Source: Methanocaldococcus sp. 28A (GTDB taxonomy: Archaea > AGJL01 > Methanococci > Methanococcales > Methanocaldococcaceae). From it: a DNA stretch of 64,000 nucleotides. The translations under genes were made by a program, and so were the position numbers. Below, in pieces: positions 1 to 64,000 of this stretch (position 1 is its first letter; each line of letters opens with the position of its first letter). The notes beneath the pieces were generated by a model, which did no database searches, was not told the DNA's origin, and saw only the letters and a list, made by a program, of their open reading frames with translations. The DNA lies in assembly GCA_049852185.1 (NCBI GenBank), contig CP187540.1; one strand, given 5' to 3'.

Positions 1-47
1 GTCAGATTCCTGAAGAATTTAACCCAGAAGAGTTTAAGATAGAGTAA
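1..47 (+). CDS. 3' end of a gene entering from the left edge (...QIPEEFNPEEFKIE*)
   Basis: Open frame from nt 3 to TAA at 45-47, followed by a T-rich tract; product not identifiable. Confidence 0.5.
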   Translation, partial: QIPEEFNPEEFKIE

Positions 48-122
48 GCCAGTTTATTTTATTATATTATTTTAATTTTTATTTTTAATTAATTGTTTTA
101 TTTAATTTCTGAATAGTATTAA

Positions 123-572
123 GTGATTTTTATGAACGAGTTAAAGGTAAAGAGAATTGCAAATGGGACAGTTATAGACCATATAGACGCAGGAAAAGCA
201 TTAATAGTTTTTAAGGTTTTAAATGTCCCAAAAGAAACTTCAGTAATGATAGCTATAAATGTCCCATCAAAAAAGAAAGGAAAAAAAGATATTTTAAAAA
301 TTGAGGGCATTGAACTAAAAAAAGAAGATGTAGATAAAATATCCTTAATTTCTCCAGATGTAACTATCAACATCATTAGAAACTGTAAAGTGGTTAAAAA
401 ATTAAAACCTCAAATTCCAGACAACATAGAAGGGATATTAAAATGTACAAACCCTAACTGCATAACAAATAAAGAAAAAATTAGAGGAAAATTTAAAATA
501 GAGAGTAAAAATCCATTAAAGATTAGATGTTATTATTGTGAGAAGTTTTTAAATGAAGTGGTTTTTGAATGA
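123..572 (+). CDS. pyrI: Aspartate carbamoyltransferase regulatory subunit
   Basis: NGTVIDHI motif, CxNPNC...CxxC zinc site. Confidence 0.95.
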   Translation: MIFMNELKVKRIANGTVIDHIDAGKALIVFKVLNVPKETSVMIAINVPSKKKGKKDILKIEGIELKKEDVDKISLISPDVTINIIRNCKVVKKLKPQIPDNIEGILKCTNPNCITNKEKIRGKFKIESKNPLKIRCYYCEKFLNEVVFE

Positions 573-577
573 TAATA

Positions 578-689
578 TAGTTTTGTGCAAAATAAACTAA
601 ACTTTATAAGGAAAATTTGAATGTTTTCCAAAAAGAAGACATTCATTAATACCTTAATTATTAATTATAAATACTTTTACACAAAACTA
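578..689. mobile_element. Family A MITE-like element
   Basis: TIRs TAGTTTTGTGCAAAA / TTTTACACAAAACTA, TA on both flanks, central GAATG..CATTC hairpin. Confidence 0.85.
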
Positions 690-706
690 TAATTTAAAGG
701 GAGAAT

Positions 707-1093
707 ATGGAATTAAAAGGAAGGAGTATTTCAAAAGGAGTTATTGAAGGAATAGCAATCGTTTCAAAAAAACCATTCTCTTTTTTAGGAGGTGTTGATA
801 AACAAGGAAATATTATTGATAAAGACAGTGATTTATATGGGCAATCCTTAAAAGGAAAAATTTTCGTCTTTCCTTATGGTAGAGGAAGCACAGTAGGTTC
901 TTATGTAATTTATGGTTTAGCAAAGAAAGGGATTTTAAAGGGGATAGTTAATAAAGAATGTGAGCCAATAGTTGCTACTGGAGCTATTTTAGGGGGGATT
1001 CCATTAGTTGATAAAATAGAGATAGAAAAAATAAAAACTGGAGATAGGATTGTTGTTGATGGAAATAAAGGAGTTGTAAAAATTTTAAGATAA
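707..1093 (+). CDS. DUF126 / aconitase X swivel subunit (phosphomevalonate dehydratase small subunit-like)
   Basis: SFLGGVD and GRGSTVGSY motifs. Confidence 0.85.
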   Translation: MELKGRSISKGVIEGIAIVSKKPFSFLGGVDKQGNIIDKDSDLYGQSLKGKIFVFPYGRGSTVGSYVIYGLAKKGILKGIVNKECEPIVATGAILGGIPLVDKIEIEKIKTGDRIVVDGNKGVVKILR

Positions 1094-1182
1094 TATCCAA
1101 TAACAAAGTATGAATAAATCTTGATTTTTAAATTTTAGGTTTAGTTTATAATCTATTTTAAAAACTTTTTTGGTGATAATTT

Positions 1183-2196
1183 ATGAGTAGAGATGCTAAT
1201 CCATTCAAAAAAATGCCAACAATCTTAATGCCTGATGAATTGATGGCTAAAGCTTTAAGAAGAGGAGAAAAAGTTGCAAATGAGATGAGAAAGAAAGAGT
1301 TACCCTGGCTATTAAAAGCAAGATTTGTGGAAGAACATAAAGTAAGAACAATAGCCTCAGTTGTTGCTGATAATTTACAAAAAGTTATAGACAAAACACC
1401 TCCAGTAAGAAAGCTTCCTAAATTTTATCAGGAGATGGTTGAAGTTTTAGTAGGAATAGATGATTTCAAAAAATCTATGGGAGCGTTTAAATGGGCATCT
1501 GAATTAGTTAGAAAATTAGGTAATGAATATGCAAGAAAAATTAGAAAAGCAAAAACTCCACAACAGGCAGGAAAATTAAGGAAGGAATTTGTTGGTAGAG
1601 TTAAATCTATATTAGAGCAGATTCATCCAGAGATGGCATTTGTTGCTGTAGCAAGAGAGAAGCTAAAAGATTTGCCAACATTCAAAGACCTTCCAACTGT
1701 TGTTATTGCAGGTTATCCAAATGTTGGTAAATCAACATTATTAAAAAAACTTACTGGAGCTGATGTTGAAATAAATAGCTATCCTTTTACAACTAAGGGA
1801 ATAAATGTTGGATATATTGGAGAGATTCAGATGGTTGATACTCCTGGATTGTTAGACAGACCTTTATATGAAAGGAATGATATTGAGTTACAGGCTATTT
1901 TAGCTCTCAACTATTTGGCTAATTTAATTTTATTTATAATAGATGCCAGTGAATTTTGTGGTTATACTATAGATGAGCAGATAAATCTATTAAAAGAAAT
2001 AAAAGAGTTGTTTAAAGTCCCTATTGTTGTAGCCATAAATAAAATTGATTTAGTAAATGAAGAAAAAATTAAAGAAATTGAAAAGAAAGTAAGAGAAGTA
2101 GGAATTGAAAAAATATTAAAAATCTCAGCAGAAAAAGGTATTGGATTAGAAGAATTAAATAGAACTTTCGCATCCACATTTAAATACTTAGATTAA
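1183..2196 (+). CDS. NOG1-family GTPase; last ~11 codons supplied by the adjacent IS end
   Basis: GYPNVGKS, YPFTT, DTPG, NKID motifs; reads into the IS TIR at 2160. Confidence 0.9.
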   Translation: MSRDANPFKKMPTILMPDELMAKALRRGEKVANEMRKKELPWLLKARFVEEHKVRTIASVVADNLQKVIDKTPPVRKLPKFYQEMVEVLVGIDDFKKSMGAFKWASELVRKLGNEYARKIRKAKTPQQAGKLRKEFVGRVKSILEQIHPEMAFVAVAREKLKDLPTFKDLPTVVIAGYPNVGKSTLLKKLTGADVEINSYPFTTKGINVGYIGEIQMVDTPGLLDRPLYERNDIELQAILALNYLANLILFIIDASEFCGYTIDEQINLLKEIKELFKVPIVVAINKIDLVNEEKIKEIEKKVREVGIEKILKISAEKGIGLEELNRTFASTFKYLD

Positions 2197-3294
2197 CGAT
2201 AAACCAATTTCTTCACACAAAGAGATTATGGCATTACCAACGGCTATTCGATTTAGTTTTCTTCTAAGTTCGTACCAACTGATATTTTTATCGATTCTAA
2301 TTTTCTCTAAGAGGTAGAAGGCTCTCATAGAAAGGGAGATATGACCTAAAATTGGAAATTTTTTTCTAACGAAGAAATTGCCTGTATTACAGCACTGTTT
2401 AACACCCCTATGGAATTCCTCGATTCTCCAAGAGGCGTTTTTGACCTCTTGGAATTCTTCGAAACTCATAAATAGGTTATTAGTTATATAATATTTTGCC
2501 TTTCCGTTTTTGGAAAGGCAGAAGAGTCTAACATAGCCAACTTTTCGTAGATAAACGATTAATCCATTCTTAGGAATTTCCTTAAGGTCTTCGATTGATA
2601 CCCACTTTCCGTTTTTGGAGAGTTTTACCTTTCTATTCCTTTTAATTCTGCAGAGGTAGAATAAACCTAAACTATCGATAAGTTTTAAGTTATCTTTACT
2701 TGAATACCAACTATCGAAACAGATATATCTAATATTTAATCCTTTATCTACTAAAGACTTTATTATCTCCCTACATAAATTATTTTTCGTCTTTCCATCT
2801 CTTGGTCTGTCATATACTCTAAAATCGATTGGAATAATATGTTTTCCATTTGTAATTATGCAATCAACGATATGTATGCCTTTAATTACTCGTTTATGTA
2901 GATTACTCCAACAATAATAAGCAAATTCAGTCGATTTAGAGTAAATTTTATCTATAACAAAGTCATCTATAACGACAATATTATAATCAGGAGTGATTAA
3001 ATCTTTAACGAAATTAAAAAGCTTTTCTTGTGGGAAGATTCCTTCTTCCCAAAGTATTCTATTTATTGTATCGTGAGATATGTCGATTCCGAAAATACGC
3101 AACGTTTTCGATAACTCTACACACGAATTAATCTCTGAAAGTAATATAAAAAGCATATAAACGATAGTCCTCGACATTTTTAGCATATTTTCCCCAAAAT
3201 AAACTTTTTGTTTCGAAAAATTATAATATCTAATAAAAATAGATTATCATGAAATGTTATAATAAAATATTTAAATATGCTTGCAAAAGTCCTA
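2160..3294 (-). mobile_element. IS701-like insertion sequence, copy 1
   Basis: TIRs TAGAACTTTCGCA / TGCAAAAGTCCTA; near-identical to 16828..17962; flanks (TTAAA / TAATA) do not form a TSD. Confidence 0.9.
2188..3186 (-). CDS. IS701-family DDE transposase
   Basis: VIDD..DK, FDSWY, WxIEEFHRGVKQ motifs. Confidence 0.9.
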   Translation of the reverse strand: MLKMSRTIVYMLFILLSEINSCVELSKTLRIFGIDISHDTINRILWEEGIFPQEKLFNFVKDLITPDYNIVVIDDFVIDKIYSKSTEFAYYCWSNLHKRVIKGIHIVDCIITNGKHIIPIDFRVYDRPRDGKTKNNLCREIIKSLVDKGLNIRYICFDSWYSSKDNLKLIDSLGLFYLCRIKRNRKVKLSKNGKWVSIEDLKEIPKNGLIVYLRKVGYVRLFCLSKNGKAKYYITNNLFMSFEEFQEVKNASWRIEEFHRGVKQCCNTGNFFVRKKFPILGHISLSMRAFYLLEKIRIDKNISWYELRRKLNRIAVGNAIISLCEEIGLSLI

Positions 3295-3327
3295 TAATAA
3301 TAAGTAATATATAACTATCCTATAATA

Positions 3328-3436
3328 TAGTTGTGTGCAAAACTATCTTAATTAAAAAAGGTATTAAAGAATGCCTTCTAAAAGGAAGGCATCCAAATTA
3401 TCCTTACAAAAGTTTATTTCATTTTGCACACAACTA
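3328..3436. mobile_element. Family A MITE-like element
   Basis: Perfect 15-bp TIR TAGTTGTGTGCAAAA, TA flanks, central hairpin. Confidence 0.9.
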
Positions 3437-3444
3437 TAATAGAA

Positions 3445-4497
3445 TTATTGCTTATACCACTCATTAAATTTATTTTCTATAAATTCTCTTATTTTTATAG
3501 GTTCTAAACCATTAGCTATGCTATAAACTGCTACTCCTCCAGCTCCAACACCCTCTTTTACTGAACCTTTGCAGTAATTTTTTAACCCTTCAATTTTCGC
3601 ATCTTCAAAATAAAACTTAGATGCTAATATTGGAATTTCTCCAATTTGCTCAACTATCCCTTTTAAATCTCCTTTTTTATCATTTAAAACAAATTCAGTA
3701 GTACCTATGGCTATTAAGTTTTTATCTAAAATTTCTCGATTGATTTCTTTTATAATAGAGAGAACTGCACTCATCTGAGTGCCTCCAGCTAATATAACGG
3801 GCTTATTTTTTTCAGCAAAACTTATAGCTAAACCAGCAACAACAGGCATCATTTTATCTCCAACCGCATTTAAAACATCAAAGACAGATGAGTTTTCATT
3901 TATATCTGCTTTCTTTAAACCCTCTCTAACAATCTTTATTTTTAATTCATGAGGGTTATTTACAGAGCCAGAGCTAACCTTTCCCTCGGCATCATATCCT
4001 AAACCTAATAAAACTCCTAAGGCTGTTGTAGTTCCTCCAGGAACACTTTCTCCAACTATTAGCATATCAGCATCTAAGTTTTTTCCTAAAAGATAACCTT
4101 TTTTAAATAATTCTTTTGAGTTATTCATAGCTTTACCTTCTTCTATTTTTCCTGTAGGTTTTTCATCTACTTCTATAAAAGGAATCTTTGGTTTAATAAA
4201 AGCTCCAGCATCTATATGTAAGTTTTTTATATTTTTTAGCTCAACACATGCCCTTGTAATAGTTGCGGGGCTTGGAGAACCTGTAGCATCTATAGGTGGA
4301 GTTTTTAAAGTTAATGACTTTCCATAAAAAACAAGCTCAACATCTGCAGATGGTGTGTATTTAATAACCTCTCTATGAACTCCAGATATTGGTATGTATA
4401 AGGTTGTTTCTATTGATGAAATTACACAAGTAAATAATGGATTTTTTCCTTTAATTTTATCTAAAAATCCATTTTCATTTATTGCTATTATATGCAT
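3445..4497 (-). CDS. cobT: Archaeal nicotinate-mononucleotide:base phosphoribosyltransferase (CobT-like)
   Basis: GESVPGGTTTA, LAGGTQM, VKEGVGAGG motifs. Confidence 0.85.
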   Translation of the reverse strand: MHIIAINENGFLDKIKGKNPLFTCVISSIETTLYIPISGVHREVIKYTPSADVELVFYGKSLTLKTPPIDATGSPSPATITRACVELKNIKNLHIDAGAFIKPKIPFIEVDEKPTGKIEEGKAMNNSKELFKKGYLLGKNLDADMLIVGESVPGGTTTALGVLLGLGYDAEGKVSSGSVNNPHELKIKIVREGLKKADINENSSVFDVLNAVGDKMMPVVAGLAISFAEKNKPVILAGGTQMSAVLSIIKEINREILDKNLIAIGTTEFVLNDKKGDLKGIVEQIGEIPILASKFYFEDAKIEGLKNYCKGSVKEGVGAGGVAVYSIANGLEPIKIREFIENKFNEWYKQ

Positions 4498-4509
4498 TTT
4501 TATCCCTCA

Positions 4510-5343
4510 TTATATATTTAATCCTCGTTTTCTCAGCTCTTCATAAACTTCATAAGGTACTTTAGGTTTTTCCAAAATTTTTTTAGCCTTTTCTTTTGAT
4601 AACAAACCTAATCTAACAAGTGTTGCTACTCTATCAATCTCAAAGCTAAAACCATATTTATTATAAAATCTCTCCAATGCTACACCGAGCACTAAACAAT
4701 TTGTTGTATATCCTCCCAAATCTGGTTTTTTCCAAGGTAAATCTTCCAACATTTTATATTTCTCCTCTTCTTTAAATTTGTAAGGAGCTAATAATCTTAT
4801 CATCTTTATGCCTTCTTTCATTTCCCTTATTGCTGAATGTCCGAAAGGTAATTCATGCCCTGTAATTATATACTTCAACCTTAACAATTTAGCAACTCTC
4901 CAAACCTCTCTTAATATTAATTTTGAGCATCTTCTACAAGGGCTTTCTCCTCTTTTTATAGCATCTTCAAATAATTCAGTATAATCTCTATTTAATATCA
5001 TTAAATCAACATTATAATGTTTAGTTACATTTAAAGCATTTTCTATAGCTTCTTTAGCCATATACCTATTATCAACCATAACACATAATGGATTTAGTTT
5101 AAATTTCTTTTTTAATAGTTTTAATGCTAAAACACTATCTTTTCCACCAGAAAATGCTAAAACACAATGATATTTCCCAACTTCTTTTTTTAAATTAAAT
5201 AGAATTTCTTCAACCTCTTCTCTCATCTTATCGAAATTTGGTGGATACTTTAGCATTGTTAAACAATCTACACATATTGGTTTGCCTTCATGATTAACTA
5301 TCTTTTTTGTTTTTGATGTATGAACACAGATTGAACATTCCAT
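4510..5343 (-). CDS. PP-loop (N-type ATP pyrophosphatase) superfamily protein
   Basis: AFSGGKDS motif, N-terminal CxxC pairs. Confidence 0.75.
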   Translation of the reverse strand: MECSICVHTSKTKKIVNHEGKPICVDCLTMLKYPPNFDKMREEVEEILFNLKKEVGKYHCVLAFSGGKDSVLALKLLKKKFKLNPLCVMVDNRYMAKEAIENALNVTKHYNVDLMILNRDYTELFEDAIKRGESPCRRCSKLILREVWRVAKLLRLKYIITGHELPFGHSAIREMKEGIKMIRLLAPYKFKEEEKYKMLEDLPWKKPDLGGYTTNCLVLGVALERFYNKYGFSFEIDRVATLVRLGLLSKEKAKKILEKPKVPYEVYEELRKRGLNI

Positions 5344-5420
5344 AATTTCACAGATAACATTTTATATGTGGATGAAAATTTATCAAAATTATAATATTAA
5401 ATTAATTTAAGGGGAGATGA

Positions 5421-5954
5421 ATGTTTTATAAGTTATTGTTTGCATCGCTTTGGTATATATTGCCAGCTTATGTTGCTAATGCTTCAGCATGTATTTTTGG
5501 TGGAGGAACTCCAGTAGATTTAGGAAAAAATTTTATTGATGGAAGAAGATTGATAGGTAATGGTGTAACATATAAAGGCAGTGTTTTTGGAATCCTATGT
5601 GGAACCTTAGTTGGAGTAATACAAGGAATTTTAGTAAATTTTAATATTTTTAACAGCTTAGATTTTTATGGTTCTGTTATTGACCATGCAATATTAGCTT
5701 TCTTTTTATCTACTGGGGCTGTTGTTGGTGATGCAGTTGGTAGTTTTATAAAAAGAAGATTAAATATTGAAAGAGGAAAACCTGCTCCATTATTAGACCA
5801 GCTTGATTTTGTAATTGGAGCTTTAGCATTTGGTTATATTGTAGCTCCAATACCTCAAGAGATGGCAATTATAATCTGTCTATTTACCGTGTTTATACAT
5901 TTACTTGGAAATATAATCGCTTATAAATTGGGAATTAAAGATGTTTGGTGGTAG
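5421..5954 (+). CDS. carS: CDP-archaeol synthase
   Basis: PVDxG..DGRR, GDxxGSFIKRR, LDQLDF motifs. Confidence 0.92.
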
Positions 5955-6439
5955 AGATGATAACTATAGATATTGAGTTAAAAGATAAACCTGGTGAATT
6001 ATTGAGAGTCTTAACACCAATCTCAAAACATGGGGCTAATGTAATAAGTGTTATACATTCAAGAGAAGAAAAGAGAGGAGGAAAAGTTCCTGTAAGGATT
6101 GTTATTGATGTTGATGATAAAGAAAAATTAAAAAATATTTTAGAGGATTTAGAAAAGGAAGGGGCTATAATTAAAAAAATTGATGGGAAGGATAAAAAGG
6201 TTTATTTGGATGTTGTTGTTATAGGGCATGTTGTTGACACTAATATAAGAGATACAATAGATAGAATAAATGAAATAGGTCTTGTTGAAGATTTAGATTT
6301 AATTATGCCACATCCAGATAAAGAATCGTCAGCAATGATGAGAATTATTATTGATAAAGATAAAATAGAAGAACTATTTTATCTATTTGAAAAATTAGAA
6401 ATAGAAAAAGGTCTGTTATTTATAAAATCCATGTTTTAA
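5945..6439 (+). CDS. ACT-domain protein (putative homoserine dehydrogenase regulator)
   Basis: [11 protein letters not shown] motif; directly upstream of hom. Confidence 0.8.
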
Positions 6440-6471
6440 AACAATATTTTGCAGATATTAATATTGGTGAG

Positions 6472-7485
6472 ATGATGGACATTATCATAATTGGATTTGG
6501 AGCTATAGGGAAGGGAGTTGCTAAGGTTTTGCATGAAAAGAGAGAATATTTAAAGAAAAACTATGAAGAGTTTAAGGTTGTTGCTATAACAGATAGCTCT
6601 GGAGCTGCAATAGATGAAAATGGGCTAAATTTACAAAAGGCAATAGAAGTTAAAGAGAAGACAGGAAAAATTAAAAATTATCCAGAAAAAGGAAAAGAAA
6701 TAAGCTCCATAGATGTTATAAGAAATGTTGATGCAGATGTTGTTGTTGAAGTAACACCATCAAACTTAGAGACAGGAGAACCTGCTAAAACCCACATCTT
6801 AGAAAGCTTTAAAAATAAAAAACATGTTGTAACTGCTAATAAAGGGCCTTTAGCTTTATGTTATAAAGAGCTGATTGAAGAAGCAAAAAAATATAATGTT
6901 ATTTTTAGACACGAGGCATCAGTTGGAGGAGCCATGCCAATAATAAACTTAGCTAAGGAAACATTAGCTGGAAATGAAATTTTATCAATAAGAGGAATTT
7001 TAAATGGAACAACCAACTATATATTAACAAAGATGGAAAAAGAGGGTTTAGATTTTGAAACTGCATTAAAAGAAGCTAAGGAATTAGGGATAGCTGAAAC
7101 AGACCCAACTCAAGATATTGAAGGTTTAGACACTGCAGCAAAGATTGTTATTTTAGCCAATTCAATTATAGGAATGGATAAAACAATTAAAGATGTAAAG
7201 GTTAAAGGAATTAAAAGGATAACTCCAGAAGCTCTATTTTTAGCTAATAAAAGAGGATATACAATAAAATTAATTGGGCAAATTAAAGATAAACACTTAA
7301 TCGTTGAGCCAATGCTTGTTCCAATAGACAATCCATTAAATGTCAAAGGAACTTTAAATGTCGCAATGTTTGAAACTGATTTGGCAAAAGAGGTTGTGGT
7401 TGTTGGAAGGGGAGCTGGGCCTATAGAGACAGCATCAGCTATTTTAAGTGATTTAATCCATATTTATCAAGCTACAAAAAGATAA
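6472..7485 (+). CDS. hom: Homoserine dehydrogenase
   Basis: [31 protein letters not shown] motifs. Confidence 0.95.
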
Positions 7486-7508
7486 CTAATTTTGTTAATT
7501 ATTGATTT

Positions 7509-8369
7509 TTATTTTTTATTACCAGTATCCTGTGCTGTTGGATAAGGCATAAACTCAACAGTTCCTCTCTGCCTTATTGGTTGCTTATACAACTCCATTA
7601 GAATATAAACTTCGTCTGGAACATTTGTATCTACATTTAAACCAAGTTTTTTAGCTTCTTCAACAGTTATTGGATAGTCATGAGTCCATCTACCTTCTGT
7701 TAATGTCTTAGATAGCTCTTTAGCTTTTTCTTCCCCATATCTATCCTTTAATAAATTATATACAAAATTTTGTACTTGATTTATTGCTTTTTTAGCAATG
7801 TCTGCTAATATTAAAGTCTGGTCATCTACTTTTTCAACACCTTTCTGTTCAACAGCCCTAACAATACTTGGAGCAGGATACTGCCCAAGTTGTGGGTCTA
7901 CAGGTCCTAAGACGGCATTTTCATCCATAATTATTTTATCTGCGGCTAAAGCTATTAAAGTTCCTCCACTCATTGCGTAATGAGGAACTATAACTCTCGT
8001 TTCTGCTGGATGAGCCTTTAACGCTTTAGCTATTTGAGTAGCTGCTAAAACTAAACCTCCTGGTGTGTGTATAATCAAATCTATTGGTTTATCTTTAGGA
8101 GCAGACCTTATAGCTCTCAAAATCTCTTCACTATCTTCAATGGTTATAAATTTATAAACTGGAATCCCAAATAAACCAATACTTTCTTGCCTGTGTATCA
8201 ATGTTATCACTGTTGAATTCCTCTTATTTGAAAGTTCTTTAAGGATTTTTAATCTTGCAAGCTGTAATTGTTTATATTGTATTTGTGGAGCCATAATCAG
8301 ATAAAAGAATAGAAGCCACCAAATTAATGAGCCAATAAAACCACTAAACATATCCATTATTATCCCCAT
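7509..8369 (-). CDS. SDH-family Clp-fold serine protease
   Basis: HTPGG, AMSGGT, LGPVDPQ, WTHDYPI motifs. Confidence 0.88.
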   Translation of the reverse strand: MGIIMDMFSGFIGSLIWWLLFFYLIMAPQIQYKQLQLARLKILKELSNKRNSTVITLIHRQESIGLFGIPVYKFITIEDSEEILRAIRSAPKDKPIDLIIHTPGGLVLAATQIAKALKAHPAETRVIVPHYAMSGGTLIALAADKIIMDENAVLGPVDPQLGQYPAPSIVRAVEQKGVEKVDDQTLILADIAKKAINQVQNFVYNLLKDRYGEEKAKELSKTLTEGRWTHDYPITVEEAKKLGLNVDTNVPDEVYILMELYKQPIRQRGTVEFMPYPTAQDTGNKK

Positions 8370-8371
8370 TA

Positions 8372-8536
8372 ATTATTTTCTTTATCCATTTATCTAACAT
8401 CTCTAAAAAATTACCTTCGCATAGGACTTCGCCCTATTGCTATACCCAGGATGCATTGCTTCCCTTAGGAAGCAATGCCTCTTAAATTATTATTTTCTTT
8501 ATCCATTTATCTAACATCTCTAAAAAATTATCTTCG
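8372..8536. repeat. 48-bp direct duplication (8372-8419 / 8489-8536) flanking a 69-bp family C hairpin cassette (8420-8488)
   Basis: 47/48 identity between copies; insert holds hairpins ATAGGAC-TTC-GCCCTAT and GCATTGCTTCC-CTTA-GGAAGCAATGC. Confidence 0.9.
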
Positions 8537-9930
8537 TTATCATTTATATTATTGTCTATTTCAATCTCTGGGATTTCTATTTCTAAATCAACATTAAAGG
8601 CATTTCTGCAGAAGTTTTCATAATCAATTTCTACCTCTGGAATTAATCCTCTACTCTCATTAACCACTTTTTTTATTCCATAAACTCTTATATTATATTT
8701 TTCAGCCAAATTTTTTAATTTCCCAAATAAATTCCAATCATACACTTTGTTTAAAATTATTCCCTCAACTTTAATCCCTAAATCTTTAAGTAAGCTGTAA
8801 TATGCCATTGCTTCTACAAAAGCCCCTTCTATTCCACTTATATTACAAGGACTTATTATATAAACTGGAAATCCAAGCCTTTTGGCAATTTGGTATGAGG
8901 AGATATTTTTTAATGCAGCTGTAAAAGCCCCCATAACTCCCTCAACAATAATATAATTATAATCTGATTTTTTTATATAATCTAAAAATTCAAAAACCTC
9001 CACCCATCCTCTCTCTCCAATCTTTATACTATTGTATTTTGTCATCCTCTCTCTCAATAAATATAAAGCTGGCACTATATCTCTAACATCTCCCCCAATT
9101 TTAGCAACAAAAACCCTTCCCTCTAATTTTGCAGATATAGCAGTGGTTAAAAATGTCTTTCCACTATTTGACGATGTAGCCAATAAAATAATTCCTCTCT
9201 TTTTATTTTTATCTTTCTTAGTATTATTATTTTTAATACTTTCTGGATTTAGCCTATATTTTAAAGCTCTCTTCCTTAGCTCATCCTTTATAATCTTATT
9301 TTTTTCAAAAATTTTCTCTTTTTCATCCTCTGTAACTCCCATAAACTTTAAAAAATTATCTCTAATAAATTCATTATCTAAGAAGTTATGAACCATTGTC
9401 CCAAACACTTTGCCTTTAAAAGCTCCAGAGATTATTTCTTGTTCTTTACTTAATTTATAATTTAGTTTTCTTACTTTTGAAATCGTAAAAATTTTTGTTT
9501 CTTTATCAACTATCTTAATGTCTCCATAGGTGTGACAGTGAAACCCCTCTCCTTTTCCTTCCCCGAATATTGATTTTTTCATCTCAAATTCAACTCTATC
9601 CGTACAAACCAATGGATAAAATTCAACATCTAACAAACCTAAACCCTCCCTAACAATTGGAATTACACTTTTCCTTCCAATGTCTATTTTTTTTGATAAG
9701 ATTTGGAATCCACTACATATTCCTATTATATAACCATCAAAGTTAATTATTTCTTTTTTTATCTCTTCATTTAATGATTTACTTTCAACTAAACTACCTC
9801 CTGGTATTATTAAAGTATCTAAATCTTTAATTTCTTTGTAGTTTTTTTCGTCTATAATTTTTGTTGTAAGATTTCCAAAATCTTCAAATAATGGTAGGGA
9901 ACCTTTTATATCTAAAATGCCAATTTCCAT
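8482..9930 (-). CDS. CobB/CobQ-like glutamine amidotransferase-ATPase
   Basis: GICSGFQ nucleophile elbow, SNSGKT P-loop, EGVMG. Confidence 0.8.
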
Positions 9931-9975
9931 AAATTACCCCCCTATAGTCTATAAAAAATACTAATTGTGATATAA

Positions 9976-10605
9976 ATGGATTTAAAAGATATAAAGTTGA
10001 GGAAGATTATAGAAATATTAAGTTTAATTTTTACATTTGAGATAGTTATTTCTTTTATATTATCAACTTATAACCCTTCCTATCAAGATTTGTTAATAAG
10101 ATTAGATTATATTTCGATAATATTCTTTACCTTTGAATTTATATACAACTTCTATTATGCTAAAGATAAAGCAAAATTTTTTAAAGATGTTTATAATATT
10201 GTTGATGCTATAGTCATATTTGCATTCATACTATATTCTTTACAGATATTCTATTCAAAAGCGTTTTTAGGCCTAAGAGTAATAAATATTTTAAGAATTT
10301 TGGTTCTACTTAGAATAATTAAGTTGAGGAGGTTAAAAGAAAATCAGGAATTATTTAACTTTTTATCACTATTAATAATTTGCTTTATTTCTTCATGTTT
10401 AATATGGATTGCTGAATCAGGTGTAAATCCTGCAATAAACAATTTTTTTGATGCTTTTTATTTTACAACAATATCTATAACAACAGTAGGTTATGGAGAT
10501 ATAACTCCAAAAACAGCAGCTGGGAAGCTGATAATAATATTCTCTGTCTTATTCTTTATTTCTGGATTAATTACATCATTGCAAAAGGCTTTAAAGGGAG
10601 AGTAA
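9976..10605 (+). CDS. mvp: Hyperpolarization-activated voltage-gated K+ channel (MVP-like)
   Basis: S4 LRVINILRILVLLRIIKLRR, TTVGYGD filter. Confidence 0.88.
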   Translation: MDLKDIKLRKIIEILSLIFTFEIVISFILSTYNPSYQDLLIRLDYISIIFFTFEFIYNFYYAKDKAKFFKDVYNIVDAIVIFAFILYSLQIFYSKAFLGLRVINILRILVLLRIIKLRRLKENQELFNFLSLLIICFISSCLIWIAESGVNPAINNFFDAFYFTTISITTVGYGDITPKTAAGKLIIIFSVLFFISGLITSLQKALKGE

Positions 10606-10910
10606 CCATAGAGGGGGCGTAGCCCCCTCTATTGGGATACTCCCCCATAAGCTTGTATTAGTTTAATAATAAGAGGCATTACCGAGCGAAGCGAGGTAAT
10701 GCATCCCGGGTATTCCGAACCATAGGGCTAACGCCTTATTGATATGAACCTTTTAGAAAAAGGTTCATCAAAAAATTTGGGGTATACCAATAGGGGCATA
10801 GCCCCTATGGTTCGGGATACCCAAAATTTACACCTCTGCCAAAGGCAGAGGTGTTAGGGAGTATAGCAATAGAGGGTTTCCCTCTATGCGGTGTTGAGCC
10901 CTATGGTTAT
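10602..10910. repeat. Family C composite hairpin cassette (~309 bp, 7+ stem-loops) flanked by 19-bp direct repeats (10583-10601 / 10911-10929)
   Basis: GC-rich island; terminal IR TAACCATAG / CTATGGTTA; flanking repeat AAAAGGCTTTAAAGGGAGA. Confidence 0.9.
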
Positions 10911-10933
10911 AAAAGGCTTTAAAGGGAGATTAA

Positions 10934-11929
10934 ATGGACACTTATAAAAAAATAAAGCTTGGTATATTGGTAATTATCTTACTCATATTAATTGAATCAG
11001 TAATATTGATGACAGTTGAGGGTTGGGATTTCTTCACAGCTTTTTATACTGCAGTTGTTACAATCTCAACAGTTGGTTATGGAGATTACACACCAAAGAC
11101 ATTTATTGGAAAGCTCTCTATCATAATATACATATTTGCTGGGGTAGGAGCAGTTGCATATACTATGGGAAATATAGCAGGGTTTTTTATTGAGGGGCAT
11201 TTTAAAAAATACTTTAGGTTGAGAAAAATGATGGATAAAATCAAAAAACTAAACAACCATTATATAATATGTGGTTATGGAAAATTGGGAAAAGTTATAG
11301 TTGAAGAATTAAAAAAATGTGGAATTCCATTTGTAGTTATTGATTCAGATGAGAAAATATTGGAAGAAGCTCTTGAAAAAGACCCAAATCTTATATGTAT
11401 TGTAGGAGATGCCACATCAGACGATATTTTAAAAAAGGCAAAGATTGAAAAAGCTAAAGGATTAATTTCAGTAGTTACTTCAGATGCTGAAAATGTCTTT
11501 ATTACTCTTTCAGCAAAGAAGTTAAATCCAAATATTTATGTGGTAGCAAAAGCAGAAAAACCATCAACTCTTGATAAGTTAATAAAAGCGGGTGCTGATA
11601 GGGCTGTGTGTCCATATATAGTTGGAGGAATGGAAATTGCAAGAATTGCATTAAATCCAGATGTCGTTGAATTTATTCACTCCTTAGTAGCTACAGAAGA
11701 AGACATGGAAGTTAGGAGGTATATTTTAAAAAATAAAGAACTTGACAATAAACTTTTAAAAGATTCAAAAATTAGAGAAAAAACTGGAGCTACTATTTTA
11801 GCTATTAAAAAAGGAGATAGAATGATTACGAGTCCTCCTCCTGATACAGTAATTAATGTTGGAGATATAATATATGCTTTTGGTACTAAAGAACAGCTTG
11901 AGAAGTTAAAAAAATATGTTGAAGAATGA
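10934..11929 (+). CDS. RCK-gated 2TM potassium channel (MjK1-like)
   Basis: TVGYGD filter, GYGKLG RCK-N, TrkA-C. Confidence 0.9.
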   Translation: MDTYKKIKLGILVIILLILIESVILMTVEGWDFFTAFYTAVVTISTVGYGDYTPKTFIGKLSIIIYIFAGVGAVAYTMGNIAGFFIEGHFKKYFRLRKMMDKIKKLNNHYIICGYGKLGKVIVEELKKCGIPFVVIDSDEKILEEALEKDPNLICIVGDATSDDILKKAKIEKAKGLISVVTSDAENVFITLSAKKLNPNIYVVAKAEKPSTLDKLIKAGADRAVCPYIVGGMEIARIALNPDVVEFIHSLVATEEDMEVRRYILKNKELDNKLLKDSKIREKTGATILAIKKGDRMITSPPPDTVINVGDIIYAFGTKEQLEKLKKYVEE

Positions 11930-12102
11930 CATAAACATAACTAAAACTGGTAGTCCCAATGAAGTTGTGGGTTGAGGACTACTCATTTCCATAGCTGTCA
12001 GTTTGTATGATATGTTGTTAAATACTATGATAAACTATGGATTAGTTTGTAAGCTAAAATTATAAAAATATGAATACTATAAATGATTTTTCAAAAAATA
12101 TA

Positions 12103-12171
12103 TTAAATATGTGTAAAATAAAATAAGCTTTAAAAAGGAAATTTTAAATGCTTTCCTTTTGCACACAACTA
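12103..12171. mobile_element. Internally deleted, degenerate family A element
   Basis: Intact right TIR TTTTGCACACAACTA; left part matches the family A interior. Confidence 0.7.
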
Positions 12172-12212
12172 TAATAATTTATTTATTTATAATATTATTA
12201 TATATTTTGAAA

Positions 12213-12287
12213 TAGACTTTCGCAGTTTATGTAGTATCATCAACATCAAAAATGCTTTCCGGATATTTGTTCCTACGGAGAGCCCTA
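12213..12287. mobile_element. Degenerate family B MITE-like element
   Basis: Ends TAGACTTTCGCA ... CGGAGAGCCCTA resemble the IS701-like TIR. Confidence 0.5.
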
Positions 12288-12360
12288 TTTAAAAAACTTT
12301 TAAAAAACACCTATATTTTTACAAATAAAGTAAGCAAAGTAAGATTTACGGGGGATAATT

Positions 12361-13596
12361 ATGACAAAGAAAAAACAAGCTAAACAGGCAGAAGTAAATA
12401 TTGGAATGGTTGGACACGTTGACCATGGAAAAACAAGTTTAACAAAAGCATTAACAGGAGTTTGGACTGATAGGCATAGTGAGGAGTTGAGGAGAGGAAT
12501 TTCAATTAGATTAGGGTATGCTGATTGTGAGATAAGAAAATGCCCACAATGTGGAACTTACACAACAAAACCAAGATGTCCAAACTGTTTAGCTGAAACA
12601 GAGTTTTTAAGAAGAGTATCTTTTGTAGATTCTCCAGGACATGAAACATTGATGGCTACAATGCTCTCTGGAGCTTCTTTGATGGATGGGGCAATTTTGG
12701 TTATAGCTGCTAATGAACCCTGCCCACAACCTCAAACAAAAGAGCATTTAATGGCTTTGGAGATTTTAGGAATTGATAAAATTATTATTGTGCAAAACAA
12801 AATTGATTTAGTAGATGAAAAACAGGCAGAAGAAAATTATGAGCAAATAAAAGAATTTATTAAGGGAACTATTGCTGAAAATGCCCCTATAATTCCAATC
12901 TCTGCCCACCACGAGGCAAACATTGATGTTTTATTGAAGGCGATACAGGACTTTATTCCAACACCTAAAAGGGACCCTGACGCTACACCAAGAATGTATG
13001 TTGCAAGAAGCTTTGACATAAACAAACCAGGAACTGAGATTAAGGATTTAAAAGGGGGAGTTTTAGGAGGAGCAATTATTCAAGGAGTATTTAAAGTAGG
13101 GGATGAGATTGAAATAAGGCCTGGAATCAAAGTAACTGAAGGTAACAAAACATTCTGGAAACCATTAACTACAAAGATTGTTTCATTAGCCGCTGGAAAT
13201 ACCATACTTAGAAAAGCTCATCCAGGAGGTTTGATTGGTGTTGGGACTACATTAGACCCATATTTAACAAAATCAGATGCCTTAACTGGAAGCGTTGTTG
13301 GATTGCCTGGTACTCTACCACCAATTAGAGAAAAAATAACAATAAGAGCCAATTTGTTGGATAGAGTTGTAGGAACTAAGGAGGAATTACAGATAGAGCC
13401 ATTGAGAACTGGAGAGGTTTTAATGCTAAACATTGGAACTGCTACAACCGCAGGAGTTATAACATCAGCAAGAGGGGATATAGCAGATATAAAATTAAAA
13501 CTTCCAATATGTGCTGAGATTGGAGATAGAGTGGCTATAAGCAGAAGAGTTGGTTCAAGGTGGAGATTGATAGGTTATGGAACTATTGAGGCATAA
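12361..13596 (+). CDS. eif2g: Translation initiation factor aIF2 gamma
   Basis: [32 protein letters not shown] motifs. Confidence 0.97.
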
Positions 13597-13622
13597 TCCT
13601 ATTATTAAAATTTGAGGGATTA

Positions 13623-14708
13623 ATGATGATTGAATATCTCTTAAAAAATAAAGAACGGATTATCAAAAAAATGGAAAAAATTAATAAAATATCCTACAAC
13701 ATCAATGAATATTGGATTGAAGATAATTTTGATGATTCAGTTGAGATGAACTTTGCTGGTGGAGATGGGAGCTATAATCATATTGACTATATCTCATTTT
13801 CATTTTTTTGTGTTGGAGCAGTTAGTTTTATCCACAAAATTGGAGAAAAAGTCAAAAAAACTAAAGATAGCTACATTTTTGACATTTCTCATCCATTAGA
13901 TATTGAAAATAGATTAAGAACTTATATGCTCACTTTGGAGTTAAAAACTGCTTTCCATGTTTTAAAAAATTATGATGTTGATTATTATCTTTTGGACGGT
14001 TCATTATTCTCCCTGCTAATCTTTGCAAAGACTAACATTGATAAAGCAGATAAAGATAGGTTTAATTCTATATACAAAGAATATAAAAAAGAATTAGATA
14101 AACATATCGAAGAAGAGATAAAAACTGGAGATATTGGTGTTATATCAAAAGATTTAGAATTGGATAGAGATGAAAAATTATTAGTTGAGCATGCTGAGTA
14201 TATATTAACATTAACTAATCTTTTAAAAGAATATAAAGATAAACTAATTGGTATTTCAAAAACATCTAAGATAAATATTTATTTTAATGCTGAAATACCA
14301 GATATTGCTGTTTTCACAAAATTTACCAATAAAGAAGGTTATTCTATTCCAATAAACTTTATAGAAATGATAGGAGATAAAAAAGGAGAAGGACATAGTC
14401 AATTAAGTAGTATAATGAAGGGAATAAACTTTATAAGTAAATATGATGGGAATATTGAAACAGCATACATACAGTTTGTAAGATTGGAGAATAACTGTGG
14501 AGTTGTGGGAATAACAAGCTTTAATAAAATAAATAAAGAAGTCTTATCTGCACTAAAGCAAATATCTATTAACGGCTATCCCTATATATTAAAAAAATCT
14601 CATGAAACTGTTGAGATAACTAATAAAAAATTGCAGGCAATTGCAAAAATGCTTAATATTGATGACCCAATTGCAAGACACATTTTAGGAAAAAGAAAAA
14701 AATTCTAA
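13623..14708 (+). CDS. nurA: NurA-family DNA double-strand-break repair nuclease
   Basis: GGDGS, LDGSL, GISKTS, GYPYILxxxH motifs. Confidence 0.85.
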
Positions 14709-14725
14709 CACAATGGAGGGAGATA

Positions 14726-16681
14726 ATGAAGTATTTAATAACTACCGCCTTAGCATACACAAACGGTCCTCTACACTTGGGTCATGCAAGAAGCACCTAC
14801 ATTCCAGCAGATATTATGTATAAATATTTAAAGTTGAGAGGAGATGATGTTATCCATATAGGTGGAACTGACAATCATGGGGTTCCAATAACATTAACTG
14901 CTGAGAAAGAAGGAAAAAGTCCAGAAGAAATTGTTGAAAAATACCATAATGAGATTAAAGAAGATTTAGATTTATTAGGAATAGAGTTTGATGCTTTTGG
15001 AAAGACTCACAGCCAAATACATATAGAAACAGCTCAGGAATTTTATTTAAAATTGAAAGAAAACGGCTATATATATGAAAAAGAGATAGAGCAATTTTAC
15101 TGCCCAAACTGTAAAAAATTCTTGCCAGATAGGTATGTTGAAGGAATCTGCCCATACTGTGGAGGGGAAGCAAGAGGAGACCACTGTGAGGTCTGTGGAA
15201 GACACTTAGAACCGTTTGAGTTGAAAGAGCCATACTGCGTTATCTGTAAAGAGAAGCCCGAGATTAAGAAAACAAAACATTACTTCTTTAAGTTAAGTGC
15301 TTTAAAAAAGGAATTAGAGGAATATATAAAAAATGCAGAGGAAATGCCAGAGCATGTTAAAAATATGGCATTAAATTGGATTAAAGAGTTGCATGATTGG
15401 GACATTTCAAGGGACATAAGCTGGGGTGTCCCAATTCCTGGTACTAATCAGGTAATGTATGTTTGGTTAGAGGCACCTATTGGCTATATCTCATTTACAA
15501 AAATGTTGGGAGATGTTTGGAAGAAATATTGGTTAGAGAAAGATACAAAGATTTATCACTTCATAGGGAAGGATATAACTGTCCATCATGCTGTATTTTG
15601 GCCAGGAATGTTAATTGCTCATGGTTCCTTTAATTTGCCAACAGCAGTTATTAGTGGAGGTTATTTAACTTTAGAAGGAAGAAAAATGAGTACAAGCAAA
15701 AGATGGGTAGTTTGGGTTAAAGATTTTGTAAAACACTTTGATGCTGATTATTTAAGGTATTATTTAATCATGTCAGCTCCATTGTTTAAAGATTGCGATT
15801 TCTCATTTGACGATTTCAAAAATAAGATAAATAATGAGCTAATTAATATAATTGGAAACTTTACTCACAGAGTTTTAACATTCACACATAGAAAGTTTAA
15901 AAAAGTGCCTATTGTTGATGAAAACAGATTAAAAGAGGAAGATAAAGCTTTATTGAAAAAATGTGAAAAAACTATTGAGGTAGTGGATAAAAACATAAGG
16001 AGCTTTAAGTTTAGAGATGCTTTAGTTAGTATATTACATCTTGCTATTGAAGGAAACAGCTACTTCCAAAAGATGGAACCATGGGCAGTTAAAGATGAAG
16101 AAAGATTAGAGGAAATATTATATACCTGCTGTAAGACAGTAAAAACTCTCTCCTATTTGTTATATCCATACATGCCAAGAAAATCTTCTGAACTCTTAGG
16201 ATTAATGAATGAAGAACTTGATTTGAATTTGAGAGGACATGAGCTGAAAAAACCAAAGATTATATTTAAAAAGATAGATGATAAAAAGATAGAAGAGATT
16301 AAGAAAAAACTTTATGAAAATAAAATAGAAGAAAATGAAGGAGGAGAAAAAATGGAGCAAATAGATATAAGTTATTTAGAAAAGATAGATTTGAGAGTAG
16401 GAGAAATTGTTGAAGCTGAAGATATAGAAAAATCTAAAAAGTTGTTAAAATTAATTGTTGATTTAGGAGATGAAAAAAGACAGATAGTTTCAGGAATTAA
16501 AAACTACTATAAACCAGAAGAATTAGTTGGTAAAAAAGTTATAGTTATCTGCAACTTAAAACCAGCTAAATTGTGTGGTGTTTTATCTGAAGGAATGATT
16601 TTAGCAGCTGAAGATGATGAAGGAAATGTTAGCTTATTAACTATTGATAAAGACATAAAAATAGGTAGTAAGGTTAGATAA
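14726..16681 (+). CDS. metG: Methionyl-tRNA synthetase
   Basis: HLGH, KMSTS, zinc knuckles, C-terminal tRNA-binding domain. Confidence 0.97.
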
Positions 16682-16759
16682 AAGTTAGATAAAATAAAAA
16701 ATTAATTATATCTTAATCTAAAGGATGAATGGTCTTTAAATTCATATTAGATTCATATT

Positions 16760-16827
16760 TAGACTTTTGCGGGAATAACTAATAATGAACTTTGAGGCTT
16801 TTAGCATCATGAATACCTTAAATGAAA
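16760..16827. mobile_element. Left half of a family B element interrupted by IS701-like copy 2
   Basis: Begins TAGACTTTTGCGG; matching right ends at 17975-17987 and 18029-18041. Confidence 0.55.
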
Positions 16828-17962
16828 TAGGACTTTTGCAAGCATATTTAAATATTTTATTATAACATTTCATGATAATCTATTTTTATTAGATATTATA
16901 ATTTTTCGAAACAAAAAGTTTATTTTGGGGAAAATATGCTAAAAATGTCGAGGACTATCGTTTATATGCTTTTTATATTACTTTCAGAGATTAATTCGTG
17001 TGTAGAGTTATCGAAAACGTTGCGTATTTTCGGAATCGACATATCTCACGATACAATAAATAGAATACTTTGGGAAGAAGGAATCTTCCCACAAGAAAAG
17101 CTTTTTAATTTCGTTAAAGATTTTATCACTCCTGATTATAATATTGTCGTTATAGATGACTTTGTTATAGATAAAATTTACTCTAAATCGACTGAATTTG
17201 CTTATTATTGTTGGAGTAATCTACATAAACGAGTAATTAAAGGCATACATATTGTTGATTGCATAATTACAAATGGAAAACATATTATTCCAATCGATTT
17301 TAGAGTATATGACAGACCAAGAGATGGAAAGACGAAAAATAATTTATGTAGGGAGATAATAAAGTCTTTAGTGGATAAAGGATTAAATATTAGATATATC
17401 TGTTTCGATAGTTGGTATTCAAGTAAAGATAACTTAAAACTTATCGATAGTTTAGGTTTATTCTACCTCTGCAGAATTAAAAGGAATAGAAAGGTAAAAC
17501 TCTCCAAAAACGGAAAGTGGGTATCAATCGAAGACATTAAGGAAATTCCTAAGAATGGATTAATCGTTTATCTACGAAAAGTTGGCTATGTCAGACTCTT
17601 CTGCCTTTCCAAAAACGGAAAGGCAAAATATTATATAACTAATAACCTATTTATGAGTTTCGAAGAATTCCAAGAGGTCAAAAACGCCTCTTGGAGAATC
17701 GAGGAATTCCATAGGGGTGTTAAACAGTGCTGTAATACAGGCAATTTCTTCGTTAGAAAAAAATTTCCAATTTTAGGTCATATCTCCCTTTCTATGAGAG
17801 CCTTCTACCTCTTAGAGAAAATTAGAATCGATAAAAATATCAGTTGGTACGAACTTAGAAGAAAACTAAATCGAATAGCCGTTGGTAATGCCATAATCTC
17901 TTTGTGTGAAGAAATTGGTTTATCGTTAATCTAAGTATTTAAATGTGGATGCGAAAGTCCTA
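16828..17962 (+). mobile_element. IS701-like insertion sequence, copy 2 (1135 bp), 5-bp TSD TGAAA
   Basis: TIRs TAGGACTTTTGCA / TGCGAAAGTCCTA; TGAAA at 16823-16827 and 17963-17967. Confidence 0.93.
16936..17934 (+). CDS. IS701-family DDE transposase
   Basis: Differs from copy 1 at two residues I could see. Confidence 0.9.
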   Translation: MLKMSRTIVYMLFILLSEINSCVELSKTLRIFGIDISHDTINRILWEEGIFPQEKLFNFVKDFITPDYNIVVIDDFVIDKIYSKSTEFAYYCWSNLHKRVIKGIHIVDCIITNGKHIIPIDFRVYDRPRDGKTKNNLCREIIKSLVDKGLNIRYICFDSWYSSKDNLKLIDSLGLFYLCRIKRNRKVKLSKNGKWVSIEDIKEIPKNGLIVYLRKVGYVRLFCLSKNGKAKYYITNNLFMSFEEFQEVKNASWRIEEFHRGVKQCCNTGNFFVRKKFPILGHISLSMRAFYLLEKIRIDKNISWYELRRKLNRIAVGNAIISLCEEIGLSLI

Positions 17963-18129
17963 TGAAATATAAATTGTGAAAGTCTTATAGTTTTTAAGAC
18001 TTCAATTCATGCATTAAACATTTATTTCTGTGAAAGTTCTATGCTAAAAATAAACAATAGCTCCCTTAGGAGAAACTTTTTTATATGTAAAAAGAGATTT
18101 TTCAGCTGATGCATTAGTGGTGATTATTT

Positions 18130-18432
18130 ATGGACATTACTCAATTCTTTCCAGATATAGGTAGTGGATTTATTATTGGATTTGTAGTAGGATGGGCAGC
18201 AAAAAAGGCAATAAAGGTGGTAGTATTCTTAATAGGTGTTTATATATTAAGCTTACTTTACTTGGCTAAAATAGGTGTTATAAGTATTAATAAAGAGGCA
18301 TTTTCAGCATTACTTGGAAATCTTGAAAACTCAATATTGGTTTTTGGGAATAAGCTTATAGGTTTAATTCATTCATTTTCATTTGGAACTTCATTTCTTG
18401 TAGGTTTTGGATTGGGATTTAAAAAAGGCTAA
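18130..18432 (+). CDS. FUN14-family membrane protein
   Basis: [10 protein letters not shown]...GFGLGFKKG pattern. Confidence 0.8.
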
Positions 18433-18447
18433 AAAATTTTAAATTTT

Positions 18448-18795
18448 TTATTTTTCTAATTCTACTACATCAACAGGCTCTAATGGAATATTCTTTAAAA
18501 CTTTTCCAATTGTTGCTTTAGCTATTCTTATAGCATGCTCTGGGCTTTCAGCGTTAAAGACTTTCATAGATAACAAAACACCAACTAATGCAGTTCTTGC
18601 TACAACTAATACACAATCTACAAGTTCTCCACATTTTGGACATATTGTTAATCCAATATCTATATCCACATAGTTTAATCCTTCTCTATTCAACATTTTA
18701 CCTATTTGGGATATTGTTACACTAATAGCATCTTCTACATCATCTACATTTCTCACAATATATGCAGCTTGTAAAGTTACATGATAATTCGGCAT
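18448..18795 (-). CDS. DUF555 / UPF0212 protein
   Basis: CPxCG and KVFNAESxEHAxRIAK. Confidence 0.8.
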
Positions 18796-18906
18796 TGTCT
18801 CTCACCAACAACAAAAAATCTCATTTTATTTAAAACGTTAGCTCTTTGTTAATTACCTTATTTAGGGCTTTACTATTATTTAAAGTTATTGTTTGATAAG
18901 TTTAAA

Positions 18907-18998
18907 TAGGACTTTCGCACTTTATATGCTATATAAGGAACTTTGGCACCTAAAGGTGTCTATATTTAATCAAAAAATTTATCTCTGCAAAAGTTCTA
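18907..18998. mobile_element. Family B MITE (92 bp) with IS701-like ends
   Basis: TAGGACTTTCGCA ... TGCAAAAGTTCTA; flanks TTAAA / TTCAA; central hairpin GGCACC-TAAA-GGTGTC. Confidence 0.85.
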
Positions 18999-19020
18999 TT
19001 CAATAAGGTATTTTATAGGG

Positions 19021-19908
19021 ATGAATATGATAGAAAAAGCAGAGATTTTAATGGAAGCTCTTCCATTTATACAGAAATTTTATGGAAAGACTTTTGTTAT
19101 AAAGTATGGCGGTCATGCAATGATTGATGAAAAGGCTAAAAACTGGACTGCTCAAGATGTAGTTTTGTTGAAGTATGTTGGAATAAATCCAGTAGTTGTT
19201 CATGGAGGAGGGCCAGAGATTAATAAAGCTATGGAAAAGATGGGAAAGAAGCCAGAGTTTATTCATGGTTTAAGAGTTACTGATGAGGAAACGTTAGATA
19301 TTGTTGAAATGGTCTTAGCTGGAAAAATTAATGGTGATATTGTCTCTAAATTATCAAAATTTGGTGGAAGGGCTGTTGGATTATCTGGAAAATCTGGAAG
19401 GATTATAATAGCAAAGAAAAAAATAAAATATATTAAAAATGAGAATGGGGAAGAAATAGCTGTAGATTTAGGTAGAGTTGGAGAAACAGTAGAGGTAAAT
19501 ACAGAATTATTGGAAATTTTAATAAATAATGGATACATTCCTGTTATATCACCAATTGGTTTGGATGAGAAAGGAGAAGCATATAATTTAAATGCCGATA
19601 CCGTTGCTGGAGATATAGCGGGAGCTTTAAAGGCTGAAAAGCTTATTTTAATAACAGATGTTGATGGAATAATGGATGATATAAATAATCCAGAGACACT
19701 ACATAGAAAATTAACAGCTTCTGAGTTAAAAGAGATGATAAAAGATGGGAGAATAAAGGGAGGTATGATACCTAAGGCTGAAAGTGCTTTATATGCATTA
19801 GAGCATGGTGTTAAAAGTGTTCATATAATAAATGGAAAAATTCCTCACGCTCTATTGTTGGAAATATTTACAGAGGAAGGTATTGGAACTATGATAACAA
19901 AAGATTAA
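19021..19908 (+). CDS. argB: Acetylglutamate kinase
   Basis: IKYGG, VHGGGPEI, GLRVTD, NLNAD, GGMIPK. Confidence 0.97.
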   Translation: MNMIEKAEILMEALPFIQKFYGKTFVIKYGGHAMIDEKAKNWTAQDVVLLKYVGINPVVVHGGGPEINKAMEKMGKKPEFIHGLRVTDEETLDIVEMVLAGKINGDIVSKLSKFGGRAVGLSGKSGRIIIAKKKIKYIKNENGEEIAVDLGRVGETVEVNTELLEILINNGYIPVISPIGLDEKGEAYNLNADTVAGDIAGALKAEKLILITDVDGIMDDINNPETLHRKLTASELKEMIKDGRIKGGMIPKAESALYALEHGVKSVHIINGKIPHALLLEIFTEEGIGTMITKD

Positions 19909-19986
19909 AGTTTTTAGTCATTAAAAAGTCTATTAGCTAATTTTTTATATCTATTTTTTTAAAAACCTTATAAAAATAAAATTTTT

Positions 19987-20448
19987 TTGGTTGATAATAT
20001 GATTATTCTTTTAGATTTAAATGGAACAATAGCTACCGATGGGAAAATAAAAGAAGGTGTTAAAGAAAGATTAGCTACTTTAAAAGAAAAAGCAGAAATA
20101 TACATTTTATCAGCCGATACTTTTGGAACTTTAAAGGATATTGCAAATGATTTGAATGTTAAAGGAATAAAAGTAGATAGAGAAAAATATGGTAGTGAAA
20201 AAATAGCTAAACTAAAAATTTTAGAAGAGTTAAAAAATCAAAATCCTAACAAAAAAATTATTGCTATTGGTAATGGAAATAATGATGAACTGTTATTAAA
20301 AAATGCTGATTTAGGAATTTGCGTTATTGGTGATGAAGGAGCTTGGAGCAAAACAATATTAAGCTCAGATATTGTCGTTAAAGACATAATAGATGCCCTT
20401 GATTTGATATTAAAGGAAAATAGGATGAAAGCAACAATTAGAGATTAA
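19987..20448 (+). CDS. HAD-superfamily hydrolase (soluble P-type ATPase-like)
   Basis: DLNGT, SADTFG, GNGNND motifs; start probably ATG ~19999. Confidence 0.8.
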   Translation: MVDNMIILLDLNGTIATDGKIKEGVKERLATLKEKAEIYILSADTFGTLKDIANDLNVKGIKVDREKYGSEKIAKLKILEELKNQNPNKKIIAIGNGNNDELLLKNADLGICVIGDEGAWSKTILSSDIVVKDIIDALDLILKENRMKATIRD

Positions 20449-21593
20449 ATTAATATATCAAAAACCTTCTCGGCTGTCTTGGAAGTTAATTCATAGATTG
20501 TTATAGCTGCATCAGATATCTGTTTTAAGCTAACTGTTGGCTTTGTATTTATGCATATAGAATAAATTTTTGTCTTTCTTTTCATTTTTTCTTCTTTAAT
20601 TTTTTCTAAAAACTCTAAAGATATTTCGCACTCTCCATCTGTTATAAGGACAATATCTCCATTAAATTTTAATGCCTCTCTCAATGGTTTTTCAAAATTA
20701 GTTCCACCACCATAAAATACAGAGGCAAATTCTAAAATTTCTTCAAAAGATACCTTTTTTTCATAAATCTTTATATCCCTAACACCATCGTCAAATAATA
20801 TTGCTATATATCTCTTATTTCTTTTTAAAGATATATCCATTAAGCAGAGAGCAATAGCCTTTGCCCAAATTTCTTTGTTCCCTCTCATAGAGCCACTTAA
20901 ATCTAAACAAACTATGAAGTCTCCACAGTTTTCATTATTTTTCAATATCTTATAATTTAAAAGTCTATTTTCATTGTATCTCCTTAACAAATCAATAAAA
21001 AGGGTTTCTTCAGCAAAGTTTCTATACTCTGAAGAGAGCAGATTTATTAAATTATTTCCAAAGTTTATTGAGTATTTTTCTCCTGAGAAGTGTTTAATTT
21101 TTGTTTTATACTTCTTTATAGTTATTCTTCTAAACTTCCCTAAAATTTTTACAAACTCCTTTAATTTATTGTTTTTTAATAATTTTTCAGTCAATTCTAA
21201 TTTTTTCTTTGGGTCAGAATGGCTTTTATATCCTTCTCCTCGACCACAAGTGCTGAAAGATGATGTTATGCTTTCCATATAGCTTTCAAGCTCATCTAAC
21301 AACTCATCTATATCTTCCTCTTTACTTTTTTCCTTATGCTCTTTAAATTTCTCACAAAAAAATTCAGTGGCAATTAATGAATAATTTTCATCTAATGTAG
21401 TTATTGATTTTATATTTTTAAATCTTCTATCTCTTATAATTTTTTTAATTAAATCATTTTCTTCCAAAATCTCAATTTCATATTTAAAGAATAGATAAAA
21501 TATCATCTCTGTTTCTTTTTCACTTATATGAAAAGTTATTTTATCTTTACACCTTTCCCAAACCATCTTGTCATACTTATCATATCTAATCAT
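20445..21593 (-). CDS. VWA-domain protein (ViaA-like)
   Basis: MIDAS DLSGSM...GGT...TDG. Confidence 0.85.
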   Translation of the reverse strand: MIRYDKYDKMVWERCKDKITFHISEKETEMIFYLFFKYEIEILEENDLIKKIIRDRRFKNIKSITTLDENYSLIATEFFCEKFKEHKEKSKEEDIDELLDELESYMESITSSFSTCGRGEGYKSHSDPKKKLELTEKLLKNNKLKEFVKILGKFRRITIKKYKTKIKHFSGEKYSINFGNNLINLLSSEYRNFAEETLFIDLLRRYNENRLLNYKILKNNENCGDFIVCLDLSGSMRGNKEIWAKAIALCLMDISLKRNKRYIAILFDDGVRDIKIYEKKVSFEEILEFASVFYGGGTNFEKPLREALKFNGDIVLITDGECEISLEFLEKIKEEKMKRKTKIYSICINTKPTVSLKQISDAAITIYELTSKTAEKVFDILI

Positions 21594-21637
21594 TTTTTCA
21601 CCATAATACTAAATTTAAGATAAATCATAAAATATAT

Positions 21638-21662
21638 ATACTATTTTATACAAAAGTATTAC
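21638..21662. promoter_or_regulatory. Putative RHH-regulator operator ATACT-N12-AGTAT
   Basis: Same inverted repeat and spacing as 24143-24168. Confidence 0.5.
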
Positions 21663-21673
21663 AAGGTGGAATT

Positions 21674-22015
21674 ATGGAAGTAAATCTTCTAAATATATCT
21701 ATAAAACCTCCAATAAAAATCCCTAAGAATAGAACTGTAGAGCTAAATGTTGATTGGTACATTGAGTATAAAAAAATGGACGCAAAAAAATTTAATTTTG
21801 TGTGTAATATTAAAGCCTATGGGGAGTTTTCTTTTGAAGCTTATATTGAAGGGGAAATAAATACTGAAAAAGATTATGATATTATTCCTGAATATGTGTC
21901 AGTAAGTATCATTGAAAATTTAATGAAATCTATTCCTAAGCTAATTGGCTATGCTCAACAATTTAGAATTGAAGAAAATATTTTTGTTAATCAGCCCGTA
22001 TCTTTTGCATCATAA
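21674..22015 (+). CDS. Hypothetical protein
   Basis: 113-aa ORF with GGTGGA RBS. Confidence 0.7.
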   Translation: MEVNLLNISIKPPIKIPKNRTVELNVDWYIEYKKMDAKKFNFVCNIKAYGEFSFEAYIEGEINTEKDYDIIPEYVSVSIIENLMKSIPKLIGYAQQFRIEENIFVNQPVSFAS

Positions 22016-22619
22016 ATACAGCTTTATCTCCAAAGTCTCTTAAAATTAGTGGGATGAACTCATAAATTAACTCTTTATCATATCTATAAAGCTCTTTTAT
22101 TATATAGAGAGAATATTCATTAAAGTTCTCAAAAATCTTTAATAGAATAGCATCTTTATTGTCTGATTTCATTATTAACTTAACCAATACTTTGGCATAA
22201 ACTTTGTTGTCTAATTTCTTTATAAGTTTTGGATATGCATAAATTGTTAATTTCGAAGGAATATTTGCCAAAGCTTCAGCACTTGCAAATCTAATACACT
22301 CAAACTCACTATCTAAGAGCTTTATTAAGTAAGGAATATAAATATAAACTAAATTTGGATATTTAACACCAACTTTTTCTATAATTTTTATGCAATAATA
22401 AATAATTTCTCTATTTTTTGAATCAGAAGTGTATTGGGTTGAGATTATATCCTCAAACCCCCTCTCTTTTGTTGATGTTAATAATTCAAATACATCATCT
22501 AAGATATTTAATTCAACCAATTCATCAACTTCCATTTTGTATAATTCTTTTAAAACCTTTAATCTCTCCCTGTTTCCATAGTTTAGTTTTAATTTCTTTT
22601 TATATTCTTCAGAGTTCAT
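21987..22619 (-). CDS. HEAT/ARM-repeat-like protein
   Basis: IPYLIKLLDSEFECIRFASAEALANI HEAT-like segment; overlaps the AAA gene stop. Confidence 0.65.
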   Translation of the reverse strand: MNSEEYKKKLKLNYGNRERLKVLKELYKMEVDELVELNILDDVFELLTSTKERGFEDIISTQYTSDSKNREIIYYCIKIIEKVGVKYPNLVYIYIPYLIKLLDSEFECIRFASAEALANIPSKLTIYAYPKLIKKLDNKVYAKVLVKLIMKSDNKDAILLKIFENFNEYSLYIIKELYRYDKELIYEFIPLILRDFGDKAVFMMQKIRAD

Positions 22620-23739
22620 TTAAAATCCCTTCAATATAATTATTAAATTCATCCGTCTCTTTAATAACTTCATCAATAAAATCAGTTTTTCTTTTGTTTA
22701 TAATGGCTTCATTTCTAATTTTTTTCAACTCCAATCTTATATATGCCATTTTACAAAGGATTTCAATTAATTTGTTGTAATCCTTTTTACATTCACTAAT
22801 TTTCTTAATGTCTATGTATTTAAGTTCATTTTTGAGATTTTTAATTATCTCTGCCTTATCTAACACTTGTTCAGCATATTTGTTGGTTATATCAAATACT
22901 ACTCTTGAAACAACTAATATATCATCTACATCCTCCCAAAATATATGCCTCAATATTTCCAAATCTTCAATTTCAGCCTCTTTTCTTCCATTTAGATAGG
23001 CATAGCATTTAATTGCCTTAACTGATTTTTTAAATCTTCTATCTGAAATATATATATGATTTTGGGACAACTTCTTCTTTATATCAACTAAATATCCAAT
23101 AATATTTTCTATATCAACATCATTAGCTTTTTCTTGCATTTTTTTTAGTTCTTTTATAGTTATTGTGGTTTTTGGTTTATACTCTTCATCCAATTTAATA
23201 AGTTTTATCAAATTCTCACAGCTTCTAATTCCCTTAACAACTTTTCTAAACAAGAATCTATCATAAAAAGCTAAGAGCTCATTTTCTTCAGGGAGTTCAT
23301 TTGAAGCTCCGAAGAGGCTAATTAGGGGCACTTTCTCTATCCTATCCCCATTGTGATAAATCCTCTCATTAATTATTGAAAGCAAAGCGTTTAATATAGA
23401 GCTATTAGCTTTAAAAACCTCATCTAAGAATGCTATCTCTGCTGTTGGCAAATAACCAGAAGTTTTTCTAACAAACCTATCGTTGTCTTTTAACTCTTTA
23501 ATACTTAAAGGTCCAAATAACTCATCTTCGGTTGTAAATCTTGTTATAAGTTTTTCGAAATAATTGGCATTAATATGTGAGGCTATAGCCCTAATTAATT
23601 GTGATTTAGCAACTCCCGGATTTCCTAAAAAAACTGTATGTTCATTTGCCAAAATTGATGTTAATGCAATATCTATTTCTTCTCTCCTCTCTAAAAAATA
23701 ACTATTTAGCTCTTGTTTAATTTTTTCAAATTTATGCAT
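22609..23739 (-). CDS. MoxR-family AAA+ ATPase (RavA-like)
   Basis: GNPGVAKS, TRFTTEDELFGP, FLDEVFKANS, ASNELP, SDRR. Confidence 0.9.
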   Translation of the reverse strand: MHKFEKIKQELNSYFLERREEIDIALTSILANEHTVFLGNPGVAKSQLIRAIASHINANYFEKLITRFTTEDELFGPLSIKELKDNDRFVRKTSGYLPTAEIAFLDEVFKANSSILNALLSIINERIYHNGDRIEKVPLISLFGASNELPEENELLAFYDRFLFRKVVKGIRSCENLIKLIKLDEEYKPKTTITIKELKKMQEKANDVDIENIIGYLVDIKKKLSQNHIYISDRRFKKSVKAIKCYAYLNGRKEAEIEDLEILRHIFWEDVDDILVVSRVVFDITNKYAEQVLDKAEIIKNLKNELKYIDIKKISECKKDYNKLIEILCKMAYIRLELKKIRNEAIINKRKTDFIDEVIKETDEFNNYIEGILNEL

Positions 23740-23748
23740 GATTTCACT

Positions 23749-24129
23749 CTAAATGCTAATTGTAGTTAGTTGAGCTAGTTCAACATTACTAATACCTTTT
23801 AGTTTATTTACCAATTCTATTATTCTATCTCTTTGCCCTTTAATTGCTATTTTTCTAATGATTTTTCCTTCAAATGGAATTTCAAGGGATACTATTACAA
23901 TATCTCTATAATAGCTCTCTAACTCAATAATATCCTCAACAGCTTTTGAATTATATATAACTGTTATTTCACCAATTTTTGATTCAATCCTGCTAAGCCA
24001 GTCATATTTTTTTACATAATACTCTAAGGCTCTTCGTATAAACTCTGAACGAGATATTTTTTCCTTATCTATAATTTCATCAACGTCTTTCAGTAGATTT
24101 TTTTCAATGGTTAATGAAATTCGTTCCAT
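23749..24129 (-). CDS. CopG/NikR-like ribbon-helix-helix regulator
   Basis: RISLTI...SRSEFIRRAL RHH plus NikR-C-like domain; no His or Cys. Confidence 0.8.
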   Translation of the reverse strand: MERISLTIEKNLLKDVDEIIDKEKISRSEFIRRALEYYVKKYDWLSRIESKIGEITVIYNSKAVEDIIELESYYRDIVIVSLEIPFEGKIIRKIAIKGQRDRIIELVNKLKGISNVELAQLTTISI

Positions 24130-24142
24130 AATATCACTTTTG

Positions 24143-24168
24143 TAATACTTATTTACAGAATAGTATTA
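24143..24168. promoter_or_regulatory. Putative autoregulatory operator TAATACT-N12-AGTATTA
   Basis: 7-bp inverted repeat just upstream of the RHH gene start. Confidence 0.55.
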
Positions 24169-24306
24169 ATAGGTGTATGATATAAAAATATTACTATTAA
24201 AAATTAAGAATTAAAATATATAAAATTTTTTTATAAATTAAAATATTGTTTTTAATTTAGTATTAATATTTTAATTTAAGATACAACTATATATTAAAAA
24301 TCAAAT

Positions 24307-24439
24307 CGAAAATATTATATATGATGAATTTTGTCCTATAACGTATGCCCTAGGAATCACTCCCATACAATTTAGCATCTTCAAAAGAAGCATAAGTTGT
24401 ATATGGAGCTCACCTCTGTGAGGATTTATAATGGGTTTA
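24307..24439 (+). promoter_or_regulatory. Orphan promoter (BRE/TATA, ATGC start box), structured leader, RBS and ATG of a deleted gene
   Basis: CGAAA, TTATATA 24315-21, ATGC 24345, hairpin 24360-24408, GTGAGGA, ATG GGT TTA at 24431, then MITE. Confidence 0.5.
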
Positions 24440-24549
24440 TAGTTGTGTGCAAAATAAAATAGACTTTTATAAAGACAATTTGAATGCCTTCCTTTTGGAA
24501 GGCGTTCTTTAATTCCTTATCTTATTTAAGATAGTTTTGCACACAACTA
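24440..24549. mobile_element. Family A MITE-like element
   Basis: Perfect 15-bp TIR, TA flanks, GAATGCCTTCC-TTTT-GGAAGGCGTTC hairpin. Confidence 0.92.
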
Positions 24550-24845
24550 TAAATCTTTAACGAAATTAAAAAGCTTTTCTTGTGGGAAGATTCCTTCTTC
24601 CCAAAGTATTCTATTTATTGTATCGTGAGATATGTCGATTCCGAAAATACGCAACGTTTTCAATAACTCTACACACGAATTAATCTCTGAAAGTAATATA
24701 AAAAGCATATAAACGATAGTCCTCGACATTTTTAGCATATTTTCCCCAAAATAAACTTTTGTTTCGAAAAATTATAATATCTGATAAAAATAGATTATCA
24801 TGATATGTTATAATAAAATATTTAAATATGCTTGTAAAAGTCCTA
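24550..24845 (-). pseudogene. Truncated IS701-like copy 3 (left end plus first ~62 transposase codons)
   Basis: Near-identical to the 5' part of copies 1 and 2; cut at the MITE boundary. Confidence 0.9.
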
Positions 24846-24896
24846 TTTTGGAATTTTTTTATTTTTTAGATTTTAAATTTTAATTAGAGGGGTAGT

Positions 24897-25072
24897 ATGA
24901 ACTTTGAAGTTGTTGAATTTAAAGGCATATAATAGATTCAAACATTTTATTAAAAATTTTAGATAAAATAATATCAATGGGAGGGGATTTTGAAATAGAG
25001 AAACTTGGAGTAGGAAAAACAAATGAAGATAAAAGCTATGCAAGAATCTTAGTTAAAGGAAAAGATGATTAG
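24897..25072 (+). pseudogene. Frameshifted N-terminal fragment of a TIGR00300 (LOR/SDH, ornithine cyclodeaminase-like) protein
   Basis: Restoring 1 nt gives MNFEVVEFKG-HIIDSNILLKILDKIISMGGDFEIEKLGVGKTNEDKSYARILVKGKDD*. Confidence 0.65.
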
Positions 25073-25173
25073 TCATGATGGATATTGAATATGCTATTGG
25101 AAAAATATAAATAAGATATAGGTTTTTAAAATGAATTTTTAAAGTAAATCTTAAATTAAATTGAGGGAGAAAT

Positions 25174-25917
25174 ATGAAAATCTCTATATGTGGAAAGGGT
25201 GGTTGTGGAAAAAGCTCAATAACAACTTTAATTGCTAAGGAATTTGCTAAAAATGGTTATAGAGTTTTAGTTATTGATGGAGATGAATCAAACTTAAGTT
25301 TGCATAAATTATTAGGAATGGATTTACCAAAGGACTTTATAAATTATCTTGGAGGAAGAAAGGAGTTTATGCAAAAGTTAAAATCACAACCTAAAAAGAA
25401 CGTTAAATTATTTGAAGAGTTGTCAATAGATTCCTTACCAAAAGATTATTTAGTAGAGAAAGATAATATCAAGCTCATAGCTATTGGAAAAATCCATGAT
25501 TTTGGAGAAGGTTGTGCATGTCCAATGGGCGTTTTATTGAGAGAGTTTTTAAAATCTTTAAAATTAAAAGATAAAGAGGTTGTTATTGTTGATACCGAAG
25601 CAGGAATAGAGCATTTTGGTAGAGGTGTTGAGGGAGGATGTGATGTTATTATTGCTATAGTTGACCCAACATATGAATCCATAAGATTATCTAAGAAGAT
25701 AGAAGAGATTGGAGAGAAATTGGGTAAGAAAGTTTATTTTATAGTTAATAAGGTAGATGACGATACAAAGGAATTGGTTCTTGAAAATATTAATAAGGAT
25801 AAAGTTATTGCAATAATTTCAAATAATAAGGAAATTATGAAATGTGGATTGATGGGAGAAGAATTAAATGTGAATATTCCTGAAATTAAAAAAGTTGTAG
25901 AAATTTTAACAAAATAA
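25174..25917 (+). CDS. cooC: CooC/AcsF-type nickel-insertion ATPase
   Basis: GKGGCGKS, GCACP, DTEAGIEHFGRG. Confidence 0.88.
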   Translation: MKISICGKGGCGKSSITTLIAKEFAKNGYRVLVIDGDESNLSLHKLLGMDLPKDFINYLGGRKEFMQKLKSQPKKNVKLFEELSIDSLPKDYLVEKDNIKLIAIGKIHDFGEGCACPMGVLLREFLKSLKLKDKEVVIVDTEAGIEHFGRGVEGGCDVIIAIVDPTYESIRLSKKIEEIGEKLGKKVYFIVNKVDDDTKELVLENINKDKVIAIISNNKEIMKCGLMGEELNVNIPEIKKVVEILTK

Positions 25918-26079
25918 CTTTTTTTATTATATTTATATTATATGTGCGAAATATTTTTCAAGATACCACACAATTTTAGAAAAATATGGTTTCTTGGATT
26001 GAATTAAGTTAGATGGATAAAATTTTATATATTGAAATTTTTATAATCTATTTTAACAAAAATCTAAAAAATTATAGTT

Positions 26080-27366
26080 ATGAGCAAAACTATAAAAATA
26101 AAGGAGGGAGAGAGAATTAAAAGAAGAGCACTTTTAGTTTTAAGAAAAGATAGTAAGTTTGACAGTAAAAATATAGAAGAACTAAAAGAATTAGCTGAAG
26201 TCCTTTACAATCCAATAAGAACAGTAGTTCAAATAAGAAAGCCAGACCCAAAATATCAAATTGGTAGTGGATTAGTAGAGAGAATTGCTGAAAAAATTAA
26301 AGAGGAAAATATAGATATTGTTATAGTTGGGAATCAGCTAACTCCTTCACAAAAATATAACTTGGCTAAGAAATTCAAGGTTGAAGTTATTGACAAGATT
26401 GAACTAGTTTTGAGAATATTTTATAAGCATGCGAGAACTAAAGAAGCTCAATTACAAGTTAGATTGGCAGAGTTGCAGTATGAATTGCCAAGAGCAAGGG
26501 AAAAGGTTAGGTTGGCTAAGATGGGAGAGCAACCAGGATTTGGTGGATATGGAGATTATGAGGTTGAAAAATACTATCAGAAAGTAAAGAGGGAGATTTC
26601 AAGCATAAAGAGGAAATTAGAGAAGCTTAGAGAACATAGAAGAATAGCAAGAAAGAGCAGAGAGAAGTTTGATTCAGTAGGTTTGATTGGTTATACAAAC
26701 GCAGGAAAAACAAGTTTATTAAATGCTCTAACTGGAGAAAGTAAAGAATCAAAAAATCAAGTTTTTACAACATTAACTACCACAACAAGAGTTATAAAGG
26801 GCATTAAAAGGAAGATATTGGTTACTGACACAGTTGGATTTATCGATGATTTACCACCATTTATGATTGAGGCATTTTTATCAACAATTGAAGAAAGTGC
26901 AGATAGTGATTTAATTTTGATTGTTGTTGATGCATCTGATGATATAGAAGAAATTAAAAGAAAATTAAAGGTAAATCATGAAATTCTAAGTAAAATTAAT
27001 TGCAAATCACCAATAATAACTGTATTTAACAAAGTAGATAAAATTACAGAAGATAAAAAGAGAATGATTTTGGAGAAATTGAATAGATATATTGTAAATC
27101 CAATATTTGTTTCTGCAAAATATAATACAAATATTGATTTGTTAATTGAGAAAATTATTGATAATCTAAACTTATCAATAGGAACAATAGAGACAAACAA
27201 TCCAAAACTCATATCTTATTTATATGAAAATACTGAGATTATTGAAGATATTTTAGATGAAGACAAACACATAATAACATTTAGAGCTAAAGAAAGAGAT
27301 GTAAATAGAATTTTAAAGTTGCATAAAACTACAGCATATAGTTGTGTGCAAAACTATCTTAAATAA
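26080..27366 (+). CDS. hflX: GTPase HflX; C-terminus extended by a MITE
   Basis: HARTKEAQLQV, GYTNAGKTS, DTVGFI, NKVD. Confidence 0.95.
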   Translation: MSKTIKIKEGERIKRRALLVLRKDSKFDSKNIEELKELAEVLYNPIRTVVQIRKPDPKYQIGSGLVERIAEKIKEENIDIVIVGNQLTPSQKYNLAKKFKVEVIDKIELVLRIFYKHARTKEAQLQVRLAELQYELPRAREKVRLAKMGEQPGFGGYGDYEVEKYYQKVKREISSIKRKLEKLREHRRIARKSREKFDSVGLIGYTNAGKTSLLNALTGESKESKNQVFTTLTTTTRVIKGIKRKILVTDTVGFIDDLPPFMIEAFLSTIEESADSDLILIVVDASDDIEEIKRKLKVNHEILSKINCKSPIITVFNKVDKITEDKKRMILEKLNRYIVNPIFVSAKYNTNIDLLIEKIIDNLNLSIGTIETNNPKLISYLYENTEIIEDILDEDKHIITFRAKERDVNRILKLHKTTAYSCVQNYLK

Positions 27367-27449
27367 AATAAGGAAATTAGTGAATGCCTTTCTTATGGAA
27401 GGAATTCAAATTGTCCTTATAAAAGTTTATTTTATTTTGCACACAACTA
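27339..27449. mobile_element. Family A MITE inserted in the original hflX TAA stop
   Basis: Perfect TIR; removing the element and one TA restores GCA TAA. Confidence 0.92.
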
Positions 27450-27460
27450 TAAATTTTTAG

Positions 27461-28312
27461 GTGATGAGGTTGGATGTATTAAAAAATTTACCTATTACAG
27501 ACAATCATATCCATGTTGATGATAAAAATGGATATGGAGCTGAGAAAGTTGCGAAAACATTCTATAATTCTGGAGGAAAGGTGATGATAGTTTTAAATAA
27601 ACCAACATTTGATGGGGATTTAACAAAATCAATGGATGTATTGGTTAAAGATGTAGAGAGAATAAATAAAAACACACCTGTTAAGGCTTTTGGTTTAGTT
27701 GGAGTTCATCCTGCTGAATTAACATATTTAATGAAATTTATGAGCTTGGAGGAAGCAAAACAAAAGATTATTGATGCCTTAAATTATGCAAAAAAGCTTA
27801 TTGAGGAGAATGATTTTATTGTTGGTATAGGAGAGGTTGGAAGGCCACATTATAAGGTAGATGAAAGTGTTTGGAAAGTTTCAAATGAAATATTAAAATA
27901 TTGCATGTGTTTAGCCAAAGATTTAGACTGTGCTATACAAATTCACGCAGAGAGTTCTACAGAAGAGCAATTTAAGGAGTTTTCTGAGATGGCTAAAGAG
28001 GTTAATTTAAATCCTGAAAGAGTTGTAAAACATCACTGTGGAGATATGGTAGTAGAGGGGGAGAAGTATGGTATATTTCCTTCAATTTTAGCTTCAAGAG
28101 TAAATGAAGATATTATTAAAAAATCTCTAAGGTTTGTTATGGAAACTGACTATATAGATGATTTAAAAAGACCCGGTGTTGTTTTGGGAATAAAAACAGT
28201 CCCAAGAGTTACAAGAAATTTAATTGAAAAGGGAATTTTAAATGAAGATATGGTTTATAAAATTCATAAAGAGAATATAGAAAAGATTTACAATATAGAT
28301 TTAGAATTTTAA
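27461..28312 (+). CDS. TatD-family amidohydrolase
   Basis: DNHIH, GVHP, GEVGRPH, METD motifs. Confidence 0.85.
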   Translation: MMRLDVLKNLPITDNHIHVDDKNGYGAEKVAKTFYNSGGKVMIVLNKPTFDGDLTKSMDVLVKDVERINKNTPVKAFGLVGVHPAELTYLMKFMSLEEAKQKIIDALNYAKKLIEENDFIVGIGEVGRPHYKVDESVWKVSNEILKYCMCLAKDLDCAIQIHAESSTEEQFKEFSEMAKEVNLNPERVVKHHCGDMVVEGEKYGIFPSILASRVNEDIIKKSLRFVMETDYIDDLKRPGVVLGIKTVPRVTRNLIEKGILNEDMVYKIHKENIEKIYNIDLEF

Positions 28313-28318
28313 GTTTAT

Positions 28319-28612
28319 TTACTTTTTATCATCCTCTTTTAACATTTCGTTAATCTCTTTTTCCATTATGTGCCCTTCAACAACAACTTCTACATTTTTA
28401 ACTCCTTCTAATGATTTAACAGCATCTTTCGCCTGAAATGCCATTCCTAAGACACTCATACAGGCTGGATTTGTTGGTATTAACTTAAATTTAACGTTTC
28501 CTTCATCATCAACGTCTACATCCTTAATTAATCCCATATCTACAATACTTATTCCCATGTGTGGGTCTGCAACTGTTTTTAAAGCTTTTATAACATCTTC
28601 TTTGGTTACCAC
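28319..28612 (-). CDS. DUF59/SufT metal-sulfur cluster assembly factor
   Basis: VADP..SIVDMGL...TNPAC. Confidence 0.85.
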   Translation of the reverse strand: MVTKEDVIKALKTVADPHMGISIVDMGLIKDVDVDDEGNVKFKLIPTNPACMSVLGMAFQAKDAVKSLEGVKNVEVVVEGHIMEKEINEMLKEDDKK

Positions 28613-28890
28613 ATTTACACCTATTTGAAGTTTTTATTCCTAATTTATGGATAATCTTATAAATATTTTATTCAGGCTATCTCAATGTTCTAACTATCTT
28701 GTGGAAAACTTCAAGATTTCTCTTATTTATTTAGATAAATATATTAAAATTTTTAGTTTATTATTTCAAAATTATAATTTGCTAAAGTATTTAAAACTAA
28801 TCACAATTTTAATCTATGTTTGTGTGTTAATTGAAGATATCTATTTTTTTGAAAAAAGATAGTAATAAAGCACTATTATCTTAGAATAAT

Positions 28891-29473
28891 ATCACTACAC
28901 TGAATCGGTCTGATTTTAATGGATTATCTTCCTCATCTAAGCATAAACTAAATACAAAGTTTCCATACCGAATCGGTCTTATTTTAATGTTATCACATCT
29001 ATAAGCCTATAAACATAAACATAGTAGGGTGTTTCCATACCGAATCGGTCTTATTTTAATGAAAATTAGAAATTATTCATAAAAGTTATTCATAAAATTA
29101 GGTTTCCATACCGAATCGGTCTTATTTTAATAAGCATATGAGAACAAACTAAAAGAGATAGAAAAAGGTTTCCATACCGAATCGGTCTTATTTTAATAAA
29201 AGTAATGGTAATACATATTTAGTTTATATTGAGTTTCCATACCGAATCGGTCTTATTTTAATTTAATGTAAAATATAGAGCGTTAGAGGAATGTATGAAC
29301 GGTTTCCATACCGAATCGGTCTTATTTTAATTTGCAATCAATGTTGTTGTGGTTGCAGTTGTAATAATTTCCATACCGAATCGGTCTTATTTTAATAGTA
29401 AAAGGTAAGGCAAATATTATAAAAGCTAAAAAGAAGATGTTAAATTTCCATACCGAATCGGTCTTATTTTAAT
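28891..29473 (-). CRISPR. CRISPR array: 9 repeats (8 intact, 1 degenerate), 8 spacers of 35-47 nt; no cas genes in window
   Basis: 30-bp repeat ATTAAAATAAGACCGATTCGGTATGGAAA(C/T) on the minus strand; plus-strand starts 28891, 28959, 29031, 29102, 29168, 29233, 29302, 29367, 29444. Confidence 0.97.
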
Positions 29474-29868
29474 AGGAGGCGTTTTTTGAATTAAACGAAA
29501 TTAAGCATTTTTAAACCTTTATTTTATAGGGGTTATATTACAACCCCCCAATTACTTGGTTTCTTTATATACCCTAACTCATATAAATACTTTACGGTAT
29601 TGTATTAATTAGAACAATAAAAACCCCTTAACTAAAAAATCAAATTATCTATCGGGGAAATCTAAATATAAAAATAATTATCTAAAATCTCTTAAAAATC
29701 TTACTAATTTAATACATCTAAATAAGTAAAATATTAAAAATAAGCTACCCTTAGAAATTAGCTAAAAATCTTTAAAATCAAAAAATAACCATTTAAAAAT
29801 TTCTAAATTAAAAATAAAAAAGTTTTAGCGTGATAAATATTAGTTGAATATTTAAATATTACAAAAAT
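29474..29868 (-). promoter_or_regulatory. CRISPR leader
   Basis: ~400-bp AT-rich non-coding region at the end opposite the degenerate repeat. Confidence 0.75.
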
Positions 29869-31488
29869 TTACTCTACATATCTCGCTCTCTTTTCAACAT
29901 CTTTCATTAAATCTAATATAATTTCCCATCTATCATAGACGCTTTTATAACCTTCTAAGAATTTATCCCAAATTTCTTGAAACTTTTCATGGTGAGTAGA
30001 TATAATAGCTTTTTTAAAAACTATTAAATCAACTGCTTTATCCTCATCAAGATTTGAAATCTTTCCTAAACCAAAATCAATAATATAGAGATTTCCATCA
30101 TATAAAAAGTTAGATGTGGTTAAATCATTATGAATTATATCATTTTTATGTAATTTCCCAACAATCTCTCCAATTTTATAGGAGATATTTAAGTTATCCT
30201 CAATAATATCTTTAGCTAATTTTCCATTAATATAGCTCATCATAATTCTTTTATTGGATATATCAACATCAAAGATGTATGGAGCTGGGATGCCAAAATC
30301 TTTAACTAATGCCAAATATCTTGCCTCTCTTGCTGTTCTACTTTTTCTTATCTTCTCATCTAATCTCTCATCTCTATAGCTTTTTTTAACTCTCTCTTTT
30401 ATTATAACATCAAAATCCAAATACTTATCTTTTTTAATATCTGCCTCTGCCCCTCTGCCAATTAAATGTTCTGGAATCTTCCTCTCTTTACCTTTAATTT
30501 CTTTTATCCAATTAACTTCAACCATATCAGTCCTATAGTTTGGAATTACCTTTGTTTCATCTAAACTCATAAATTTTCCATTTTTATGCATTAACAAACC
30601 AAGCCATGCAATCATTGCTCCATTATCTCCACAAAATTCTTTTGGTGGCACATAGAACTCTACATTCTGCCCTTCACACATTGCTTTTAACATCTCTCTC
30701 AATCTGTTATTTGCCGCAACACCACCAACAAGCATTACTTCTCCTTTATTTGTGTGAGCTAAGGCTCTTTCAGTTATTTCAGTAAGCATTGAGAATGCAT
30801 ATTCTTGTAGAGAATAGCAGATATCCTCCAATCTCTCTCCAGCGTCATAAGCCCTCATAGCGGCAGTTAATAAACCTGAAAAGGCAATATCCATACCTTT
30901 AACTGTATATGGCAAATCAATTAATTTTTTTCCTTTCTTTGCTAACTCCTCTATATAAGGTCCCCCAGGATGTGGAAGATTTATATATCTTGCAAACTGG
31001 TCTAAGCAGTTACCAACGGCTATATCTAATGTCTCTCCAAAGACCCTATATTTTTTTGAGACATAAGCTATAACTTGAGTGTTTCCTCCACTAACATATA
31101 GGGTTAGAGGGTCTTCAGCTTCAGTAGTTAATTTACCAATCTCTATATGTGCTATACAGTGATTAACTCCAATTATTGGTTTTTTTAATGTTAAAGATAG
31201 AGTTCTTGCTACTGTTGCAGTTACTCTTAAACTTGGCCCTAATCCTGGACCTTGAGAAAAGGCAATCAAATCAATCTCATTTTTATCTACAACTTTAAAA
31301 GCCTCTTTTATAAGCTTAGGAAATGTTTCAGCATGATGGTCAGCGGCTTCTCTTGGATTAATTCCTTGTTTTGGAGGTTTATACAATATAGTTTTGTTAA
31401 ATAAAACTTCTCCATCTGAAGTAACAATTCCTACTCCAGTTTTTTCTGCAGTTCCTTCTAATCCTAAACAAATCATAATATCACTCAA
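29869..31488 (-). CDS. kae1: Kae1-Bud32 fusion (t6A synthesis, KEOPS)
   Basis: GLEGTA, HCIAHIE, DNGAMIA; kinase [12 protein letters not shown]. Confidence 0.95.
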
Positions 31489-31498
31489 AAAATAGTTA

Positions 31499-31581
31499 TA
31501 GTTGTGTGCAAAACTATCTTAATTAAAATAAGGAATTAGTAATTGTCCTTATAAAAGTTTATTTTATTTTGCTCACAACTA
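31499..31581. mobile_element. Family A element lacking the central hairpin (83 bp)
   Basis: TIRs and TA flanks retained. Confidence 0.85.
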
Positions 31582-31649
31582 TAATATAAATTCAATAATA
31601 TATATAGTGGCATCCTTAAAAAAGTTTAAAAAAGTTTTATTTTAAAAAT

Positions 31650-32582
31650 TTATTCAAATTCAATGGTTGCTGGTGGTTTGTCAGTTATATCAAATACAAC
31701 TCTTGCTACATTAGGTATTTCCGAAGTGATTCTTTTACTAATTCTTTTTAACAAATCAAAAGGAATCTCTGGAACATGGGCAGTCATTGCATCTAAAGAT
31801 TTAACCATCCTTAATGCAACAATCCAGTTGTATTCCCTTTCATCTCCTTTAACTCCAGTAGCTTTGCAATCTAAAACAACAGCAAAATATTGCCATAAAT
31901 CTTTATCTAAATTAGCTTTTTTAACTTCTTCTTCAACTATTGCGTTTGCCTCTCTACAGATGTTTAATTTTTCTTCTGTAACCTCTCCTAAGACTCTAAC
32001 AGCCAATCCGGGACCTGGGAATGGTTGCCTATAGACAATACTATCTGGCAATCCCAATTCCTTAGCTAATAATCTAACCTCATCTTTGTATAGCTCTCTC
32101 AATGGCTCAACAACTTCCAAAACCATTCCATGAGGCAAAGCTACATTGTGATGGCTCTTTATATTCCCTTTTGTTTCAATCCAATCCGGAGCTATAGTTC
32201 CCTGAACTAAAACCTCTGCCTTAATTTCTTCAGCAATCTCTTCAAAAACATCAATAAATAACTTTCCTATAATTTTTCTCTTCTCTTCTGGGTCTGTAAC
32301 TCCTCTTAAAGCATTTAAAAATCTATCTTTTGCATCAACAACTATTAAATTTAATCCTAACTTGTCTCTAAATGTTTTTTCAACTTCTTCCCTCTCTCCT
32401 TTTCTCATTAATCCAGTATCTACAAATACAGCAGTTAGCTTATCTCCAATAGCTTTGTGGGTTAAGACGGCAGCAACAGAGCTATCTACTCCTCCACTTA
32501 AAGCAATTATTGCTTTTCTATCGCCAATTTTTTGTTTTATCTCTTCTACAGCCTCTTCAATAAATTTCTGTGGATTAAACAT
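31650..32582 (-). CDS. guaAB: GMP synthase subunit B (ATPPase)
   Basis: [29 protein letters not shown]. Confidence 0.95.
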
Positions 32583-32677
32583 AAAGATATCACCTTTAAA
32601 TTTATGATTAAGAAGTTTATTATGCTAAAATAATAACTTTATATTTAAAAATTTTCCTGTAAAATTCTATTATAGTT

Positions 32678-33034
32678 TTATTTTTCTTCTTTCTCAACAT
32701 TTTTACCATTATTTTCATCTTCTTCTAATATAATAATGTTTTTTTTACAGCCATTTAGATGTTTAAAAGCATTTTCTTCAAGTTTTTTAGCTAAATTTTT
32801 TGGAACATTCTCCATATTATCAGCTAAATACCTCGCTACACAGGCAGATAATAGCAATATAGCAGCTTTTTGTTCACTTTTAAGTCGATGAATATGATGA
32901 GGTCTAATATCTAAAGTTTCATAAATTTCAAATAATTTTTTGCATTCCTTATTATTTTTAAAATCATCGTTCATAATTTCTTTTACAACATAAACAAAAA
33001 ATTGATGAAGTTTCATTAACTGTTCTTTGTGCAT
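32678..33034 (-). CDS. UPF0058 protein
   Basis: MHKEQLxxLH...PHHIHRLKSE. Confidence 0.8.
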   Translation of the reverse strand: MHKEQLMKLHQFFVYVVKEIMNDDFKNNKECKKLFEIYETLDIRPHHIHRLKSEQKAAILLLSACVARYLADNMENVPKNLAKKLEENAFKHLNGCKKNIIILEEDENNGKNVEKEEK

Positions 33035-33122
33035 GTTATCACTTTAAATATAAAGAAGAAATTTAAAACCTTAAGATTAATAATAAAATTGGCTAAGAAA
33101 TATATAAAATTTTGGTGGGATT

Positions 33123-34394
33123 ATGAGAGATATTATTAATAAGCTTAGCCCCATTATAATAGAAAAAGCTGACAAAAAGTTTGGAGTTTCAAGAATATTA
33201 AAGAAGTATGATGGAAAGCCAGTGTATATAAAAGACGTAAATGGATTTGAGGTTGTAGGAAATCTCTGTAGTAGAGAAACTCTCTCAAAGATTTTTAATG
33301 TAAAGAAAGAAGATTTTATATTCTTTATGATAGATTCTATGGAAAAAGAAAAAGAAGGAAAATTGAAGGTAAATAACAAATTGAAAGAAAAATACATTAT
33401 TGAAAGTCCAGAGAAGATTAAGGAATGGCCTATTCCAATCTATTATGAAAAAGATGCTGGACCTTATATAACAAGTGGTGTTGTTGTTGTAAATGATAAA
33501 GATTATGGTTGTAATTTATCAATTCATAGGATTTTGGTTAAAGACAATCATTTAGTTATAAGAATGGTTGAGCAGAGGCACTTACACTTTTTATATACTA
33601 AAGCAATAAAAGAGAGAGGTTATTTAGATGTGGCTATAATTATAGGGGTTCATCCAGCTGTTTTGTTAGCTGGCTCTACTTCAGCAGATATAACATTTGA
33701 TGAGCTTAAATTTGCAGCTGCTTTGTTGGGTGGTGAAATAGAAGTATTTGAGCTAAATAACGGTTTATTAGTTCCTGAGGCAGAGTTTATTATTGAGGGA
33801 AAAATATTGCCAGAAATGGATGATGAAGGGCCTTTTGTTGATATAACAGGAACTTATGATATTGTTAGGAAGCAGCCAATAATTAAAATTGAAAGATTAT
33901 ATAGAAAAGAAAAGCCAATATTCCATGCTCTATTACCAGGAGGAATTGAGCATAAGACATTGATGGGAATGCCTCAAGAGCCGAGAATTTTAAAAGGAGT
34001 AAGAAATACTGTTCCAACAGTGAAGAATGTTGTTTTAACTGAAGGAGGCTGCTGTTGGCTTCATGCTGTAGTTCAAATAGAAAAAAGAACTGAAGGAGAT
34101 GGAAAAAATGCTATATTGGCAGCATTCTCTTCTCATCCAAGTTTAAAACATGTAGTTGTCGTTGATGATGACATAAATATTTTTGATATAAATGATGTTG
34201 AATATGCTATAGCTACAAGAGTGCAGGGGGATAAAGACATTATTATAATACCTGGAGCAAAAGGTTCATCTTTAGACCCTTCAAGTGATTTAAAGAATAA
34301 ATTAACTGCAAAAGTGGGGATAGATGCAACAATGAGCTTAGTTAAAGGAAAAGAGCATTTTGAAAGGGCTAAGATTCCTGATGATTTAGAATGA
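33123..34394 (+). CDS. UbiD-family decarboxylase (anhydromevalonate phosphate decarboxylase-like)
   Basis: DAGPYIT, EGPFVD, GSSLDPS, K.GIDAT. Confidence 0.85.
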   Translation: MRDIINKLSPIIIEKADKKFGVSRILKKYDGKPVYIKDVNGFEVVGNLCSRETLSKIFNVKKEDFIFFMIDSMEKEKEGKLKVNNKLKEKYIIESPEKIKEWPIPIYYEKDAGPYITSGVVVVNDKDYGCNLSIHRILVKDNHLVIRMVEQRHLHFLYTKAIKERGYLDVAIIIGVHPAVLLAGSTSADITFDELKFAAALLGGEIEVFELNNGLLVPEAEFIIEGKILPEMDDEGPFVDITGTYDIVRKQPIIKIERLYRKEKPIFHALLPGGIEHKTLMGMPQEPRILKGVRNTVPTVKNVVLTEGGCCWLHAVVQIEKRTEGDGKNAILAAFSSHPSLKHVVVVDDDINIFDINDVEYAIATRVQGDKDIIIIPGAKGSSLDPSSDLKNKLTAKVGIDATMSLVKGKEHFERAKIPDDLE

Positions 34395-35072
34395 TTTAAG
34401 CTTAATTATTAATTCCCCAAACAATTTTTCCTGAATTAACTCTGCCTTTCCATCATTAGCTAAGTATAAAGAGGGAATAAAATACCTTACTCTCTCTTCC
34501 TTTGTTTTAAACCTTTCCTGATAAATTATAATCCCCTCTTTCATTAAATCTTCTAAGAGCTCTGCTATTATGTCTGAAATATCTTCATCTTCTATAAGCT
34601 CTTCTATAATCTCTTCAACTTCATTTATCTTTTTTTCCCTCTTTTTTTTAGATTTTTTTACTTTATTTAGCTCTTTCTCGATAGTTTTAATTAATTCCTC
34701 AACAGTAACTGGCTTTTTACTTTTTTTATTTTTTTCTTTATCTTCTTTTTCCTTTTTTCTGCTTTTTTTTGGTTTATTCTCTATCTCATCGTAGTAATAA
34801 TCATCATAGTATTCATAATCATCATCCTCTTCAACTTTGCATTCGTCATATAGCGCTTCAGATTTCATTCTCAATAAGATGCCTCCAACAAGAATAACAT
34901 CGGCAGACAACCTAATATCAAACTTTTTAAGCTCTTTGATTTTTTGAATATAATAATCTGCTACTTCAGCAATATTTATATCCCAAGGATTTAGATTTTT
35001 TTTCTCTATCCCCTCTTTAATCATTCTAACCCAAAAAACAATGTCAAAATTGGCATCAACCATAACAATCAT
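34386..35072 (-). CDS. scpA: Segregation and condensation protein A (kleisin)
   Basis: NPWDINI...LLRMKS...QEKLFGE. Confidence 0.85.
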   Translation of the reverse strand: MIVMVDANFDIVFWVRMIKEGIEKKNLNPWDINIAEVADYYIQKIKELKKFDIRLSADVILVGGILLRMKSEALYDECKVEEDDDYEYYDDYYYDEIENKPKKSRKKEKEDKEKNKKSKKPVTVEELIKTIEKELNKVKKSKKKREKKINEVEEIIEELIEDEDISDIIAELLEDLMKEGIIIYQERFKTKEERVRYFIPSLYLANDGKAELIQEKLFGELIIKLKSF

Positions 35073-35075
35073 CCT

Positions 35076-35140
35076 CCATAGAGGGGCAAAGCCCCTCTAT
35101 TGGTATACTCCCCCATAAGCTTGCCTTTTTATTTAATAAT
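35076..35140. repeat. Family C single module
   Basis: CCATAGAGGGGC-AAA-GCCCCTCTATTGGTATACTCCCCCATAAGCTTG, near-identical to 10606-10670. Confidence 0.85.
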
Positions 35141-35142
35141 TT

Positions 35143-35631
35143 TTATTTACTATCAGAACCCTCTTTCACTAAATTATCTTTTACTTTTTTAACAACTCTA
35201 ATTCCAAAAATTTTCGTCTCTGGATAATTCCCAGTTTCGTCTTTTTCAACAGATTTAACCATATCCCAAATTGTCAATAGAGCTATAGAGATACCAGTCA
35301 AAGCTTCCATTTCAATTCCTGTTTTGTATGTGGTTTTTACTGAACAAGTAGCTTTTATCTTATCTTCAAACATCTCAAAGTCAATATTTACTGAAGTTAT
35401 TGGTATAGGATGGCACATTGGAATTAGTTCATAAGTTTTTTTAACAGCCAGTATTCCAGCTATTTGTGCAGTTGTTAAAACATTACCTTTTTTAATTTTT
35501 TGTTCTTTTATCAATTTAATAGTTTCTGGCTTTAATTTTATATAGCCCTCTGCAACACATTCTCTATAAACATCTTCTTTTTTAGAGATATCAACCATCT
35601 TAACTCCTTTATCATCAACATGCGTGAGCAT
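35143..35631 (-). CDS. moaC: Cyclic pyranopterin monophosphate synthase
   Basis: MVDIS.K, LIPMCHP, TG.EMEAL, WDMVK. Confidence 0.95.
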
Positions 35632-35685
35632 TTAATCACCACTACTTTATTAAATTAAACTAATACAACAATTAATATAATAATA

Positions 35686-35768
35686 TAATATAAGGTAATA
35701 ATGAATACTCCATAAGGAAGGCATTCAAAATTTCCTTTTTAAAGTTTATTTTATTTTGCACACAAATA
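35686..35768. mobile_element. One-ended family A remnant
   Basis: Central hairpin and TTTTGCACACAAATA end. Confidence 0.7.
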
Positions 35769-35818
35769 TATATAAATCATTTTTATAAATATATTTATAT
35801 ATGTAAGTTTAAAGTTTA

Positions 35819-37444
35819 TTGGTGATTATCATGGATGAAAAGACAAAGTTAATGAGATGTATCATTGAAAGAATTTTAGATGAACACAACAAAGGAAAAA
35901 TTTTAGATAAAAAGAAAATAGAGCAGATTAAAGCGGAGTGCTTAAGAATACATAGAATTGGTATTGGGCATCCATCAAACTCTGAAATTTTACAGTATGC
36001 TACTGAAGAAGAAAAGAAAGTGCTAATTCCAATATTAAGAAAAAAACCAGTTAGAACAATCTCTGGTGTTGCTGTTGTTGCTGTCATGACATCTCCAGAA
36101 AAATGTCCTCATGGAAAGTGTATGTTCTGTCCAGGAGGAGTTGGAAGTGTGTTTGGAGATGTTCCTCAAAGCTATACTGGAAAAGAACCAGCCACTATGA
36201 GAGGTTTAATGTTTAACTTTAATCCTTATTTGCAAACAAAGGCAAGGATTGAGCAGTTAGAAAAGGTAGGGCATCCAACAAATAAAATAGAGCTTATTGT
36301 AATGGGAGGGACATTTCCCGCGAGAGATATAGCTTATCAAGATTGGTTTATTAAGAGATGCTTAGATGCTATGAACGGTGTTGAGGCAGGTAGCTTAGAG
36401 GAAGCTCAAAAGATAAATGAAACTGCAGAACATAGATGTGTAGCTCTCTGCATAGAAACAAGACCTGATTATTGTGGAGAAAAAGAAATTAATCAGATGT
36501 TAAAATTAGGGGCTACAAGAGTAGAGTTAGGAGTTCAAACAATTTATAATGAGATTTTAGAATTCTGCAAAAGAGGGCATAGTGTTGAAGACACTATAAA
36601 GGCTACTCAATTATTAAAAGATAGTGGTTTAAAAGTATCTTATCACTTAATGCCAGGAATGCCTGGCTCTGATATGGAGATGGATAAAAAGATGTTTAAA
36701 GAGATATTTAGCAATCCAGATTTTATGCCAGATATGGTTAAAATCTATCCATGTTTAGTTATTGAAGGAACTGAACTCTATGAAATGTGGAAGAGAGGAG
36801 AGTTTAAACCATACAGAGAAGAGGAGGCAATAGAGATAATTAGCTATGCAAAATCAATAATGCCAAAATGGGTTAGGACTTCAAGAATTCAGAGGGATAT
36901 TCCAGCAACTGTAATAGTTGATGGAGTTAAGAAAAGTAACTTGGGAGAGTTAGTTTATAAATATATGGAAAAGCATGGTATTAAATGCAAGTGTATAAGA
37001 TGTAGAGAAGTAGGGCATGTAATGTATAAAAAAGGAATAATACCAGATATTGAGCATATAAAGTTATGTAGAGAAGAATATGAGGCAAGTGGTGGAACTG
37101 AGATATTCTTATCCTATGAAGATGTAAAAAATGATATATTAATTGCTTTCTTAAGATTGAGAGAGCCATATAAACCATTTAGAAAAGAGATTGATGACAA
37201 TACTATGTTAGTTAGGCAGTTGCATGTCTGCGGACAAGAAAAACCTTTAACAAAAGATTTAAAAGAAATTACTTGGCAACATAAAGGTTATGGAAAAAAA
37301 CTTTTAGAAGAAGCTGAAAGGATAGCTAAAGAAGAGTTTGGTAAGAAGAAAATTTTAGTAACAAGCGGTATTGGTGTTAGAGAATACTACAGAAAGTTAG
37401 GATATGAGAGAGTTGGGGTTTATATGGGTAAATACTTAGAATAA
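35819..37444 (+). CDS. elp3: tRNA uridine(34) acetyltransferase Elp3
   Basis: CPHGKCxFCPGG radical SAM, ETRPD, GNAT QHKGYG. Confidence 0.95.
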   Translation: MVIIMDEKTKLMRCIIERILDEHNKGKILDKKKIEQIKAECLRIHRIGIGHPSNSEILQYATEEEKKVLIPILRKKPVRTISGVAVVAVMTSPEKCPHGKCMFCPGGVGSVFGDVPQSYTGKEPATMRGLMFNFNPYLQTKARIEQLEKVGHPTNKIELIVMGGTFPARDIAYQDWFIKRCLDAMNGVEAGSLEEAQKINETAEHRCVALCIETRPDYCGEKEINQMLKLGATRVELGVQTIYNEILEFCKRGHSVEDTIKATQLLKDSGLKVSYHLMPGMPGSDMEMDKKMFKEIFSNPDFMPDMVKIYPCLVIEGTELYEMWKRGEFKPYREEEAIEIISYAKSIMPKWVRTSRIQRDIPATVIVDGVKKSNLGELVYKYMEKHGIKCKCIRCREVGHVMYKKGIIPDIEHIKLCREEYEASGGTEIFLSYEDVKNDILIAFLRLREPYKPFRKEIDDNTMLVRQLHVCGQEKPLTKDLKEITWQHKGYGKKLLEEAERIAKEEFGKKKILVTSGIGVREYYRKLGYERVGVYMGKYLE

Positions 37445-37970
37445 ATGACACAATGAAGGGGAGATATAGGTTATCATCTATTTTTATTCTTTTGCTTATA
37501 AATTCAGAAAATGATGCTATTAGTGAAACTAAAATTCCATAAATTCCATAAAATGGATATAAAATCAATGAAGCAGAGATAAAAAATGCCAAAAATCCTT
37601 CAACTGTTTTTCCAAAGTATTTTATTTTTAGTTGTCCTCTAATACCTATGAATGTAGCTAAAGCATCCCCTACGGCAAATACCAATATACCAAAAAATAT
37701 GGCGTTTATATCATCAATTAACAATAATGAGGCTAACATACCAAAGGCAAAGTATATAGCTCCTTTTCCATCTTCATTTTCTCTTTTGCAAATATTTAAT
37801 AAATCTGAAATTATTGGAACATAATGCCTTTTACATAAAAAATATAAAAAAATCCCTACTGTTATACTAATAATTAATGGAATTATTAATGCTTTTTTAA
37901 ATACCAATACTGAAAAAGCTATTAAAATCCCAGCAACTAAGTGAATTGTTTGTCTATAAAATTCTCCCAA
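37377..37970 (-). CDS. Dolichol/phytol kinase-like membrane protein
   Basis: RQxIH, GDALAT, KTVEG, DDNL motifs. Confidence 0.8.
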   Translation of the reverse strand: MGEFYRQTIHLVAGILIAFSVLVFKKALIIPLIISITVGIFLYFLCKRHYVPIISDLLNICKRENEDGKGAIYFAFGMLASLLLIDDINAIFFGILVFAVGDALATFIGIRGQLKIKYFGKTVEGFLAFFISASLILYPFYGIYGILVSLIASFSEFISKRIKIDDNLYLPFIVSFILSIYPYKPQLSHILTFCSIL

Positions 37971-38036
37971 GGTTTCAACCTTTTTAATTTGTTAGTGATG
38001 TAATGATTATTAAAACAGAAACTTATTAATATTTTT

Positions 38037-38603
38037 TTGGTTAAAATAAAAATTGGTGATAATATGAAAGATATCAAAAAACTTCTTCTCTTAGTTTTTG
38101 CAGTAGCTATAACAGTTAGCTTTTCAGGATGTTTAGAGCAGCCAAAAATTGAAATTATTGGGCAGAAAATCCAAAAACTGAATGCAAATAACACAAAGAT
38201 AGAGATTCAAGTGTTGGTTGATAATCCAAATCCTATTGGGATAACCATTGACAAAATTTCATTTGATATTTATGCTTTGGTTGATGGGGATAGAATATAT
38301 TTAGGACATGGAGAGCAGAGAAATATTAAAATAACCTCTGGAAATAACACTTTCACTCTACCAATAACCATATCCAACAAAAAACTTATTGAAGTTGCTG
38401 TAAAAGGTAAAAGCACAAAAATACCTGTTGAAATTAAGGGAGATATTGAAGTTAATTTAATTATAACAACTGTAAATATTCCAATAGATATTAAACAAGA
38501 GATAGATGTCTCTGCGATAGTAAAAGAAGAGATATTAAATCAATTAAGTAATTTAAATAACTTAAATACTAGCCAAATACAATCAATAACTCAAACTCAG
38601 TAG
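38037..38603 (+). CDS. LEA-2/WHy-domain lipoprotein
   Basis: SGC lipobox, NPNP motif; start probably ATG ~38064. Confidence 0.8.
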   Translation: MVKIKIGDNMKDIKKLLLLVFAVAITVSFSGCLEQPKIEIIGQKIQKLNANNTKIEIQVLVDNPNPIGITIDKISFDIYALVDGDRIYLGHGEQRNIKITSGNNTFTLPITISNKKLIEVAVKGKSTKIPVEIKGDIEVNLIITTVNIPIDIKQEIDVSAIVKEEILNQLSNLNNLNTSQIQSITQTQ

Positions 38604-38689
38604 TTTATTAAGTATTTTTCATTAATTATTTTTAGATTAATCTTTTTTATTTTTAGTATTAAAAATAATTAGATATTAATCAATAACTA

Positions 38690-39382
38690 TTATTCTTCTT
38701 TTATAATTTCCACTCCATACCTAACAACATTGTCTCTCATTAAATAATCTCTAAATTCACATATTTTGTAAGTCATTTCTATAATCTTTTTTGCATATAA
38801 TGGCTCAACTAACGTGTTTAAAAAAGCTCTTAAGTCATTGGGATTTTTTATCTGATATTTATTTTCAGCATCAGTGCATATAACAACAGGCACATCAAAC
38901 TTTTTTGCCAATTTTAGGTTATTTCTAAAAAATATTAATGTTCTTGCCCTCTCATATCCATCTTTGTTCATTAGATTTTTGAGATTAACTTCAATAGCTA
39001 CTCTATGATTTGATGCTAATCTTGCTAATACATGGTCTATGCCACTATCTTTTCTTCCAAGTTCAGGGGTTGATAAAATATCAACATCATGCATCTCTAC
39101 AACGGCTCTATTTATTTTTAAAATTCCTCCTTCAACCAATATTATATGACATTTATTTCTAAACTTTTTTACCTTGTTTCTTAATTCTTTAGAACTTTCT
39201 GCCTTTATTTTAACTCCAGAATATACTTTTAATTTGTAATTTTCACCAATAGCTTTAACTTCTTCATATTTTTCTTTGCTAAATTCATCGTCATATTGAT
39301 AAAAAACAAATCCATTCCATTTTAATTCCTTGAGTAATTTAATTTCCTCTTCATTTTCTATCCTGTTTATATCAATCCTCAT
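38690..39382 (-). CDS. rnp3: RNase P protein component 3 (Rpp30)
   Basis: GGxxKINRA, VDILSTPE, GIDHVLA. Confidence 0.92.
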   Translation of the reverse strand: MRIDINRIENEEEIKLLKELKWNGFVFYQYDDEFSKEKYEEVKAIGENYKLKVYSGVKIKAESSKELRNKVKKFRNKCHIILVEGGILKINRAVVEMHDVDILSTPELGRKDSGIDHVLARLASNHRVAIEVNLKNLMNKDGYERARTLIFFRNNLKLAKKFDVPVVICTDAENKYQIKNPNDLRAFLNTLVEPLYAKKIIEMTYKICEFRDYLMRDNVVRYGVEIIKEE

Positions 39383-39395
39383 GATATCCCATTAA

Positions 39396-40070
39396 TTATT
39401 TAAATCTAATAACCTTACTTTCTTCTTTATTATAAATACCAACTGCATCTATACTATTTTCCAATAACGCAAACATCACATCTCTCTCATATCCAAGATT
39501 TTTTAGATTTTCTGCAGATGAAGAATTTAAAATCAAAGACATCCAATCGTGTTTAGTTAATTCTACTGCAGCTTTAATGAATTCATCAAACTCTCTGTTA
39601 AGGTATTTAGCTATAATACCACATCCAATAAAATCATCTATTGCAAAGTTATTCTCTCTGTGGCAAGGGATTAAGCTTATATCTTCAAACTCTTTAACAG
39701 CTTCAGCAACATACTTTGCATTAACTATAGCTCCTATAAAAATATGCTCTGCATCTAAGTTTTTTAAAACTCTTGTTCCATTTGTAGTTGATAAAATAAC
39801 TTTCTCTCCATTTTCATACCTTTCCTTTATAATATCTTTATTCGCTAAAATCTCAGTTGGAGAATTTCCAAAGTCAAAGTTCTCTATTTTTTTACCTTTT
39901 CTCTCTCCAATATATATAGCATTTTCTTCTCTACATGTTGAGGTGGTTATATATACTTCATCAATAAATGATAAGAGTGTTATTATTGTTGTAGATGCTC
40001 TCAAAACATCAACTACTATAGCTACATCATTACATTTATACTCAGCAAATTTGTTACATAAAGTTATCAT
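39396..40070 (-). CDS. comB: 2-phosphosulfolactate phosphatase (coenzyme M synthesis)
   Basis: DVLRASTT, GER, FGNSP, TTNGT. Confidence 0.92.
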   Translation of the reverse strand: MITLCNKFAEYKCNDVAIVVDVLRASTTIITLLSFIDEVYITTSTCREENAIYIGERKGKKIENFDFGNSPTEILANKDIIKERYENGEKVILSTTNGTRVLKNLDAEHIFIGAIVNAKYVAEAVKEFEDISLIPCHRENNFAIDDFIGCGIIAKYLNREFDEFIKAAVELTKHDWMSLILNSSSAENLKNLGYERDVMFALLENSIDAVGIYNKEESKVIRFK

Positions 40071-40116
40071 ACTATCAACCTTTTGAAATTTTTGAAAGCT
40101 TTAGGAGGGAAAAATA

Positions 40117-40749
40117 TTGAGTGTAGAAGGATTTTTACAAATTATAGGAATAATAACACTAACAATATTTGCTTTAGCATTTATATCCTTCATCTTAATT
40201 TTAATTATCGGCTATGTATTATTAAAAAAGAATAAATTAATATTTCCAAATTTAGCTTTATTTTTAATGGATAATCTTTACTCAATACTATTGAAGATAT
40301 TCCTTCTAATAGGAACAGAGGATACATTTTATAGAGTAGGGATAGAATTTTACAACAAATATTATGAAGACAAATTTAAAAAAACTGAGAAGAGAGTTTT
40401 GATATTACCGCATTGTCTTAGAGATACGAAATGCCCAGCTAAGCTAACGCCAAAGGGTGTTGAGTGCATATTTTGTAATAGATGTAAAATTGGGGATATT
40501 ATAAAAGTTGCTGAAGAAAAGGGTTATAAGGTTTATATAGTGCCTGGCTCTACATTTTTAAAGAGAATTTTAAAGGAAGTAAGGCCAGAAGGAGTTTTTG
40601 GAGTAGCATGTAATAGAGATTTATTTTATGGAATGAACTCATTATCAAGAAAAGGTATCCCCTCACAAGGACAACCTTTATTAAGGGATGGATGCATAAA
40701 TACTCTGGTCGATGTTGATGAACTAATAACAAGATTAAAATCATTATAA
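40117..40749 (+). CDS. DUF116 protein
   Basis: LPHCLR..CPA, CxxCxxC, VPGS, GVAC. Confidence 0.85.
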   Translation: MSVEGFLQIIGIITLTIFALAFISFILILIIGYVLLKKNKLIFPNLALFLMDNLYSILLKIFLLIGTEDTFYRVGIEFYNKYYEDKFKKTEKRVLILPHCLRDTKCPAKLTPKGVECIFCNRCKIGDIIKVAEEKGYKVYIVPGSTFLKRILKEVRPEGVFGVACNRDLFYGMNSLSRKGIPSQGQPLLRDGCINTLVDVDELITRLKSL

Positions 40750-40790
40750 TTTATAATAATATAATAGTATAATAATTAAGGTGAGATTGA

Positions 40791-42780
<1,990 letters not shown>

Positions 42781-42838
42781 TACTAATCACACAAAAGGTT
42801 TTTATCTAAGTTTCTAAGTTAATGATAAAATAATAAGT

Positions 42839-43093
42839 ATGAGGTGGATATTTATGGGTTTAGAACATCTAATTTTATTGATATTAATAATTGCAGTAGG
42901 AATTTTATTCTTTAAACTAACTTATAAAATATTGAGATATTTAGCGGTGAATACAATAATCGGTTTGATATTGGTAGGAATTTTAAATTTCCTCGGAATT
43001 GTGCATATAAAGCTAACCTTAATAAACTTATTAATAATAGCAGTTGGGGGAATAATAGGAGTCTTTATCTTAATTTTGCTTTCAATTTTATAA
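42839..43093 (+). CDS. BofA-like small membrane protein
   Basis: Hydrophobic; N.IIG.IL...N...GGI.G pattern. Confidence 0.65.
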   Translation: MRWIFMGLEHLILLILIIAVGILFFKLTYKILRYLAVNTIIGLILVGILNFLGIVHIKLTLINLLIIAVGGIIGVFILILLSIL

Positions 43094-43109
43094 AAATAAA
43101 AAAAAGATA

Positions 43110-43307
43110 TTAAGCTTTCATTGAATATTCATAAGCTTGACAAGCCCAATAATCTAAAACATCTTTTATAGATTTTAAGTTTTTTTCCTTTCTTTTTTTG
43201 ATTCTTGCCATGTTTCTTAGTATTTTTAATGTTCTTTCAATTTCGTCCTTACTCATTAAGGTGGCGTCTATTAATAAGCTTATTGCCTTCTTATCTATGT
43301 CATCCAT
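43110..43307 (-). CDS. Hypothetical protein
   Basis: 65-aa ORF with GGTGG RBS. Confidence 0.65.
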
Positions 43308-43516
43308 AATACCACCTTTTAATATTATAATTTAGATTAGTATTATGATATATAAGATTTTTGGTTGATAGTATGAAGATTTTATTTTTTCAATTAAGTA
43401 AAAGTTATTTTACAATTATTAAAATTTTTTGTATTATTGTAAATCCAAATATTTAAAATAATAAATTAACAATATAAAAATAAAAAAAGAAAAAGAAAGA
43501 AAAAGAGATTAAAATC

Positions 43517-44551
43517 TTACTGAATTCCCATTGCTTTATTTGTTTTTTCAATTGATTTAAAGTTGTCATTTTCCATTTGGAGCATAGCCCTTATACAGTC
43601 AATATTTTCAGGAACTACTATACTCTCTTGATGTACCGCTTGCATTAAAAATACCTCATTTTCTAAAACATTAACGCTCTCTTCCCAAACAACAAGCTCA
43701 TTTAAATCATATCTCAATCTTCCTAAGTCTCTTCCATACTCAATTATTTTAGCTGTTGAAGTAAATCCGTCTTCTGCTTTAACAGTCATAACTCTTGGAG
43801 TTTTTTGAATTGCATTTAAAACATCGTCTCTACTAACATCTCCATCAACTTCAACCATTAATGTGTGTTGGTGCATTAATGTTGTTGGAACTATAACTGC
43901 TGAAGTTAATATCTTTCCTTCAAGCTCTGGAATAACTGAAACAACATCAGGGCCGTGATGGGAAGGAACTGTAACTGGGTTTGGTGTTATAGCATTTATT
44001 GGACCTATTTTGTCATCATTTGGGTCTGCGGCCCTTCTTACTAAAACAACTCTTGCTTTCTTAATATCTGCAACTGAATTTATTGCATATAATATTCTAC
44101 ACAAACCTGTAGTGTTGCATGAAACAACTCTTACATAATCTTTTCCATAACATCTGTTATAACTCCATAAAGCGTTGAAGTTGTCTTCGACATCTTTTGC
44201 TTTTTCACCTCCTTGCAATATAGCTTTAACTTTATGAGGCTTGTAAATATTTTCTAAGTTTTGCTTTCCAATCTTCTTAGGAGCTCCGTCAACAACAATA
44301 TCTGCCTCTTCTATGATATCTAAAATAGTTCCTTCTACTGGAATTCCTGCGTCTTCAAATAATTTAACTCTCTCTTTATCTGGAATTGCTACAAATAACT
44401 TGTATCCTTTCTCAACAGCTAATCTTGCTTCAAAATCAGGTTTTGTCTTTGTAACTCCTATAACTTCCATATCATCTTGCATTGAAACTGCATCAGCTAC
44501 TCTTTTACCAATTGAGCCATATCCATTTATCAATACTTTTGCTGACATCAA
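43517..44551 (-). CDS. gap: Archaeal type II glyceraldehyde-3-phosphate dehydrogenase
   Basis: [31 protein letters not shown]. Confidence 0.96.
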
Positions 44552-44786
44552 AGCTCACCATTGGTATTTGTTGTAGGAATATAATGTATGTTAGTAATAT
44601 ATATTTTTATAATTTGTTTATTTTAATAATATGAAAAAACAGTATCTCCAAACATCATAAAATAAAAGTTAATATTTTATAATAAATAACAAATTAAAAA
44701 AATAGAATGTGACAGAACTAATGAATGACATAAGATTGTTAAACTATAAAATCGTTTAATGTTAACAGATTATCTATTTTAAATTT

Positions 44787-45380
44787 TCATTTTAAATTTT
44801 CATAAACGAAATCATATTTTTTGTATTTTTCTAAATTATTCAAAATTTCTTTTAAAATATTATCCAACTGGTTTATACAATCTTCAAAACTACACTCATT
44901 AACTACTACAAAATCAGCCAATGCAATAGCATGGCCAATACTGAATCCCAATTCCCTTAAATCCCTTTCTACAAACACTTCCCAATTTACTGAATCATCT
45001 TCTCTCCCTCTTTTCATCAATCTTTTAAATCTTGTTAATGGGGAGGAGTGTATAGCTATTAAAACCAATGGATTATGTTTTCTAAAATAATTTACTTCAT
45101 ATAAACTTCTTATACCCTCTACAATAACAACATCTTTATCTTTCAAATTTTCTTCTATATATTTTAGGCAAGCTACTGCAATTGCTTCATTTCCAAACTC
45201 TTCCCTCAACTTTATAGCAGTATTTCCAACATTTTCAGGATTTAACTCTAAACCCCTTTTTTTTGTTTCATACCTAACAATGTCTCCCATGGAAACTACT
45301 GGCAGATTATATTTTTTTGCTACTTCATTTATTGCACTTTTTCCAGCACCAGGCATTCCTGTAATTCCTATTAATAGCAT
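44787..45380 (-). CDS. UPF0200 nucleotide kinase-like protein
   Basis: [17 protein letters not shown]. Confidence 0.8.
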
Positions 45381-45543
45381 ATTTTTCCCTTTTAAACTTT
45401 TAAAAGACTAATCAGTGACTCAAATTCTAATTAATAAGTATCATTTTAAATTACTTTGAAGCATATAGTTTCATATATTAGAAAATATTATGCAATAATA
45501 TTTAATTAATATTTTATATTATATTTTACTGCAAAAGTTCTAT

Positions 45544-45756
45544 TTAAGATACAGTGCTTAGTGTGTTCTCAGCTACTTTAGAACTTTGATTTATAACCAC
45601 TATATTAGCTTTTTTCGTTTCAATTGCTGTTGATATTAAATAATATCCAACTATCAATGCCGAAAGTATAACTACCATAACAAGCATAGAAAACTCGAGA
45701 GATATTTGTCCTTCATTAGATTTTATAAATTTTTTTATAAATTTCATTGCTATCAC
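45544..45756 (-). CDS. Class III signal peptide protein (archaeal pilin-like)
   Basis: GQISLEF followed by a hydrophobic helix. Confidence 0.85.
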   Translation of the reverse strand: MIAMKFIKKFIKSNEGQISLEFSMLVMVVILSALIVGYYLISTAIETKKANIVVINQSSKVAENTLSTVS

Positions 45757-45839
45757 ATAAATAGCGTTTTTTGTTAATAATTTATTATTAATTTATTATT
45801 GTTGGTAATGTTATTTATAATTTCATATGGTGGTTTATA

Positions 45840-48260
45840 ATGCTTATCATTAGGAAACCAAAAAAGAAGAAGGATGAGATTGAAATAGTTAAGGTTGAAG
45901 GAAAAATAGAAGATGGTATAGAGATTAAGAATAACCAAAAAATATTTGCCAACTATAAAAAAGTTGGTGATAAATACAAGCTATATAGGTGTAGAGTTGG
46001 GGATAAGTTAATTCAGCCATCTAAGGTTTTAGATATATTAAAATCTGATAAAATATTCATATTAAAGGAAAATGAAGATGTAGAAGATGTTTTAAAATCC
46101 TACAATTTAAAGTTTAATTACATAGAACTTTGTCCATTTTGCTTATTAAAAAATATTTACAAAAGATTAACAAGAAATAATAGATGTAGGTATGGAAATT
46201 TAGAAATCTGTATAAGTTGTGGGGTTAATGAAATTAAAGAAGAAGTTAAAATTAATGAAGAATTTATAGAAAAATTTTTAAAAAGATTTAAAGATGTTGA
46301 TAAAGTTCTATCTTTGTTAAGAATAAGAAATCCATTAGATAAACCAGAATTAACAAGATATGATATTATAACTGGTAGTGAAGAGGATAAAATTGAAAAT
46401 TATAAAATAGACGAGCTAAATATTCCAAAAGAGCTTAAAGAGATAATAAAAAGTAGAAATATTTATGAGCTTTTGCCAGTTCAAACATTGGCTGTTAAAG
46501 CGGGTCTATTAAAAGGGGAGGATTTATTAATTGTCTCAGCTACTTCTTCAGGAAAAACTTTAATTGGTGAATTAGCAGGAATTAAAAATTTAATTGAAGG
46601 AAAAGGAAAATTTCTATTTTTAGTTCCTTTAGTGGCTTTAGCTAATCAAAAATACTTAGAATTTAAAGAAAGATATGAAAAATTAGGGTTAAAAGTTAGT
46701 TTAAGGGTAGGGTTAGGAAGGATTGGAAAGAAATGTGATGTTGATACATCATTAGATGCCGATATTATAGTTGGGACTTATGAAGGAATTGATTATTTAA
46801 TTAGGACTAAAAGATTAAAGGATATTGGAACAGTAGTTATTGATGAAATCCACTCTTTAAATTTAGAGGAAAGAGGGGCGAGATTGGATGGTTTAATTGG
46901 TAGGTTGAGATTTTTATTTAAAGATGCCCAAAAAATATATTTATCAGCAACAATTGGAAATCCAAAGGAGTTGGCTAAGCAATTAAATGCCAAATTAGTT
47001 TTATACAATGGAAGACCTGTTCCATTAGAACGACATCTAATATTTTGTAAAAATGACTTTGTTAAGCTAAATATTATCAAAGAAATTGTTAAAAGAGAGT
47101 GGCAGAGCATTTCAAAATTTGGATATAGGGGGCAGTGCTTAATTTTCACTTACTCAAGAAAGAGAGCAGAGCATTTAGCTAAAGCTTTGAAATCTAAGGG
47201 GATAAAAGCAGAATTTTATCATGGAGGTATGGAATATATAAGGAGGAGGAAAGTTGAAGATGATTTTGCAAATCAAAAAATTCAGTGTGTTGTTACAACT
47301 TCAGCGTTATCTGCAGGGGTTGATTTTCCAGCATCTACTGTTATTTTAGAAAGCTTAGCTATGGGAGCGGATTGGCTAACTCCTGCTGAATTCCAGCAAA
47401 TGTGTGGAAGGGCTGGAAGAAAGGGAATGCATGAAATTGGAAAAGTTTATCTTTTGGTAGAAATAGGAAAGAAGTATCATGCAAAGATGGAAAATACTGA
47501 GGATGAAATTGCTTTTAAATTATTGAATGCAGTTCCTGAAGATGTTAAGGTTGAATATAGTGAAGATGAAGAAGAAGAGCAGATATTGGCAACAATTTCA
47601 GCAGGAATAACTAATAGATATGATATTGATAGAGTGCCATATATTGGAAGGGCATTTTCTTTAAACAAAATTTTAGGGAATTTGGAGAGTTATGGGATGA
47701 TAAAAGTTAATAATGATGTGAAATTAACAAATTATGGAAAGGCTGTTGCAATCTCATTCTTATATCCAAAGATTGCTGAAAAAATTAGAGAAGGAATTGC
47801 AGAAAATAAACACATCATTAAATTAATCACAGAGATTATGCCATTTGAAAACGTTTATCTTTCAAATAATCTAAAGATGAAACTTTCAAAAATTTTGAAT
47901 ATTAATGTCCCTTCAAGGTTCTTTGATGCATTGGAAGTTATTAGGGAGGGGATGGAAAAAATTAGAGATAAAAAGTTAAAAGATGAATTAACAATAATTA
48001 TTATGGAATTTGAGGGTGTTGAAGTTGAGGAGAAGATTTTAGAGATGATTATTAATCTAAGAATCTCAGGAAAAACTCCTGGGCAAATTTCAAAAACATT
48101 ATATGAAGAGTTTAAAATTCAAACTTACACTGGAGATATCTACTATTACTTAGAACAGTTATTAAACCTTTTAGATGCTATAGAAAGAATTGCGAGAATA
48201 TTTAATAAGAAATATGCTGAAAAAGTTAATGAACTAAAAGAAAAAATAGAAAATCCTTAA
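45840..48260 (+). CDS. Archaeal Ski2-like DExH helicase (ASH-Ski2 type)
   Basis: ATSSGKT, DEIH, SAT, GRAGR; N-terminal Zn domain. Confidence 0.88.
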   Translation: MLIIRKPKKKKDEIEIVKVEGKIEDGIEIKNNQKIFANYKKVGDKYKLYRCRVGDKLIQPSKVLDILKSDKIFILKENEDVEDVLKSYNLKFNYIELCPFCLLKNIYKRLTRNNRCRYGNLEICISCGVNEIKEEVKINEEFIEKFLKRFKDVDKVLSLLRIRNPLDKPELTRYDIITGSEEDKIENYKIDELNIPKELKEIIKSRNIYELLPVQTLAVKAGLLKGEDLLIVSATSSGKTLIGELAGIKNLIEGKGKFLFLVPLVALANQKYLEFKERYEKLGLKVSLRVGLGRIGKKCDVDTSLDADIIVGTYEGIDYLIRTKRLKDIGTVVIDEIHSLNLEERGARLDGLIGRLRFLFKDAQKIYLSATIGNPKELAKQLNAKLVLYNGRPVPLERHLIFCKNDFVKLNIIKEIVKREWQSISKFGYRGQCLIFTYSRKRAEHLAKALKSKGIKAEFYHGGMEYIRRRKVEDDFANQKIQCVVTTSALSAGVDFPASTVILESLAMGADWLTPAEFQQMCGRAGRKGMHEIGKVYLLVEIGKKYHAKMENTEDEIAFKLLNAVPEDVKVEYSEDEEEEQILATISAGITNRYDIDRVPYIGRAFSLNKILGNLESYGMIKVNNDVKLTNYGKAVAISFLYPKIAEKIREGIAENKHIIKLITEIMPFENVYLSNNLKMKLSKILNINVPSRFFDALEVIREGMEKIRDKKLKDELTIIIMEFEGVEVEEKILEMIINLRISGKTPGQISKTLYEEFKIQTYTGDIYYYLEQLLNLLDAIERIARIFNKKYAEKVNELKEKIENP

Positions 48261-48277
48261 TAAATTTAATTAAACAA

Positions 48278-49324
48278 ATGAAGAATTCTTGTGAAACCAT
48301 GGAGACGTCAAAAAAGGTAGTAATTGTTATACTTCTTACTATTACATTAATTTTAACTTATGCCTACTTAATAAGTAGAATTGAAGGAGTTGATTACTTC
48401 ACTGCATTATATTTTAGTGTTGTTACAATAACAACAACGGGTTATGGAGATTTTACTCCAAAAACATTTATAGGGAGGGTATTAACTATAATTTATTTAT
48501 GTATAGGTGTAGGAATAGTGATGTATCTTTTTAGCTTAATAGCGGAGTTTATTATTGAAGGTAAATTTGAGGAAATTATGAGGTTGAAAAGAATGAAACA
48601 CAAAATTAAAACTCTAAAAGACCATTATATTATTTGTGGTTATGGAAAATTAGGGAAAGTTGTGGGGGAGAAATTTATTCAAGAAGGAGTTCCGTTTATA
48701 GCTATAGATATTAATGAAGATATTTTAAAGGAAGAGTATGAAAAATATCCAGATAAGTTTTTATACATAGTGGGGGATGCCAAAAAAGATGAAGTACTGA
48801 AAAAAGCAAAAATTGATAAGGCAAGGGGATTAATTGCCACTTTACCAAGTGATGCTGATAATGTGTTTGTTACATTAACTGCAAGAGGCTTAAATCCAAA
48901 TATTTTAATTACTGCTAAAGCGGATGAGAAAGAAGCTATAAGAAAATTAAAAATAGCAGGGGCTAATAGAGTAGTTTCTCCTTATTTAATTGGAGGATTA
49001 AGAATGGCTGAAGTTTCTGTCAGACCAGGGGTTTTAGATTTTCTAAGTACATTTATTAAAGTAGCTAAGGATGAATATGAGGAGGATATTGAGTTAAAAA
49101 AATTTGTTATTGAAAAAGATTCTGAATTGGCATATAATAGCTTAAAACAGGCAAATATTAGAGGAAAAACAGGAGCTACTATTTTGGGAATAAAGAGAGG
49201 AAATGAATTTTATATAAACCCTTGTCCAGAATTTATTATAAAACCTGGTGATATAATATATGCGTTTGGAACTGAAGAGAACTTAAAATATTTAGAAAAT
49301 CTTGTAAAAAAGAAGAAAAAATAA
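48278..49324 (+). CDS. RCK-gated potassium channel (MjK2-like)
   Basis: TTGYGD filter and RCK domains. Confidence 0.9.
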   Translation: MKNSCETMETSKKVVIVILLTITLILTYAYLISRIEGVDYFTALYFSVVTITTTGYGDFTPKTFIGRVLTIIYLCIGVGIVMYLFSLIAEFIIEGKFEEIMRLKRMKHKIKTLKDHYIICGYGKLGKVVGEKFIQEGVPFIAIDINEDILKEEYEKYPDKFLYIVGDAKKDEVLKKAKIDKARGLIATLPSDADNVFVTLTARGLNPNILITAKADEKEAIRKLKIAGANRVVSPYLIGGLRMAEVSVRPGVLDFLSTFIKVAKDEYEEDIELKKFVIEKDSELAYNSLKQANIRGKTGATILGIKRGNEFYINPCPEFIIKPGDIIYAFGTEENLKYLENLVKKKKK

Positions 49325-49333
49325 ATAATATTA

Positions 49334-51022
49334 TTAAAGTTTCATATATGCCTCTACCAATTTGACTCCTGCATCTGTCAGTCCTTTTTTACCAATTAAA
49401 CCAACATTTCTCAATATAACCAAATTCTTTTTAATCTCTTCATTTGTTAATGATAGATATTTGGCTAATAATTCAATTTCATCCTCTTTTTTCTCCTTCC
49501 AAACCTTATCAAACTCTTCTTTGTGCTCATAAATTGTTTTTAATATATTGAATGTTGTTGAGGTTACTGCAAACTTTGTAGCCAACAACTCTTGAATTTT
49601 TGCCATCTCTATAGCATCTTTTATATCTTCTCCTAACTCTGTTAATTTAATCATTTTATTTTGTAACTCTTTAATAAATCCTTTTGATTCTGCCTCATTT
49701 AAAGCTTTAATAATTTCTTTCTCATCTCCACCAACATGCTCTTGGATTAATTTAACTAACTCATCTCTGTGAATGTATCTCTTCCTTGGAATCTTAATGA
49801 GAGTTGAGATATCATATTTTGTTAGGTATGGCTTTCTTTTAATTGTTTTTGATAATTTTATTAAGTATTTACCTTTTTCTGTTATTCCTCTATTTACTGT
49901 TCCTTCTTCTTTACCTTTAATTACCCATTCAGCAATTGGAACGTCCCCACTTTCTGGATATGTTATAGCTTTCATTCCATCTGTTGATACTTCTCCAAGC
50001 TCTTTAACTTTTTCTCCAAACTCTGTCATCCAATAGGTATCTTTATTTTTAATAACTTCTCTCTTTATCAATTCTTTTGATTCAAGAGTATGCAATATAG
50101 CTCCTAAATCATCAATATTTGTTCTCTTTTTAATCTCATTGTATGTTGGAAGAATCTCTGGATTAGTTTCATACTTTTCTTTAATTTCCTCAATAGCCTT
50201 CAAAACTTTAATTTCATCATCTAAGATATAGATAGGAAGAGTTTTCTCTTCAACTTTACCTATCTCCTTATATGTGTCCATCATAGCTTGCCCTAATTCA
50301 GTAACTTTTCCTTCATCATAGAAACCGCTTTCTGTCATCTCTTCAGTAGTTTCTCCTCTCTCTAAAATCTTAAAGTCTTCATTTCTCAATATCAATGCTC
50401 TACTTAGATTTGGAACTAATGATACTACTTTTAAAGCATAATTTAACGCTTTAGTTGTAGTAAATGCCTTACCTACTGTTTTTGGTGAGATTAAAAGTAA
50501 TCTCATAGCTTGAAGAGCATTAATTATATTGTCTCCATATTCTTTACTATTTTTATATGCTATTAGCTCATCATAAACCCCTATCTTTGGCATATCTTTT
50601 ATAAATGCCAATATCTCAGGAGTTAGATAAACTACTGGATGAGTCTCCTTATATATTTTCAAAATCTCTTTTCCAATATCTGTTAATCCATTCTCGTCTG
50701 CTAAGAATCTCTCTTTTAACATTACCATCCATTCATCTGGGATATTTCCTGTTTTATCTAACAATTCCATAATTTTTATGATTTCAGTATCTACAAACAC
50801 ATCTGGAATTTTTTCTAAATCAATTTTATCAACAATTTCCATTAATCTTTTTCCAGCTTCAGTAAATAATATCTTGTTATCTTTTAATTCTGCAAATCCT
50901 AATATAAATAACTCTAAAGCTCTTGTTTTAAATTCTTCTGGAAGAGATTTTTCTATTTCATTTTGCAGTTCAGTCTCTTTCATCTTTTTTAATATTTCTA
51001 AGTGTCTCTTTTTTAGGAACAA
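49334..51022 (-). CDS. DUF505-like protein with repeated winged-helix units
   Basis: Recurrent LTE.G wing motifs. Confidence 0.7.
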   Translation of the reverse strand: MFLKKRHLEILKKMKETELQNEIEKSLPEEFKTRALELFILGFAELKDNKILFTEAGKRLMEIVDKIDLEKIPDVFVDTEIIKIMELLDKTGNIPDEWMVMLKERFLADENGLTDIGKEILKIYKETHPVVYLTPEILAFIKDMPKIGVYDELIAYKNSKEYGDNIINALQAMRLLLISPKTVGKAFTTTKALNYALKVVSLVPNLSRALILRNEDFKILERGETTEEMTESGFYDEGKVTELGQAMMDTYKEIGKVEEKTLPIYILDDEIKVLKAIEEIKEKYETNPEILPTYNEIKKRTNIDDLGAILHTLESKELIKREVIKNKDTYWMTEFGEKVKELGEVSTDGMKAITYPESGDVPIAEWVIKGKEEGTVNRGITEKGKYLIKLSKTIKRKPYLTKYDISTLIKIPRKRYIHRDELVKLIQEHVGGDEKEIIKALNEAESKGFIKELQNKMIKLTELGEDIKDAIEMAKIQELLATKFAVTSTTFNILKTIYEHKEEFDKVWKEKKEDEIELLAKYLSLTNEEIKKNLVILRNVGLIGKKGLTDAGVKLVEAYMKL

Positions 51023-51197
51023 TATTTCACCTCTACAATTCTTATATTTTTAAATTATGTTCATTTTTTATTACTTAAAGTTCTTAATTTTTTATGTTAT
51101 TTTTTATGTTTATGAAGTTCTATAAAAACTTATCTATAATTAATTAATTTAAATAATAAAAAATTTGCAAAATTTATAAAAATAAAAAATAAAAATA

Positions 51198-51305
51198 TAG
51201 TTGTGTGCAAAATAAAATAAACTTTTATAATGGCAATTTGAATGCCTTCCTTATGGAGTATTCATTATTACCTTATTTTATTTAAGATAGTTTTACACAC
51301 AACTA
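51198..51305. mobile_element. Family A MITE-like element
   Basis: TIRs (1 mismatch), TA flanks. Confidence 0.88.
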
Positions 51306-51431
51306 TAAAAGTTGCTAAAATCTGAAAAGGACATAACTGTTGAAGGATGCTAATAATCAATTTTAAATTAAAATTTAAAAATTTTAGTTAAAAATGGCTC
51401 TATTTTATTGAATTATTTATGTCATAGCACC

Positions 51432-51466
51432 CGCCACCCTGCGAACCTTTTTAGGAGCAGGTGGCG
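51432..51466 (+). ncRNA. Archaeal SECIS element in the fdhA 5' UTR
   Basis: CGCCACCCTGC-GAA-CCT-TTTT-AGG-A-GCAGGTGGCG: GAA/A internal loop on a GC stem. Confidence 0.88.
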
Positions 51467-51507
51467 AAAAAAGACCCGAAGCATGCACTAAAATATAAGG
51501 TGAAACC

Positions 51508-53538
51508 ATGAAATTTAAGATTGTAAATACTATATGCCCTTATTGTGGTGTTGGTTGTGGTTTAGGTTTAATAGTTAAAAATAATAGAGTTGTTGGCGTT
51601 CATCCTAACAAAAGGCATCCAATAAACGAAGGAAAGTTGTGTGCTAAAGGAAATTATTGTTATCAATTTATACATAGCAAGGATAGATTAACAAAGCCAT
51701 TGATAAAAAAAGAAAGTGGTTTTTCTGAAATATCTTGGAATAAAGCACTAAACATAATAGCTGAATATTTAAAGGATTATAGAGATGAAATTGGCTTTTT
51801 CTCATCTGCAAGATGCACAAATGAAGACAACTACATTTTACAAAAATTTGCAAGAGTTGTTTTAAAGACAAACAATATTGACCATTGTGCAAGGCTTTGA
51901 CACTCAGCAACTGTTACTGGAATGAGTGCATGCTTTGGGTCTGGTGCTATGACAAACACTATAGGAGATATAGAAAAAGCAGATTGCATTTTGATAATTG
52001 GCTCTAATACCTTTGAACAACATCCATTAATTGCAAGAAGAATAATGATAGCTAAAGATAAAGGGGCGAATATTATTGTTATTGACCCAAGAAAAACAAT
52101 GACTGCAAAAAACTCTGATATATATCTTCAAATAATTCCTGGGACAAATGTGGCTTTAATAAATGCCATGATTCATGTAATTATAAAAGAAGGATTGATA
52201 GATGAAGAATTTATAAAAAATAGAACTGAAAACTTTGAGAAATTAAAAGAGGTCGTTGAAAAATATAATCCAGACTATGCCTCAAAAATATGCGGAGTTG
52301 ATAAAGAGCTAATAATTGAGAGTGCCAAAATTTATGGAAATGCTGAGAAGGCATCTATAATATACTGTATGGGAGTTACTCAATTTACACATGGTGTTGA
52401 TGCTGTTAAAGCATTATGCAATTTAGCTATGATAACAGGAAATATTGGTAAAGAAGGAGCTGGAGTTAATCCATTAAGAGGACAGAATAACGTCCAAGGA
52501 GCTTGTGATATGGGAGCTTTGCCAAATGTATTTCCCGGCTATCAGAAAGTTGAAGATAGCTATAAATTATTTGAAGAGTCTTGGAGAACTGATTTAAATC
52601 CAAATCCTGGTTTAACTATACCAGAAATGATTGAAAAGGCTGGAAGAGAAATTAAATCTTTATATATTGTTGGAGAGAATCCTATGGTCTCAGACCCAGA
52701 TGTTAAGCATGTTGAAAAGGCATTAAAAAGATTAGATTTTTTAGTAGTTCAGGATATATTCTTAACTGAAACTGCAGAATTGGCAGATGTGGTGTTGCCA
52801 GCTGCATGTTGGGCAGAGAAAGATGGGACATTTACAAATACTGATAGAAGAGTTCAATTAATAAGAAAAGCTATAAATCCACCAGGAAAAGCTTTAGAAG
52901 ATTGGATAATAATTAAAAAATTGGCTGAAAAACTTGATTATAAAGATAAATTTAACTATAGTAGGGCTGAAGACATATTCAATGAGATTAGAATAACTGT
53001 CCCACAATATAGAGGAATAACTTATAAGAGATTAAAAGCTGGAGGAATTCACTGGCCTTGTTTGGATGAAAATGATGTAGGAACAAAAATTTTATATAAA
53101 GATAGATTTTTAACAGATAATGGTAGAGGAAAAATATTCCCTGTTGAGTATAGAGAAATAGCTGAATTACCTGATAAAGATTATCCATTCATCTTAACCA
53201 CAGGTAGGATTATTTTTCATTACCATACAGGAACAATGACAAGAAGAAGTAGAAATTTAGTTGAAGAGATTAATGAGCCATTTATTGAAATAAATCCAGA
53301 GGATGCTAAGTCACTAAACATTAAAGATGGAGATTTAATAAAGGTTAGTTCAAGAAGAGGAAAGTTAATTGTAAAAGCAAAAATTACTAAAGACCTCAAA
53401 AAAGGAGTAGTATTTATGCCATTCCACTTTGTTGAAGCAAATCCTAATTTATTGACTAATACTTCATTAGATGAGCTATGTAAGATTCCAGAGCTTAAAG
53501 CATGTGCTGTAAAGATTGAAAAAATTAATTTATATTAA
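51508..53538 (+). CDS. fdhA: Formate dehydrogenase alpha subunit, selenoprotein (UGA at 51898-51900 = Sec131; 676 aa)
   Basis: The two track ORFs are in frame: CARL-U-HSAT active-site motif, CPYCGVGC Fe-S, RGQNNVQG. Confidence 0.95.
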
Positions 53539-53599
53539 TTTATTAAAAATTTATATACTACTAATAGGAAATATATTTCCTATTAATATAGGTGAGAAA

Positions 53600-54361
53600 A
53601 TGGAAGAGATTGTTAAAAAAATAACGAATTTTATCAAAGAGAAGGTTGAGGAAGCAAAGGCTAATGGAGTTGTAGTTGGATTGAGTGGTGGTATTGATTC
53701 TTCAGTTACTGCCTATCTATGCGTTAAAGCCCTTGGAAAAGATAAGGTTCTTGGAATAATAATGCCAGAGAAAAACACTAATCCAAGAGATGTTGAACAT
53801 GCAAAGATGGTTGCTGAGCGTTTAGGAATAAGATATATTATCTCAGATATAACTGATATTTTAAAAGCATTTGGAGCTGGAGGTTATGTTCCAACAAAAG
53901 AATTTGATAAAATAGCTGATGGAAATTTAAAAGCAAGAATTAGAATGTGTATTCTCTACTACTTTGCAAACAAATACAATTTATTAGTTGCAGGAACTTC
54001 TAATAAATCAGAAATTTATGTTGGTTATGGTACAAAACATGGGGATATTGCTTGTGATATAAGACCAATAGGTAATTTGTTTAAAACAGAGGTTAGAGAG
54101 CTTGCTAAATATCTTGGTATTCCAAAAGAGATTATTGAAAAACCTCCATCAGCTGGGCTTTGGGAAGGGCAAACTGATGAGGGAGAGCTTGGCATAAAAT
54201 ATGAAACTTTAGATAAAATACTGAAATTGTATGAAGAAGGCAAATCTGCAGAAGAAATTTCTAAAGAGCTAAATATTTCAATAGAGTGTGTTAAATATGT
54301 ATTTGATTTAATTAAAAAGAGTGAGCATAAAAGAACTCTTCCTCCAACACCAGAGATTTAA
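53600..54361 (+). CDS. nadE: NH3-dependent NAD+ synthetase
   Basis: SGGIDS, NLKARIRM, GYGTKHGD, PSAGLW; start moved to the ATG after GGTGA. Confidence 0.95.
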   Translation: MEEIVKKITNFIKEKVEEAKANGVVVGLSGGIDSSVTAYLCVKALGKDKVLGIIMPEKNTNPRDVEHAKMVAERLGIRYIISDITDILKAFGAGGYVPTKEFDKIADGNLKARIRMCILYYFANKYNLLVAGTSNKSEIYVGYGTKHGDIACDIRPIGNLFKTEVRELAKYLGIPKEIIEKPPSAGLWEGQTDEGELGIKYETLDKILKLYEEGKSAEEISKELNISIECVKYVFDLIKKSEHKRTLPPTPEI

Positions 54362-54452
54362 TAAAATAAATAAAATTAAATAAAATTTTAATTAAATATT
54401 TTGACAGTAAATTTGAAATGTAAAATGAGAAAATATCATGATTACCATTTAT

Positions 54453-54530
54453 TGTTGCTAAGAAACTCTGCTTTAGGGCGGTGATGAATTCTGATAAAAT
54501 CTTGAAGCAAGGAGACAGGGTGGTGGGTTG
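54453..54530 (+). mobile_element. Solo left-end remnant of the IS200/IS605 element
   Basis: TGTTGCTAAGAAA..TTTAGGGCGGTGATGAATT matches the LE at 63404-63444 (minus); also preceded by TTTAT. Confidence 0.75.
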
Positions 54531-54618
54531 GTAATTTATATTTTTTTATATCTTTTTTATTACTTATAGATACGAAATATTTTTAGAGTACTACTACACA
54601 AATTTGGTGAGGGATAGG

Positions 54619-55485
54619 ATGATTTTATTGGATGAAGATACAAGAGCAATAGTTCAAGGAATTACTGGAAAACAGGGTAGTTTTCACACAAAGAAGATGT
54701 TAGAATGTGGGACAAAAATTGTTGGAGGCGTTACACCAGGAAAAGGTGGGCAGAAGGTTTATGGAGTGCCTGTTTTTGATACAGTTAAAGAGGCAGTTGA
54801 AGAAACAGATGCAAACGCATCAGTAATTTTTGTTCCAGCCCCATTTGCTAAGGATGCTGTTTTTGAGGCAATAGATGCAGGAATTGATTTAATTGTTGTT
54901 ATTACTGAACATATTCCAGTTCATGATACAATGGAATTTATAAACTATGCTGAAGATATAGGTGTTAAAATTATTGGTCCTAATACCCCAGGAATAGCCT
55001 CACCAAAAGTAGGTAAATTGGGAATTATACCAATGGACGTTTTAAAGGAAGGTAATATAGGAATAGTTTCAAGAAGTGGGACTTTAACTTATGAAATAGC
55101 TCACCAAATAAAAAATGCAGGATTTGGTGTCTCAACTTGTGTAGGAATTGGAGGAGACCCAATAACTGGAATTAGATACAAAGAAGTTTTAGATTTATTT
55201 GAAAAGGATGATGAGACTGAAGCTATTGTTATGATTGGAGAGATTGGAGGAGGAGCTGAAGAAGAGGCTGCTAAATTTATAGAAAAGATGAAAAAGCCAG
55301 TAATTGGTTATATTGCTGGTCAGTCAGCTCCAGAAGGAAAGAGAATGGGGCATGCTGGAGCTATAGTTGAAAAAGGAAAGGGTACTGCTGAAAGTAAGAT
55401 GAAAGCTTTAGAAGCGGCTGGGGCTTATGTGGCAAGAAATATATCTGATATTCCAAAGTTATTGGCAGAGATTTTAATAGAGTAA
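54619..55485 (+). CDS. sucD: Succinyl-CoA synthetase alpha subunit
   Basis: [26 protein letters not shown]. Confidence 0.96.
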
Positions 55486-55498
55486 TGAAGTTTTATTA

Positions 55499-55555
55499 TA
55501 GTTGTGTGCAAAACTATCTTAAATAATAAAAGTTTATTTTATTTGCACACAACTA
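55499..55555. mobile_element. Minimal family A element (57 bp)
   Basis: TIRs and TA flanks with most of the interior deleted. Confidence 0.85.
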
Positions 55556-55789
55556 TAAATAGGGCAATTGTTAAAATTTCTTAATTTTTTTAATTTTTTA
55601 AGGATATATTAACTGCTGCCATTGGCTTCAAAGTTTTCATTGCCCCATATATAACAGTATCTACGAATATGCATTAGACATGCACTACAGGATATTATAC
55701 ATAACCACATTTAAATAATCGAATTTATTTAATAAATTAGTAATATTGGCGATGAAGAATTTTAAAGAAATACATTCTTTTTTATTTTA

Positions 55790-55950
55790 TTTTAATTCAA
55801 AAGTTATGAATAACGCATCTAAGCATAAAAAGTAACAACCTAACTTTTATAGAGGTTGATTTCGTTTTTATAACTGAATCTTTAAGCAATCTAAACCTTG
55901 TTTCTATGTTTCATCGTTTTTTATACATTTTTATATTTATATAAGATTCT
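55790..55950 (-). pseudogene. Decayed ISH3/IS4-type transposase C-terminal fragment
   Basis: MYKKR*NIETRFRLLKDSVIKTKSTSIKVRLLLFMLRCVIHNF*: YxxRWxIE motif with W codons turned to TGA. Confidence 0.7.
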
Positions 55951-56209
55951 TGATTTTCAAAGTTATAGTTCAATCCCCTTCTATTTTTTTAATAACTATT
56001 CGATATTATAAAATATTAACTTTTCTATTTATTTTATGATGTTCGGAGATACTGTTATTTAATTATATTTAATTAATCATACTATAATTTCATACTATAA
56101 TTTATTGTAATATTTGAACTTTTTTGTTCTTTGTCAGTTATATTTATATAGTATTTATATTAAAAATTATGAAAACTTTTTAAATAGGACTTTATTAATA
56201 GAGGTGAAT

Positions 56210-56920
56210 ATGATGGTAGAAAAAGGAAAAATGGTAAAAATTAGTTATGATGGATACGTAGATGGAAAACTCTTTGACACAACTAACGAAGAATTAGCTA
56301 AAAAAGAAGGAATTTATAATCCTGCAATAGTTTATGGTCCTGTCGCTATTTTTGCTGGAGAAGGACAAGTGTTACCAGGATTAGATGAAGTTATATTAGA
56401 GATGGATATTGGTGAAGAGAGAGAAGTTGTTTTACCTCCAGAAAAGGCATTTGGTAAGAGAGACCCATCAAAAATAAAATTAGTTCCATTATCAGAATTT
56501 AAAAAAAGAGGAATTAAGCCAATAGTAGGATTACCTATAACAATTGATGGAATGCCAGGAAAAATTGTTAGCATAAACAGTGGAAGAGTTTTAGTTGATT
56601 TTAACCATGAATTCGCAGGAAAAGAGGTAAAATATAGAATAAAAGTTGAAGAAATTGTTGAAGATAAAAAAGATATGATAAAAGAAATTGTAAAAATATA
56701 TGTTCCAAGATTAAATGATGTAAAAGTAACAATAATAAATGGAACAGTTAAAATAGAACTGCCAGAATTTGCTCCATTCATACCAAACATCCAAACAGCT
56801 AAGATGGCGATTGCCAACGAAATATTGAAAAGATTAGATGATGTTGAAAAAGTTATATTTGTTGAAACATTCGAAAGAAAAAAAGAGAAAGAAGAAAAAA
56901 CTGAAGAAAATAATAAATAA
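56210..56920 (+). CDS. Long-type FKBP peptidyl-prolyl isomerase
   Basis: [21 protein letters not shown]; start moved to the ATG after GAGGTGA. Confidence 0.92.
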
Positions 56921-57021
56921 ATTTCTATATTCTAATTAATTTAAATTCATTACGTAGCTTTTTTATAATTAATCATCCATATCTTTTTTTAGATTCTCTA
57001 AATTTTTAGTAGTGAATAATT

Positions 57022-57918
57022 ATGAGAGATAGATTTGGTAGAAATATCAGGTCTTTTAGAATTTCTGTAACAAATAAATGCAATTTACAGTGCTTTTATT
57101 GCCATAAAGAAGGGCATAGTTCAAATAATAACAGATACATGACTGCTGAAGAAATTGGAATTATAGCAAAAACTTCAACAAAATTTGGAGTTAAAAAGAT
57201 AAAAATCTCTGGCGGTGAGCCTTTAATAAGGAAAGATATTTGTGAAATCATTAAAAATATTAGAGATGAGAAAATAAAAGATATCTCTTTAACAACTAAT
57301 GGCATTTTTTTAGAAAATTTAGCTGATAAACTTAAAGATGCCGGGTTGGATAGAGTTAATGTGAGCTTAGATACCTTAAATCCAGCGTTGTATAAAAAAA
57401 TTACAAGAGTTGGAGATGTAAATAGAGTAATAAATGGGATAAAGAGAGCTATTGAGGTTGGTTTAACTCCATTAAAGGTTAATTTCTTAGCTATGAGTTT
57501 TAATATTAAAGACTTACCTGAGATTATGAAATTTTGTAGAGACATTGGGGCTATTTTACAAATTATTGAATTTATCCCTTTAAAAGAAAATTTAAAAAAG
57601 TATTATTATGACATTTCCACGATAGAAAATGAGATTAAAGAAAAAGCAGACAAAGTTATAACAAGAAAATTCATGCAAAATAGGAAAAAATATATAGTTG
57701 ATAACTTAGAGGTAGAGTTTGTAAGACCTATGGACAATAGTGAGTTTTGTATGCACTGCACAAGGATTAGATTAACCTATGATGGCTATTTAAAGCCTTG
57801 TTTATTGAGAGATGATAATTTAGTTGATGTTTTAAGTCCATTAAGAGAAGGGAAAGATTTAGAGCCATATTTTATTGAATGTATTAATAGAAGAGAGCCA
57901 TATTTCAAAATTAAGTAG
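57022..57918 (+). CDS. moaA: GTP 3',8-cyclase
   Basis: CNLQCFYC, GGEP, FCxxCxRIRLT..G.LKPCL. Confidence 0.95.
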   Translation: MRDRFGRNIRSFRISVTNKCNLQCFYCHKEGHSSNNNRYMTAEEIGIIAKTSTKFGVKKIKISGGEPLIRKDICEIIKNIRDEKIKDISLTTNGIFLENLADKLKDAGLDRVNVSLDTLNPALYKKITRVGDVNRVINGIKRAIEVGLTPLKVNFLAMSFNIKDLPEIMKFCRDIGAILQIIEFIPLKENLKKYYYDISTIENEIKEKADKVITRKFMQNRKKYIVDNLEVEFVRPMDNSEFCMHCTRIRLTYDGYLKPCLLRDDNLVDVLSPLREGKDLEPYFIECINRREPYFKIK

Positions 57919-58693
57919 TATTTTTTAGTTTTAAAATGTAGTTAAATACCTTCTCTATTTCTTTTACGGCTTTTGAATCTAAATTAATAGGTTTTCCTAT
58001 AAAATCACTTTTTATAACTTCCTCATCGTATGGAATAAATCCAATAACTTCTAAACCAAGCTCCTTTTTAATAATATCTTTTAATAATTCTTTATTTTCA
58101 TCCCTTACTTTATTAACAATAACACCCAAATTTTTTATTCCCAAATCTTTAGCAAGCTTTTTCATTCTTTTTGCAGTTATTAATGATTTTTTTGTTGGCT
58201 CTATAACAATAAGCATTAAATCAACAGTATCTATTGTTTTTCTTCCAAAGTGTTCAATTCCTGCTTCCATATCTAAGATAACTACTTCATCTCTCTTTAA
58301 AATTAAATGTCTCAACAACCTTCTCAATAAAACAGAAGCTGGGCAAACACAACCTTCTCCTCCTTCTTCTATAGTACCCATAACTAACAATGTAATGTTT
58401 CCTATCTTATAACCAATTTTATCAATCAAATCATCCACTTTTGGATTTATCTTAAAAATATTTCCATAACTTCCAGGTTTAGCTCCAGTTCTTTCTTCTA
58501 TTATATCATGCCTTTTTGATAACGGAGTTATCTCTTCCTCAATCCCAAAAGCTAATGCTAATGTAGGATTTGGGTCGCAATCAACTCCAATAACTCTAAA
58601 GCCATTTTTTTCAAACAACCTCATCAATGTAGAAGCAATAAAAGTTTTTCCTACTCCTCCTTTTCCAGTTACTGCTATCTTCATTTTTATCAC
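57911..58693 (-). CDS. cooC: CooC/AcsF-type nickel-insertion ATPase
   Basis: [24 protein letters not shown]. Confidence 0.88.
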   Translation of the reverse strand: MIKMKIAVTGKGGVGKTFIASTLMRLFEKNGFRVIGVDCDPNPTLALAFGIEEEITPLSKRHDIIEERTGAKPGSYGNIFKINPKVDDLIDKIGYKIGNITLLVMGTIEEGGEGCVCPASVLLRRLLRHLILKRDEVVILDMEAGIEHFGRKTIDTVDLMLIVIEPTKKSLITAKRMKKLAKDLGIKNLGVIVNKVRDENKELLKDIIKKELGLEVIGFIPYDEEVIKSDFIGKPINLDSKAVKEIEKVFNYILKLKNTT

Positions 58694-58918
58694 AGGTTAT
58701 TTTTTTATTGTTTTTAACTTTATCTTTTGCAAGATTTTTATGAATTTTTACTATACATTTAAATCTATTAAAATTTATTTTTATCCATTTAAAAAAGTTA
58801 TAAATATTTGTAACTTTTTTATTTTATAATTTAACAGAAATTATATCATAAATTTAAAATATCAAAGGTATAATAAAAATTTTAGCCATGAAACTATCGT
58901 TACAACCGTTTCATATCG

Positions 58919-58932
58919 TAAGGTTTATATAG
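58919..58932 (+). promoter_or_regulatory. TATA box of the S-layer gene
   Basis: AAAGG-TTTATATA about 70 nt upstream of the ATG. Confidence 0.6.
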
Positions 58933-58996
58933 TAGTTTGTCGAAGGTATATACCGTCAATCAAATAAGAATAATTAAAAACTTTAGGTGATAAAGT

Positions 58997-60679
58997 ATGG
59001 CAATGAGCTTAAAGAAAATATGTGCTATTGCAGTTGGAGGTGCAATGGTTGCTACAGCTTTGGCAAGTGGAGTAGCTGCAGAAGTAACAGTTATTGGAGA
59101 ACTTTCAAAAGACTTGTTCGTTAAAGATGGTCAACCAAACTGTTATGTTGTTGTTGGTGCAAATGCTCCTTCAACAATGGATGTCGTTTCAGCAGCAGAC
59201 ATTGCTGCTAAAATCGGAAACTTATGCTACAAAGAAACTGCAGTCGAAGAAGGAAGCGCTGATTTAAATGTTCATGTTTCAGCAGACGCAAGTAAAGTAG
59301 AATTTAATACATCTGAGTATGATAATTATACCTATGTAGTAACTCCTGATGATGGAGACTACCCATTAGACAAAGGAATAATCTTTGGACGTATGACATA
59401 TTACAGTGGAGGTCCAATAACTACTAAAACATTAACCACATTAGTGAAAATTGATGATGTAGATCCAAAAAATATTTACTCAGTAAACAATGATGATGGT
59501 ATTGAAATAGGATTCTTTGCAATGAAAAATGAATCAAATGAGATAGGTATTGATTTAGTAGGCTATGCCTCCATAGTAACTGATGACTCACAATTGAATA
59601 CATCTAATACATATTTAGCTCCTGGAGTATTGATACCATTCTTAGGCCAACAATATATGTTTGTTAAAGCAGATGCTGACAATGATGACTTAATAATTGG
59701 TAAATGTGTATATAATGGAGTTTTAAGTGAAGGCGAAACTTACGATTTAGGAAATGGCTATGAAGCTAAAATAAAGGCTGTTTTAGAAGCAACTACTACA
59801 GGAAGTCCATCAAAAGTAGATGTCCAAATATTAAAAGATGGTAAGGTAGTAGCAGAAAAATTTGACTATGCAAATACTACAAATCCATTAGTGTTAGTAA
59901 GTGGTCCTGTAGGTGTAATCGTAGTAAATGCATATAAAAACGTAGCAGCTACTACTGGATACGCTGACGTGTACTTAGTAAATGATATAAAGAGATTACA
60001 CTTAGGAGATAAATACGAAGGAGATTACAAAATTTATGCTGTAGTTCAAGATCCTAATGCTGATCAAATAGATATATCTAAAGATACAGATATCTCAGAT
60101 AGTGGTGTTCCAATAAAAGGTGAAGGTATAGTTGACGGTAAGTTAATTTGCGGTATTGCATTAGTAGATGATACAGATCCTACAAATGATGATAATAAAT
60201 TAAGTGCAAAAGGAGATACTTTCTCAGCAATAGATGACTACTTTAAGTTGAAAGTAGATGATGTTGTCGACGCAAAATCAGGAACTTACAAAATATATGT
60301 CTATTCTGATGTAACAAAAGATGCAACAGTTAATGTAGGACAAACAGTTCATGTATTAAACGCAGATATAACCTTAAATGGACTTGAAGCTACAGCACAG
60401 CAAGTATGTCCAATCACAGCACCAATTGCAAAATTAGATACCGAAGTTAGCTTAGACACAGCAGACAAGAACTTAGTCTTAGTTGGAGGACCAGTTGCAA
60501 ACAAATTAACAAAAGAGCTCCAAGATAGCGGTAAATTGCCAGTACCTATTAACAACACAACAGGACCAGTTATCGAAATTGTCAAAGGAGTAGCAAACGG
60601 ACACGATGTAGTTGTAGTTGCTGGTGGAGATAGAGAGAAAACAAGAGAAGCAGCATTATACTTAATTAAGAATCTCTAA
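58997..60679 (+). CDS. sla: Methanococcales S-layer protein
   Basis: MAMSLKKI..IAVGGAMVA signal, MDVVSAADIAAKIG, LVGGPVANKLT, VAGGDR. Confidence 0.93.
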   Translation: MAMSLKKICAIAVGGAMVATALASGVAAEVTVIGELSKDLFVKDGQPNCYVVVGANAPSTMDVVSAADIAAKIGNLCYKETAVEEGSADLNVHVSADASKVEFNTSEYDNYTYVVTPDDGDYPLDKGIIFGRMTYYSGGPITTKTLTTLVKIDDVDPKNIYSVNNDDGIEIGFFAMKNESNEIGIDLVGYASIVTDDSQLNTSNTYLAPGVLIPFLGQQYMFVKADADNDDLIIGKCVYNGVLSEGETYDLGNGYEAKIKAVLEATTTGSPSKVDVQILKDGKVVAEKFDYANTTNPLVLVSGPVGVIVVNAYKNVAATTGYADVYLVNDIKRLHLGDKYEGDYKIYAVVQDPNADQIDISKDTDISDSGVPIKGEGIVDGKLICGIALVDDTDPTNDDNKLSAKGDTFSAIDDYFKLKVDDVVDAKSGTYKIYVYSDVTKDATVNVGQTVHVLNADITLNGLEATAQQVCPITAPIAKLDTEVSLDTADKNLVLVGGPVANKLTKELQDSGKLPVPINNTTGPVIEIVKGVANGHDVVVVAGGDREKTREAALYLIKNL

Positions 60680-60690
60680 ATTCATTAAAT

Positions 60691-60710
60691 CTTTTTTCTT
60701 TTTATTTTTT
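60691..60710 (+). terminator. Oligo(T) archaeal terminator after sla
   Basis: CTTTTTTCTTTTTATTTTTT just after the stop. Confidence 0.55.
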
Positions 60711-61139
60711 AGACATATTAATTTATATATTTGAATTAATAGTAAATAACTAACAGTGTGAATTAACGAAAAGAGTCTTAAAACCAAAAAACAGAAATAG
60801 GACGAGGTTAAATAGTTTATATAAAAAACAGTGATATCTGTATGTTAGTAGCATTTAATAATATGCTGGTTGATTCTATAAATAGTTTAGGGATATGTTC
60901 TTCGTATGGGGTAGTGGGGACATTAACGCCGATAAAGACGATTAGAGGGATATCTATTGCTTATATAATCAGTTATCTAACCTTCCCGATATTTTAGATG
61001 ACGATAGATAAAAATTTGTTGCGATAGTTGATTCAATGTGAGTAATTATCTAACCTCAAAAAGCAATATCGGTTTTGTTAAATTTGTAGCGATTATTCAC
61101 AATTGTATAGAATATTTAAGCAATAAATACAACATATCT

Positions 61140-61313
61140 TTCAAATAAAGGACTATCGTAATCACACCGTCAGTTATTTAGCAATTCCTCTTGGAATAAT
61201 ACTTTTATCAATTATGTTACTAACTAGTATAAAATTAGTACTCTATAATAGAGTGTTATTGGGTATAATATTAGCTATAATGGATGGCTGGATTTATCGT
61301 AAATAGGGGTATT
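61140..61313 (+). pseudogene. Upstream fragment of a decayed membrane-protein gene (DUF4013-like) split by the IS605 element
   Basis: Frameshifted hydrophobic frame ...GIILAIMAGFIVNRGI continues across the empty site. Confidence 0.45.
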
Positions 61314-61400
61314 ATGACAACTCTCCGCCCTAAAGGGAGGAGTTTCTTTAAGAGAGCAGAGGGTTAAAAACCCTCACCCTCCATGGGTTGCCAAGCCCAC

Positions 61401-62034
61401 TATCCCTATCCCTTTCGGGATTCGGGACTACGCTGAATAAGATATTTCTTGCACCATTAACATCTGCATTAATAACCGTTCCACACTCAGAACAAACATA
61501 TAAACCTCTGTATTTCCTATTTGATTTCTTTATTACTCCACAAACACTGCATTTTTGAGATGTATAACTTTCATCCACCAACTCCACTGATATTCCTTCT
61601 TCTTCAGCCTTGTAGGTTATTCTATGTATTAGTTTTCCGAACGGAATTTTATGGAATTTTTCGTTATTTTTTCTACCTATGTCTATATTTGAAAAATTAT
61701 TAGTTAAATTCCCTACATATCCCTATCCCTTTCGGGATTCGGGACTACGCTGAATAAGATATTTCTTGCACCATTAACATCTGCATTAATAACCGTTCCA
61801 CACTCAGAACAAACATATAAACCTCTGTATTTCCTATTTGATTTCTTTATTACTCCACAAACACTGCATTTTTGAGATGTATAACTTTCATCCACCAACT
61901 CCACTGATATTCCTTCTTCTTCAGCCTTGTAGGTTATTCTATGTATTAGTTTTCCGAACGGAATTTTATGGAATTTTTCGTTATTTTTTCTACCTATGTC
62001 TATATTTGAAAAATTATTAGTTAAATTCCCTACA
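61401..62034. repeat. 317-bp tandem duplication within the tnpB 3' end
   Basis: 61401-61717 repeated at 61718-62034; identical shadow ORFs in the track. Confidence 0.93.
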
Positions 62035-62891
62035 ACAATCTTCGAAACTCTCTTTTTTTTCGCTAAATTAACAATCCATTTACTAATCTTATGAATGTAG
62101 TCATTTACATAATTCCTTTCCTTCACTGTTAATCTTGCCAATCGCTTGCAATTTTTTAACCCCTGTTTTGCAATTTCTGACTTAATTTTTGCTATCTTCT
62201 TAGCAAACCCTCTTAATTTAGACAATAAAATTTTCCCATCGAATATGAGAGATTGTTTTTCTCCTTGTATTACTGTAGTTGCTAAGTTCTTCACTCCTAA
62301 ATCTATTGCCATTACTTTTTCTTTCTTAGGTTTCTCTGGATTAATTTCCTTTTTATAAATCAAATGCAATACATAAAACCTTTGTCCATAAATATCGTGT
62401 GGAACTATTTCAACTTCTTTAACTTGCATGGCATCGAGCGGTAGAGTTTTCGAGAACTCTACCCATAGGAACTTGGACTCGATGCCATGCTTTTCTTTGA
62501 GATACTGTCTTGTTTGCTTCGATAAAGACAATCTCAGCTTATTACCGATAATTTTAAATCCATCTTTTTTCCATTTCACTGGATAATGTCCGTTCTTTGG
62601 TTGAAATCTTGGTCTCTTCGTATGTTGTTTAAAGCAGTTTAGCCAAGCGATTTTTAGTTTCTGCAAAACAGCCTGAGCTGATTGCGAATGAAGGTTTTTA
62701 TACCAAAAGTTAGTTTTCAGTTTCTTTTCTAATTCATTAATCTTTATATTGCATTGTATAACTTGATAGTTAGCTACATTCCATAGTTTCGATGCAGAAT
62801 AAGTTAAATGGTTTAAGATAATCCATTGTTCGTCAGTTAATTTTCTTGTTAGATTTATCGTTAAAACTCTCGTTACTTCCAACTCAGACAC
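61713..62891 (-). CDS. tnpB: RNA-guided nuclease TnpB (C-terminus altered by the duplication)
   Basis: AIDLGVKN RuvC-I, VDESYTSQxC, zinc ribbon, ADVNGARNI RuvC-III. Confidence 0.92.
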   Translation of the reverse strand: MSELEVTRVLTINLTRKLTDEQWIILNHLTYSASKLWNVANYQVIQCNIKINELEKKLKTNFWYKNLHSQSAQAVLQKLKIAWLNCFKQHTKRPRFQPKNGHYPVKWKKDGFKIIGNKLRLSLSKQTRQYLKEKHGIESKFLWVEFSKTLPLDAMQVKEVEIVPHDIYGQRFYVLHLIYKKEINPEKPKKEKVMAIDLGVKNLATTVIQGEKQSLIFDGKILLSKLRGFAKKIAKIKSEIAKQGLKNCKRLARLTVKERNYVNDYIHKISKWIVNLAKKKRVSKIVVGNLTNNFSNIDIGRKNNEKFHKIPFGKLIHRITYKAEEEGISVELVDESYTSQKCSVCGVIKKSNRKYRGLYVCSECGTVINADVNGARNILFSVVPNPERDRDM

Positions 62892-63315
62892 CTTTCTGGC
62901 TGTCTATATATTGCCTAATAACATCGAGAGTTACTGTTCCAACGGTGGATATAAATCTACCTCGAGTCCATAGAGTAGGAAGTTTTCTTTTTAACTCTGG
63001 AAACTCATATCTTAATTTATTTGAGGTATATCCTTTAATTTGTGCTACGATTTTATTTATTCCGATTGTTGGGTCTGCATCTAACAGTAGATGTACATGG
63101 TCTGGTGCAATAACCATGTCTAAAACTTCTGTATTTAGTTCCTTACATTTTTCTCTGATTAACTCCTCCAATCGTTCTTTTATCTTACCCGTTAAAACAG
63201 GTCTTCGATATTTCGGACAGAAAACAACATGATACTGACAACTATACACAATGTGCTTGCCCATGTCGTGGTGGTATTTCTTTGGTGGGGATTTCAACTC
63301 CATAATAACCACCAT
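62884..63315 (-). CDS. tnpA: IS200/IS605 Y1 HUH transposase
   Basis: YHVVFCPKYRR, PDHVHLL, YIxxQ. Confidence 0.95.
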   Translation of the reverse strand: MVVIMELKSPPKKYHHDMGKHIVYSCQYHVVFCPKYRRPVLTGKIKERLEELIREKCKELNTEVLDMVIAPDHVHLLLDADPTIGINKIVAQIKGYTSNKLRYEFPELKRKLPTLWTRGRFISTVGTVTLDVIRQYIDSQKGV

Positions 63316-63444
63316 ATATTATATATGACAACCTTATATATTAATTTTACAATATTTAATTAACACATCTAACACATAAAATAAGTCCCCACCCACCTCC
63401 CCTAATTCATCACCGCCCTAAAGGGCGGTGCTTTCTTAGCGACA

Positions 63445-63654
63445 ATAAATGTAAAAAATAAATTTTCAGCAGCATTGAGATAAAAGAAATATTATGGTGG
63501 ATAAGGGTAGTATTTGGGAAATACCTGTTATCATATATTATAGCATCTAATTATAATAATTATAATTTCAATAATTGGCTGGATAATTATAATTTTTATA
63601 CTATTTTATTTACTTTTAGTATTTACATACTACTTTGCTGTATTAGATATATAA
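63445..63654 (+). pseudogene. Downstream fragment of the decayed DUF4013-like gene
   Basis: INVKNKFSAA(F)EIKEILWWIRVVFGKYLL... with frameshifts. Confidence 0.5.
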
Positions 63655-63761
63655 AAAAAGTTTCTAATAAATAATATAGTTTTAATGATTTTATTTAATT
63701 TTTAAATAGGTAATTAGTAAAACTCCAATTTAAAATTCATAATTTAAAATATGTGGTAATT

Positions 63762-64000
63762 ATGACAAATTTTGATGAAAAGGTTTTTAAATCATATTAT
63801 GAGCATAAAATAAAGAGTTTTATAAAGGAAGAGCTATCTAACAACTTAATTAAAAATAATATTTTTGAATTTGATATAGAAACGTTTTTAATGCATTTTC
63901 CTGATGCATGTGAAGTTAATGATTTAATTATTGAAAGACCAAAAGAAGTTGAGGAAATTATTTTAGATATATTTAAAGAAGCTTATGTTGAGTTGTTTGG
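63762..64000 (+). CDS. mcm: MCM helicase, N-terminal part (runs off the window)
   Basis: Open frame MTNFDEKVFK...FEFDIETFLMHFPDACEVNDLIIERPKEVEEII resembles a Methanocaldococcus MCM N-domain (from recall). Confidence 0.65.
   Translation, partial: MTNFDEKVFKSYYEHKIKSFIKEELSNNLIKNNIFEFDIETFLMHFPDACEVNDLIIERPKEVEEIILDIFKEAYVELF

Follow-up and report, generated by a model that had tools for sequence, protein, structure and literature searches.

A composite GC-rich hairpin island at a potassium channel gene junction of Methanocaldococcus belongs to a dispersed family of small hairpin elements with long flanking duplications

The palindromic repetitive elements MJRE1-3 of Methanocaldococcus jannaschii were described by Suyama, Lathe and Bork (FEBS Lett 2005); according to the abstract, these groups are reportedly extragenic, of low identity and present in some dozens of copies each, some of them within coding regions that remain unbroken, and the same abstract is said to make no mention of long variable target duplications, of a fuzzy end, of strand-specific caps or of junction hot spots. 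The hairpin family described below is also palindromic, extragenic, of low identity and found in Methanocaldococcus. It probably overlaps the published MJRE repeats, and the label "undescribed" that an earlier note had given to the locus studied here is doubtful in view of MJRE1-3. MJRE elements are cited in passages of PMC2229807 and PMC2996958; the accessible text of RepRanger (PMC12306157) gives only generic palindrome counts for two Methanocaldococcus genomes, and Methanocaldococcus is not listed in the accessible part of a MITE review (PMC10969869). A literature search, supplements aside, returned no published description of such elements in archaea.

Insertion of non-LTR retroposons (LINE/SINE) by target-primed reverse transcription produces target duplications and AT-rich 3' tails that are both variable, together with short homologies at the 5' joint, and integration by the Cas1 family leaves duplications of a fixed length set by the enzyme. 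The hairpin family differs from LINE/SINE in that reverse transcriptase is found in 0 of 17 genomes of the genus and in that its loop motifs point to DNA hairpins. With Cas1-family integration (CRISPR uptake, casposons) it shares the duplication of tens of target bases and the location of some copies between CRISPR repeats, but its duplication length varies more than fivefold. REP, BIME and REPIN repeats, as presented in the accessible parts of PMC2817692, PMC3337134 and PMC3116915, resemble the family as short GC-rich intergenic palindromes that form alternating mosaic clusters with linkers and occur as inverted doublets; unlike these, the family has no co-distributed RAYT, but has long target duplications, tens rather than hundreds of copies and an asymmetric two-hairpin unit. 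Replitron-1 and Replitron-N1 of Chlamydomonas are depicted in the available text of PMC10288648 as copy-and-paste elements with a precise left end, a variable short sequence at the right end, variable-length duplications and a right-end hairpin. The sharp end, fuzzy end and variable duplication of the hairpin family are like those of Replitron-1, whereas Replitrons are eukaryotic, kilobase-sized and encode a Rep HUH enzyme, and their duplications are not given as tens of bases in that text (PMC10288648).

The locus is found in a stretch of 64,000 nt of Methanocaldococcus sp. 28A (the window; the source genome is designated G000) and consists of a GC-rich insert of 309 nt located where an Ion_trans channel gene meets a TrkA-type channel gene (Table 1). 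The sequence and a repeat search place the insert between direct repeats (AAAAGGCTTTAAAGGGAGA) that are exact over 19 nt and reach 23 nt if one mismatch is allowed. Pfam assigns Ion_trans/Ion_trans_2 to the upstream gene and Ion_trans_2, TrkA_N and TrkA_C to the downstream gene. The GC content of the island is 0.40-0.50, that of the genes upstream 0.17-0.32. When folded as single-stranded DNA, the island gives z = -13.4 for the plus strand and -12.6 for the minus strand, with none of 100 shuffles folding as well. The upstream ORF takes its stop TAA from the insert (GGA GAG TAA), while in relatives with an empty site the gene ends with ...GGA GAT TAA; the downstream ORF starts 3' of the second GGGAGA. 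Both channel genes are intact, in agreement with the earlier note, according to which the island had inserted without damage, providing the upstream gene with a new stop while the duplicate kept the ribosome-binding site of the downstream gene.

Table 1. Position of the island, of its modules and of other features of the window.
Feature	Position	Strand	Remarks
Ion_trans (MVP-like) K+ channel gene, 209 aa	9976-10605	+	last codon and stop (GAG TAA) made at the left edge of the insert
Left copy of the 19-nt target duplication	10583-10601	+	
Inserted composite island, 309 nt	10602-10910	.	
A-type long palindrome A1	10603-10648	+	100% identity over 49 nt to C1:1046830-1046878
Complete A+B unit	10668-10745	-	B hairpin 10670-10706, degenerate A hairpin ca. 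10707-10742; equals G000:C1:778668-778745
D-type hairpin (ATGAACCTTTT/AAAAGGTTCAT) and A-run	10744-10777	+	only at this locus in G000
A-type palindrome A3	10778-10822	+	right arm (10803-10822) is the inverted complement of 10708-10727 (95%)
F-type hairpin	10830-10854	+	common to all three filled genomes; loop AAA in G000, TTT in G006
A-variant palindrome with short loop, then truncated terminal A half	10856-10910	+	palindrome 10857-10889, terminal half 10897-10910
Right copy of the duplication	10911-10929	+	holds the GGGAGA ribosome-binding site of the downstream gene
TrkA_N/TrkA_C-type K+ channel gene, 331 aa	10934-11929	+	
Core palindromes of the island	ca. 10596-10644, 10708-10740, 10779-10822, 10857-10889		repeat search; half copy 10897-10908
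Linker hairpins of the island	10673-10705, 10744-10768, 10830-10854		91%, 100% and 100%, respectively
Second family member (A+B unit 8415-8486)	8372-8530	+	exact 42-nt direct repeats 8372-8413 and 8489-8530
Solo A-type palindrome	35070-35123	+	then the same CCCCCATAAGCTTG as after A1; no flanking repeat found
IS200/IS605 tnpA	62884-63315		
IS200/IS605 tnpB	61713-62891		
DDE insertion sequence (IS)	2159-3295, 16827-17963		

The junction was compared with that of 16 relatives from the same genus. Removal of the insert together with one repeat copy yields GGGAGATTAAATGG, which is the exact junction of 7 of the 16, in which the intact sequence reads GGGAGATTAA directly followed by ATGG. The island is therefore an insertion, as claimed in the earlier note, which had described a hairpin island within an exact 19-bp duplication whose removal restores the junction; both the repeat search and the empty sites of relatives bear this out. 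Islands of ca. 133 and ca. 272 nt, respectively, occur in G014 and in G006 (locus L023) and share both the duplication and the terminal A modules. Because duplication and end modules are the same in the three filled genomes, the locus has undergone a single insertion event and, since the three islands nevertheless contain three different module sets, the island has changed module by module, as had been proposed from the source genome. Its interior was later altered by whole modules and by loop flips, the latter being observed between orthologous islands. The shortest version consists of two inverted A hairpins around a spacer; the doublet form in L005/L014 has inverted A hairpins at both ends. 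Identity between G000 and G006 rises from ca. 82% to 91-95% around the island, and the filled allele has passed between lineages on a recombination tract of ca. 0.8 kb.

The basic unit of the family is ca. 72 nt long and is composed of hairpin A (pattern ..CCATAGGGC-loop-GCCCTATTGG..), hairpin B and an AT-rich tail. B is the second hairpin in most copies, its place being taken by F or others in some, and hairpin D can stand for A. With two different hairpins and unlike ends, the unit is asymmetric and has no terminal inverted repeats. Modules had been reported to recur near 8420 and 35076 and indeed correspond there to a full A+B unit and to a solo A, respectively (Table 1). The existence of a dispersed repeat family in varied combinations was confirmed by blastn, nhmmer and a covariance model: in its own genome, the island gave 63 blastn HSPs falling into 33 clusters, nhmmer detected 16 A+B units at E < 1e-5, and covariance model R1 had 17 matches, with 0-41 per genome across the genus. 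The minus-strand A+B unit of the island scored E 8.9e-16 with the nhmmer profile and E 9e-13 with the covariance model, and block 10708-10807 has 93% identity to C1:1299293-1299393. Matches occur in 15 of the 17 genomes of the genus and, when the scan was extended to the class, in 18 of 40 Methanococci genomes (0-44 copies per genome). Exact pattern matches in public genomes were all (7/7) found in Methanocaldococcus or Methanocaldococcaceae records.

Stems display compensatory changes in 10 of 23 pairs, which could stem from templated palindrome correction instead of selection. Of 80 copies, 40 have an A hairpin capped by GCGNAGC on one strand, as against 4 on the opposite strand; for the B hairpin, the corresponding numbers are 44 and 0 of 81 copies. 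Words of this type number only 88 in the whole genome. Mini-hairpins of d(GCGNAGC) are thermostable, and GNA triloops are a feature of DNA hairpins.

A long flanking duplication is a property of the family that is new here. In the loci examined, a long repeat abuts the A end of 40 out of 70 copies versus 22 of 1500 random controls; these 40 copies represent 30 distinct sites with a median of ca. 42 nt and lengths of 19-69 nt, except for one case of 115 nt in a CRISPR array. Exact flank repeats of at least 12 nt were found for 9 of 32 clusters as compared to 23 of 2000 random placements. In the source genome, repeats of 12-43 nt flank 12 of 22 islands, and in 11 of the 12 the left copy ends at most 2 nt from the module. 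Each arrival of a unit is flanked by a target duplication of 12-69 nt (19 nt at the channel junction), a size unusual for a microbial mobile element, and related genomes have empty sites where units have arrived. For five sites, other genomes show an empty counterpart in single copy; such empty sites were found at L074, L075 and L063 (versus G000) and at C1:1494736 (versus G014, G006 and G005). No duplication is detectable for 30 of the 70 copies and for 10 of the 22 islands of the source genome, and such copies may be old or may have arrived in another way.

The two ends of the unit differ. The A end is sharp and abutted by the left copy of the duplication, with short homologies at some joints, while the opposite end is fuzzy and carries an AT-rich tail of 0 to ca. 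24 nt, its joint being located at the edge of AT-rich spacers. In Replitrons, according to the available text of PMC10288648, the fuzzy end can be traced to the flank of the parental copy. Among the 81 tails listed for the family, no match to a parent flank from an unrelated site was found. Where tails do match, the copies lie at one and the same site in relatives, at paralogous loci or in CRISPR arrays; the rest have in common only a loose AT-rich consensus. A tail seemingly common to C1:1291147 and C1:1430284 was discarded, as it corresponds to a duplicated paralogous gene region in which part of the "tail" is a decayed duplication.

Gene junctions are recurrent landing places, which the earlier note had anticipated. 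Units often occur directly 3' of stop codons or 5' of ribosome-binding sites, and insertions were also found at tRNA ends and inside CRISPR arrays: in G006 a unit lies between two CRISPR repeats in a spacer-like manner and, in the source genome, another lies within a 37-nt CRISPR repeat whose first 21 nt are duplicated. An element copy is present 87-174 nt upstream of cas1 in G005, G012, G013 and G016. At 6 of ca. 17 sites, the duplication has its tail-side edge exactly on the final base of a stop codon; elsewhere, this edge coincides with tRNA or CRISPR-repeat edges. As the duplication spans tens of bases, insertion spares stop codons, ribosome-binding sites, tRNA 3' ends and CRISPR repeats, which is why the elements persist at gene junctions. 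One junction is a hot spot, holding A+B in G000, A with an F-type hairpin in G001 and A with another hairpin in G007, all with different duplication lengths.

Taken together, the island is probably a composite copy of a family of small, non-autonomous GC-rich hairpin elements of hyperthermophilic Methanococcales that is, or recently was, mobile; we infer the step by which it spreads. In our reading, it is a non-autonomous copy-and-paste hairpin element that is BIME-like in architecture without being a REP/RAYT system. Spread would be of the copy-and-paste type, either with single-stranded DNA as an intermediate or through template switching in the course of replication or repair. The strand that folds would be the one bearing the GCGNAGC-capped hairpins, one joint would form at the edge of the AT-rich spacer and the other at a variable distance, and the work would be done by host enzymes or by an unrecognised enzyme. 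Turnover of modules may occur by recombination or template switching between A cores. The alignment of duplication edges with stop codons, tRNA and CRISPR repeats is not predicted by this model and is explained only in part by selection. It is conceivable, if rather doubtful, that the units represent an unrecognised kind of prokaryotic mobile DNA that is enzyme-less or uses host enzymes, and in which copying of a folded single strand, edges of AT-rich spacers and duplications of 12-69 nt go together. If so, this would be the first prokaryotic element with a signature of sharp end, fuzzy end and variable duplication otherwise found in eukaryotic retroposons and Replitron-1, and the long duplication would protect stop codons, start sites, tRNA ends and CRISPR repeats from damage by insertion and might render insertion reversible.

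As to the enzyme involved, the earlier note had stated that none was present in the window. This is correct insofar as the transposases found there do not co-distribute with the repeats, but the window does hold tnpA/tnpB and a DDE IS (Table 1), neither of which is linked to modules. Of the candidate mobilisers, neither reverse transcriptase nor Y1/RAYT nor the local DDE IS co-distributes with the repeats, and the distribution of Cas1 is uninformative. The note had further proposed a REP/BIME-like system, which would imply a REPIN-type element moved by a RAYT (Y1 HUH transposase). Several observations fit this proposal: the repeats are GC-rich imperfect palindromes at gene junctions, they form mosaic clusters of alternating orientation with varied linkers, the shortest island resembles a REPIN and a Y1_Tnp gene lies in the window. 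To our knowledge, target-site duplications are not known from REPINs, while those of the family extend over 12-69 nt. Y1_Tnp (PF01797) occurs in 3 of 17 genomes of the genus, one copy being broken, versus 15 of 17 for the repeats, and the tnpA of the window belongs to an ordinary tnpA-tnpB IS200/IS605 element whose end hairpin is unrelated. There is no 5' GTAG/CGTC tag, ATAG being inside the stem, and the 0-44 copies per genome contrast with the more than 100 that are usual for REP repeats according to the accessible text of PMC2817692. Mobilisation by a RAYT is thus largely refuted for the genus and is very unlikely overall; the REP/BIME mechanism is the part of the original interpretation that found no support, whereas insertion, intact genes, dispersed modules, module-wise change and gene junctions were supported. 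A SINE-like retroposon, in which a small A+B RNA with an AU-rich 3' tail would undergo target-primed reverse transcription into staggered nicks, would account for the sharp 5' (A) end, the fuzzy AT-rich 3' tail, the variable target duplication, the short homologies at some A-side joints and the tail-side joint at the edge of AT-rich spacers. This origin is nonetheless unlikely: reverse transcriptase PF00078 (RVT_1) was found in none of the 17 genomes of the genus, in a search whose control was positive in 3 of 14 named genomes, and the GNA triloops of both hairpins are located on the strand complementary to the presumed RNA. Neither do we know of any internal promoter in archaea, which counts against such an RNA, and a longer partner or autonomous element ending in hairpin B was not found in the source genome, the best 15 of 31 B-only matches (E up to 50) all following an A or a D hairpin.

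Integration by a Cas1-family enzyme, either as off-target CRISPR adaptation or in a casposon-like manner, would let units enter as oversized spacers with duplication of the attacked interval. Cas1-type integration typically duplicates tens of bases, and this reading is also favoured by the two units found in CRISPR repeats or between them, by the copies upstream of cas1 and by the presence of Cas1 in 17 of 18 repeat-bearing genomes. Cas1 is, however, also found in 10 of 22 genomes without repeats, including G004, so that its co-distribution is uninformative; moreover, the duplications (12-69 nt) do not concentrate around 30 or 37 nt, the lengths of the CRISPR repeats, one end of the element is fuzzy, and inserts measure 72-310 nt versus ca. 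35-47 nt for spacers (gaps between CRISPR repeats). A Cas1 origin is improbable. Long variable direct repeats are left by IS1634-type elements, and a MITE moved by a DDE transposase making such duplications could be envisaged, all the more so as the A stem has a 7-nt resemblance, the only local one, to ATAGGAC, the inverted-repeat tip of the DDE IS found in the window. Yet the A+B unit lacks terminal inverted repeats, its target duplication is neither short nor of fixed length, no long repeats were found at the flanks of the local IS, and the transposase of this IS, the one DDE family tested, is present in 4 of 40 genomes of the class versus 18 of 40 for the repeats; a MITE is accordingly most improbable. 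Finally, the hairpins might be host-selected RNA structures rather than mobile DNA, acting between genes as 3'-end stabilisers, terminators or processing sites, as could be suspected from their strong folding, the paired changes in stems and their frequent position right after stop codons or before ribosome-binding sites. As a sole explanation this is quite unlikely given the presence/absence polymorphism with target duplications, the 0-44 copies among close relatives and the insertions in CRISPR arrays and at tRNA ends. Furthermore, no Rfam family matched the repeats at gathering threshold in the window, the island or 20 other element loci: only CRISPR-DR13 was found in the window, the best hit of the island with lax filters had 27.8 bits versus a gathering score of 100, and the 20 loci gave only tRNA and CRISPR-DR39. 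The hgc RNAs should be among the Rfam families. A role of the RNA competes with the mobile-element reading only as a sole explanation and is otherwise compatible with it; a secondary RNA role may have been acquired after insertion.

Should the signature of the mobile hairpin element hold, it would point to a route of transposition or of replication template switching in hyperthermophilic archaea that operates without a recognised transposase. It would also explain how repeats colonise a genome composed of nearly nothing but genes, the element bringing its own "repair" by duplicating the gene edge that it hits. Annotation pipelines will misread the products of these duplications, namely spurious gene starts and ends, pseudo tRNA 3' halves and unusual CRISPR "spacers". 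At C1:1494736, the filled and empty states do not track relatedness, which may be due to loss by recombination between the repeats or to allele exchange as well as to repeated insertion. Filled and empty sites constitute ready strain markers for Methanocaldococcus.

The window corresponds to G000:C1:768001-832000 in the genome of Methanocaldococcus sp. 28A (G000; 1.556 Mb, 29.7% GC). The island located between the two K+ channel genes (see table) has a GC content of 0.40-0.50 versus 0.17-0.32 for the upstream genes and, when folded as single-stranded DNA, gives z scores of -13.4 and -12.6 that none of 100 shuffles equalled. A repeat search recovered all hairpins and inverted pairs named in the earlier note, which had also claimed that excision would restore the gene junction. 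Indeed, removing the island and one repeat copy leaves the exact junction, ...AAAGGGAGATTAA followed directly by ATGG, that is found empty in 7 of the 16 relatives within the genus. Two others (G004 and G009) have other short junctions without the island, in five the upstream channel gene is missing from the locus, and the island is present in G014 and in G006 (locus L023); CP187551.1 carries the same island as G014. The downstream channel gene occurs in all 17 genus genomes, and the duplication and terminal A modules are common to the three filled ones. The island at this junction is an insertion, acquired in a single event.

The three filled alleles differ in their hairpin modules (types A, B, D and F). 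That of G014 (ca. 133 nt) consists of A, an F hairpin and an inverted A; in that of G006 (ca. 272 nt) these are joined by a spacer, an A+B unit in inverted orientation and a variant A; relative to G006, G000 has an extra D hairpin and an extra A, with half of the terminal A gone. The extra block of G000 (10708-10807) shares 93% identity with C1:1299293-1299393, indicating that whole blocks travel between loci. Between G000 and G006, the apex of the B hairpin (GAGCGAAGCGAG versus TCGCTTCGCTCG) and the loop of the F hairpin (AAA versus TTT) are flipped. Identity between these two otherwise distant genomes is ca. 82% in the surroundings and reaches 91-95% from ca. 10280 to 11080, where identity with G014, the closest relative of G000, falls from 95-98% to 88-93%; the island allele has thus been exchanged between lineages by homologous recombination. 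Channel-gene alleles are swapped among Methanocaldococcus species in this tract.

Within G000, the island modules gave 63 short BLAST matches forming 33 clusters. In the recurring unit of ca. 72 nt, hairpin A is followed by hairpin B, CTCTTA and lastly an AT-rich tail, and nhmmer detected 16 such units in G000 (E < 1e-5). Copy numbers obtained at E <= 0.001 with a covariance model of the A+B unit (R1; 13 sequences, 23 pairs), which depend on the threshold and include some incomplete genomes (81-89% complete), were 17 in G000, 36 in G001, 39 in G002, 2 in G003, 0 in G004, 41 in G005, 27 in G006, 23 in G007, 7 in G008, 0 in G009, 22 in G010, 24 in G011, 32 in G012, 23 in G013, 12 in G014, 1 in G015 and 10 in G016. 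Class-wide, 18 of 40 genomes had matches: 14 of 16 in genus g1 besides G000, both genomes of g5 (9 and 44 copies), the single one of g4 (4 copies), and none of the 7 of g2 or the 13 of g3. Hairpin B, searched as an exact IUPAC pattern, had seven public matches, all in Methanocaldococcus or Methanocaldococcaceae records. In the best 15 B-only matches, B always comes after A or D, and the hairpin next to A at one junction is B, an F-type or a third one according to the genome, so that the combinatorial assembly proposed earlier is real. At two G000 loci, a D-like hairpin precedes a short hairpin that has the apical TCGCTTACGCTCG of hairpin B on a different stem, so that conservation seems to lie in the apical motif. 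The hairpin repeats probably correspond to the known MJRE1-3 of M. jannaschii, which reportedly amount to 141 elements in three groups, totalling 14.3 kb.

The main new result is that flanking duplications, long and variable in length, characterize the family as a whole and are no accident of the channel locus. In G000, exact flanking repeats of at least 12 nt occur at 9 of 32 clusters, versus 23 of 2000 when the same geometry was placed at random, and exact lengths at 11 sites were 12, 13, 14, 14, 16, 19, 21, 23, 27, 42 and 43 nt. When a few mismatches were permitted, 12 of 22 islands had repeats of 12-43 nt, with the left copy ending within 2 nt of hairpin A in 11 of them. Loci fetched from relatives (92 nhmmer matches) provided 70 full-length copies with sufficient flank, including four from G000; a repeat abuts the A end in 40, versus 22 of 1500 random controls, and no duplication was detectable in the other 30. 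Merging orthologues left 30 distinct sites with repeats of 19-69 nt (median ca. 42), plus one outlier of 115 nt that is a CRISPR array. True empty sites were found for five insertions, including the channel-junction island: the duplications at L074 (50 nt), L075 (41 nt) and L063 (59 nt, including a ribosome-binding site and ATG) are single-copy in G000, and that at C1:1494736 (43/43 identical) is single-copy in G014, G006 and G005, in which the junction is empty. This last junction, TAA followed by GGTGAAAAGATG, holds three different two-hairpin elements in G000, G001 and G007 with duplications of different lengths, reflecting either repeated hits or copy loss via recombination between the long repeats.

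The A end of the insertions is sharp (0-6 nt before CCATAG) and the B end is fuzzy, being separated from the right repeat by an AT-rich tail of 0 to ca. 24 nt. Tails follow only a loose consensus (TTAAATTAAAAT...) and are cut at varying points, and some apparent tails are decayed duplication. At some joints, on either side, target and element end are homologous over 4-8 nt. The duplicated stretch usually spans the edge of a functional unit, namely the final codons of a gene with its stop, a ribosome-binding site with ATG and first codons, a tRNA gene 3' end (L112, L120 and L100; tRNAs confirmed) or a CRISPR repeat (G006 and G000), and nothing is lost since an intact copy remains joined to the gene body. 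Among ca. 17 distinct sites overlapping ORF 3' ends, the tail-side edge is the last base of the stop codon in 6 and lies within 3 nt of it in 11; other tail-side edges fall at an ATG or ribosome-binding site, at a tRNA CCA or at the first base of a CRISPR repeat, and an AT-rich spacer lies immediately outside. Selection accounts for the tolerance of insertions, not for the precision of this edge.

G000 holds two CRISPR repeat types, of 30 nt (Rfam CRISPR-DR13) and 37 nt. The first repeat of the 37-nt array is split by an A plus A+B insertion, its first 21 nt being duplicated, and in G006 at least 9 of 27 units are inside CRISPR arrays. In four genomes an A+B unit occurs 87-174 nt upstream of cas1, probably as one old orthologous insertion.

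With units read from A to B, the word GCGNAGC caps hairpin A on the complementary strand in 40 of 80 copies (4 on the other strand) and hairpin B in 44 of 81 (none on the other strand); the whole 1.55-Mb chromosome contains only 88 such words. Exceptional heat stability characterizes the DNA mini-hairpins formed by d(GCGAAGC) and related GNA-loop sequences; if this stability holds here, such strand-specific caps imply that one particular DNA strand must fold. Compensatory changes affect 10 of the 23 predicted pairs of the R1 stems and, given the loop flips, could come from templated correction within palindromes without selection on RNA.

That the repeats are a mobile family with intrinsic long variable duplications is highly probable. 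The unit would be copied as, or from, a single strand with folded hairpins, one joint being made at the border of an AT-rich spacer and the second at a distance of 12-69 nt, either on the opposite strand or once the template has switched back upstream; fill-in would then duplicate the interval between them. Composite islands such as that at the channel junction may have been built later, when A cores recombined or templates switched between them. This single-strand or template-switch route is proposed tentatively and is less likely than not; the explanation as a whole is held with moderate confidence. The REP/BIME-like system suggested in the earlier note fits as regards the BIME-like architecture of the island, but the family differs from REP/RAYT in enzyme (no co-distributed Y1_Tnp), copy number and the presence of duplications. 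A classical MITE was rejected, as the basic A+B unit has no terminal inverted repeats and the duplication varies in length. The closest insertion signature is that of Replitron-1 of Chlamydomonas, which has a precise left end, a variable stretch after the right end and variable target duplications (PMC10288648). Target-primed retroposons come next, but RVT_1 reverse transcriptase was found in none of the 17 genus genomes (a control search detected it in 3 of 14 named genomes).

The earlier statement that the window lacks a cognate enzyme needs rewording: a Y1_Tnp tnpA is present, yet none of the candidates examined (RVT_1, Y1_Tnp, the window DDE insertion sequence and Cas1) qualifies. Y1_Tnp occurs in 3 of 17 genus genomes, one copy being broken, and Cas1 in 17 of 18 repeat-bearing and 10 of 22 non-bearing genomes. 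The DDE transposase (332 aa, Pfam DDE_Tnp_2, ISC1217-like) was found in 4 of 40 class genomes, and its element, with 9 full copies in G000 (at least 98% identity), has no long flank repeats; the first 7 nt of its inverted repeat ATAGGACTTTTGCA resemble the hairpin A stem.

Location of features in the window, in G000 and in related genomes
Feature	Location	Strand	Remarks
Ion_trans channel gene	window 9976-10605		upstream of island
Flanking copies of AAAAGGCTTTAAAGGGAGA	window 10583-10601 and 10911-10929		exact
Island	window 10602-10910		309 nt
Ion_trans_2 + TrkA_N + TrkA_C channel gene	window 10934-11929		downstream of island
DDE insertion sequence	window 2159-3295	-	1137 nt
DDE insertion sequence	window 16827-17963	+	1137 nt
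AT-rich element	window 27337-27451, e.g. also 51188-51310		17-nt terminal inverted repeats (TATAGTTGTGTGCAAAA)
30-nt CRISPR repeats	window 28959-29473	-	
IS200/IS605-type element	window 61713-63430	-	tnpA, tnpB, end hairpin
tnpB	window 61713-62891	-	
tnpA	window 62884-63315	-	Y1_Tnp
IS200/IS605 end hairpin CACCGCCCTAAAGGGCGGTG	window 63411-63430		unrelated to hairpin modules
37-nt CRISPR repeats	G000 C1:184.8-186.3 kb		locus C1:184656-186311 (L073)
D-like plus short hairpin	G000 C1:664848-664872		
D-like plus short hairpin	G000 C1:90081-90104		
Paralogous genes	G000 C1:1291100-1291500 and C1:1430160-1430700		
cas1-upstream unit	G005:C1:343788-343859		
cas1-upstream unit	G012:C39:9005-9077		
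cas1-upstream unit	G013:C125:1166-1237		
cas1-upstream unit	G016:C1:2157-2240		

By far the commonest repeat of G000 is an AT-rich element of ca. 115-125 nt with terminal inverted repeats (TATAGTTGTGTGCAAAA), unrelated to the hairpin modules, which occurs at ca. 100 further places (self-BLAST coverage ca. 100-fold) and may likewise represent a published MJRE group. Finally, two paralogous genes whose products start with MKFYDRERE.../MRFFDREKE... both have hairpin units before the start codon, so that unit and gene were duplicated together; solo ends of the DDE insertion sequence (TGCGAAAGTCCTAT) are located directly upstream at C1:1291100-1291500.
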